Origin: a virus | Length of the DNA: 59,485 nt | Strand: one strand, 5' to 3' | IMG/VR virus record: IMGVR_UViG_3300000838_000001 | Shown: positions 1 through 59,485 of the stretch, in pieces | Position numbering within the stretch: position 1 is the stretch's first letter | Layout of the letters: each line of letters opens with the position of its first letter | Translations under genes and position numbers: made by a program | The notes under the pieces: model-generated | Told to the model about the DNA's origin: nothing | The model's database searches: none | What the model saw: only the letters and a program-made list of their open reading frames with translations

Positions 1-300
1 GGTAATTGTCCCACTTGCTATTTGTAAAGCAGTTATAGTTCCTGTAGCTATTTCATTAGCAGTAATAGTTCCTGTTTCTATTTCATTAGAAGTAATAGTT
101 CCTGTTTTTATTTCATTAGCGGTAATTGTCCCACTTGCTATTTGTAAAGCAGTTATAGTTCCTGTAGCTATTTCATTAGCAGTAATAGTTCCTGTTTCTA
201 TTTCATTAGAAGTAATAGTTCCTGTAGCTATTTGTAAAGCTGTAATTGAACCAGCAAGTATTTCTCTAGCAGTAATTGTTCCAGCTCTAATTTTACCACC
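1..300 (-). repeat. 30-nt periodic tandem repeat inside the Tal gene (decapeptide repeats)
   Basis: Units encode TGTITA[NL][EQ]I[AKE] on the minus strand. 1-105 is identical to 121-225. The array continues at 59372-59485. Confidence 0.9.
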
Positions 301-1989
301 ATCAATTTCAACGGTATCTCCCCAACTCCAGTCTTCCATGATATCTTGAACATCATCAACTTGTGATTGTGCATTAGCAAGGTTGGAATTAGTTGCATCT
401 AAGGCTTCTTTTAAGTCATCTAAATTATCATTTGTTATATCTAAGTCATCTTGTAAATCTTCAAGATTACTGTTTGTGATACCAAGTTCATTAGAAAGAT
501 TATCTAAAGCTTCTTGATTATCAGCTAAATCATTTTGTAAATCCTCAATATTTTGAGTATTAGTATCTAAATCATCTTGTAAAATATCTAGGTCATTAAG
601 AATATTATTAACTTGTGCCGATATTAATTCACCTGTCATATCCCCAACTGCTAGAGTCCAATTAGTACCATCAAATCTCCACATTTCAAATAATTCACCA
701 TTCATTTTATACCACAAGTCATTTTCTCTAGGGTTTTCTGGGACATTATTTCCATAATAAATGGTATTTTTCCCATCTGCTGTTTGTAAAGTATGGTTAA
801 GATTATCACCTAAATCATTAATAATATTGTTAAGATTATTGTTATCATTTATAAAGCTTCCTGTAAAGTTATTTAACTCAGTTTCTAAAGTTATTTGATT
901 ATAACTTTGTAAAATAGGATTGTAAGTATAACTTCTCATTCTAGCATTTATTTCAAAATTATCTTCTTCATGTATTACAGTTACATAATCCCATATACCA
1001 ATATTTTCTAAAACTTGAAAGTCTTTATACTCAATAGTATCTCTTAAATCTACAAAACTAACTGAGTAACTAGCCGTAGGAATATCCACTTTATTTATGG
1101 AGTATTCGTCCTCAGCTCTTTGTAACAGCATTGCTCTAGCTTGTGTTAATGTAACAGCATCAGGGTCATCATCTTGTACATTAGGGGTTCCAAAAGCTTT
1201 TATATCCTCATATTTAAATACTCTATGTATAGGATTAATGTAGTTATTTATTAAAGGCGAATTAACAAAAGCTCCATTAATATTTTGTGCTGGTGTATCA
1301 ACTAAAAATATTCCATCAAATCCTTGAGGTAAAATCCTAGTAACAACACTTGAATAATCTATTTGTCCTTGATATCCAACAAGGTTTTTTTTATGTCTTA
1401 TTTGGACACCGTAATCAGCTCCTATAGCTTTATTTATAATAATATTAAAATTATCCCTAAGAAGTTCTCCACCCCATCTTGAAATAAACGTATTCTTAGA
1501 ATCACCCATAATTGCATCTACACCATTTTTACGAATAATCCTAGCACTAGCATTTTCATCTGAGGAATCGCTACCATCACTTGATGAAGAACCTATATCA
1601 GAACTTGCTGTAAAATTATGTGGGGTTACCATTCCATTAAGTATTGTATTTAATGCCTGCTGACCATTCATGTTATAAGGGTATATATCCATAACCATGT
1701 TATCTAATAAATCATAAAATATATGGTAAGCTTTTACATTAATGATTCCCATACTAGGGTTAAGTTCTTTTACCCTAAATAATTGTAAACCATTTGGTGT
1801 AAAGCACTTTATAAGTGCATCACCAATGATGTAAGATGACAATTTTCCACCTAATGGATATGTAAAACTAGCTGTATATTCTCCGTTAAATTCCTCAAAT
1901 ACTTCAATATCAATTAATCTATTATCTAACAATCCAAGTCCATTATGTGTAAAGTCTGTCTCATCTGGTTTGTAAATAGTTATTGACAT
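1..1989 (-). CDS. Tail-associated protein (Tal / baseplate hub type), N-terminal ~663 codons; frame stays open to nt 1 and continues at 59485
   Basis: ATG at 1989 lies one nt after the Dit stop. No stop in frame down to nt 1. N-terminus MSITIYKPDETDFTHNGLGLLDN is typical of siphophage Tal / minor structural proteins. Sits after TMP and Dit. Confidence 0.8.
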   Translation of the reverse strand, partial: MSITIYKPDETDFTHNGLGLLDNRLIDIEVFEEFNGEYTASFTYPLGGKLSSYIIGDALIKCFTPNGLQLFRVKELNPSMGIINVKAYHIFYDLLDNMVMDIYPYNMNGQQALNTILNGMVTPHNFTASSDIGSSSSDGSDSSDENASARIIRKNGVDAIMGDSKNTFISRWGGELLRDNFNIIINKAIGADYGVQIRHKKNLVGYQGQIDYSSVVTRILPQGFDGIFLVDTPAQNINGAFVNSPLINNYINPIHRVFKYEDIKAFGTPNVQDDDPDAVTLTQARAMLLQRAEDEYSINKVDIPTASYSVSFVDLRDTIEYKDFQVLENIGIWDYVTVIHEEDNFEINARMRSYTYNPILQSYNQITLETELNNFTGSFINDNNNLNNIINDLGDNLNHTLQTADGKNTIYYGNNVPENPRENDLWYKMNGELFEMWRFDGTNWTLAVGDMTGELISAQVNNILNDLDILQDDLDTNTQNIEDLQNDLADNQEALDNLSNELGITNSNLEDLQDDLDITNDNLDDLKEALDATNSNLANAQSQVDDVQDIMEDWSWGDTVEIDGGKIRAGTITAREILAGSITALQIATGTITSNEIETGTITANEIATGTITALQIASGTITANEIKTGTITSNEIETGTITANEIATGTITALQIASGTIT

Positions 1990-1990
1990 T

Positions 1991-2692
1991 TTATAACCAC
2001 CTCCAATTTGGAGAAATAGTTATTCCAGAAATACTACTACTAAATGAAATAATATTATCACCAACTTCTAATATAGGAAAACTACCTTTCATATAATTAT
2101 TCATATTAATATTAGTAAAGTAAGCATCTTTAATTGTACTATTAATAGTGATTTCATTAGTTGGACTAGTCATTAATTCAATAATATTTCCATTCCATGT
2201 TATAGTTGAATTAGCTGTATACTCTACGGTAATAATAGGTAAAGATTTATAGGTTGCATTATTTGTAATAGTTAGATTTCCAGTTAAATTAGAAATATCC
2301 TGAACATTACTTTCATATGTAAATGGATCACATTCAAAATTTACTGTAAAATATCCATAAGTAATATATTCATTTTGAATATCACCTATTGTAATCCTTT
2401 TTACTTTATAAAACATGTCTAACTCATCTGTAAATACCAGTTTATTAGCATTCATAAATAAACCTTTTAGAGTTCTTAATAAAGCTTTTATGTTAGTTCC
2501 TCTTTTTATTACATTAAAATTGATTGAGAAAGATATATCTGAGTAACCTATTTCTTGTGTATAAGAACCGTCCATTCCCTCAACTTCAATAACTTTATAT
2601 CTCATTTGTGGAGTTGGAATATTAGGACGTTCTGGAGTAGATAATTTATACTCTTGAAATAAATCAATATCGTTTATTAAAATACTTAACAT
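1991..2692 (-). CDS. Distal tail protein (Dit)
   Basis: 233 aa between TMP and Tal. N-terminal MLSILINDIDL..ERPNIPTP..VEGMDGSY resembles the siphophage tail family (Dit). Genes are tightly abutted. Confidence 0.75.
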   Translation of the reverse strand: MLSILINDIDLFQEYKLSTPERPNIPTPQMRYKVIEVEGMDGSYTQEIGYSDISFSINFNVIKRGTNIKALLRTLKGLFMNANKLVFTDELDMFYKVKRITIGDIQNEYITYGYFTVNFECDPFTYESNVQDISNLTGNLTITNNATYKSLPIITVEYTANSTITWNGNIIELMTSPTNEITINSTIKDAYFTNINMNNYMKGSFPILEVGDNIISFSSSISGITISPNWRWL

Positions 2693-2694
2693 AT

Positions 2695-5622
2695 CTACAC
2701 CATCCCTCTTCCTAATTTATTAGATTGCATCCTATTAAATAAAGCTCTATCCATATCCTTAGCTAACATTCCAGCTATTTTAGAACGTTCTGAACTATTT
2801 TCTAGTGATAGGCCTTTTGCTTCAATAGATACATTAACATTATAATAATTATTTCCAGTGCCATTTTCATTTGTAGATTCACCTAAGTTTCTAACAGAAG
2901 AATTAGCAAAAGTTCTTAATGCACCTATATCTGGACTTAATAAACCTGAGGCATTTCTACCTAATCCAGAACCTTGATAACTAAATGTTCCTAAAGGGTT
3001 ATTTTCATTATTTAAATCTGTATCAATTGTTATAGAACGTCCTGCTAATTTATTCCATGCATCACCAATTTCACCAACTAATTGACCAATTCTTGATTCT
3101 TGAAATTTCCTAACTAGTTCATCTATTTTTCTTTTAAATTTATCTACAATACCACTTACCCAATCAAATTTTGCACCTAACTTTTCTAGTTGGTCTATAC
3201 CATATATTTTAATTTTATCTTTAAAGTAGTTAAATTTGTCTACTATTTTTTGTATAACCTCTATAGTAGCCTTAATTTTATCCATAACATATTCTTTAAT
3301 TTTATTTCCAAATTCTCTAAATCTATCAATAACTTCCATTATCTTAGTTTTAGTATTTTCTAATATTGATAAGAATTTTTCTACTATAATTTTAATAAGG
3401 TCTGCTATAGCTCCCCAAACTGTTTTAGCAATGTCATACCACCAATTAAATGCAATTATTAATTTATCAATAATAAAACTTGCACAGAGTTTTCCAATTT
3501 CAATAAATAAACTTATTTTATCCATTATAGATTCAAAAATAGTAATTACACTATCTCTAATCGTTTCATAAAGATTTGTAAATGTTTCTTTTACCTTATC
3601 AATAATCCCACTAAAGAACTCAAATACTGGAGTTAATTTTTCCATAATATACGCCCAAATATCTTGGAAAATACTTATTACTAGTTCAACTCTTTCTTTT
3701 ACTTGGTTAAATCTATCAATTAAATATTGTTTAATAGCATCAGCTACAATAGCAAATACTTCTCTAATTACATCCAATTTTTTATTAAAATCTTCAAATA
3801 CTGAAATAACTTTATTTTTAATTATTTCATATACTTCTTTAAGTCTTTCAATAACTGGTTTAATATTTTCTACTAACCATTTAAACGATTCAACTAGAAT
3901 GATTGTAATAATTTTAGCGGTATTTACGAATAATACACTAAGGAAATTCATTAAGTTACTTAGAAATTCAAATACTGGTGCTAGTTTATTTTTAATTACT
4001 TCAATAATTGTTTGAAATCCATCTCTAAGGTTTTGTAGTTTTTCTTTTGCACTATCAATAGCACCATTAAACTTATCTGAGATATTATTAGAAAAGTTTT
4101 GGAATGATTCTTTTACCTTATTTGCTTTATCCTTAACTTTATCAAACCATTCACCCATTTTTTGTAAAGCATTGGAAATAAAATCTTTACATATTTTTAA
4201 TCCCTCTTTAAATGAAGCCCATAATTTATCTACAGCTTCTTTAAAGGATTCATTAGTTTTATAAAGATTCATAAAGTACTTTACTAATAATGCTATAGCT
4301 GTAATAGCAATTTTAATCCATCCCATTTTACCTAGTCCAGCTAATTTTTCAAATGTACCTGTAGTAGCTTTTAAAATATCATCTAGTTTACCAAATGATT
4401 CTTTAAATTTATTAACAACACTTTTAGCTAAAAGGAATTTCATTATAACTGGAATTGCTGGAAGTATTAAATGCATATTATCACTAAGAAATCCAAATAC
4501 TTTTGCTAATCCATCCATAGCAGATTGAAACATTTTAGCAACATCATCTCTGTAAAGGTCCTTCCACATCTCTTGTGCTACAGCAACTGTTGTCCAAAAT
4601 AAATCATTAATATTTGCTAATGTTGGTGCAATAGAATCAAAGAATTTTAGGAAAGGATTATCAGAACCACTAAAGGCATCTCCTGTAAATAAGTCTTTAC
4701 CTAGTGCTTGTAAATTAAGTATTTCTTCACCAGCGTTAACTAAAGGCATCATTAATCTAGCTATTGCATCAAAGAATGGTTCTACAATTTGTCCTGAAAA
4801 TATTTGTTTAAGGTCTTCTAACTTACCTTTTAAACCTTGCATAGTACCGGCCATTTCATCTCCAGCACCTTTATATAATTCCATTCCATCAATCAATAAT
4901 TTAATAGCTTCATCAGATGATATACCCGCTTTTGCTTGTCCTCGTAATGCAATAACTTGGTCATTTAATTGTTTAGTAGTTGGTTCTAATACACCTTTTG
5001 CTTTAAGCTGTGACCTAGCCATTAATTGCCATCCCTCAATACCTTGGTTAGCTAACTGATTCATTTCCTCAGCACTAAGTTTCCCTTTACCAGCAATCTG
5101 AGATATAGCGTTTGCTACACCCATCATAGCATTAGTATCCCCAGCTTTTCCCATAGCTGATAATGCATCATCAATAGCATTAACATTTTTAGCTAGTTGA
5201 TCACCGCCAATTCCTAGACGTTCAAATACTTTAGTTAATTCATCCGTACCTTTGTAATCAAAGTTGGTTTGAAGTGCTAGTTGCTGTATTTCAGCTTGTT
5301 TCTTTCTAGCTTCTTCTAAACTTCCAGTCATAGTTGTCCAATATGCTAAAGAATTTTCTAATGTTTGGTTATAATCAACACCTGTTTTAAAAATATCCTT
5401 ACCAACGTCTATCATTGCACTTCCAGCTTTTTTAGCAAAATCTTTAACTGCTTTTCCTGAAAATCCCCAAATATCAGCTAAATCTTTACCAATATCTTTC
5501 CATGACTTATCTATTTGTTCTGTTGTTTTATTTGATTCATTTAAAACTCTTCTAAACATCTTTTCTACATCATCAATGTTCAAAAAGACGGTTAACTCTA
5601 AATTTTCTGTAGTTGATATAAT
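2695..5622 (-). CDS. Tail tape measure protein
   Basis: About 975 codons of helical, low-complexity protein directly after the chaperone genes. SD AGGAGGTGA (5626-5634) is followed by in-frame ATT at 5622. The track start TTG 5583 has no SD. Confidence 0.85.
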   Translation of the reverse strand: MISTTENLELTVFLNIDDVEKMFRRVLNESNKTTEQIDKSWKDIGKDLADIWGFSGKAVKDFAKKAGSAMIDVGKDIFKTGVDYNQTLENSLAYWTTMTGSLEEARKKQAEIQQLALQTNFDYKGTDELTKVFERLGIGGDQLAKNVNAIDDALSAMGKAGDTNAMMGVANAISQIAGKGKLSAEEMNQLANQGIEGWQLMARSQLKAKGVLEPTTKQLNDQVIALRGQAKAGISSDEAIKLLIDGMELYKGAGDEMAGTMQGLKGKLEDLKQIFSGQIVEPFFDAIARLMMPLVNAGEEILNLQALGKDLFTGDAFSGSDNPFLKFFDSIAPTLANINDLFWTTVAVAQEMWKDLYRDDVAKMFQSAMDGLAKVFGFLSDNMHLILPAIPVIMKFLLAKSVVNKFKESFGKLDDILKATTGTFEKLAGLGKMGWIKIAITAIALLVKYFMNLYKTNESFKEAVDKLWASFKEGLKICKDFISNALQKMGEWFDKVKDKANKVKESFQNFSNNISDKFNGAIDSAKEKLQNLRDGFQTIIEVIKNKLAPVFEFLSNLMNFLSVLFVNTAKIITIILVESFKWLVENIKPVIERLKEVYEIIKNKVISVFEDFNKKLDVIREVFAIVADAIKQYLIDRFNQVKERVELVISIFQDIWAYIMEKLTPVFEFFSGIIDKVKETFTNLYETIRDSVITIFESIMDKISLFIEIGKLCASFIIDKLIIAFNWWYDIAKTVWGAIADLIKIIVEKFLSILENTKTKIMEVIDRFREFGNKIKEYVMDKIKATIEVIQKIVDKFNYFKDKIKIYGIDQLEKLGAKFDWVSGIVDKFKRKIDELVRKFQESRIGQLVGEIGDAWNKLAGRSITIDTDLNNENNPLGTFSYQGSGLGRNASGLLSPDIGALRTFANSSVRNLGESTNENGTGNNYYNVNVSIEAKGLSLENSSERSKIAGMLAKDMDRALFNRMQSNKLGRGMV

Positions 5623-5638
5623 ATTTCACCTCCTACTT

Positions 5639-5998
5639 TTATCTTTTAGTAATTTGTGTTAAATAACTTGAACCTTTATTTCTTAAATATTTTAAAGCAA
5701 CATCTCCTCCAGCTTCCATAAAGTGGGTACCCTCTACCCAATGACCTCGACCTCTTGCGGATATATACCCAAAGTTTTGATAATGTGCATAATATATTCC
5801 TGTAGAAATCTTGCCATAAATATTGTTTCCTTTAACAACTGCTGGTACTGATATAATACTTTGATATAAAGCTCCTGTATCAATTCTAGCTTCTTCTTTA
5901 GCTACTTCTCTACCTCTAAATGTAGCTTCATTAACAAGCTCTTTTCCATAAATTAAGGCATTTCTTTTAAATACTTCTGGTTTAATATTATGATTCAT
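5639..5998 (-). CDS. HK97 gp10-family tail-completion-like protein
   Basis: Motifs IDTGALYQSI, YYAHYQNFG and HFMEAGGD resemble the HK97 gp10 family. Its position between chaperone and TMP is unusual. Confidence 0.6.
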   Translation of the reverse strand: MNHNIKPEVFKRNALIYGKELVNEATFRGREVAKEEARIDTGALYQSIISVPAVVKGNNIYGKISTGIYYAHYQNFGYISARGRGHWVEGTHFMEAGGDVALKYLRNKGSSYLTQITKR

Positions 5999-6056
5999 AG
6001 TTGCACCACTACGTCTTGCTATCTAAATCACCTCTTTTAAAAGGCTTAATAAAAAT

Positions 6057-6284
6057 CTAGTAATTTCCTTTATCTAAAGCCCTTAATTGTGCATCATAAT
6101 CTTTATTAGCTTTCCAGACACTAATTTCACACCAATGTAATAAGTCTGTTTTATCAATTTCATTTAATGTCCAATTTACATCAATCCTAGACATATAAAA
6201 ATCATTTATAAAGTCTAAAAGGGAATACGGAACATTATTTTCCATACTCCCTTTTATATTTACATTGGTGTTAATTAGTTTTTT
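6057..6284 (-). CDS. Tail assembly chaperone T-extension, expressed as a G-T fusion by -1 frameshift
   Basis: The -1 frame relative to 6275-6586 is stop-free from the slippery site A_AAA_AAC to the stop at 6057. This is the canonical position between the tail tube and TMP genes. Confidence 0.75.
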   Translation of the reverse strand, partial: KKLINTNVNIKGSMENNVPYSLLDFINDFYMSRIDVNWTLNEIDKTDLLHWCEISVWKANKDYDAQLRALDKGNY

Positions 6285-6586
6285 TGTTTATCTAAAACAC
6301 CACTAATACGATTCATAGGTGAATTTAATGCTTCACCTAAAATAGGTAATAAATCCCCTATATCAATTCCATTCCAAAACTCCTCTACTGTAAACCCATT
6401 ATTGTAAAGTTTACTAGAAACGAACTCAATAGTTTTATCTAATGTTTCTACTTTCATATCATTCTGTAATTCTTCAGATAAAATAATAGCTTCTTTAAAT
6501 ACTAGTGCTGGAATAAATGATGGTTGTGTGAACTCTTTCTTTTCATTATTAATTAATAAAGTTAATTTCATAATTGTTTCCTCCAA
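6275..6586 (-). CDS. Tail assembly chaperone (G-like)
   Basis: 103 aa immediately downstream of the major tail protein. Ends in the slippery run. Confidence 0.75.
   Translation of the reverse strand: MEETIMKLTLLINNEKKEFTQPSFIPALVFKEAIILSEELQNDMKVETLDKTIEFVSSKLYNNGFTVEEFWNGIDIGDLLPILGEALNSPMNRISGVLDKQKN
6278..6284 (-). other. -1 programmed ribosomal frameshift slippery heptamer A_AAA_AAC
   Basis: Minus strand reads CAA AAA AAC TAA. A shift of -1 gives AAA AAA CTA ATT, which runs into the 62-aa ORF frame. Confidence 0.7.
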
Positions 6587-6604
6587 ATTTTATTTATATT
6601 TTAA

Positions 6605-7192
6605 TTAAGGTGTAATATTTTCATCAATTAATGGTTCTTGAACCTCTGTAAACCATTCAGTAATTTGAACAACGGCATCACCCTCAGCAACTCTTTCATC
6701 TACTTGATATTCGAATACTTGGTCACTTAAACGAGGGATAAAGCTTGCTGTTAAAGATGTTGATTGGAATGTTACAGTATCTTCTTTTGTATTATTTGCT
6801 TCTTCTGGTAATGCAAATTGTCCACGGTATAAAACTTTATATCGGAATAAACCATCTGCCATTAAACGCTTATACAATAAAGCTACTCTAGGTGCTTGGT
6901 CAATAGCTGTTTTAACAGTTGCTCCATCAATATAAGCATGACCTAATACTTCTGCTTCAATCTCTGGTTCAATACCTGTTAAAGTAACCCCAACTTCAAT
7001 AGCACCTAAACTAGTGTAAGTTTCAATAACTCTATTATCTCCATATTGAGAAGCACTCTCAGTAGATGGAGTAATAGTTAACTCTTGTACATATCCTAAA
7101 CGTTTTGGTGATTCATAAGTTGTTGTTGTTTCATCCTCAGTTAGGATAAGTGCATAAAATAACTCTTGCACCCCAATTACAGTTGTACTCAT
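6605..7192 (-). CDS. Major tail (tube) protein
   Basis: 195 aa. Its position in the operon and the N-terminal MSTTVIGVQELFYALI..D...Y..P pattern resemble phi13-family major tail proteins. Confidence 0.75.
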   Translation of the reverse strand: MSTTVIGVQELFYALILTEDETTTTYESPKRLGYVQELTITPSTESASQYGDNRVIETYTSLGAIEVGVTLTGIEPEIEAEVLGHAYIDGATVKTAIDQAPRVALLYKRLMADGLFRYKVLYRGQFALPEEANNTKEDTVTFQSTSLTASFIPRLSDQVFEYQVDERVAEGDAVVQITEWFTEVQEPLIDENITP

Positions 7193-7219
7193 TTAATCAC
7201 TCTCTCTTTTATTATTATT

Positions 7220-7618
7220 TTAATTATTTGGTTCTTCCCCGGGATTTTCGTCATCATCAATAGGATTAACTACTTCCCAATAATCGACCATAAACTGTGC
7301 ATTAATAGAATTATTAACATCAAATATATTAAAAGATTCTGATAAATAAAATCTATTAACTATTCTAAAACTCATTAAAGCATTTGCTAAATATTCTTTT
7401 GCTATATTTTTATCTAAAGTAGTTTGTAAAAGAGAAACTTGTATAAAAGGAATTGTTCTTCTTACTACATGAGATAATGGAATAGGATTTTCATCTAAAA
7501 CAGTTATGATTAAATCATTTGGAAGAGCATTTTGAATTACATTTCCAATAATAATTCTAGAATCTGGAAACCATATTTTAAGATTTGATACAATTTGGTC
7601 TTCTAGTAATTTGTTAAT
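7220..7618 (-). CDS. Head-tail joining / tail terminator-like protein (ATT start; absent from the ORF track)
   Basis: 132 stop-free codons. AAGAGGTGAG SD lies 6 nt upstream of ATT 7618. An in-frame TAA lies two codons upstream. It fills the only hole in the structural operon. Confidence 0.7.
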   Translation of the reverse strand: MNKLLEDQIVSNLKIWFPDSRIIIGNVIQNALPNDLIITVLDENPIPLSHVVRRTIPFIQVSLLQTTLDKNIAKEYLANALMSFRIVNRFYLSESFNIFDVNNSINAQFMVDYWEVVNPIDDDENPGEEPNN

Positions 7619-7645
7619 CTTTTACTCACCTCTTTACACTAAATT

Positions 7646-8041
7646 TTAAGCATATCTAACTTCTTGAACATGCATTACTTGATGACATGGATATACAACT
7701 GGTTCTCCAGCTGTTACAGTAACGTATCTATAATTAGTTGTTATAATAAATTCATCACCTTGTTTTAGAAAAATAGCTGGACTACAAAATACTCTAGGTT
7801 GTGTTCTAACTCTATTAGCTGAACCAGATTCATTATTATAATAACTATTTTCCATAACACTATTTAAGTTGGGTCTTGTTCCAACTGAATAAGCACAAGG
7901 TATTCCCTCATAAATAACTTGTCTCACCATTTTTATTGAACCATTTGTTTGAACTGATTCTACCATTCTATAAATATCCATTACATCAAAATAAGTTTGT
8001 TCTATTTCCATAGGTGCATAATTCTGTAAAATTCTAGCCAT
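7646..8041 (-). CDS. Head closure / head-tail adaptor protein (putative)
   Basis: 131 aa in the connector position between the capsid and tail genes. Tightly coupled to its neighbours. Confidence 0.6.
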   Translation of the reverse strand: MARILQNYAPMEIEQTYFDVMDIYRMVESVQTNGSIKMVRQVIYEGIPCAYSVGTRPNLNSVMENSYYNNESGSANRVRTQPRVFCSPAIFLKQGDEFIITTNYRYVTVTAGEPVVYPCHQVMHVQEVRYA

Positions 8042-8043
8042 AC

Positions 8044-8502
8044 TTATAACATCCTAAGTTTTTTATATTTTCGTAAAATCCATTCGTAATCACCAAATAA
8101 ATCAACACGTCCATCAGATGATGTTGGAGTCCTTTGTTTCTCATATTGTACGGTATAGTCACCACGTGTAAGTCTTGTCAAATCGCTATGTTGTCCTGTT
8201 AAATCAGAATATCTGTCATAGTTAACAATAGACATTTCAGCAATAATGTCATTAAGAATTTCTGGTGGTTCATATCCTAAATATGTTTTTACTTTTGTAT
8301 AAATAGATTTTACAGCTCTATTTATATTTTTCCTTACGTTTTCATCATCTGTATCTAAACCAGCATCATTGGCTATCGCTATTGCAAGTAAAGTAATAGT
8401 CACTGTTACTGGAGTTGGTCTACGTTCTGATATATTATTTTCTAAAATACCATCATTTACTATGACATTATTTTGTCTAGGTGGGTAAATAAACATTGAC
8501 AT
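8044..8502 (-). CDS. Head-tail connector protein (putative)
   Basis: 152 aa, first gene after the capsid gene. Call rests on synteny. Confidence 0.6.
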   Translation of the reverse strand: MSMFIYPPRQNNVIVNDGILENNISERRPTPVTVTITLLAIAIANDAGLDTDDENVRKNINRAVKSIYTKVKTYLGYEPPEILNDIIAEMSIVNYDRYSDLTGQHSDLTRLTRGDYTVQYEKQRTPTSSDGRVDLFGDYEWILRKYKKLRML

Positions 8503-8740
8503 ACACCATCCTTTAACATATAATAGTAGTATAATAATTAAGGACTACATTAGTAATAGCCCTTAATTATAAATACTTTATTCTATTAACTTTACCTTTT
8601 TAGGTCTACCACGTTTCTTCTTAGGTTTAGGTGGAACTTCCTCTAAGATTTCAACAATTGGTTCATCTACAAAAGTATTTTCTGTATTACTAGTTTCCCC
8701 TACAGTCATGCTAAATAGCATAGGTGGAGTAGGGTTTGAA

Positions 8741-17584: not shown

Positions 17585-17686
17585 AAATACATTTGTGAAG
17601 TTATTAATAAAGTTTATGTTGCTATTTACAGATAAGTTTTATAAATGTTATAATATGTTAATAATAATGATAGGAGATGTTTAATA

Positions 17687-18292
17687 ATGGTAAAAGATAT
17701 AAGCACTAGGTCAAAACGTTATTTAAAGGGAAGCATCCATGATATACAAGGCGGGAAAATAAGAATATTAGATAGATATTATGATGAAGATGGAAAAACT
17801 ATTTTATTAAAATATGAAAATATTGATAATAATAGTATAACTATAAATAAAGAAGTAAATGTTTCAGCTAGTATTTATAAATGTAGAAAGATTAAAGAGT
17901 ATGAGGGATATGGTGACCCATTACCTCTACCTAAAACACCTCATGAAGAAGAAGTTGATAAATATATGAACGGTAGTGACGGCATTAGTAAACAAACTGC
18001 TATACAACTTGCTAATTACTCAATTAAACTACATGACATATTAACTTTATTACAAGAAAACTCAGTTAATACAAATAATATAGATAATAATTTAGATTCT
18101 TTAAAAGATGATTTTTCAAATGTTAAGCAACAATTAACTGTATCAACTGATGTATATTCTACATTAATGGTTCAAATTAAAAATATTACTGACCTTAATA
18201 ACCAAATTTCAAGTCTATATAAAGAAATAACTAAACTAAATGAAACAGTTTCAAGTCAACAAGAGGTTATAAAGTCTTTAACGAATACTTAG
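17687..18292 (+). CDS. Hypothetical protein with C-terminal coiled coil
   Basis: SD TAGGAGA upstream. 201 aa. Heptad-like N/L/I-rich C-terminal half. Divergent from parM. Confidence 0.65.
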   Translation: MVKDISTRSKRYLKGSIHDIQGGKIRILDRYYDEDGKTILLKYENIDNNSITINKEVNVSASIYKCRKIKEYEGYGDPLPLPKTPHEEEVDKYMNGSDGISKQTAIQLANYSIKLHDILTLLQENSVNTNNIDNNLDSLKDDFSNVKQQLTVSTDVYSTLMVQIKNITDLNNQISSLYKEITKLNETVSSQQEVIKSLTNT

Positions 18293-18516
18293 TAGTAGCA
18301 ATAGATATAGATTTGTTACTAAAATGTTTTAACTATTAAAGATAACTTATAATAAAACCTTTCAGTAACAACTGGATAAACTATATAACCTTTTTTATTT
18401 ATTTTTGATAAAAGTGTATTTAATTGATGAATTATGTGTTATAATCTGTTTGTAAGCATTATAACGAATACTTGTTCGGTATAATTCGGCTATTTTAAAA
18501 TAGAGGGGAAATCTCA

Positions 18517-18762
18517 ATGGAAAATAACTTACCAACTTATAAAGAAGAATTACAACTAAAAATTATTCAACTATTAAATACACTTGAAAATCTTGATTTA
18601 TTGACAGATTTATATAAAGATAATAAGATAGGAACAACTGAGGAACCCTTTATTGAAGAAAAGCTTCTATTAATAAGTAATTCAACTACTAAAATATTAG
18701 CTGAAATCAACAATCTAGTTTGTGATAAGCAACTAGTTACCTATAACTTAATCAATAAATAA
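18517..18762 (+). CDS. Hypothetical protein
   Basis: SD GAGGGGAA upstream. 81 aa. Followed by a terminator. Confidence 0.6.
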   Translation: MENNLPTYKEELQLKIIQLLNTLENLDLLTDLYKDNKIGTTEEPFIEEKLLLISNSTTKILAEINNLVCDKQLVTYNLINK

Positions 18763-18766
18763 ACTT

Positions 18767-18792
18767 AGTTACTTTAATTAGTAACTTTTTTT
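18767..18792 (+). terminator. Intrinsic terminator
   Basis: AGTTACT-TTAATT-AGTAACT hairpin followed by a T-run. Confidence 0.6.
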
Positions 18793-18806
18793 ATGTTATA
18801 AAACAG

Positions 18807-18835
18807 TTGCATTATAATCTGTAATAGTGTAAAAT
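18807..18835 (+). promoter_or_regulatory. Promoter of the recombinase gene (TTGCAT-17-TAAAAT)
   Basis: Spacing is exact. The predicted start coincides with hairpin TTGTAA-GGTTT-TTACAA at 18841-18857. Confidence 0.55.
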
Positions 18836-18880
18836 GTATTTTGTAAGGTTTTTACAATATAACAGATAAAGGTGATTAAA

Positions 18881-19852
18881 ATGATAGAAATTACTACTAC
18901 AAATAAAATACTTAAAACTAATAAACATTTTGTAAACCACTTCTTAGAAATGAAATCAAAAAACAGTAAAAATACTGCTATAGCTTACAAAAATGATATT
19001 TTAGAATTCTTTAATGTAAATGAAATTGAGGTGTTAACTATAAATGATTTTATAAAAGTAAATTTTATAAATGCTGAGGAATACATACTAGAGTTAACAA
19101 AAAAAGGTTTATCTAGTGCTACAATAAATCGTAAAATAAGTTCTTTAAGTTCCATTTATAATTGGTTAATGAAATTTAACGATAATGCTTCTGGAAAGGC
19201 TTTAATTATGTTTAACCCTTTTACTAATCTTAAAGAAGAACGTCCTGTTATTAACAGTAAGGAAACTCAATTTTTAACTAAAGAAGAATGTGAAAAATTA
19301 TTAAATAGCTTTAATATAAATGATTTATTACAATTAAGAAATAAAACAATTATTGCATTAGCACTTACAACTGCTTTACGAAAAAGTGAAATCATAAATA
19401 TTAAAATAAAAGATGTTACAACTTCTGGTGAATATGATATTATTAAAGTAATACGTAAAGGTGGGAAGAATGATTTAGTAAAATTACAAAAAGGAGTCAA
19501 GAATCTTATTGAACAATATGTTTTACAGTCTGGTAGAGATTTTATTGTAAATCAAGATGACTATTTATTTATAGGTCATTCAAATAGAAACAATATTTCT
19601 GCTAAACTTAGTCCTAATACATTAAACTATATGATTGATAAAGTTTGTAAAGATGTTGGAATAACTAAGAAAATATGTTTTCATAGTACTAGGCATACGG
19701 CTATTACCCTTGCTATAGTTAATGGTGCAAATATTCACAATGTTAAGGAACTAGCTGGACATGCTAATATATCAACTACAAATAGATATATTCATAATAT
19801 TAATAAGCTAAAAAATAGTGCTACTGATAGTATTTTATTTGAGGCTATTTAA
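18881..19852 (+). CDS. Tyrosine recombinase (XerC/D-like; integrase or dimer resolvase)
   Basis: Catalytic residues in context: TALRKSE (R), HSTRHT (H-x-x-R), GHANISTTNRYIH (H..Y). ATG 18881 follows SD AAAGGTGA. Confidence 0.85.
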   Translation: MIEITTTNKILKTNKHFVNHFLEMKSKNSKNTAIAYKNDILEFFNVNEIEVLTINDFIKVNFINAEEYILELTKKGLSSATINRKISSLSSIYNWLMKFNDNASGKALIMFNPFTNLKEERPVINSKETQFLTKEECEKLLNSFNINDLLQLRNKTIIALALTTALRKSEIINIKIKDVTTSGEYDIIKVIRKGGKNDLVKLQKGVKNLIEQYVLQSGRDFIVNQDDYLFIGHSNRNNISAKLSPNTLNYMIDKVCKDVGITKKICFHSTRHTAITLAIVNGANIHNVKELAGHANISTTNRYIHNINKLKNSATDSILFEAI

Positions 19853-19902
19853 TGTTTTATAATAAAGATAAATTTAACTAATAAAATTGGAGGAAAGTTA
19901 AT

Positions 19903-20190
19903 ATGAGTATTGATTCAAGAGAATTTGAAATAGAGTATACAATAACTTATAACTATAAATATTTAAAAGTAATAGAAGCAGATAGTGAAGAAGAAGCTAG
20001 ACAAAAGTTCTTAGATGATGTTAGTAACTATATTGCAAAAGGGGAAGTAACTATTTATAGTGTAAAAGAAGCTAATGAAATTTGTTACGATTGCTGTTTA
20101 TCATTTCCATCAGATGAAATTTTATCAACTGGATTATGTGAAAGTTGTACTAAAGAGTACGATGAAATGGAGGATGATTATTGTGATTAA
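19903..20190 (+). CDS. Hypothetical Cys-rich protein
   Basis: SD GGAGGAAA. CYDCC...CESC pattern suggests a zinc ribbon. Confidence 0.6.
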   Translation: MSIDSREFEIEYTITYNYKYLKVIEADSEEEARQKFLDDVSNYIAKGEVTIYSVKEANEICYDCCLSFPSDEILSTGLCESCTKEYDEMEDDYCD

Positions 20191-20572
20191 TGATTATTTT
20201 TATAACGAAGCAGTAAAAGAAGCTGAAGATAGGTATACTTCAGAAATTAATTTTGAAACACTTATATATGAATTTATAACTGAAGATATGATTAATAATT
20301 TAGGAGAAAAAGAAGGGCTTATTATTTCATCTCTAAATAATGATGTAAGGATTAGAAGAAGCTTAATAATAGAAGGTAAAACAGAAAATATTACTATAAG
20401 TGAATGTAATGAAGATTTTATATTAGAAATAATGGAAGAAGGTGGAACTGCTTTTAGATTACCTTTAATGACTGGTAATCCATCTAGAATACTTTTATCT
20501 TTAAAAAGTTGGGTTTCTCATTCACCTACTTTATATAATCTTGAGAGATTTTTACTTAAAGGGAGACAATAA
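20183..20572 (+). CDS. Hypothetical protein
   Basis: GTG 20183 lies 8 nt after GGAGGA and overlaps the previous stop. The longer track ORF from 20075 overlaps the upstream gene. Confidence 0.55.
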   Translation: MINDYFYNEAVKEAEDRYTSEINFETLIYEFITEDMINNLGEKEGLIISSLNNDVRIRRSLIIEGKTENITISECNEDFILEIMEEGGTAFRLPLMTGNPSRILLSLKSWVSHSPTLYNLERFLLKGRQ

Positions 20573-20760
20573 TGGAAGAACACCCATACACAGAATGCCC
20601 TAAATGTAATCATAAAAAGATTACTTTATTAGTTCAAGAACCGTATTTTATGACATATTCACTAACAGGAAAGCTATTAAAAAGAGATAGAAGTCATGAC
20701 TCACATGTTTGGCATTACCAATGTAAATGTGGTTGGGTTAGTGAGGGATTTACACAATAA
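20572..20760 (+). CDS. Hypothetical zinc-ribbon protein
   Basis: CPKCNHKK ... CKCGW. ATGA-type overlap with the upstream stop. Confidence 0.6.
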   Translation: MEEHPYTECPKCNHKKITLLVQEPYFMTYSLTGKLLKRDRSHDSHVWHYQCKCGWVSEGFTQ

Positions 20761-20866
20761 ACTTTGGAGGATCTTTATAGTGAATCCTAATAGAAAGAAA
20801 CTTGTAGATGATTTAAATTAGGCGATATCATTTGATAAAATATTAAAATAAAGGGTGGGTAACATA

Positions 20867-21877
20867 ATGAAAAAGATAAACATTAAAAAAATACTTAAAG
20901 ATAATAAGGTAACTATTTCTAATTTTTCTAACACGTTAAATATATCAAGGCCAACGTTATATGATTATATTAGTAAGTTTGAAAATGGTGAACAGATATT
21001 AAATGACCGTATTCAAATAATATTTCAGCAATTATTTGGGGTAGAAAATAGTTATGATGAATTTCATAATAAATTAACTAATTTAACGGTTAAAACAAGT
21101 TTTATGGTTAAAAGCATGGAAATAGAGTTTAATAATATTGATAATGGAATAACTACTAATGCAACTATTTGTGGTGTAAATGATGCTATTAAAATAAATC
21201 AAAATGGAAATACTATAAATTTAGATTATATTGAACTACAGCAAATATTTATTACAATGCAAAATATGCAAAAGAATCATAAATCTAATCAACAAACAAC
21301 TACTAATAACTCTAATATAGAGCGTTCAATAAAACTATCAGAAAAAGAGGATAATAGTAAGATAGAACCATTAATAGAGCCTATGGTAGAAAATAACCCA
21401 GAAGTATTTATACCAGTGATACATACTGAAAGTGAATTTAAAGAGGTTATAAAAAGTAATTTTAAGACTTTAAACCCTCTAACTAGTAATGATAAAGTTA
21501 TTGTAGATAAGATACGTGAAGAATTTTATGAAGAACCATTCGAAGAATCTTATGAGGAACCATTAGAAGATTTAGAAGAGGTGTTTATGACAAATTATGA
21601 TGATATCATTATTGATAAAGTTGATTTTAAAAGTAATGATTATAGAAATAAATTTAAAGATTATATTAAACCAGATAGACCTACTTACTCTGTAGACCCA
21701 CTAGGTAAATTTCAATCAAAATATGAAATGAGATTATTTAAAAATAAACGAGAAGCATTAGATTATTTCAATCTTATAAAAAAAGACTTAGATAAAGAAC
21801 CTAGTTTAAGTTTTGATAAAGATTCAATACTAGATACTAATAATGCTATTAATTCAATATATATTACAAGATTATAA
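20867..21877 (+). CDS. HTH DNA-binding protein with acidic C-terminal region (regulator or replication initiator candidate)
   Basis: N-terminal ISNFSNTLNISRPTLYDYISKFENGE helix-turn-helix. ATG 20867 follows AAAGGGTGGG. Confidence 0.6.
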   Translation: MKKINIKKILKDNKVTISNFSNTLNISRPTLYDYISKFENGEQILNDRIQIIFQQLFGVENSYDEFHNKLTNLTVKTSFMVKSMEIEFNNIDNGITTNATICGVNDAIKINQNGNTINLDYIELQQIFITMQNMQKNHKSNQQTTTNNSNIERSIKLSEKEDNSKIEPLIEPMVENNPEVFIPVIHTESEFKEVIKSNFKTLNPLTSNDKVIVDKIREEFYEEPFEESYEEPLEDLEEVFMTNYDDIIIDKVDFKSNDYRNKFKDYIKPDRPTYSVDPLGKFQSKYEMRLFKNKREALDYFNLIKKDLDKEPSLSFDKDSILDTNNAINSIYITRL

Positions 21878-21884
21878 TATAAAA

Positions 21885-21916
21885 AGGTTATGGTAAAAAT
21901 TACTATAACCTTTTTA
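21885..21916 (+). terminator. Intrinsic terminator
   Basis: AGGTTATGGTA...TACTATAACCT hairpin followed by a T-run. Confidence 0.6.
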
Positions 21917-21927
21917 TATTATATTTA

Positions 21928-21956
21928 TTTACTTTTTACTTAATTAGAAGTATAAT
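21928..21956 (+). promoter_or_regulatory. Promoter (TTTACT-17-TATAAT)
   Basis: Followed at the predicted start by hairpin TTGTAA-GGTTA-TTACAA (21961-21977). Confidence 0.5.
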
Positions 21957-22015
21957 TATTTTGTAAGGTTATTACAAAAACTATTTTACAAATATAAAAT
22001 AAAGGGGAAATTAAA

Positions 22016-22516
22016 GTGGCGTACAAACATGTTAGATATAATAAAAATGGGAGTAAAACTATTACTAGAGGTCGTAGAAATGTATTTGGTGGTTATAGTG
22101 CTGATACCTATACAATTAATGCACCAAAACGTAAAACACAAGCTGAAATAGAGACTGAAAGAATAGCTAAATTAACTAAACAATATTCAACATTTAAAAA
22201 AGCTAAGTTTAATCTTAGTGGAACTAGACAATGGATGTTATTTACTTTTGATATATTTGCTATTGCTATAAGCCTTATTGCATTAATGTTTGGATTATTT
22301 ATGATTTTACCTATATGGATTATAGGAAGATTATTAACTCATAAATTTATTGTAAATAGATATTATGATATTGAATTGCCAAATATTATCCAAAGAGATA
22401 AAGAGTTTATGTCTACCGAAGTTTACAATGAATTAATTAAATGGAATTCTGAAAAAATAGTTAAAAGAGCTAATAATACTTTATATAGAAAATTTAAAAA
22501 AGCATACTCTAAATAA
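22016..22516 (+). CDS. Membrane protein (two predicted TM helices)
   Basis: GTG start after AAAGGGGAA. Hydrophobic stretch WMLFTFDIFAIAISLIALMFGLFMILPIWIIG. Confidence 0.6.
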   Translation: MAYKHVRYNKNGSKTITRGRRNVFGGYSADTYTINAPKRKTQAEIETERIAKLTKQYSTFKKAKFNLSGTRQWMLFTFDIFAIAISLIALMFGLFMILPIWIIGRLLTHKFIVNRYYDIELPNIIQRDKEFMSTEVYNELIKWNSEKIVKRANNTLYRKFKKAYSK

Positions 22517-22567
22517 AAATTAAAAAATGTTATATTATTTATTGTAAAAGTTTACCATTTATGTTAT

Positions 22568-22623
22568 GATATGTTTATGTTAGAAAAGCTATTAAAGCTA
22601 ACTAGCATAAACATATCTTTTTT
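22568..22623 (+). terminator. Intrinsic terminator
   Basis: 16-bp stem GATATGTTTATGTTAG / CTAGCATAAACATATC followed by T6. Confidence 0.7.
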
Positions 22624-23165
22624 ATTAGTATTTGGTAATCCCACCAAAAAACCTTTGTTTTTAAATTTATTCATAGTCATTTATAATAATTATTAAATTA
22701 GACTTAGTTTATTTTCTATTAAATTTTCCTTGTCAAATAAACTTCTACTTCAAATATCATCATTTTAATAATCCTTATTAAATAAATTTCTATTACTAAG
22801 TCTTTTTAATTCTTATGTAATGACATTGATAAGTTACTTCCACCACAATCAATTTTACAAAAAGCATTTTTAATGCTAAAGCTATTAGAAATAATCTAGT
22901 AGCTTTTTTTGTATTTTATAAAGTATTTCATAGAATCTTTTGTATTGTTTTATAAAATAATGTTGAAAGAGTTGTATTACTATTTTATTTAAATTAGAAT
23001 ATATTTAATGTTACAGGAACTAGTTTGGTGGAATAAGCTAGTTTAGCATTGGTGGAATATTTAGAAGTATCTTTTATAGAAATACTTCTGATAGTAGTTA
23101 AGAGAATATATTTTGTTGTTGTGTTTATAATTTTGCTAACACATGTAGGAGAAAAATAAAATGAG

Positions 23166-23285
23166 ATTTCCGAAAACTATTTATAAAACTATTTATTCAT
23201 TTTTAGAAAGGTAAATTTCCGAAAACTATTTATTCATTTTTAGAAAGGTAAATTTTCGAAAACTATTTATAAAACTATTTATTTA
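23166..23285. repeat. Iteron-like tandem repeats (ATTTCCGAAAACTATTTAT core, three copies)
   Basis: Cores at 23166-23184, 23215-23233 and 23252-23270, with the shared flank TCATTTTTAGAAAGGTAA. Related CGGAAACTATTTATT at 27268-27282. Confidence 0.8.
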
Positions 23286-24175
23286 CCAATACCCAGTTTT
23301 CAATTTCAATGAAATTTTACCATCCCCTACCACTTATACCATTATTTTGATAGGACACCATTTAATATAACATATTGTATGAAATTACAACAAATTAATT
23401 ATGTTATATTAAGTATATTAAACAGAATGCAATTTAAGGCTATTTTAAAGCTATTTAAGAGTGTTTAATTTTATAGTAGTAAAAAATATTGTTATTGAAT
23501 TAAGTATTTATATTAAGCATTTAAATGGTATTTAAATAGATGTAATATAGTTATATCTATTATGGTCAGTTATGTTGTTGTTATAAAAGTATGTAAAGTA
23601 GTTCTATTGAACATAACTGACATTATAACCAATAGAAACACTTTAATTTTATGGTATTTATTACAAAATATGGGCATTGATTCCATTGTTAAAAACTGGT
23701 AATTATTACAATATCTAATTCTAGTGGTGTTCGGACAAATTTACTTACACGTATATAAATTATTTATTTGTATGTTAACAGTTATAATAACCATTATAAC
23801 AACTATTATGTTAATCATTACACTAACTAATCTATCAACCATTACAACGATACACCAAAGGTTTAACAAAAAGGTTCGGTTCATATTTATACATAACCGT
23901 TCATAACCGTTCATTTCAATACTTTCAATAACCATCATAAAAATCTACCATAATGTTTTACTTAAAAAAGTATATATTTAGACAATAAAAAAGTCTTATA
24001 GAATATTTCCTATAAGACTTCTAGTAGCCTCTATTATTAAGAATATCAAAAATACTAATCCAAATAAATTAAAAAATATTTTTATTAATAATATCATAGC
24101 TGTAAATATTTCTTTAAATATTGATTCTTCATTAATTCTTTCTTTCATAGTTTTATTGAACTTCATCTTTATATT

Positions 24176-24222
24176 AACCGTTCAATAATTGTGTTTTCAA
24201 CAATCTAAATTATTGAACGGTT
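24176..24222. repeat. 15-bp perfect inverted repeat AACCGTTCAATAATT (17-nt spacer)
   Basis: 24176-24190 is the reverse complement of 24208-24222. The related ATAACCGTTCA occurs in tandem at 23893-23913. Confidence 0.85.
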
Positions 24223-24552
24223 ATAAACTACTTAATGATATATAGTTGTAACAGTCTAATTAAACTTATTAATGAAAAAAGTTTAAATCCTATCTTGATT
24301 AATAGTTCAATAACTGTTAAAATATCATTAAGTATAAAGATGATCTTATTCAAATATTTTCGCCTACCTTTCTTAAATAATTTGTAAGTTACTAGAATAA
24401 CTTACTTATTTAGTATACCATATTATAATGAATTTGTAAATGGTTATAAGAAAAGTTTATAAAAAGGTTACTAATGAACTTTTAATTAAGTCTATTAGTA
24501 ACCTTTTTTATTATATCATATTAAAGACGTACTGTCAAACATTTATTAAACT

Positions 24553-24960
24553 TTATTCTACGATATTTAAAAATAATATTTCTTCATCAATACCACCTAA
24601 TTCAATAATAGACCCTATCTCTAAATTATTATTTCTAAGAACTTCTAAATTATCTATAACTTCTAAATTATCTATAACTTCTAAATTGTCAAGTGTTCCA
24701 AGATTTATTTCTAAATTTGATTCATTCAAGTTATATAGTTCAAATAATTCTATAATATATGGGTGACCACTTTCAAAATCAATCGCATAGATAGTTTCAC
24801 TCTCCTCACTTATTTCAATAATTTCAATAGTATTATTCCATTCATTATTTAAGAATTTGTCAGAAATTTCATCATTAGAAATATTGTTATAAGCACTTAA
24901 AATAAGTGTTATAACAAATATTGGTAAATATTGTAATAGTTTTGTAGTAGTAGTTTTCAT
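24553..24960 (-). CDS. Small secreted or membrane-anchored protein with hexapeptide repeats
   Basis: N-terminal signal/anchor MKTTTTKLLQYLPIFVITLILSA. 18-nt repeats at 24641-24694 encode DNLEV(I/L). Shares its leader and first codons with 25310-25564. Confidence 0.65.
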   Translation of the reverse strand: MKTTTTKLLQYLPIFVITLILSAYNNISNDEISDKFLNNEWNNTIEIIEISEESETIYAIDFESGHPYIIELFELYNLNESNLEINLGTLDNLEVIDNLEVIDNLEVLRNNNLEIGSIIELGGIDEEILFLNIVE

Positions 24961-25055
24961 AATTTAATCATCCTTTATTTTTAGTATTTTGATAGTAGTA
25001 GTTTAATATAATTTATCTAGCTTACAATAATTAAGTTTACTTTCAATGTTTGGTA

Positions 25056-25211
25056 TTAGTAGTTTAATCCTAGTTTTCTATTTAAGTTATTTAGGTTTTT
25101 TGTTACTAAGTCAATTCTTTCATTTTGTTCTTTAATTAGTTTTTCAATTTGTTGTTCTGCTTTAAGTTCTTTCTTGAATAATCCTTTAATTGCTTTTAGT
25201 AAGTTTTTCAT
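25056..25211 (-). CDS. Small early protein (51 aa, coiled-coil-like)
   Basis: ATG 25211 follows the conserved leader AAAAAGGACGATAAAATT. The longer track ORF would run through its own promoter. Confidence 0.55.
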   Translation of the reverse strand: MKNLLKAIKGLFKKELKAEQQIEKLIKEQNERIDLVTKNLNNLNRKLGLNY

Positions 25212-25275
25212 AATTTTATCGTCCTTTTTATTTAGTATTTTGTAAGACTGTTTTCGTAACCTCCTTACAATTATT

Positions 25276-25304
25276 ATTGTACCATTTTTATAGCAGTACG
25301 TCAA
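25276..25304 (-). promoter_or_regulatory. Early promoter copy 1 (TTGACG-17-TACAAT)
   Basis: ATTGACGTACTGCTATAAAAATGG TACAAT on the minus strand. Confidence 0.65.
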
Positions 25305-25309
25305 TGGGT

Positions 25310-25564
25310 TTATAAAACTTTTTTAAATCTTTTTTTAAGATTATTGTATTCCTTGACTGTAATATCTGTTGATTCATAATTAATAACAGCTTCTGGATAA
25401 CAAGCTTTTAGTTCAGTATTGCCGTTATGTCGTGATAAAATAAAGTCAATATCAAGGAAATAACCATCTTTTACTTCACTTACTAAATAACCTTTTCTAG
25501 GATTTCCGTTTATGTCATTTGGTGCTTTCATTAGTCTAGCAATTATCATAGTAGTAGTTTTCAT
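25310..25564 (-). CDS. Small early protein
   Basis: Own promoter/leader cassette. SD AAAGGATGA. Confidence 0.6.
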   Translation of the reverse strand: MKTTTMIIARLMKAPNDINGNPRKGYLVSEVKDGYFLDIDFILSRHNGNTELKACYPEAVINYESTDITVKEYNNLKKRFKKVL

Positions 25565-25606
25565 AATTTAATCATCCTTTATTTTTAGTATTTTTACTAC
25601 TTTATT

Positions 25607-25635
25607 AGTATAGCATTTATATAGCAGTACGTCAA
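25607..25635 (-). promoter_or_regulatory. Early promoter copy 2 (TTGACG-17-TATACT)
   Basis: ATTGACGTACTGCTATATAAATGC TATACT. Confidence 0.65.
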
Positions 25636-25656
25636 TAGGTTTATAAAACTTTTTAT

Positions 25657-25914
25657 TTAAATTAATTCTTTATCACCTAATACATTCCACATAACTTCTT
25701 GTAAAATACAATAACCTACGCTATTATTATTATATAAATCTGTTTCTTTCATAGGTGTATAGTCACATGCTTTTCTACATTCTAATACTTTCATTACTTC
25801 TTTAATAGTAGGAACATTAGAATAATTCCATTTACTTTTTTTGTCAGTCATAAATGATATTAATTTTTCCGCTAAACTTTTATTTAAAATTACTTTTTCC
25901 ATTGTATTTTCCAT
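25657..25914 (-). CDS. Small early protein
   Basis: ATG 25914 follows AAAGGTGGAAATAAAA. Own promoter cassette. Confidence 0.6.
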   Translation of the reverse strand: MENTMEKVILNKSLAEKLISFMTDKKSKWNYSNVPTIKEVMKVLECRKACDYTPMKETDLYNNNSVGYCILQEVMWNVLGDKELI

Positions 25915-25955
25915 TTTTATTTCCACCTTTTATTTAGTATTTTTACTACTTTATT

Positions 25956-25984
25956 AGTATAGCATTTATATAGCAGTACGTCAA
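25956..25984 (-). promoter_or_regulatory. Early promoter copy 3 (TTGACG-17-TATACT)
   Basis: Identical to copy 2 over about 60 nt. Confidence 0.65.
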
Positions 25985-26005
25985 TAGTTTTTTAAAACTT
26001 TTTAT

Positions 26006-26284
26006 TTAAATTTGTAAACCTCTTTTAACATGATTTTCAGCTGATTCTTTTCTTAATTTTTCAGAATATTCTGGATATTTATAAGAATAGAATTTCATTA
26101 TATGCTTTATAGCAATTTTAGAAAGCATTTCAATAGTATTATCTAATAAGTCAGTATCTATATCTTCATCAAAGATCCCCCATGCACTTCTATATCTTAA
26201 ATCTTCAATGGTATTCATTAACTCGTTATAGTTTTGTTTTTCTGTTTCCATTTTATTAATTGTTTTAGTATCGTGAACATTCAT
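26006..26284 (-). CDS. Small early protein
   Basis: ATG 26284 follows GAAGGATGATAAAA. Own promoter cassette. Confidence 0.6.
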   Translation of the reverse strand: MNVHDTKTINKMETEKQNYNELMNTIEDLRYRSAWGIFDEDIDTDLLDNTIEMLSKIAIKHIMKFYSYKYPEYSEKLRKESAENHVKRGLQI

Positions 26285-26347
26285 TTTTATCATCCTTCTT
26301 ATTTTAATATTTTGTAAGATAATTTGTTTAACTATTTTACAGTTATT

Positions 26348-26376
26348 ATTATATCATTTTTATAGCAGTACGTCAA
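26348..26376 (-). promoter_or_regulatory. Early promoter copy 4 (TTGACG-17-TATAAT)
   Basis: ATTGACGTACTGCTATAAAAATGA TATAAT. Confidence 0.65.
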
Positions 26377-26394
26377 TAGTTTTTTAAATCTTTT

Positions 26395-26658
26395 TTAAAC
26401 TATTTTACCAGAAAATATCTCTAATTGTTCTAATCCATCATGAAGTTTTAAGAATGTAATTTTATCATTTTTAATTATAAATCCATTACATGAGTAACAG
26501 TTAATTTTAAACCAATTATGGTGTTTATAATTTCCGTTAAAATCTACATAAGAGTTTTCAATTAAAGTGTTTAATTCATCATTTGAAATTAATAGTTCAT
26601 AATAACCTTCTTCATTTAAAGCAGTTTTTCCAATTTTAGTAGTAGCATTATTTAACAT
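26395..26658 (-). CDS. Small early protein
   Basis: ATG 26658 follows AAAGGATGATAAAA. Own promoter cassette. Confidence 0.6.
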   Translation of the reverse strand: MLNNATTKIGKTALNEEGYYELLISNDELNTLIENSYVDFNGNYKHHNWFKINCYSCNGFIIKNDKITFLKLHDGLEQLEIFSGKIV

Positions 26659-26720
26659 TTTTATCATCCTTTTTATTTAGTATTTTGTAAGGAAATTTTA
26701 TCAACTTCCTTACAATAATT

Positions 26721-26749
26721 ATTGTACCACCTTTAAAACAGTACGTCAA
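26721..26749 (-). promoter_or_regulatory. Early promoter copy 5 (TTGACG-17-TACAAT)
   Basis: ATTGACGTACTGTTTTAAAGGTGG TACAAT. Divergent partner of the plus-strand copy. Confidence 0.65.
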
Positions 26750-26794
26750 TATAATTATAAAACTTTTTTAATAAAATTATTTATATAATATCTA

Positions 26795-26823
26795 TTGACG
26801 TACTGCTATAAAAATGATATAAT
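26795..26823 (+). promoter_or_regulatory. Same promoter type on the plus strand, driving the AbrB-like gene
   Basis: TTGACGTACTGCTATAAAAATGA TATAAT. Back to back with copy 5. Confidence 0.65.
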
Positions 26824-26845
26824 AATAACTGTAATAAAGGTTCAT

Positions 26846-26920
26846 GTGCTGAGACGAGGGTTTAAAGAATTATATGTTGAGACAAGGGTTTAAATATTTA
26901 CGTGCTGAGACGAGGGTTTA
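26846..26920 (+). repeat. Three 19-nt direct repeats, 28-nt period, in the leader of the AbrB-like gene
   Basis: GTGCTGAGACGAGGGTTTA at 26846 and 26902. ATGTTGAGACAAGGGTTTA at 26874. Confidence 0.9.
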
Positions 26921-26948
26921 CTAAAAATTAAATAAAGGACGTGTTTAT

Positions 26949-27149
26949 ATGACTATGGATAAACTAGGAGAAACTACCAGAATGTTATTAGTGAGTAGTT
27001 CTAAAGGGGGAAGTGGATCAATAACAACCAGAATGAACATTCCTAAAAAATGGTTAGATGATATGGAACTTGACTACCAAAATAAGGAAAAACTAGAAGT
27101 AATGTATAATGAAGATTTGAAAGTAATAACTATGCGAAAAGTCAATTAA
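26949..27149 (+). CDS. AbrB/SpoVT-family DNA-binding protein (candidate switch regulator)
   Basis: ITTRMNIPKKWLDDMELDYQNKEKLEV..LKVITMRK resembles the swapped-hairpin AbrB domain. 66 aa. Confidence 0.6.
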   Translation: MTMDKLGETTRMLLVSSSKGGSGSITTRMNIPKKWLDDMELDYQNKEKLEVMYNEDLKVITMRKVN

Positions 27150-27846
27150 AAGTTAATGGGAATTTTTCCCTACAACTTTTTTACATAAATTTGTTGCAAT
27201 TTAATATAACTTATGATATTCTATAATTGTTAAATGTAAATTTTCATAACTATTTATTTCCATTAAACGGAAACTATTTATTACAGTTATCGGAACTTTA
27301 TATTTGACAATTATTGGATATTTTTGATATTTTTTCATATAAATATTTTTGGAAAAGTATGGAATATTTACTACTTTATGGAAATATTTTATACCAAATT
27401 ATCCCAAAAATGGTAAAATTGGAAATGATTTACAAGTGATTTTTGAAAAATTTTTTCGTTTTTAAAGAGAAAGAATTGAGGAAAGCCAGCTTGATAAAAT
27501 TTTAAAAAATATTTTTGAATCAACTTTTATTAATTTAAAAGAAATTTATCAAAAGTCTAGCTTGATATTATAAATATAAAAGTTAATTATGACAATATTA
27601 ATTTAGTTAACTTAGGTTATTTCTAGCTTGATATTTAGTCAACAACATGGTTACAAACGCTGTAATATGCCTTTATTAAGTATTAGTTAATTATATTAAT
27701 CAATATATATATATATACATGCGTGTAAGAGTCCTATTAAGTGGCCTTATTTATATAAATATAATAAGCAAAAAATATTATATTTATTTTTAATAAAAAT
27801 CTATTAAAACTTAAAAATTTTATTATTTAACTATTAAATTAATATA

Positions 27847-27914
27847 CTAAAAACTTTCAAATAATTATAAATAACTTTAGTTTATTTTATTTATAATTAT
27901 TTGAAAGTTTTTAG
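27847..27914. repeat. 27-bp perfect inverted repeat (14-nt loop), almost entirely A/T
   Basis: 27847-27873 is the exact reverse complement of 27888-27914. Confidence 0.9.
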
Positions 27915-27985
27915 CATAAGCATCTATACGTTTTCGGGAAAAATTTATTAATATTTTGGTTCAAAAAAAGAACCCCCTCACCTTT

Positions 27986-28059
27986 TAAATTAATAATATA
28001 AAAAGCCCTAAAAACTATCGTCATCATAGTATTAAAGGGCTTTTTATATTATTAATTTA
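27986..28059. terminator. Bidirectional terminator-like 24-bp perfect inverted repeat
   Basis: Arms 27986-28009 and 28036-28059, with an AAAAAGCCCT / AGGGCTTTTT core. Lies between convergent transcription units. Confidence 0.7.
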
Positions 28060-28481
28060 GATTTTAAGAAAAACATTTTTAAATTTTTGATAACGTTTAC
28101 TAATAAGTATTTATATTTGTCGAAATCGCATTTTAAGGTTCATACTTATTTAGAAAATTAGAAATTTATTTTACATCGTAAGATTTAGTATAAATAATCA
28201 TAATTATTATCTTAATTAAATTATGTCGACCTAACTAATTTAGATAACTTTTAAGATTAAATATACTCTATCTAAGCTATTTGATGGGAGAGTTTATAGT
28301 ATTAATACGCCGTAACATATAATCTAAAACTGGTATAAGAATAAGAGAACACATTATCATATATCACATTTAAAGCATACGTGAGTACTCTTTCAAGCAC
28401 AAATAAATTATAACATTAATGAACAACATTGTAAACACTTTTAAATAAACTTATATAATTTATTTAATAAACTTTTTATGT

Positions 28482-28733
28482 TCAACAAATGAATTTATAG
28501 TGATACTTAATATTATAATCAATTACCATTGTTAATGTTTCCTCAGCTAAATCTACAATAGTCCAATTAGCATTATATAAATCATTATCTGAAACTTCGT
28601 TGCAAACTTCATATAAAATATAAGATGGTTCTCTACTTTTATATTTAGATATATGAAACGATTTTATATAATGTTCAATAACTTCTTTTATTATTTTCCT
28701 ATTAATTTCATAAGGCTGTTCATCGTAATACAT
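28482..28733 (-). CDS. Hypothetical protein
   Basis: 83 aa. Start overlaps the tdk stop. Last gene of the long minus-strand operon. Confidence 0.6.
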   Translation of the reverse strand: MYYDEQPYEINRKIIKEVIEHYIKSFHISKYKSREPSYILYEVCNEVSDNDLYNANWTIVDLAEETLTMVIDYNIKYHYKFIC

Positions 28734-29362
28734 TAGTTGCCCACAACTTTATTAATAGAGGTATCGTAACTATCAATACACATATCACATACTGTTTCAT
28801 AGTGAAGAGTTTTTAATACATCTTCTGGAACGATAGAATTATTTTCATTATTATCTTGTCTAATAATTCTCACATTATTTTTATCAAGTAGGATATTCCA
28901 TTCAGCATTACGTTTTCCACATTTATAACAAAAACCCTCATGAAAATCAAATTCATCTGAGTTATCTAATAAATATCTTGATGATTCAAAATATTTCTCA
29001 TTAAAATCTGTTACTAAACCACTACAAATAATATTCATATTTAAAATTTTACAAATATCAAGTAATCTATTAATAAATTCTTTATTAAAGAACTGTACCT
29101 CATCTATAAATAATATATCAATTTTATTTGTAAGGATAATATTAAAGAAAGTTCTAATATGGATTTCATCATTACTATCTAAATTAAATGCTGGTAATGT
29201 TTGTTCTAACACTCTACTTTTAACAATGCCAATATCTCTTGTATCATGTAAGGGTTTTAAAGAAAAGCATACTTTATTTTTACTTAATTCTTTTAAATAA
29301 ATAGAAATAAGTTCAGCTGTTTTTCCAGTTCTCATAACCCCACTAATAAACTTTATATTCAT
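28733..29362 (-). CDS. tdk: Thymidine kinase
   Basis: P-loop GVMRTGKT, FIDEVQFF, and a C-terminal CYKCG...C zinc motif as in type II thymidine kinases. Confidence 0.85.
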   Translation of the reverse strand: MNIKFISGVMRTGKTAELISIYLKELSKNKVCFSLKPLHDTRDIGIVKSRVLEQTLPAFNLDSNDEIHIRTFFNIILTNKIDILFIDEVQFFNKEFINRLLDICKILNMNIICSGLVTDFNEKYFESSRYLLDNSDEFDFHEGFCYKCGKRNAEWNILLDKNNVRIIRQDNNENNSIVPEDVLKTLHYETVCDMCIDSYDTSINKVVGN

Positions 29363-29383
29363 TAACTATTTCCCCCCAAAATA

Positions 29384-29809
29384 TTAAAATTTATATTCCA
29401 CTAGCAAACTTTCTTGAACTTCTTCAAGGTCATCACTAGTAATTTCTTGACATCTCCATACTAAATCTAAATCAAATGCTACTTGTCTAAGGTGGAGTAA
29501 AGCTTTATTATGAATAGACTTTACTTCATCAATGTTTTTATCTAATCTTGTAGCAATTTGAGAAAATGTTTGACATGGAAGTACATTAAAAGCATCATCA
29601 AACATTTCATAAGAATACCTTAACTTTATAACTAGATACTCCTCTTTAGTTAGGTTAGATGCCTTTAAAATAACGTTAGTAGTAACCCAATCGTGTATTT
29701 TAAGAGTAACATCCTCTTTTAACCTATCTTCTAAAATTCTACTGTGTATTTGATTTAAATTTTGTTCTAGTTTATCGTTAACTGTAATATCCATATTCCA
29801 TCTAACCAT
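29384..29809 (-). CDS. Sigma-70 region-4-like small protein
   Basis: LTKEEYLVIKLRYS...TFSQIATRLDKNIDEVKSIHNKALLHLRQ matches the sigma region 4 HTH pattern. No obvious region 2. Confidence 0.5.
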   Translation of the reverse strand: MVRWNMDITVNDKLEQNLNQIHSRILEDRLKEDVTLKIHDWVTTNVILKASNLTKEEYLVIKLRYSYEMFDDAFNVLPCQTFSQIATRLDKNIDEVKSIHNKALLHLRQVAFDLDLVWRCQEITSDDLEEVQESLLVEYKF

Positions 29810-29822
29810 CCCCTTAGTTAGA

Positions 29823-30389
29823 TTAACTAACTATTTCATTATAAATTTCTTTTACTGCTTCTTTTAATTCTTTTAAAGAACCGTTATTTTTAATTAAATA
29901 ATCAAATGCTAGTTTATCAGTATACTTTTCAGCATCAGCATTTAATAAACACTCTTCCCCACTTTTAATAGCTCTTTCTTTTCTAATTTTTTCATCACAA
30001 TCTATCTTAATAAAAATAAATCCATGCTTCTTACACCATTCATATTCATTTTCTTGTCTTAAATCAGTAATAATAAAGTTTTCTAATTTATTGTATTTTA
30101 TATGACTACGATATTCTTCATCTACAAAGTTAACCCAAACATTTTCATCAATCTCTCTACAATACTGGGCATACTTTCTATAAGATTCTATAGGTCTAGG
30201 TATACGTTCAATATTAGGGAAAGTCTCTTGAAAACTTCTAACCATTTTATATCCAAATGACATAAACTTAAGATATTCATAAGTATCAATAAAATAAAGA
30301 TCATCAAACATTGGTGCAACTGTATCTTTACCAGACCTAGATTTACCTATTAAGGCTATTTTTAGAGACTTATCATAACTAATTTTCAT
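29823..30389 (-). CDS. Deoxynucleoside monophosphate kinase-like P-loop protein
   Basis: IALIGKSRSGKDT P-loop. Size and context resemble phage dNMP kinases. Confidence 0.6.
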   Translation of the reverse strand: MKISYDKSLKIALIGKSRSGKDTVAPMFDDLYFIDTYEYLKFMSFGYKMVRSFQETFPNIERIPRPIESYRKYAQYCREIDENVWVNFVDEEYRSHIKYNKLENFIITDLRQENEYEWCKKHGFIFIKIDCDEKIRKERAIKSGEECLLNADAEKYTDKLAFDYLIKNNGSLKELKEAVKEIYNEIVS

Positions 30390-30418
30390 AAAATATTACC
30401 TCCAATATTTTAAAATAC

Positions 30419-30658
30419 TTATTCTAAAATTAATTTAGCCTTTTTAGTAACATCTCTTAATTTGCTATTGCTGTAATATCCCTCTAATTCATCAAAGGTT
30501 TTTGATGTAAAAATTAATTCTTTGTCTTCTAAATCTAATACTGAAAAAAGATTTTCAGTATTTTTTATAACCATCCTATAGTAATAATCATCTACTATAA
30601 AAATTAATCCATTATAAAAGTTAACTTTCTCTAATGAAGTCTTATCAATAATTAACAT
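30419..30658 (-). CDS. Hypothetical protein (paralog family A)
   Basis: SD GAGGAGAA. Shares the pattern ..VLDLEDKE..F.S.FDELEGYY....DVT with 32466, 32708 and 35222. Confidence 0.6.
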   Translation of the reverse strand: MLIIDKTSLEKVNFYNGLIFIVDDYYYRMVIKNTENLFSVLDLEDKELIFTSKTFDELEGYYSNSKLRDVTKKAKLILE

Positions 30659-30917
30659 CTAAATTCTCCTCTTTTTCACAGATATAATCTCTTAATCTAT
30701 CTTTATAAAAGGCCATATTTTCCTTTAATATAATATTAGCTGATAATAATTTATATATTAATTCGTCTACCTGTTCCACATTAAAGCTTAGGCAAACAGT
30801 TCCTATGTCACTTTCACTAGCTTCTATGAAAATATTCATATTTAAAACTTCTATACTTAAACTATCATCGAATTCATCTTCTACGTGTTCTTTAAAATAT
30901 TTAAAATCATTTGACAT
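30645..30917 (-). CDS. Hypothetical protein
   Basis: ATG 30917 follows GGAGGGAAAG. Confidence 0.55.
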   Translation of the reverse strand: MSNDFKYFKEHVEDEFDDSLSIEVLNMNIFIEASESDIGTVCLSFNVEQVDELIYKLLSANIILKENMAFYKDRLRDYICEKEENLDVNY

Positions 30918-31128
30918 AAGGCTTTCCCTCCAAATACTCATAAGCTTCTAAAATAGTTGAAACAAATTCATCTAAATTCCCTTTATTTAAAATTATTGAA
31001 TTTAAATTATATATAAAGTTTTCATCTTTATCATAATCACTAGTCCAAATTGTTAAATAAAAGTCATTTCCTTTAACTTCTATATCAAATCTATCGTTAG
31101 CACCATCTCTAAGCGTTCTTTCAAACAT
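30907..31128 (-). CDS. Hypothetical protein
   Basis: SD AGGAGGAA upstream. 73 aa. Confidence 0.6.
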   Translation of the reverse strand: MFERTLRDGANDRFDIEVKGNDFYLTIWTSDYDKDENFIYNLNSIILNKGNLDEFVSTILEAYEYLEGKPYVK

Positions 31129-31148
31129 TTTAATTCCTCCTAATTTAA

Positions 31149-31778
31149 TTAATTATTAAAAATATCTGAAAATAAATATGCTGGAACATCATTATCAATA
31201 AAGCATTTATAAATAAGTTCACATAAAACTTGAATATCACTTTGAGCATGACCTTCAGCACGTAATTTAAAGAAATGTCTCCATGCACGGATATTTCCAG
31301 TCATTGTAATATCAACTTTACAGCTGTTTGGTAAAACACTTCTTGCAACTTCTGGATTACAACCTAACCAAATTAATTGGAAATAAGAATTTTCAGCATT
31401 AGACATAGCTTCTTCCCATTCTTCATAAGCAACATTTGTTTTAAGATTTTCTGGAACAATTACTGTAATCTCACTTTCAAATTTATCTTTAGAATAGTTG
31501 TTATATCGTTGACTTTCAATAGAAAAGCTTGTACCAATTCTATGTCTAGTGATTTGTGCCATCATAGCTCTATCTGTTGTAATATCAACTGTAATAGAAG
31601 CATGTTCACAAACACTATCATGATGATGTTGCTTTACAACTTGATTAAATAACTTCTCAGCAGAACCCTCTTTTACAAATTTATGTGATTTATAACATTG
31701 TCTAGTAGCATGTTCTATTACTTCACCAATATTAGGAGTTTTTGTAACTAACTTTACAGATTGTTTAACAATTTTCAT
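31149..31778 (-). CDS. thyX: Flavin-dependent thymidylate synthase
   Basis: ThyX signature RHRxxSxxxxSxR is present as TRHRIGTSFSIESQRY. Confidence 0.9.
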   Translation of the reverse strand: MKIVKQSVKLVTKTPNIGEVIEHATRQCYKSHKFVKEGSAEKLFNQVVKQHHHDSVCEHASITVDITTDRAMMAQITRHRIGTSFSIESQRYNNYSKDKFESEITVIVPENLKTNVAYEEWEEAMSNAENSYFQLIWLGCNPEVARSVLPNSCKVDITMTGNIRAWRHFFKLRAEGHAQSDIQVLCELIYKCFIDNDVPAYLFSDIFNN

Positions 31779-32431
31779 TAGTTACCCTCCTTTAATGATT
31801 TAAGGCAAGATAATTCTAAATTATTTAAGAAATAAGAGTATGCTGGTTCATTTTGTATTAGTTCATCTTTTCCAATGACTTCATAAGATTTTTTAAAATC
31901 TACAGATATGTTAAAATGGGTATTTAAAATACTTAGAGATTTATTATTTATATTTATTACTAAATAAATAGTACCATCCTCAGTATTTCTAACTAGATTC
32001 CCTTTTTTAATTTCTTTTTTAGATTCTTGATACCCATATGGTAAACAAGTATAAAAATCTATTGCCAAGAAATCCTCTAAGCTAATATGTTCCTCATATT
32101 CAAAACCAACAAAATGACTAAAATAAAATATTTTATTATCTTTAGTATAATAAGTTCTATTTGCATAAAGATTTTTTATAAAACCACCATTAAATATAAT
32201 TTCCAAAGCTTTACTTGATGTAACTTTTTCATCTAAAAAATAACCCATTTCTTCGGTAATATATTGTGCATAACTGCTATTGCTGTAAACATTTCCATTA
32301 CTAAAAAAGTCGTCAATTACTATAACTTTTCCCAATAATTCTTCTGTAAAAAATTCCCAATAACCATAAAATTCACCAGTTTTTAAACTACTATATACAT
32401 AAAATCTTTTACCTATATTATCTTTTGACAT
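31778..32431 (-). CDS. Hypothetical protein
   Basis: 217 aa. Translationally coupled to thyX. Confidence 0.6.
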   Translation of the reverse strand: MSKDNIGKRFYVYSSLKTGEFYGYWEFFTEELLGKVIVIDDFFSNGNVYSNSSYAQYITEEMGYFLDEKVTSSKALEIIFNGGFIKNLYANRTYYTKDNKIFYFSHFVGFEYEEHISLEDFLAIDFYTCLPYGYQESKKEIKKGNLVRNTEDGTIYLVININNKSLSILNTHFNISVDFKKSYEVIGKDELIQNEPAYSYFLNNLELSCLKSLKEGN

Positions 32432-32465
32432 AAATTATTCCCCCATATGTTTTAAAATAATTATT

Positions 32466-32708
32466 CTATTGAACTAATTTAGCTATTTCTGTTATATCAG
32501 TAATTTTAAAATCTTCATAATACTCATTTAAATCATCTAAAGAATCAAATGTTCCTAACATATCGTCATCATTTAAATCTACTACCGTATAACCGTTATC
32601 TTTATCATTTGTAATAACTAATCTAACCTCATCGTCATATGTGAAAACTGAACCAACTTTCAATTCAACTTTTTCAATTTGAATATTTTTTAATCTTTCA
32701 ATTCTCAT
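32466..32708 (-). CDS. Hypothetical protein (paralog family A)
   Basis: YTVVDLNDDDMLGTFDSLDDLNEYYEDFKITDIT. Confidence 0.6.
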   Translation of the reverse strand: MRIERLKNIQIEKVELKVGSVFTYDDEVRLVITNDKDNGYTVVDLNDDDMLGTFDSLDDLNEYYEDFKITDITEIAKLVQ

Positions 32709-32974
32709 TAGTTATTTCCTCCAACAATTATTTCAATATTTTCAGTAACGTTAATTGCATTATATTGATTTAACACATCTAAAAGCTCATTTTTATACCC
32801 ACTTCTACTTAGATAACCTCCTGTTGTAATATTAAGTAATTCATACTCATTATTTCTATCAATAAGTAAATACACATCATTTCCAAATACATTATCCGTA
32901 AAGAAATAATTACCTTTTTTCATATCCTCTAATGTAAGTTCAGATAATTTTCCAAGATTATTTGTAAATTTCAT
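32708..32974 (-). CDS. Hypothetical protein (paralog family A, divergent)
   Basis: YELLNITTGGYLSRSGYKNELLDVLNQY..INVT. Confidence 0.55.
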   Translation of the reverse strand: MKFTNNLGKLSELTLEDMKKGNYFFTDNVFGNDVYLLIDRNNEYELLNITTGGYLSRSGYKNELLDVLNQYNAINVTENIEIIVGGNN

Positions 32975-32994
32975 TTATATTTCCCCCAATATTT

Positions 32995-33489
32995 TTATAA
33001 ATTATTTATATAATCGTTTTTAATAAGCCAAGTTAAGCCTACAGCTACAGCATCTGATTCATCAAATGTCTTATAAGTATGCCATCCAACATATTTTGCT
33101 AAGTTTTCTTGAACTTTATCTTTTTTAGCTTTACCATCACCTGTAATAGTTTTCTTTACAGTTGTTACATGTACCTCATAAATTTCATCTATTCCTAAAT
33201 CGAATAATCCATAGGTAACAGCACCGTTTACTAGGAATATTTTTTGAGTAGCACTAATAAAATTATTTGAAAAACTAGATTCCCTTACTACTGCATCAAA
33301 TGAATAATCACATTCAATAAAATTTTGTAAAGTACTTACAATATGTTTTAATCTTTGTCCCATGAAATCCTTAGAATTAGTTTTTATTAAACCATATTTA
33401 ATAAGTTCTGCTTTTCTAGTTTTATTATCTGATTCTATAATTGCATATCCAGTAGAAGTTAGTGATAAATCTAGTGCTAAAATTAACAT
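32995..33489 (-). CDS. ruvC: RuvC-fold Holliday junction resolvase
   Basis: LALDLSLTSTGYA, VVRESSF and DESDAVAVGL match the acidic catalytic residues of RuvC-like resolvases. Confidence 0.8.
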   Translation of the reverse strand: MLILALDLSLTSTGYAIIESDNKTRKAELIKYGLIKTNSKDFMGQRLKHIVSTLQNFIECDYSFDAVVRESSFSNNFISATQKIFLVNGAVTYGLFDLGIDEIYEVHVTTVKKTITGDGKAKKDKVQENLAKYVGWHTYKTFDESDAVAVGLTWLIKNDYINNL

Positions 33490-33500
33490 TTTAAAACCCT

Positions 33501-34244
33501 CTAATATAAACTAATTTGGTTATTTATATTTTTTATTTCCTTTGATAAGGTATGGGAAGTTTGATAACTATTCAAAATCTCAATCGCTGAGGGCAACTCA
33601 CAACGTTTTATAGCCTTATAGCTCTTAACACCAAATTCTCTTCTAAGTTGGATTTGAACATCCGAAAAAACCCTACGCCTTAACGAAACATCATTGTAAG
33701 CTGGTGAACGATAACCCCCAAGTGTTTTTACAGCTACTTTTTTAACAGTGTTTTGTAATTCATCACTCTCTACTCCAAATAAAGGTGAATTTTCTTTCAT
33801 ATCTATAACTACACTTTTTAAATCTTTAATTTCTTCATCGTGTTTTTCTAAAACTTGAAATTGTGTTTTTAATAAAGACATCGGATCAGTTGGTACTTGA
33901 ATTTGTTGTTCTTTGACTTTGAAATAAGTTTCTTCTAAATTTTCGAATTGCTCCCATGCTTTGTCAGTATCTAAAATTTTCGAATGACGATTAGCTCCTC
34001 GTTCTGTCCAAAGGTAGAGGATTGATACGTACTTAAGGTTTTCAACATTTAGATGAGACCCTTTAAAGACTTTAAGTTCCTCCCCTTGCAATAAAAAATA
34101 ATGCTTCCCCTCTTCAAATCTCTCTTCGTTTCTTTTGAAATTATTAGAAATGTTAACTTCGTTAGTCTCATACACCTCCGCTAGTTGTTTCGTTGTCAAC
34201 ACTGGCACTGCATTGTAACTAAATTTTTGTAAACTATTTGTCAT
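33501..34244 (-). CDS. ORF6N/ORF6C-type antirepressor-like DNA-binding protein
   Basis: N-terminal PVLTTKQLAEVYETNEVNISNNFKRNEERFEEGKHYF resembles the ORF6N domain. Confidence 0.65.
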   Translation of the reverse strand: MTNSLQKFSYNAVPVLTTKQLAEVYETNEVNISNNFKRNEERFEEGKHYFLLQGEELKVFKGSHLNVENLKYVSILYLWTERGANRHSKILDTDKAWEQFENLEETYFKVKEQQIQVPTDPMSLLKTQFQVLEKHDEEIKDLKSVVIDMKENSPLFGVESDELQNTVKKVAVKTLGGYRSPAYNDVSLRRRVFSDVQIQLRREFGVKSYKAIKRCELPSAIEILNSYQTSHTLSKEIKNINNQISLY

Positions 34245-34341
34245 AAATATTTCCCCCTAAGTTATTTCTAAAAATCTATTAAAGCAAAAAATAGTAAAAA
34301 TAGTAAAAATAAAATTAATAATAAAATAACTGCTTCTAAAC

Positions 34342-35202
34342 TCATATTGTTAACCTAGCTTGTAAAGTATTGTGTAAAAGCATAGCAACAGTAAGTACAC
34401 CCACACCTTTCGGAACAGGCGTTATTTTTAACTCATGATTACCATAAACTCTTTCTAAATCTGCAATAGCTTCTAGGTTAACATCTCCACAAATTTTCCC
34501 ATCAACCTTATGAATACCAACATCAATTATTGTTTGTTGATAGCTAAAATGATAGTCTGTAAATAATTTAGGGCTACCAATAGCACAAATAACTATATCA
34601 GCACCCCTTGTAATCCTATCTAATTCCTTTGTTTTACTATGACATAAAGTAACTGTTGCATTAGCCTGTGTTAACATTGTAGCCATTGGCTTTCCTACAA
34701 TATTTGATCTACCAACTACAACAACATTTTTTCCTTCAAGTTCAATATCATAAAATTCTAATAATTTCATAATACCAAATGGTGTACAAGGTTTTAATCC
34801 ATCCACTCCTAAAGCTAACTTTCCAGTATTTTCTATACCAAACCCATCTACATCTTTATTAGCTGGAATAAGTTTCATTAAAGCGGATTCATTTAAATGT
34901 TTTGGCAAAGGCAATTGAATAATAATTCCATCAACTTCGGTATCATTAGCTAATTTAGTAACTACCTCTTCTAAAACAACTTGTTCAATATATTCTGAAA
35001 ATCTTTTTTGTTCAGCTTTAATGCCAACTTCTTCGGCCTTTTTTAATTTATTATTTATATAAACCTTACTAGCTGGGTCATCGCCAACTGTTACAATGAC
35101 TAGTGCTGGTACTCTTTTCCCAATAACTTTTAGAGCATCAACACTAGACTTAACTTTATCTAAAATAGAATCAGCTACAGGTTTTCCATAAAGTAATTCC
35201 AT
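34342..35202 (-). CDS. folD: Bifunctional 5,10-methylene-tetrahydrofolate dehydrogenase/cyclohydrolase
   Basis: SKVYINNKLKKAEEVGI, DGIIIQLPLP, DVDGF, PCTP, GRSNIVGKP and PVPKGVGVLT are colinear with the FolD family. Confidence 0.9.
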   Translation of the reverse strand: MELLYGKPVADSILDKVKSSVDALKVIGKRVPALVIVTVGDDPASKVYINNKLKKAEEVGIKAEQKRFSEYIEQVVLEEVVTKLANDTEVDGIIIQLPLPKHLNESALMKLIPANKDVDGFGIENTGKLALGVDGLKPCTPFGIMKLLEFYDIELEGKNVVVVGRSNIVGKPMATMLTQANATVTLCHSKTKELDRITRGADIVICAIGSPKLFTDYHFSYQQTIIDVGIHKVDGKICGDVNLEAIADLERVYGNHELKITPVPKGVGVLTVAMLLHNTLQARLTI

Positions 35203-35221
35203 TTAATCCCCTCCCTAATAT

Positions 35222-35476
35222 TTATTCCTGACATTCTAATTTTAAAGTAACCCTATCTGTAACGAGAATATAATTAAATTCTTCTAAATGTTCTATAATT
35301 ATATTTTTATCATTGCTATAAATAATAGGAAAACCGTCAGCTAAATCAATTAAATAATATGTACCGCTAATACAAGTTAATATAATAAATCTATGCCCCT
35401 TAACAAGTTTTCTATAAAAAATATCCTTAACTTCTATTTTTTTAAAACTGCTAATTTTATCTACTTCAAATTTCAT
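35222..35476 (-). CDS. Hypothetical protein (paralog family A)
   Basis: TYYLIDLADGFPII..IIIEHLEEFNYILVTD. Confidence 0.55.
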   Translation of the reverse strand: MKFEVDKISSFKKIEVKDIFYRKLVKGHRFIILTCISGTYYLIDLADGFPIIYSNDKNIIIEHLEEFNYILVTDRVTLKLECQE

Positions 35477-35499
35477 AATAATTCCCCCAAGTATTTATT

Positions 35500-36597
35500 T
35501 TAAAAGTCTTCTAAAGTCCAACCCCAATCAAGACCTTTTATATCCATAATTTCATCTAATGCTTGTTCTACAGCTTTCTTTTTCCATGATTCACCAATAA
35601 AATTATCCCTAGATTCTAATAATTCCTCTAATTCATCTTTAGTAACAGATTCAGCACAAGATTGTTTATACTCATTGAAATTCCAGTTATCTAATTGTAA
35701 AGGCAATGGATTTTCATCATGTAAACTTTTTACAATATTTGATAACTTTTCTTTAACATCATTTCTCATATCTTCACTAATATATTTTCCAAATACTCTA
35801 AAATCTGGGTTTTTATAATACTCCTCATCCGTCATGTTCCAAGACTTTTTAGAGGCATTTAAATAAACAACTACCCAATAATCAACTTCGAATAAAATGC
35901 TATATCCAATTATTTGTTGTAAGTGTTTATCATCTATTTTTTTCATGCTATATCGACTAGTTTTAGATGAAGTTGTTTGCTTACTTTTTATTTCAAGTCC
36001 CACCCTAATTTCTTCTCCAAATTCATTAGTATAAATCATAATTCCATCAGTTGAACCAGATAATACAAACTTTTTTCCATTATGTTCTATAACTTTATGA
36101 GTTGAAGAAAATTGTTCAAAATGAGGTGCTTTATATGTTTCACCTAAAGGAGTTTCTTTTTCAACTTTTTCAAATAAAAATTTATTATCTTCAATAACTT
36201 TTTCAGCATGTAAGATATCATATTGAAAATAATCCCCAGATTTTGTCCCTAATCTTTGCCATCTAGCTTTATAAGGCTCTATTAGGTTTTTAGTTTTACT
36301 ATCCTTTAAATCATTATCAGAAATAGCTTTAGAAAGTCTCATATAATGCTCTCTAGGACATCCCCCAATCCCACTAGGTCTAAATACAGGTAATTCTTTA
36401 TCAACTTTTGGCAATTTATATTCATCAACTTGAAGATAGCACCAATATAAACTTTTAAGTAAAATAAAGTCCTCATTAAAATTATAACTATAAAAATATT
36501 CCATATATTCAAAAAATTCATTAGCAATATTATCAGCTATAGAATCTGTTAGTAAATACTGCTCATCCTCAGTAAAACCTTTAGAAATATTTATCAT
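35500..36597 (-). CDS. PD-(D/E)XK family exonuclease (Cas4/RecB-like recombination nuclease)
   Basis: GSTDGIM ... GLEIKSKQ matches the D..ExK motif. 365 aa. Confidence 0.7.
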   Translation of the reverse strand: MINISKGFTEDEQYLLTDSIADNIANEFFEYMEYFYSYNFNEDFILLKSLYWCYLQVDEYKLPKVDKELPVFRPSGIGGCPREHYMRLSKAISDNDLKDSKTKNLIEPYKARWQRLGTKSGDYFQYDILHAEKVIEDNKFLFEKVEKETPLGETYKAPHFEQFSSTHKVIEHNGKKFVLSGSTDGIMIYTNEFGEEIRVGLEIKSKQTTSSKTSRYSMKKIDDKHLQQIIGYSILFEVDYWVVVYLNASKKSWNMTDEEYYKNPDFRVFGKYISEDMRNDVKEKLSNIVKSLHDENPLPLQLDNWNFNEYKQSCAESVTKDELEELLESRDNFIGESWKKKAVEQALDEIMDIKGLDWGWTLEDF

Positions 36598-36661
36598 AAT
36601 ATCTCCCCTTTTTCAGTTATTACACAAATAAAATCATTAAAGTGTAAATGATTTTATTAAA

Positions 36662-36832
36662 TTATTTTAAAAATCCTCTATCTAAATTTGATTGAATTAT
36701 TTTTATAACTTCTCTTGTTCCCTTTTTATCAAGTACTATTCTATAAAGTTCTATATCGTATTCATTGTAATGAACTAAAACGGTACTATTATCTTCTACA
36801 CCAACCCATACACAGCCACTTTTATTATCCAT
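36662..36832 (-). CDS. Small hypothetical protein (56 aa, not in the ORF track)
   Basis: ATG 36832 overlaps the polymerase stop. SD GGAGAG lies 7 nt upstream. Followed by a 12-bp stem-loop. Confidence 0.45.
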   Translation of the reverse strand: MDNKSGCVWVGVEDNSTVLVHYNEYDIELYRIVLDKKGTREVIKIIQSNLDRGFLK

Positions 36833-37550
36833 TTGTAACTCTCCATTCTGGAAAAATATTTTTAATGTTTTTTAACTTACCCCAATTATTACTAAGCTCT
36901 ATATCAGTTTTAGAGGGAACATCTAATGGTAAAGTATTTATCATAATATCTTCTAATCTCCTCATTTCAGCAAAAGTAACATCTTTAGGAACTTTTACTA
37001 ATACTTCATCATGAATACTAGAAATTAAAGCAAATTTTCTAGTTGAATTAGAGTAAGTATTACACCATTTATCAAGTGCTATCATTACAAGTTTCGTTTG
37101 AATACTTGCTGAACCTTGAATGATAGCGTTTGCTTTACCTTGCCTTTCAGCTCTTCCATAAAGTTTCCAGTCACTAGAAGTAATATTTGGTAAACGTCTT
37201 TTACGTCCATATAACATCTCAACATAACCGTTTTCTTTACAAAATTTAAGATTGTTATCCATCCATTGCTTTACATTAGTAAAATTATTAAAGAACTCTT
37301 CTACTAATAATTCTGCTTCTTCTTTATCAATTCCTAAATCTTTAGCTAATGTAAATGTAGCTTTTCCATAAAGTAATGATAATACAATAGTTTTAGCTCT
37401 TGTTCTATAAACTGTTCCATCACCACATTCACTTACATCTTTATTGAACATTTTACTAGCAACCATTGTATAGAAATCTTGTTTATTTTTATAAACATTT
37501 ATTAGAAAAGGGTCTTTAGTAAAATGTGCTAATAGTATTAATTCTTGTGC
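36825..37550 (-). CDS. polA: Family A DNA polymerase, exon 2
   Basis: AQELILLAH completes motif A. Also RTRAKTIVLSLLYG (motif B) and SIHDEVLV (motif C). Confidence 0.85.
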   Translation of the reverse strand, partial: AQELILLAHFTKDPFLINVYKNKQDFYTMVASKMFNKDVSECGDGTVYRTRAKTIVLSLLYGKATFTLAKDLGIDKEEAELLVEEFFNNFTNVKQWMDNNLKFCKENGYVEMLYGRKRRLPNITSSDWKLYGRAERQGKANAIIQGSASIQTKLVMIALDKWCNTYSNSTRKFALISSIHDEVLVKVPKDVTFAEMRRLEDIMINTLPLDVPSKTDIELSNNWGKLKNIKNIFPEWRVTNG

Positions 37551-38329
37551 CATTTACGTTTTAAGGTTCGTTAAACCTTCTGCTATTTCTAACAGTATCG
37601 GACTATATCTTGTAAGTAAACTTACCCTCCAGTTTCGATAACACTTGTTATCTACTCTACTAGGTTATAAGCATAAGATATTTCACAACATCCTATGTTT
37701 ATCCGTTCGATAGTCTCTACACATAAGTTAGTAACTCCATTTGTAGCCTCCAGCTAATGGTCTTTTCCCTAAACAAACCTTAGATATATTTTGTGCTTGA
37801 ACTCCTGTTTCTTTAAACGCAACTTTTGGGGTGGGATATTCTGCTATAAAATTTCCTTGTTTATCGTATTGATAAACTTTTTTAGCTTTGCTTCCTAATT
37901 GACCTAAAACTTTATATTTATGAATATTATTTTTAGAAACGGTACAATATTCTAAATTAGAATAATGATTATTATCTTTATTTCCGTCTATATGATTTAT
38001 ACAAAGTTCTATTTTAGGGTCTTCTAAAAATGTTTCAGCAACAATTCTATGGACTCTATACATTTTTGAATTTAAGTCTCGTTTTAAAGGAACTCTAAGG
38101 TAACCATCATGAGTTTTAAAAGGTTTCATAAGACGATTATTTTGATTAAAAATATTTCCATATTCATCTACCTTATAATATTTAGATTCTTGACCATCAA
38201 TTTTTACAAATTTTAATATAATAATTCCCCCTAAAATATTAGAGAGTTACTAACCCTTGCTCGGTATTGCCTTATCTAATAGACTTAGGTTTCACCGACT
38301 TAAAGAGGTTTTACTTCTCCACAAATTTT
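37551..38329 (-). mobile_element. Group I self-splicing intron carrying a homing endonuclease ORF
   Basis: P1 pairs exon UUCUCU with intron GGAGAA, giving U-G at the 5' splice site. Terminal G at 37551. Conserved AAGAUAUAGUC pairs with upstream GACUAU (P7). An 11-bp helix (38244-38254 with 37727-37737) encloses the ORF. Confidence 0.85.
37728..38222 (-). CDS. HNH homing endonuclease (intron-encoded)
   Basis: INHIDGNKDNNHYSNLEY is an HNH motif. The frame is open 32 codons upstream of ATG 38129, back to GGGGGA-ATT-ATT-ATA, so the start is probably non-ATG. Confidence 0.8.
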   Translation of the reverse strand: MILKFVKIDGQESKYYKVDEYGNIFNQNNRLMKPFKTHDGYLRVPLKRDLNSKMYRVHRIVAETFLEDPKIELCINHIDGNKDNNHYSNLEYCTVSKNNIHKYKVLGQLGSKAKKVYQYDKQGNFIAEYPTPKVAFKETGVQAQNISKVCLGKRPLAGGYKWSY

Positions 38330-39733
38330 AGAGAAATCTAGTCCAGCAATTAAACTTTCATCATCTGTTTTATACATTAGTCTAGCTTTTTTACTTTGTT
38401 GCTGAAAGTTAGGCTTACTAGAACTTAACCTACCTGTTACCGTACCAGCTTGATTGTAATTAGGATGAATTTTACCATCACTTTGAATAAAATCTTCTAC
38501 CTTTTCGACAAATCCTGTTAAGAATTTAAATAAAGTTTTATATTCTAAAAGTAATTTTATAATTGGAAAATCATCCTCATAATTTTTTAATACCTCAGCA
38601 GATGTTCCAGAAACTTTAGCACCGATATTATTTAAAGCATTTTTAAGCTGAACTGGACTATTTAAATTAATTTCACCTAAAGTTCCATACAATTCATTTT
38701 CCATATCTTTTAATTTAATTTTTATTTCACTTTCTTGTTTACGTACTTCATCTAAATCTACACAAAACCCCTCACGTTCCATTCTTGCAATAACTTGTAA
38801 TAAAGGTTGTTCAACTTTTAAATAATAATTTATAAGTCCTGTTCCATTTAAATGTTTTAAATAAAATTCATATAATTTATAAGTCAAATGAGTATCTTTA
38901 CAAGCATAATGTAAAGCATATTTTAATTCTACTTCGGCAAATTTACCATTAGCTCCGAACAATTCTGAGTATAAGTCTGCTTCAAATTTTAGATATTTTG
39001 GTGCTAAATCTTTAAGTTTATAACTAGGCTCATTTTCATTTAAAATATGTGCAATAACACTTGTACAATGTACTTTACCTCTAACTTCCATAATTCCAGA
39101 AAAGTGTAAAATATGTAAATCAAATACAGCGTTATGAAAAACCTTATCACAAGGTAATTGACAAATTAATTCTAAAAACCATAGTCCAGAATGCATATCA
39201 CAATTTACATTAATTCCTTGTTCTAGTTCGTGTCTTAAAGGAACATACCAATGCTTATCAGCAATAGGTGCTGTAATTGAATATCCTACTATAACGTCTT
39301 TATAAACATTTAATCCAGTTGTTTCAGTATCAATAGCTATTACTAATTCTTTTTTAACTATTTCATACATTTCTTGTAACTGTGCTTCATTTTGTGCTAG
39401 ATAGTAGTTGACAGGAGTTGTCAATACAATTTCATTAAGCCTATCTTTACGTTTTAATTTCAGTAACCTAGAATGAATTTTTAACGCTTCTGTTTTAGAA
39501 AAGTTTTTATTGTAATCATTAACATCTCGACCTATAATACCTTTTTCCATAGCATTATAAACTTCTCTTAATTTAACTTTTTCAGCATCTGTATTTTTAC
39601 GTGTTCCTATTAGTTTCCATGATTCATCCATTGTTAATAAAGGCTTTTTAGTAGCTTTTGATTTGGTAATTTTTTTATTTTTTTCTTTAAGGTCTTTAAT
39701 TAAATCATCTTCATTTTTTATTTTATTTAACAA
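38330..39733 (-). CDS. polA: Family A DNA polymerase, exon 1 (3'-5' exonuclease plus the N-terminal part of the polymerase domain)
   Basis: Exo motifs AIDTETTGL, NAVFDLHIL and YACKDT. Ends within motif A at ..GLDFS. The track ORF reads 9 codons into the intron. Confidence 0.85.
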
Positions 39734-39768
39734 TTTTATAAATACCTCCTTTTAAATTTTACGAACTC

Positions 39769-39794
39769 TACACAAAGTTTTTTTAAATTGTGTA
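39769..39794. promoter_or_regulatory. TACAC-N16-GTGTA palindromic site upstream of polA
   Basis: Same architecture as the sites at 47948-47973 and 48061-48086. Confidence 0.5.
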
Positions 39795-39813
39795 AACTAT
39801 TTTTAAGAAAACA

Positions 39814-39842
39814 TAAAAAAAAGAAGTGAAATTAATCACCTC
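39814..39842 (-). terminator. Intrinsic terminator (minus strand)
   Basis: GAGGUGA-UUAAU-UUCACUUC hairpin followed by U8. Confidence 0.6.
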
Positions 39843-39907
39843 TTATAAGTTTTATTGTATTATTTATTTCAAGTAGAGGATTGAGAACCATTCAAATTAA
39901 CATACCT

Positions 39908-40312
39908 CTAAAACTCTAAACCAATAGTTTCATAAATATTTTCTTTAATAGTTCTTACCTCTACCTTTTTATTTACAAATCCAATGTATTTAGTATTATA
40001 ATACCAGTCTGAATAATAACTTCCAGTATAGCTATAATCAAATTTTACAAAATTATCATAACATCTATAGTCATTACAAGGAAGTTCAACTTCAATAACT
40101 CTAAAAATAGCTGTTCCATAAGAATATTTATCACCTTTATTAGGCTTTTCATCTACCTCATATTCAGCTAGTTCAAACGTTCTACCATTAATATAAAAAG
40201 GATATTCTTCAACTTCTGAATAATGGGTTTCAGTACCCTTATTATATATTTCTTTAATTTGTTTATCAAGTTCTTTTAAAATCTCTGTATCTAAATAGTT
40301 ATTAATATTCAT
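39908..40312 (-). CDS. Hypothetical protein
   Basis: ATG 40312 follows AGGAGAAGAATA and overlaps the upstream stop (TAATG). Confidence 0.6.
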   Translation of the reverse strand: MNINNYLDTEILKELDKQIKEIYNKGTETHYSEVEEYPFYINGRTFELAEYEVDEKPNKGDKYSYGTAIFRVIEVELPCNDYRCYDNFVKFDYSYTGSYYSDWYYNTKYIGFVNKKVEVRTIKENIYETIGLEF

Positions 40313-40476
40313 TATTCTTCTCCTAACCATTCTGATAAAATAGGTAATAACTCTTCTACCTCAAGTTTATTTAGTATCATTTCATCCCCTAAAAGTAAAC
40401 ACTTTAGTCTAACATTATCAGTACCATAATTATATGTAAGTTTAATCGTATTATGTTTATTTGTAAATATTTCCAT
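40312..40476 (-). CDS. Small hypothetical protein (paralog of 40479-40601)
   Basis: ATG 40476 follows TAGGGGAATAAAT. C-terminus is ELLPILSEWLGEE. Confidence 0.55.
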   Translation of the reverse strand: MEIFTNKHNTIKLTYNYGTDNVRLKCLLLGDEMILNKLEVEELLPILSEWLGEE

Positions 40477-40478
40477 AT

Positions 40479-40601
40479 TTATTCCCCTAACCATTGTATT
40501 AATATAGTTAGTAACTCTTCTGCTTCAGTTTTAGTTAGTTTTATATCATAACCTTTTGCATCTTCTATTCTAATATACTGTTCATTTATAAACGTTTCCA
40601 A
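40479..40601 (-). CDS. Small hypothetical protein (40 aa, not in the ORF track)
   Basis: TTG 40601 lies 8 nt after AGGAGGAA. C-terminus ELLTILIQWLGE parallels the next gene. Confidence 0.5.
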   Translation of the reverse strand: METFINEQYIRIEDAKGYDIKLTKTEAEELLTILIQWLGE

Positions 40602-40625
40602 TACTTATTCCTCCTAATATTTTTA

Positions 40626-40946
40626 TTAATCCTCAAAAAATGGATAAAGTTCATCTAATTCACTAGCAATTAAGTTATCAAAGTATTGTTCATCAATAAG
40701 TTTTATATAATCTTCTTCAATATTTAAAAGTTCTATATAACGTTTTTTATCAATAGTTATGGTAGTTTCTTTAGGTTTAGTTCCATCACAATCTGGACAT
40801 TCTTTGAGATAACCATCTTCAAGTATTTCTAAATTATTATTCGTAACACAATATTTACAAATAGAGTTATCACAAGTACAATATTCTTGCATAGCATCTG
40901 TAAAAGGGTTATTACAAATATTACATATAAATAAATCTATTCCCAT
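40626..40946 (-). CDS. Cys-rich zinc-ribbon protein
   Basis: CNICN...CTCDNSICKYC...CPDC. Confidence 0.6.
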   Translation of the reverse strand: MGIDLFICNICNNPFTDAMQEYCTCDNSICKYCVTNNNLEILEDGYLKECPDCDGTKPKETTITIDKKRYIELLNIEEDYIKLIDEQYFDNLIASELDELYPFFED

Positions 40947-40976
40947 TACTTATTCCCCCTAAATTTATTTAAATAA

Positions 40977-41339
40977 TTACCAACTATCCATAAACCAAAG
41001 AGTTTCTGATTCTTCAAATGCATCATAACCATTTATTAAATTTAATAAATCGAGTGATTTATTATAAGGCTGATTAATTTCTTTTGTATCAACTTCTATT
41101 CGTATATACCTTATAATAATTTCATCTAAATCACTTTCAGTTAGTTGGAAAGTTACACAGTGTTTTAAATCAGATTGTACTATCAAACCCTTTTCAATAC
41201 CATAATCAAGAATTACTTTATGTAATGTATAGCTCTTTCTCCAATAAGATAATTCAGTTGTATCAACGTAATCCAAAATTTTACCGTTCTTTGTTATAGA
41301 AAATTTTGGAACTTGTTCAAAATACATGTCTAATCCCAT
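40977..41339 (-). CDS. Hypothetical protein
   Basis: 120-aa ORF in operon context. Confidence 0.6.
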   Translation of the reverse strand: MGLDMYFEQVPKFSITKNGKILDYVDTTELSYWRKSYTLHKVILDYGIEKGLIVQSDLKHCVTFQLTESDLDEIIIRYIRIEVDTKEINQPYNKSLDLLNLINGYDAFEESETLWFMDSW

Positions 41340-41341
41340 AT

Positions 41342-41584
41342 TTATTCCTCCTCATTTAATTCTAAAGCCCAAATTTGAATATCCTTAGTACTATGTAGAG
41401 CATATCTTTCAGACTTAATGATATGCTCAACGTTTACGACAAAATATCTTTTACCATCTATAATTAATGTTTCATCAATTCTCGGTGTGCATCTTGCCCC
41501 AATTACTTCAAATATTTCTTTAAATTCATAATCATTATAGCTAGCATAAGCCTTATCTTCAATAACTTTAACAGTATATCCCAT
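41342..41584 (-). CDS. Hypothetical protein
   Basis: 80 aa. SD GGGGGATAA upstream. Confidence 0.6.
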   Translation of the reverse strand: MGYTVKVIEDKAYASYNDYEFKEIFEVIGARCTPRIDETLIIDGKRYFVVNVEHIIKSERYALHSTKDIQIWALELNEEE

Positions 41585-41595
41585 AAATTATCCCC

Positions 41596-41784
41596 CTAAA
41601 ATTCCCATAAGTTATTTCTACCACAATTATCACAACTAATCATAAACTTACTAAAATTAACACCACATTTACTTTTAAAAGTAAATCCAAAAGCTTTAGG
41701 GTAAGGAAAAGCAATTCCTAAAAATGATTTTCTATAATTTCTTATGATACTAGCCTCATGACCACATTTACAAACTATTTTCAT
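41596..41784 (-). CDS. Small zinc-ribbon protein
   Basis: CKCGH ... CDNCG. Confidence 0.55.
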   Translation of the reverse strand: MKIVCKCGHEASIIRNYRKSFLGIAFPYPKAFGFTFKSKCGVNFSKFMISCDNCGRNNLWEF

Positions 41785-41806
41785 AACTATTATCCCACCT
41801 ATTAAA

Positions 41807-41992
41807 CTAATAATTTTCTAACTTTTCTTTCATATCATCTAAGCAGTTATCACACAACTTTACTGCTATTGAATTACCAAATTTTGAATTAAAGTTTACT
41901 TCATATAAATAACTATTTGATACTTTTTCTAAACAAACGTTACATTCTTTTCTTTCAAATATGTCAACCCATATATTTTTAATTTCAATCAT
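41807..41992 (-). CDS. Small Cys-rich protein
   Basis: ATG 41992 follows TAGGTGGAAATCAC. CNVC ... CDNC. Confidence 0.55.
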   Translation of the reverse strand: MIEIKNIWVDIFERKECNVCLEKVSNSYLYEVNFNSKFGNSIAVKLCDNCLDDMKEKLENY

Positions 41993-42221
41993 GTGATTTC
42001 CACCTATCCCAAAATTCTTCAACAATTACTAATGCACAGCTATAACAATACTTTGGAGGAGAAGTATTAGACCATAAATCGATTTTAATACACCCCTCAC
42101 AAGTAAAGTTTGTTAATGCATCGCCACCAATACCACTTTGATAATATTGTAATAAAATTGCTACATCATGAATTGAATTACCTTTCTCAAAATGATTATA
42201 GAACCAGTAGCTAAAATCCAT
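41985..42221 (-). CDS. Small Cys-rich protein
   Basis: CEGC ... CYSC. 78 aa. Confidence 0.55.
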   Translation of the reverse strand: MDFSYWFYNHFEKGNSIHDVAILLQYYQSGIGGDALTNFTCEGCIKIDLWSNTSPPKYCYSCALVIVEEFWDRWKSHD

Positions 42222-42223
42222 AA

Positions 42224-43054
42224 TTATTCTCCTAGGATTGAACTAACATCTAAAATATTTGAATTTGAACCAGTAATCATCGGTAGTTCTCCATTCCATG
42301 CTCTAGCAATTTCCATATCAATAAGTTCTTGCGTTAATGATTCTTGTAATAACTCATTAGCTTCTGCTTGAGCTTGTGCTTCTAATAAAGTTGATTCAGC
42401 TCTACCTCTAGCTTCTTCAATTCTTGTATTAGCTCTTACTTCAGCTTGTTGTAATTCTACAGCCATTCTTTCTAATTCTTGTTGAGAATCAATTACTGAT
42501 TGAATACTTGCTAAAGTTGCTTCATCCATTTCTGGAGATTGTAGTGTTACACTTTGTACATTAAACCCATATTCAGCAGTAATTGCTTGCATCTCTTCAA
42601 AAATATCTTGTTGAATCCTTGGTAAATATCTAAATACATCTTGAATAGAATAACGACTAAAAATAGCAATTGCTGATCGTTGTGCTCTATCTTGTAACCA
42701 ACTACTTGTAATAGCATTAATATTTTGTCCTCTAAATCTTACAAATACGTCTGATACCATTTCAGGATTAACGCTAAAGTCATAAGACATTTGCATACCT
42801 AAAGCTTTTCCATCACGTGTCATAACATTAAACTGTTCTACGTCAACTGTTTCAGTAGATACTGGAAATACTGTTACTTCATGAAACGGGCTGATAAAAT
42901 GCATACCCTCATTTAGTGTAGTATCTTGTACACCATCATTTAAACTAAAAACTACGCCTACATTACCTTGTGGTACTCTTTCTAAACTTAATAATCCAAT
43001 AATAAAAATTCCAAATAGTACTATAATTGTGATAAACATTCCTAAATTTTTCAT
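42224..43054 (-). CDS. SPFH/band-7 (prohibitin/HflKC-like) membrane protein
   Basis: N-terminal TM helix, then PQGNVGVVFS..G..TL.EGMHFISPF core and a C-terminal coiled coil QQELERMAVELQQAEVRAN. Confidence 0.8.
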   Translation of the reverse strand: MKNLGMFITIIVLFGIFIIGLLSLERVPQGNVGVVFSLNDGVQDTTLNEGMHFISPFHEVTVFPVSTETVDVEQFNVMTRDGKALGMQMSYDFSVNPEMVSDVFVRFRGQNINAITSSWLQDRAQRSAIAIFSRYSIQDVFRYLPRIQQDIFEEMQAITAEYGFNVQSVTLQSPEMDEATLASIQSVIDSQQELERMAVELQQAEVRANTRIEEARGRAESTLLEAQAQAEANELLQESLTQELIDMEIARAWNGELPMITGSNSNILDVSSILGE

Positions 43055-43131
43055 CTAAATTCCTCCAATATTTTTTATTTTTAAAATAAAATTTCTCCTT
43101 ACAGTTGTCACAAAGACTTGATTCACCATAT

Positions 43132-43419
43132 TTAAACATCTTTATCACTAGTTAAATTATAAATTTCTTTAACTCTTTCTAAAGTATCATCAGCAGAATT
43201 TTCTAATACTTCTTTTTCATGATTAAGCAAATAATCTTCTATTTCTAATTCTTTTTCTACTAATTTTGTCGAATAAGTTTCTTGGTTAAATATTCTATGG
43301 GACTCTGTTTTAACCTTTTTACCAACTTTGCACCAAATCCCTATTCTCCCTAAAACTAACCAAATAATTATTAAAATTATAGCTACAAGTATTGACAATA
43401 CAAGTTTTTGCAAAATCAA
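43132..43419 (-). CDS. Small membrane protein
   Basis: N-terminal TM helix LVLSILVAIILIIIWLVLG, then a charged tail. Confidence 0.55.
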   Translation of the reverse strand: MILQKLVLSILVAIILIIIWLVLGRIGIWCKVGKKVKTESHRIFNQETYSTKLVEKELEIEDYLLNHEKEVLENSADDTLERVKEIYNLTSDKDV

Positions 43420-43727
43420 TCAACTCCTTTATTATATTTTCTATTAACCTTTTTATGAAGTGCTGTTTCTAAATCCCAACCTCTTCTAATACGTTCTCTA
43501 AAAGTATGTTGTTTAATATTATTTTCCTTTAGTATTTTAGCAATTTCACTTGTTATAATAGTCCCCTTAACTGGTTTATTTAAAGCTCTATATTTATTAA
43601 AACCCTGATAACAACGACCTTTTATAACCTCTTTAGAAATGCCTTTTTCATTAGCTAATTCTACCTCTTTAGCTGTAATATCTTCAAAATAATTCGTAGT
43701 AAAAACTATTTTATTCTCTTTATTCAT
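43416..43727 (-). CDS. Putative DNA-binding protein
   Basis: 103 aa, basic, with two HTH-like segments. Confidence 0.5.
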   Translation of the reverse strand: MNKENKIVFTTNYFEDITAKEVELANEKGISKEVIKGRCYQGFNKYRALNKPVKGTIITSEIAKILKENNIKQHTFRERIRRGWDLETALHKKVNRKYNKGVD

Positions 43728-43730
43728 AAT

Positions 43731-43991
43731 TTAATTACCCTCTATTTTACTAAAAATTAAATCACCATTTTTCTTAAATTCTTCCCATAGTTCTTTATTC
43801 AAAAATATCCCATAATATTCATTAAACTCATCTAAACAGCAAATATATAAAGAAAGAGCAGTAGTAAAACTTTTATTAATCATAATACGATTGTTATTAA
43901 AATCTCTCATTGATATTAACCAATTAGAATCCAAACTGTTCAATCTCCTTTTGAATATCTGATAAAGTGGGTTCATATATAATTCCAGCAT
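43731..43991 (-). CDS. Hypothetical protein (start uncertain)
   Basis: Overlaps the helicase 3' end by 68 nt if it starts at 43991. Confidence 0.45.
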   Translation of the reverse strand: MLELYMNPLYQIFKRRLNSLDSNWLISMRDFNNNRIMINKSFTTALSLYICCLDEFNEYYGIFLNKELWEEFKKNGDLIFSKIEGN

Positions 43992-45267
43992 AAGGTAAAT
44001 AAATACCCTCTATAAAATCTCCCTCTCCACCATTTCTTCCTTTATTTAACTCAATTCTGAATTTTGATAAATTTGTATCAATTCCTATTAAGTTAGTGCA
44101 ATCTTCAAGTATTGATTTGGTCTTTTTTACTTCACTTCTCTTAGGAACTCTTATTTCACGATTTCCATCTGAATCTTTATCATCTATAATTTCATCAGCT
44201 TGCGTTATAATATGAAAAACTGTTTTAGTATTTCCACAAATTCTTCTTAGTCTTTTAGAAGTTGATGCGACATCTCCACCAGCTACTTTACTTGTATTTG
44301 CTTCATAATCCATTAAATAAATTGGGTCAATAAAAACTACATCAGCATTTACTTGTTTTATATCAGATAATAGTTCATCACAAGAACGTAAATTAAAATC
44401 TTCATCGTCATTTGCTCTAATAATAATTTTACCTTTAATTTGTTGATTTAACCTTTGTAAGAATCCTTTTAATTCTTCTTCTTCAATGTCATTTAAATCA
44501 CCTTTAAGTAATTTATTAGTTTCAAATCCTTTTAATTGTTCTGAAATAGTTTCAGTAATTGAACGTTCTCTAAATTTTAAATAAGCAATCATACGACAAA
44601 GTATTTCATATAGACTCATTTCAAGTGACCAAATTAAAACAGTTGCACCTTGTAAAGCACTATGACAACCCTCTACACAAACACTTAACATACTTTTACC
44701 TCTACCACTTCTACCATAATGAGCATACATATTAGATGAAAAATAATCTGGCATACTAGAAAAAGCACTACTCCAAACTTTTAATGATTCACCATTTTTA
44801 CGTCTGAAATATTCATCATAAAATTTTCCATATTCATCTGTTAAACTTGTACCAACTTTTGTTCTATAATCTACTTTATCAACTATTTTATTAGATTCTT
44901 TATTAAACCACTCTACCCATTCTTTTCCATCAATTTCATTAAAATAATCTGAACCATTATTGTTTAGTAAATTTTGTATTTTAGTCTTTATATTATAACT
45001 TTTAAGTTGTTTTGTTAGATATTCATAGGAATCAGTTATATTGTAACGCATTGTAAAATCATCTATAGCAACCATTACTGTATCAGCTGAGGGCATATTA
45101 TTTTTATTAGTTATTGCGTATTCTGTAATAAAATCGTAAACATCCTTTTCAGTTTTTGTTACAAATAATTCTTTTGTTATAGAATTTTTTATTAATTGGT
45201 CATACTCATTATTTTCTATAACTTTACTTAAAATACTTTCTCCAAAATAAATTACATTAGAAATAAT
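43924..45267 (-). CDS. DnaB-family replicative helicase
   Basis: Walker A GRSGRGKS, Walker B VVFIDPIYLM. 57 stop-free codons upstream of ATG 45096 reach SD GTAGGTGAG followed by ATT ATT. Confidence 0.8.
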   Translation of the reverse strand: MISNVIYFGESILSKVIENNEYDQLIKNSITKELFVTKTEKDVYDFITEYAITNKNNMPSADTVMVAIDDFTMRYNITDSYEYLTKQLKSYNIKTKIQNLLNNNGSDYFNEIDGKEWVEWFNKESNKIVDKVDYRTKVGTSLTDEYGKFYDEYFRRKNGESLKVWSSAFSSMPDYFSSNMYAHYGRSGRGKSMLSVCVEGCHSALQGATVLIWSLEMSLYEILCRMIAYLKFRERSITETISEQLKGFETNKLLKGDLNDIEEEELKGFLQRLNQQIKGKIIIRANDDEDFNLRSCDELLSDIKQVNADVVFIDPIYLMDYEANTSKVAGGDVASTSKRLRRICGNTKTVFHIITQADEIIDDKDSDGNREIRVPKRSEVKKTKSILEDCTNLIGIDTNLSKFRIELNKGRNGGEGDFIEGIYLPYAGIIYEPTLSDIQKEIEQFGF

Positions 45268-45287
45268 CTCACCTACTTTACAATATA

Positions 45288-46013
45288 TTATAGTTCTTTT
45301 CTATAGCTTTTGTTAACCTCTGAAAATGATATAATAGCTGTCTTATCACGAACCCTATCATAAATTCTTTTATCATATATTTTAATTAAATTATCTATTG
45401 TAAAGTTTGATGTATATATACTAGTTAATTTATTTACACTTCTGTGGTTTATAACCTTATGCAAATCCCCTCTAAAGGCCTCTGTGCATTCTCTTACACC
45501 TAAATCATCAAAGCATACTAGAATAGCCTTAGAAGCTAATTCTAGTCGTTTATAGTACTCTTTACTAGCTTCTAGTGCTACACCTTTATCGATATTACTT
45601 CTATTAAACTTATTATATATTTCCTGTAATTCAGTTACATCTAAAAAATAACTTGGCAAATCAATAATCTTTTCACCATTTTTATATTTTGTAAGGAAAA
45701 AGAAAACATTAAATTCATTTAATATAGCACTAGCTGTAAATGTCTTTCCAACACCAGTTATTTCACTATATAAATATAAATTTTTCATTCCCTCATCTGT
45801 AAATACTTTATGGAATGATTTTACATATGATTTAAATAAATCACTTTGATAATTAACATCTGAAATCAGTTTATCAGAATAAATAAAAGGTATTTTTGAG
45901 ATATTAGTATAACCACTTTCACCATTTATTCCATGAAACATTAAGCATAGAGTTTTAGGGTTATGTGGATTTAAATTTGTTGTTAGGTATTTTTTACAAA
46001 TTAAGCAACTCAT
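45288..46013 (-). CDS. DnaC/DnaI-like AAA+ helicase loader
   Basis: GVGKTF Walker A, VCFDDLG Walker B, YTSN sensor. N-terminal CLICKK. Confidence 0.75.
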   Translation of the reverse strand: MSCLICKKYLTTNLNPHNPKTLCLMFHGINGESGYTNISKIPFIYSDKLISDVNYQSDLFKSYVKSFHKVFTDEGMKNLYLYSEITGVGKTFTASAILNEFNVFFFLTKYKNGEKIIDLPSYFLDVTELQEIYNKFNRSNIDKGVALEASKEYYKRLELASKAILVCFDDLGVRECTEAFRGDLHKVINHRSVNKLTSIYTSNFTIDNLIKIYDKRIYDRVRDKTAIISFSEVNKSYRKEL

Positions 46014-46258
46014 TTTTTATCACTACTTTTAATTAAATCAGTTTTCACATTATCGTTTTTATAATTTTCATCAACTTTTTTTTGTATTATATATGCGTTA
46101 TAGTCAATACTAGAGGTTACTTTTCTTCTACTACATTTAGGACAATATATAATAATCTTAGTTTCATAATACTCTTGGTACTCAATCAATTTATAAATTT
46201 CATGATTACATTTTAAAGAAGCGATATTAAATTTAATTTTATTAATAAAGTTTTTCAT
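46010..46258 (-). CDS. Small zinc-ribbon protein (paralog of 46274-46507)
   Basis: CNHE..YCPKCSRRK. Confidence 0.55.
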   Translation of the reverse strand: MKNFINKIKFNIASLKCNHEIYKLIEYQEYYETKIIIYCPKCSRRKVTSSIDYNAYIIQKKVDENYKNDNVKTDLIKSSDKK

Positions 46259-46273
46259 TGTTTACTCCTTTAT

Positions 46274-46507
46274 TTAATTATTTTCTTTATCCTCTAAATA
46301 TTTTATAAAAAGCTTATCAACTCTTCTCATTTCTTTAGCAAGTTTATACTCTTTATGATTTAATTTTTTATGTTTTTTACATATTGGACAATAAACATGG
46401 TAGTCATATTCTATAAAAAAATTCATTTCCTTAAATAAGTAAATCCAAATATGTTCACATTCTTCTTTATAAAGTAGATTAAGCCACCAATTATGCAATC
46501 TTTTCAT
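46274..46507 (-). CDS. Small zinc-ribbon protein
   Basis: CEHI..YCPICKKHK. Confidence 0.55.
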   Translation of the reverse strand: MKRLHNWWLNLLYKEECEHIWIYLFKEMNFFIEYDYHVYCPICKKHKKLNHKEYKLAKEMRRVDKLFIKYLEDKENN

Positions 46508-47069
46508 TAGTTACATAACTCTTAACAGCTCTTAAAAAATCATTTAATAGATGACATAATTCAGTAAATTGAGCGGTAGTGATATATTTATTATTTGTTT
46601 TAAATTTTTCCATGGCTTCCTCTATTCCTGTACCAAGCATATAATCAACATGGTTATATTTTACAAAATCTTTATGTAATTCAAATATTACAAATTTATC
46701 CCCATTAACTTCACTTAAATTAGACTTTCTAAATCCTTTTTTATTATCCCATAAATCATTTTTATAAAGATTTAACGATTGTTTTACAAAGTTTTTTAAA
46801 TGAGATATATCATCATAACTAATTTTTAAAGTATAAACTACCTCAGCAAGAAATACTTTATTTTCATTGATATTTGTACCTAGAAAAATTCCCTCTTCAT
46901 CGTAAACATCAGAATAAAACATCCCTTTAACACCCATCACATTGTGAAAATTTATAACGAATTCTCTTGCTTCAATATAATATTTAAAAGTCATAGGAAC
47001 GGATAAGTTTTCAAAAACTAATACCATAGTTTCTTTACCGTCATATCTTTCATTTTTAATTTTATACAT
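46491..47069 (-). CDS. Hypothetical protein
   Basis: ATG 47069 follows AATGGGGGAAACAAA. Confidence 0.6.
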   Translation of the reverse strand: MYKIKNERYDGKETMVLVFENLSVPMTFKYYIEAREFVINFHNVMGVKGMFYSDVYDEEGIFLGTNINENKVFLAEVVYTLKISYDDISHLKNFVKQSLNLYKNDLWDNKKGFRKSNLSEVNGDKFVIFELHKDFVKYNHVDYMLGTGIEEAMEKFKTNNKYITTAQFTELCHLLNDFLRAVKSYVTNEKIA

Positions 47070-47109
47070 TTTGTTTCCCCCATTCATGCTACGTATTAGC
47101 ATAATTACT

Positions 47110-47379
47110 TTACTTACCTTTTTCTCTTACAATATCTTGTAAAAATCTTAATTTCAATTCTAAACTTAAAAGTAATTGATTAAATTCATCAGCATGTTCT
47201 AAATTATTTGCTTTATATTCAGCTAATACAAATTCTCTTTTTAAACTATTTAATTTATCAAAAAGTATTTTAATTTCTGAATGAAGTTGTTGCATAAACT
47301 CTGCTTGTTCCTTTTCATTAAGTGTTCTATAATTTCTTTTGCCTTTTAATAAAATATTGTTATTATATTTTTTACCCAT
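47110..47379 (-). CDS. Hypothetical coiled-coil protein
   Basis: 89 aa. SD AGGTGGTAA upstream. Confidence 0.6.
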   Translation of the reverse strand: MGKKYNNNILLKGKRNYRTLNEKEQAEFMQQLHSEIKILFDKLNSLKREFVLAEYKANNLEHADEFNQLLLSLELKLRFLQDIVREKGK

Positions 47380-47393
47380 ATTTTTATTACCAC

Positions 47394-47792
47394 CTAAAAT
47401 AGTTCTTTTAAACGACTAGTTTCATCATTATTATTAAATTCTTTAACTTTTTCTCCATTAAGTAACTCAATTTCTTTTTTATATTCATCATCTTTTCTGA
47501 TTTTATATAATAGGTTACCTATCATAAAATAATTTATATAATACCAATTTACAGAATTATAAATACCATATGGTTTATATTCTTTAACAGCATATTCAGC
47601 TAACTTTTTTACAGTTTCTTTTCCATAATCATTTACTAAAGTTTTTATAATCATGTTTTCAGATTGAATTAAACCAGATTGTGGTACCCCAAATTTTTCA
47701 ATATTTAGCCTTTTTAAATAAGCTCTAAATGTTGTTGCATTCCATTTTTCAATAGGTAACTTAACATTACTATAATCAGTTTTTACTCTCAT
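47394..47792 (-). CDS. Hypothetical protein (first gene of the leftward replication operon)
   Basis: SD TTAGGAGTAA upstream. 132 aa. Confidence 0.6.
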   Translation of the reverse strand: MRVKTDYSNVKLPIEKWNATTFRAYLKRLNIEKFGVPQSGLIQSENMIIKTLVNDYGKETVKKLAEYAVKEYKPYGIYNSVNWYYINYFMIGNLLYKIRKDDEYKKEIELLNGEKVKEFNNNDETSRLKELF

Positions 47793-47947
47793 AAATATTA
47801 CTCCTAACTTTATATAATAATTTATAATAAATATTTTAAAAAGTTTTTATTAATAAATTTATAATAACCAAATACTCACTAACGTTCGTATTTAGAATTC
47901 GTAAACTCATTCTAATAAGAACCCCTTACCCCTTTTACCTCAAATGA

Positions 47948-47973
47948 TACACAATTAAAATGTCAAAAGTGTA
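47948..47973. promoter_or_regulatory. TACAC-N16-GTGTA palindromic site
   Basis: Lies in the divergent intergenic region 47793-48121. Confidence 0.5.
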
Positions 47974-48060
47974 ACTACTTTTTAGTAATTAATTCAATAT
48001 TTACACAATTAACATTAAATTTATTTATATTTTACTTTTAATTTATTCATTTTTTATCTT

Positions 48061-48086
48061 TACACTTTTAATAAATTTTTTGTGTA
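48061..48086. promoter_or_regulatory. TACAC-N16-GTGTA palindromic site
   Basis: Preceded by TT (reads TTTACAC). Lies 36 nt upstream of ATG 48122. Confidence 0.5.
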
Positions 48087-48121
48087 ATTGCTGGAATAAA
48101 ACTTATAAGGGGGAAATTATT

Positions 48122-48850
48122 ATGCAAAAAGGAATTTTATCTAATTCGCAAAACTCACCATTAAAATTTTTAAAAGAGGGTGAATCGATTATTGTTGGTG
48201 TTCATTCTATAGATGAATTTGTAACAGCAGACGTTATCAGTGCTTATAACCCTATTCGCAATGAATCTATTTTCTTACCAGTTAATATTAAATCTGCTTA
48301 TGATAATGGTAGTTTATATGAAAAAGCATCTGAATTGTTATGGAATGATTATAACGAAGCTGTTGCTAAATATGGTGCTAAATCTGTTGAAACTAAAGAA
48401 ATTTTAAGTAAAATCAATATGATTAAGCCACAGAAATATATTTATTTTGGATTTAAAGATATTAATACTAACGAAGATGTTGTACTGAGTATGGGAATCG
48501 CTTTAAAGAAGAATGACCATGCAAAAGCTGGAAATAACCTTTTAACAACATTAAAAAAATCAGCTAAGTTTATTGATAAATACCCATTAGAACTTACAAA
48601 AGGTGCTATGGGAAATTGGAATGTAATCCCTTATATGGATGATTTGACTCCAGAACAACAAAAAGCTTTTGATAGTATTTCAGAAATCGATATTGAAACT
48701 TATGAAGCATGTATGTTCTTATCAACTCCAGAAACTGAATTAGAAAATATGATTAAATTTTCCGAAGCTACTGGATTCGATTTATCAAGAATAGGGTTAT
48801 CTAAACAAGAAACTTTAAAAACTGATAATTCAAATAAATATGGGTTTTAA
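48122..48850 (+). CDS. Hypothetical protein (possible ssDNA-binding/recombination protein; speculative)
   Basis: ATG 48122 follows AAGGGGGAAATTATT. The track start at 48080 lacks an SD. C-terminus ends in an aromatic ..KYGF. Confidence 0.6.
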   Translation: MQKGILSNSQNSPLKFLKEGESIIVGVHSIDEFVTADVISAYNPIRNESIFLPVNIKSAYDNGSLYEKASELLWNDYNEAVAKYGAKSVETKEILSKINMIKPQKYIYFGFKDINTNEDVVLSMGIALKKNDHAKAGNNLLTTLKKSAKFIDKYPLELTKGAMGNWNVIPYMDDLTPEQQKAFDSISEIDIETYEACMFLSTPETELENMIKFSEATGFDLSRIGLSKQETLKTDNSNKYGF

Positions 48851-48852
48851 TA

Positions 48853-49041
48853 ATGTCTAGTAAAAATAAATTTACTGAGGCTACTTTTATTAAAGGAGTA
48901 ATAGATCTACTTATGTTATTTACTCTATCTCTTTCAATAATTACTTTAGCAATTCATTTAGTTAATTTTATATTAGGAATTTCATTCGGTAATATAATAG
49001 TATTTTTATCTATAGGTTATTTAATGTTAAATGGTGGGTGA
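48853..49041 (+). CDS. Small membrane protein
   Basis: Two hydrophobic segments. Confidence 0.55.
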   Translation: MSSKNKFTEATFIKGVIDLLMLFTLSLSIITLAIHLVNFILGISFGNIIVFLSIGYLMLNGG

Positions 49042-49045
49042 TTTT

Positions 49046-49240
49046 ATGGAATATAAAGTTTTAGATTTGCCTTATAGAAAAGTTAGTGATTCTATAGTTC
49101 ATTATGTTGATGAAGAACAACTACTGGAATATACAAATAAAGGTTATGAAATTCATTCATTTATTGGTGGTTCACTAGTTTTACAGCGTGATAATTTTAT
49201 ATCAGTAAATTTAATAAAACAGGTGCCTGAAAATGAATAA
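49046..49240 (+). CDS. Hypothetical protein
   Basis: ATG 49046 follows GGTGGGTGATTTT. Confidence 0.55.
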   Translation: MEYKVLDLPYRKVSDSIVHYVDEEQLLEYTNKGYEIHSFIGGSLVLQRDNFISVNLIKQVPENE

Positions 49241-50204
49241 TAAAAATAAGATTAAAATTTTAGATAATGAAATAGAAATAGATATTTTAAATGAAATTTT
49301 ACCTTATTTTGAAAATGATTCTTACACTAAAATAACCGAAGAAAAGTTAATTGCTAAATCACCTTTTAGAGAAGATAATCGTCCATCATTTTTTATAAAC
49401 TTATCTGGTGAATATGTTGGAGTTTGGAAAGATTCTGGTGCTGAGATAACTGATAATCATAGTACTGGAAACTTTCCAAAACTCTTGGCATATTTACGTA
49501 ATGAAAGTTATCATGAGACATGTGATTATCTTATCTATAATTACTCTATAAATCCTTATGACAGGTTAGAATTACCTAATATTAACATTAAGGCTAATAT
49601 TAATAAAACTCTTGAATATAAGGTTAATGTAGGTGACTATAGCTATTTAAATAAAAGAGGTATCTCTAAAGAAGTAGCAAAATTTTGTTATGTTACAGAT
49701 ACTTGTCACAAGATTTCAATCCATTGGATTAATCGACTAAATGAAGTTATCGCTATAAAATATAGGGATAAAGATATAAAAAGATTTTCTTATGAAAAAG
49801 GCGGTAGAAATCTTAGTGAAAATCTTTATAATATCAATCTTATAGAAAAATATAGAAATAGTAATTTAAATATAGATTCTATTTGGATAACTGAGGGTGA
49901 GATTGATGCTTTAACAGTTATTGAAAATAATATAAACAATATTGGTATAGCTATTGGTGGTGCTTATTTTAGTGATAAACAAGCTGAATTAATTTCTTAT
50001 ACTGGAATTGATAAGATAGTTATTGCAACTGATAATGACCTACAGGGAAAATCAGTTAAGAAATTAATTACTAAAAAACTTTATAAATATCATTCTTTAT
50101 ATGAAATAGATTTAGGAGATTGTAAAGATGTAAACGAATACTTTTTAAAATACAAAGATTTGCCAAATCCAATTCTTATAACTATTCCACTACTTAAATT
50201 CTAA
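49233..50204 (+). CDS. TOPRIM-domain DNA primase
   Basis: WITEGEIDALT and VIATDNDLQGK are TOPRIM motifs. N-terminal SPFREDNRPSF resembles a primase. Confidence 0.75.
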   Translation: MNNKNKIKILDNEIEIDILNEILPYFENDSYTKITEEKLIAKSPFREDNRPSFFINLSGEYVGVWKDSGAEITDNHSTGNFPKLLAYLRNESYHETCDYLIYNYSINPYDRLELPNINIKANINKTLEYKVNVGDYSYLNKRGISKEVAKFCYVTDTCHKISIHWINRLNEVIAIKYRDKDIKRFSYEKGGRNLSENLYNINLIEKYRNSNLNIDSIWITEGEIDALTVIENNINNIGIAIGGAYFSDKQAELISYTGIDKIVIATDNDLQGKSVKKLITKKLYKYHSLYEIDLGDCKDVNEYFLKYKDLPNPILITIPLLKF

Positions 50205-50339
50205 CATTTAAAAACAATTTATTAAACCTTTTAGTAATAAGAGGTTTTAGGTTATTTTAATTTTTTTTACATATATTTGTCAATTTTTATTAATTTTAAC
50301 CTTATTAGAGTAAAATATTGAGTATAATTTAATAAAGAG

Positions 50340-50972
50340 GTGGTTAATATTAATACTTTAGAACATGCAAATAAAACGGTTATTAGAACTAAAGCTGAAC
50401 GTCATGAGTATTTAGACAAAGAAAAACTCCATCAAATATTTGAAACAAATGAAGGAGAAACTATTGAATTATGGGTTTCTTATCAAGACTTATATCTTAT
50501 GGCGTACAATTTTTCTAAAGGTTACTTACCTTATTTTTATAAAAACTATATGCCTAAATTTAATAAAACTGATATTGAAGATTTCTTAATTGATGAATCT
50601 ATTAAACTTGTGCCAATGTTTTTAAATAGCCCCAATAGAGATAACTTTAATAAATTTTTAGGTTATTGGTTAAAAATTAAATTTAAAAATATATTTTTAA
50701 GAAGAAAAATAGATACAATAACTACTAATATAAAAGATGGAGATTATATTATAGATTCAAATTATATTAGTGCTAATTCTATAATAAATACAATTAATTT
50801 TAATGAACTTTTAGAGATATTAACATTACGTGAAAGAGCCATTTTAAATGCTCTGTCGCAAGGAAATAACGTTTCTGATATAGCAAATAATGTAGGTATA
50901 AGTAGACCAACTGTTTATAAAGATTTTAGAAGTATTAACCAAAAAATCACTAATTTAGTTTCAGTAAAATAA
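50340..50972 (+). CDS. Sigma-70 family sigma factor (probable late-gene regulator)
   Basis: Region 4 HTH LTLRERAILNALSQGNNVSDIANNVGISRPTVYKDF. The true start may be ATT 50349, because the listed GTG lies inside the SD AAAGAGGTGG. Confidence 0.75.
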   Translation: MVNINTLEHANKTVIRTKAERHEYLDKEKLHQIFETNEGETIELWVSYQDLYLMAYNFSKGYLPYFYKNYMPKFNKTDIEDFLIDESIKLVPMFLNSPNRDNFNKFLGYWLKIKFKNIFLRRKIDTITTNIKDGDYIIDSNYISANSIINTINFNELLEILTLRERAILNALSQGNNVSDIANNVGISRPTVYKDFRSINQKITNLVSVK

Positions 50973-50976
50973 AAAA

Positions 50977-51017
50977 AAGATTCTATACTCCTAGTTAAAG
51001 GTTTATAGAATCTTTTT
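50977..51017 (+). terminator. Intrinsic (bidirectional-type) terminator
   Basis: AAGATTCTATA...TATAGAATCTT stem flanked by A8 and T5 runs. Confidence 0.7.
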
Positions 51018-51156
51018 AATAAGGATTAGTAATTGTAAGGTTACTAAATTATACTAAAATAAAGAGTGTATTTAAGGCTACTACTCCTTAACTACCCTAT
51101 AAATATACCATGTTTTAAATTATTTTGCAATAATTTGTTTACAATTATATATAATA

Positions 51157-51245
51157 CACACCTATATAATATGTGACTCAATCCAAAAATGGCTTCAGTT
51201 AATTATTTCATTATTTCAATCCACACACCTATATAAGATGTGACT
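51157..51245. repeat. Two 22-nt direct repeats CACACCTATATAA(T/G)ATGTGACT
   Basis: Copies at 51157-51178 and 51224-51245, one mismatch. They lie between convergent gene ends. Confidence 0.85.
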
Positions 51246-51268
51246 ATACCTAAAGTTTTTACCATTAA

Positions 51269-52063
51269 TTATCTATGAAAACGTCCTGATTCAACTGAAT
51301 AATAAATTGGTTTAAAACTACCTGAATTAATACCAAAACTATAAATTTTATTACATAATATCGATAAGCATTCATCATAATTGCCTAAACTTTTAATATT
51401 ATGAGGGTATTTTTCAATTTTATTTTTCATATGTTCATGATCATAGTCTGGATGCATGTAAAGTTTTAAATAACCTACTATAAAAGAAGTTTGTTTATAT
51501 TTATTTATAAAATTAAATAACTCTAGTGAATCAAGTACTTTTATTAAATTTTCAAAATATTCTTCTTTAAATTTTCCCTCTATAAATTCATTAGTTAAAA
51601 TTATAGTATTAACCTTTTCTAAAGTTGCAATAATTTTTATAAATATATGCAGAGTAATATCCCTTTCTTTACAAATTAAGTCTATTTTTTTATAAATTTC
51701 AACATCATTTTTAATATACATATCTAAATAATCGCTATTACTCCAATTAGATGAGGCTGTATTAGCACGTTTTACTTCATCTAATTTGTAACCTGAAACA
51801 ATGTAAAAATAAACTGGTAATCCTAATTCTTTACAAGCAGTAAACCTATGTTGCCCATCAATTATTTCAAAGTTTTCATTAACTAAAATAGGTATAACTA
51901 ACTGTTCCTCTTTCATTGATTCAATAATTTTACGATAACTAGGTTTAAATAACTCTCTATTACCAACTAATAGTTTAAATATAGCATAATCATTTGTTTT
52001 ATAAATCTGTCCTATAGCTTGCCCATTAATCATTTTTAAAATAGTTCCTTTATTTTCATTCAT
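51269..52063 (-). CDS. ParB/Srx-fold (DGQHR motif) protein
   Basis: Contains IIDGQHRFTAC. 264 aa. Confidence 0.65.
   Translation of the reverse strand: MNENKGTILKMINGQAIGQIYKTNDYAIFKLLVGNRELFKPSYRKIIESMKEEQLVIPILVNENFEIIDGQHRFTACKELGLPVYFYIVSGYKLDEVKRANTASSNWSNSDYLDMYIKNDVEIYKKIDLICKERDITLHIFIKIIATLEKVNTIILTNEFIEGKFKEEYFENLIKVLDSLELFNFINKYKQTSFIVGYLKLYMHPDYDHEHMKNKIEKYPHNIKSLGNYDECLSILCNKIYSFGINSGSFKPIYYSVESGRFHR

Positions 52064-59485: not shown

Follow-up and report, generated by a model that had tools for sequence, protein, structure and literature searches.

Phage Genome and Its Start Sites

The window, by which we mean the whole stretch of DNA analyzed here, is the complete virus record IMGVR_UViG_3300000838_000001, with 59,485 bp, a GC content of 26.7%, and approximately 90 genes. 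Its Shine-Dalgarno sequences (SDs) are Firmicute-type sequences that complement the AGGAGGTGA tail. Identity to the nearest phages is only 40-47% at the protein level, and the hosts of these phages are Enterococcus, Clostridium, and Bacillus. Searches of phage, plasmid, IMG/VR, and GTDB collections found no nucleotide-level relatives, megablast with phages and plasmids giving nothing useful. Peptide scans of IMG/VR with the tail terminator and the large terminase (terL) gave matches of 40% identity or less only, and a GTDB genome scan with terL gave no match.

A single large tail gene on the minus strand spans the ends of the record (window 1-2019 and 58493-59485, 673 and 330 codons), so the record is circularly permuted. 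The ORF desert at 1-1990 is only apparent, being the 673-codon part of this gene that runs over the record ends. In the middle of the gene a 9-residue unit (GTITANEI- and GTITALQI-like) is repeated many times in tandem, and 45 nt of this repeat are common to both ends of the record.

Nearly all genes start with ATG, occasionally GTG or TTG, behind an SD of -6 to -14 kcal/mol. SD energies come from folding the 16S 3' tail with the 18 nt that precede a candidate start. An earlier note on this DNA had proposed that six genes start at ATT behind a strong SD; all six SD-ATT sites are present in the sequence, and every coordinate it gave is correct. At least five genes of this phage, which probably infects a low-GC bacterium, have ATT behind very strong SDs at their beginning, and these codons are probably their initiation sites.

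Tail-Terminator Gene

A 132-codon frame on the minus strand (7220..7618) occupies the 453 nt that separate the head-closure from the major-tail genes; it begins at ATT 7618-7616 and ends with the stop codon TAA 7222-7220. Its neighbors are two adaptor/head-closure genes (PHROG 132 at 8044-8502 and PHROG 615 at 7646-8041) and the major tail protein gene (PHROG 88 at 6605-7192). The frame opens with TAA 7624-7622, AAG, and then ATT. The SD AAAGAGGTGA (7626..7635, minus strand) has an aligned spacing of 10 nt to the ATT and a duplex energy of -11.7 kcal/mol. The earliest in-frame ATG, GTG, or TTG is ATG 7375 at codon 82; its SD energy is +1.1 kcal/mol, and a start there would leave 51 aa. Readthrough or fusion from the upstream gene into this frame is ruled out because three in-frame TAA codons separate the two.

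Homologues of the product are few. A word-indexed protein search found none, returning the window's own truncated calls only. An exhaustive HMMER search of 1.8 billion representatives returned five distant homologues (P0004-P0008, 115-129 aa), together with the public protein call P0002, which is the 51-aa truncation of the same product. The N-termini of the homologues read M-N-[QES]-[VIL]-[LI]-E-[DL], that of the ATT frame is I-N-K-L-L-E-D, and N2 and E6 are invariant. Conservation thus begins on the ATT, and all five homologues match residue 2 to residue 2. In the IMG/VR relative L001, the only homologue compared at the DNA level, gene order is identical and the terminator starts with TTG behind TAGGTGA.

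An AlphaFold2 model built from the homologue alignment has a pLDDT of 85.3 and a pTM of 0.77, with a helix at residues 3-16 at the N-terminus and a fold that takes up the full protein length. Foldseek matched the model over approximately 130 columns (TM 0.52-0.66) to 8v3t_L (E=2e-6), 2gjv_A (1.6e-5), and 3fz2_C (1.2e-4). The matches are tail terminators: the diffocin collar protein (8v3t_L), a Salmonella protein (2gjv_A), lambda gpU (3fz2), T5 p142, and that of Mu. The model supports identification of the product as a tail terminator (gpU-like). Comparison with Pfam and PHROGs gave no family match at the thresholds used, so the assignment is by fold and position only. Like lambda gpU, T5 p142, and the diffocin and pyocin collar proteins, the product has this predicted fold, a size of approximately 130 aa, and a gene directly upstream of the major tail protein gene. 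It differs from them in having no Pfam or PHROG match and only five distant homologues among the 1.8 billion representatives. The earlier proposal that an ATT-initiated ORF fills the hole in the head-tail operon is supported by homologue N-termini, fold, and gene order, which are concordant.

DnaB-Like Helicase

The helicase gene is on the minus strand (43924..45264, 446 codons read from the second of two adjacent ATT codons). Its beginning has TAGGTGAG followed by ATT 45267 and ATT 45264; the SD TAGGTGA (45275-45269, minus strand) has an energy of -11.0 kcal/mol and a spacing of 7 to ATT 45264. ATG 45096, which is codon 57 or 58, has an SD energy of +1.3 kcal/mol, and a start there would cut off 56 conserved residues. 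Matches in tblastn reach back to query residues 1-8. Eight annotated orthologue starts lie at the position of ATT 45264, 6-10 residues ahead of the conserved LSK[IV][IV]. Four of these are ATG (BC-6, SAP6, EG103P2, and LP-032) and four are GTG (9181, EH802P1, Tripp, and Unity); for BC-6 and 9181 the alignment puts the start precisely at the second ATT. The orthologue N-termini thus support fixing the predicted start at ATT 45264. The upstream ATT-ATT start claimed earlier is borne out and can be narrowed to its second codon.

A promoter-like TTAACA-18-TATAAT (11/12) is located directly 5' of the helicase SD (window 45287-45316, minus strand), where it overlaps the 3' end of the gene before it. 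Transcription from here might give the helicase a separate mRNA with a short leader; shuffled sequences have no fewer promoter-like sites than the region.

Tape Measure, terL, and Sigma-Like Genes

In three further genes, ATT follows a GAGGTGA-type SD of -13 to -16 kcal/mol by 6-8 nt, and a canonical codon that has no SD lies within 3-13 codons. Homology is unable to separate codons 3-13 positions apart in these genes.

The tape measure gene (2695..5622, minus strand, 975 codons, Pfam TMP_3 match) opens with TGA 5628-5626, AAT, and ATT 5622. Its SD AGGAGGTGA (5634-5626) is the genome's strongest at -16.1 kcal/mol, a perfect 9 nt directly after the upstream stop codon. TTG 5583, 13 codons downstream of the ATT, has an energy of -2.4 kcal/mol and no usable SD. 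A word-indexed protein search found no homologue covering the N-terminus of the protein. The ATT site and the SD-less TTG hold as described previously. By SD geometry ATA 5619 is an equally well placed alternative (spacing 9, against 6 for ATT 5622), and either codon may be the start.

The terL gene (12773..14053, minus strand) has ATT 14053 behind the SD AGAGGTGAT (14066-14058, -13.1 kcal/mol, spacing 8). The listed GTG 14062 lies inside this SD, three codons before the ATT, and has an SD energy of +1.3 kcal/mol. The start must be GTG 14062 or ATT 14053, because terL homologues align from residues 1-3 and no further canonical start with an SD occurs until codon 99. That the GTG is embedded in the SD was correctly noted before; the preference for ATT follows from SD geometry, as homology cannot separate the two codons. 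The terS and terL genes are separated by a perfect hairpin of 25 bp (window 14071-14129, minus strand), which ends approximately 5 nt before the terL SD. It has an energy of -28 kcal/mol (z=-8 against shuffles), and the sequence of its 9-nt loop, ACUCCUCCA, complements a GGAGG-type SD. The hairpin might serve as a terminator or an attenuator, bind a protein as a palindrome, or affect terL as an anti-SD element.

The sigma-like/HTH regulator gene (50349..50972, plus strand) has ATT 50349 behind the SD AAAGAGGTGG (50334-50343, -13.4 kcal/mol, spacing 8). The listed GTG 50340 is part of this SD, three codons before the ATT, and has an SD energy of -2.2 kcal/mol. Matches to PHROG 351 (sigma factor) and Pfam GerE are confined to the C-terminal HTH part of the protein, and tblastn with the protein gave no phage match. 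The ATT site described for a sigma factor gene is thus present, its use as the start is argued for by SD geometry, and the sigma and GerE matches are limited to the C-terminal part.

HNH Endonuclease, gp10-Like Gene, and Other Candidate Starts

An HNH homing-endonuclease ORF on the minus strand (37728..38225) has a leader with GGGGGA followed by ATT 38225, ATT 38222, and ATA 38219; ATG 38129 lies 32 codons downstream. SD energy is -9.3 kcal/mol for ATT 38222 and -1.3 kcal/mol for ATG 38129. A start upstream of the ATG is required because, in the ATT-38222 reading, NUMOD4 starts at residue 6 and the homologue alignments at residue 8, whereas the ATG is residue 32. Measured from GGGGG, the two ATT codons have spacings of 1 and 4 nt and ATA 38219 has one of 7 nt, and the leader GGGGGAATTATT is common to the HNH gene and gene 35476, where ATG follows. 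A non-canonical start upstream of ATG 38129, as proposed earlier, is therefore upheld, but spacing and the leader of gene 35476 favor ATA 38219 over ATT, and this best-placed codon is our best guess for the start.

The HNH ORF is carried in an insert of approximately 750 nt that splits a family-A DNA polymerase gene (window 36825-39733, minus strand), the two halves meeting at Pfam profile position 162. The match of Rfam Intron_gpI to this polA insert is sub-threshold (24.8 bits, E=6e-4, 37579-37735).

A seventh candidate, outside the six of the earlier note, is the HK97-gp10-like tail-completion gene (PHROG 5; 5639..6022, minus strand). Its frame opens exactly at ATA 6022 after TAG, behind AAAAGAGGTGAT, with an SD of -13.4 kcal/mol at spacing 8; the alternative ATG 5998 has -5.3 kcal/mol. 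From these values, ATA 6022 is slightly favored as the predicted start. A word-indexed protein search found no gp10-like homologue, only the window's own truncated call. It is unusual for such a gene to lie, as here, after the chaperone pair and before the tape measure gene. Gene 6275-6586 ends with a slippery heptamer, A AAA AAC (window 6275-6290, minus strand), immediately ahead of the TAA. The -1 reading frame is open from 6287 to 6057, which is the classic G/GT tail-assembly-chaperone frameshift; the second chaperone ORF has ATG 6245 with a poorly spaced SD.

Two other sites were rejected. A minus-strand ORF of 105 codons with an orphan SD at 20525 was judged spurious; it has no family match and lies antisense to a gene that starts at GTG behind a -16.2 kcal/mol SD. 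The start of this gene (20075-20572, plus strand) is probably GTG 20183 (SD GGAGGATGA, -16.2 kcal/mol) and not the listed ATG 20075 (-1.9 kcal/mol). ATA 58160 was dropped as a near-cognate start since a canonical ATG directly follows.

SD Strength, Spacing, and Unbiased Scan

SD energies at the five ATT sites range from -11.0 to -16.1 kcal/mol (median -13.1), compared to a median of -9.35 for 60 canonical starts (Mann-Whitney P=0.0026). The competing canonical codons of the five genes have +1.3 to -2.4 kcal/mol. Aligned spacing at the ATT sites is 10, 6, 7, 8, and 8 nt, and canonical starts (n=60) have 4-11 nt with a peak at 7. A GGTG-extended SD occurs at six of the seven near-cognate sites compared to 12 of the 60 canonical starts (Fisher P=0.001). 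Strong SDs helped to find the sites, so both the SD-strength and the GGTG associations are partly circular. No canonical start can give the whole conserved protein for the terminator (codon 82), the helicase (codon 57), or the HNH ORF (codon 32).

An unbiased scan in which ATT was not asked for used a contiguous match of weight >=9 to the anti-SD (aSD) complement and a frame open for >=80 codons at spacing 4-12, opening within 25 codons upstream. It returned 23 canonical-start sites and seven orphans in the window. The orphans are the sigma-like, helicase, terL, terminator, tape measure, and gp10-like genes and the one antisense ORF. An in-frame ATT lies at spacing 6-10 in five of the seven, and the gp10-like orphan has ATA at spacing 8. 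Given that ATT makes up 5.5-8.1% of codons, the chance of ATT in at least five of seven orphan windows is 5e-4 to 3e-3. The identical scan of a control, Clostridium phage phi8074-B1, gave 34 canonical sites and three orphans, none with ATT or ATA. In L001 it gave 10 canonical sites and three orphans, one with ATA.

Discussion

Initiation at AUU is rare in bacteria. In Escherichia coli, infC (encoding IF3) and pcnB start at AUU, and IF3 discriminates against this codon. AUU limits the output of a protein needed at a low level in infC and pcnB, and the phage genes can be read in the same way. The infC start is autoregulatory because IF3 senses the codon at which its own translation begins; the phage shows no sign of such feedback, and no initiation factor was recognised in its genome, where small ORFs were covered in part. 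AUU output in E. coli is approximately 4-8-fold below that of AUG, and the infC junction uses both reinitiation and de novo initiation (PMC3592434). Non-AUG mRNAs have greater sensitivity to nutrient state and ppGpp (PMC5499595). Start-site mapping in Staphylococcus aureus identified only four non-canonical starts genome-wide, cvfC1 (AUU), ccpN, infC, and citZ (AUA), all behind extended SDs and with approximately 10-30% of AUG output (PMC13009471). This system and the phage are alike in their Firmicute-type translation, AUU and AUA codons, long SD towards the start, and normal spacing (PMC13009471). They differ in that S. aureus has four sites per bacterial genome, whereas the phage, known here from sequence, would have 5-7 in approximately 90 genes, a far higher density, distributed over structural, packaging, replication, and regulatory modules. 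A literature search for ATT start codons in phages gave matches that mostly concerned att sites or tRNAs. AUU and AUA initiation as such is already known, and the phage adds a dense new example. What sets it apart is the density of these predicted starts (5-7 in approximately 90 genes) and the dominance of ATT. Also particular to the phage are the virion and packaging genes within the putative set and a terminator family that appears to be almost without sequence relatives.

The most probable explanation (roughly 0.8 for the explanation as a whole) is ordinary initiator-tRNA initiation at near-cognate codons, with AUU used in five genes and AUA probably in one or two more. Long SD pairings of the GAGGUGA type that extend towards the start codon, at normal spacing, would make such initiation possible. 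The sequences show a lack of canonical starts, a fitting SD geometry, and, for two of the genes, agreement with homologue N-termini; AUU would then be the codon used, its use would lower output, and that lowering may have been selected. No tRNA genes were found in the genome with ARAGORN or Rfam, which rules out a private phage initiator tRNA; the host initiator tRNA must therefore read the ATT and ATA codons as near-cognates. In the systems measured, which are other organisms, near-cognate output is approximately 1/10 to 1/4 of that of AUG. ATT being a weak start, the proteins are probably made in small amounts. Such starts could hold down products that are needed in few copies or are harmful in excess, namely the tail terminator, tape measure, large terminase, replicative helicase, sigma-like regulator, and homing endonuclease, whose genes would be throttled within operons whose neighbors (capsid and tail tube) are made in bulk. 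A contribution may come from coupling to the preceding cistron, which has its stop codon 16-32 nt away for four genes. Orthologues often have weak canonical starts (TTG for the L001 terminator, GTG for four of eight helicases), and from these and the low copy number of the products we infer translational throttling. Portal and adaptor proteins are also low-copy and use ATG, so the copy-number rule is loose.

Several alternatives bear on which codon is used and how ribosomes reach it. Near-cognate initiation might be confined to three or four genes, with terL and the sigma-like gene starting at their listed GTG or the tape measure gene at TTG 5583, and ATT being a common isoleucine codon that happens to lie nearby. 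GTG 14062 and GTG 50340 are in frame just upstream of the ATT, ATT is frequent in this genome, and homology lacks the power to choose between the listed starts and ATT. We nevertheless consider this decidedly unlikely: the GTG and TTG codons in question lack an upstream SD (+1.3, -2.2, and -2.4 kcal/mol), while nearly all other genes have one; the aSD complement GGAGGTGA contains GTG by necessity; and the word AGAGGTGA also precedes the two ATT starts that are fixed or nearly fixed by homology. Sequencing or assembly errors, or a defective element with mutated starts and dead or truncated genes, would agree with the public protein calls P0002, P0011, and P0012 (51, 962, and 119 aa), which are truncated forms. 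The calls are truncated, however, because callers allow only ATG, GTG, and TTG. Five or six independent third-base errors all giving T, in ORFs otherwise intact and full-length compared to their homologues, are implausible, and truncated products would lose half of the terminator fold and the helicase N-domain, which makes artefact or decay highly improbable. Termination-reinitiation, in which ribosomes from the upstream cistron take the ATT, might act in place of de novo initiation. An upstream stop codon precedes the starts of the terminator, tape measure, helicase, and gp10-like genes by 16-32 nt, and at the E. coli infC-type junction about half of the output comes by reinitiation (PMC3592434). 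The sigma-like gene, however, is first in its unit, terL follows the 25-bp hairpin and lies 85 nt past terS, and pure coupling would need no strong SDs. Reinitiation as the main route is therefore unlikely, and it would complement near-cognate initiation behind extended SDs rather than replace it.

A serious rival concerns why near-cognate codons are there. The ATT and ATA starts may be real but no regulatory device, with G-to-T and G-to-A pressure eroding ATG, strong SDs compensating, genes for products required at low levels tolerating the change, and drift being neutral or slightly deleterious. The base composition is extreme (27% GC), a single third-position change turns ATG into ATT or ATA, and the affected genes are low-demand ones with SDs of above-average strength, as compensation predicts. 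Mutation pressure alone, on the other hand, should favor the transition product ATA, yet ATT leads by approximately 5 to 1-2. Orthologues in less AT-rich phages also have weak starts (TTG, GTG), which points to selection for low output but is not decisive. Overall, neutral erosion is a possible though not favored account of the codons. At the other extreme, the AUU starts could be a coordinated set, with one throttled gene per module (packaging, neck/tail, replication, regulation, and selfish endonuclease) and an output that tracks host initiation fidelity (IF3, ppGpp, growth state), which would couple virion production and replication to host physiology. We regard coordination of this kind as very doubtful for the phage.

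Annotation that allows only ATG, GTG, and TTG leaves an essential tail terminator missing or truncated and shortens the helicase, tape measure, and HNH proteins. The link with GAGGUGA-type SDs supports the view that a long SD may license weak start codons in low-GC Gram-positives. If the set is selected, it would be an easy means of setting the stoichiometry of low-copy proteins for virions and replication within long operons. In L001, a 158-codon frame (1319-1795, plus strand) has ATA 1337 behind an SD of -17.2 kcal/mol, with the first canonical codon, TTG 1391, at -6.0 kcal/mol; by this comparison, ATA 1337 is likely another near-cognate start.
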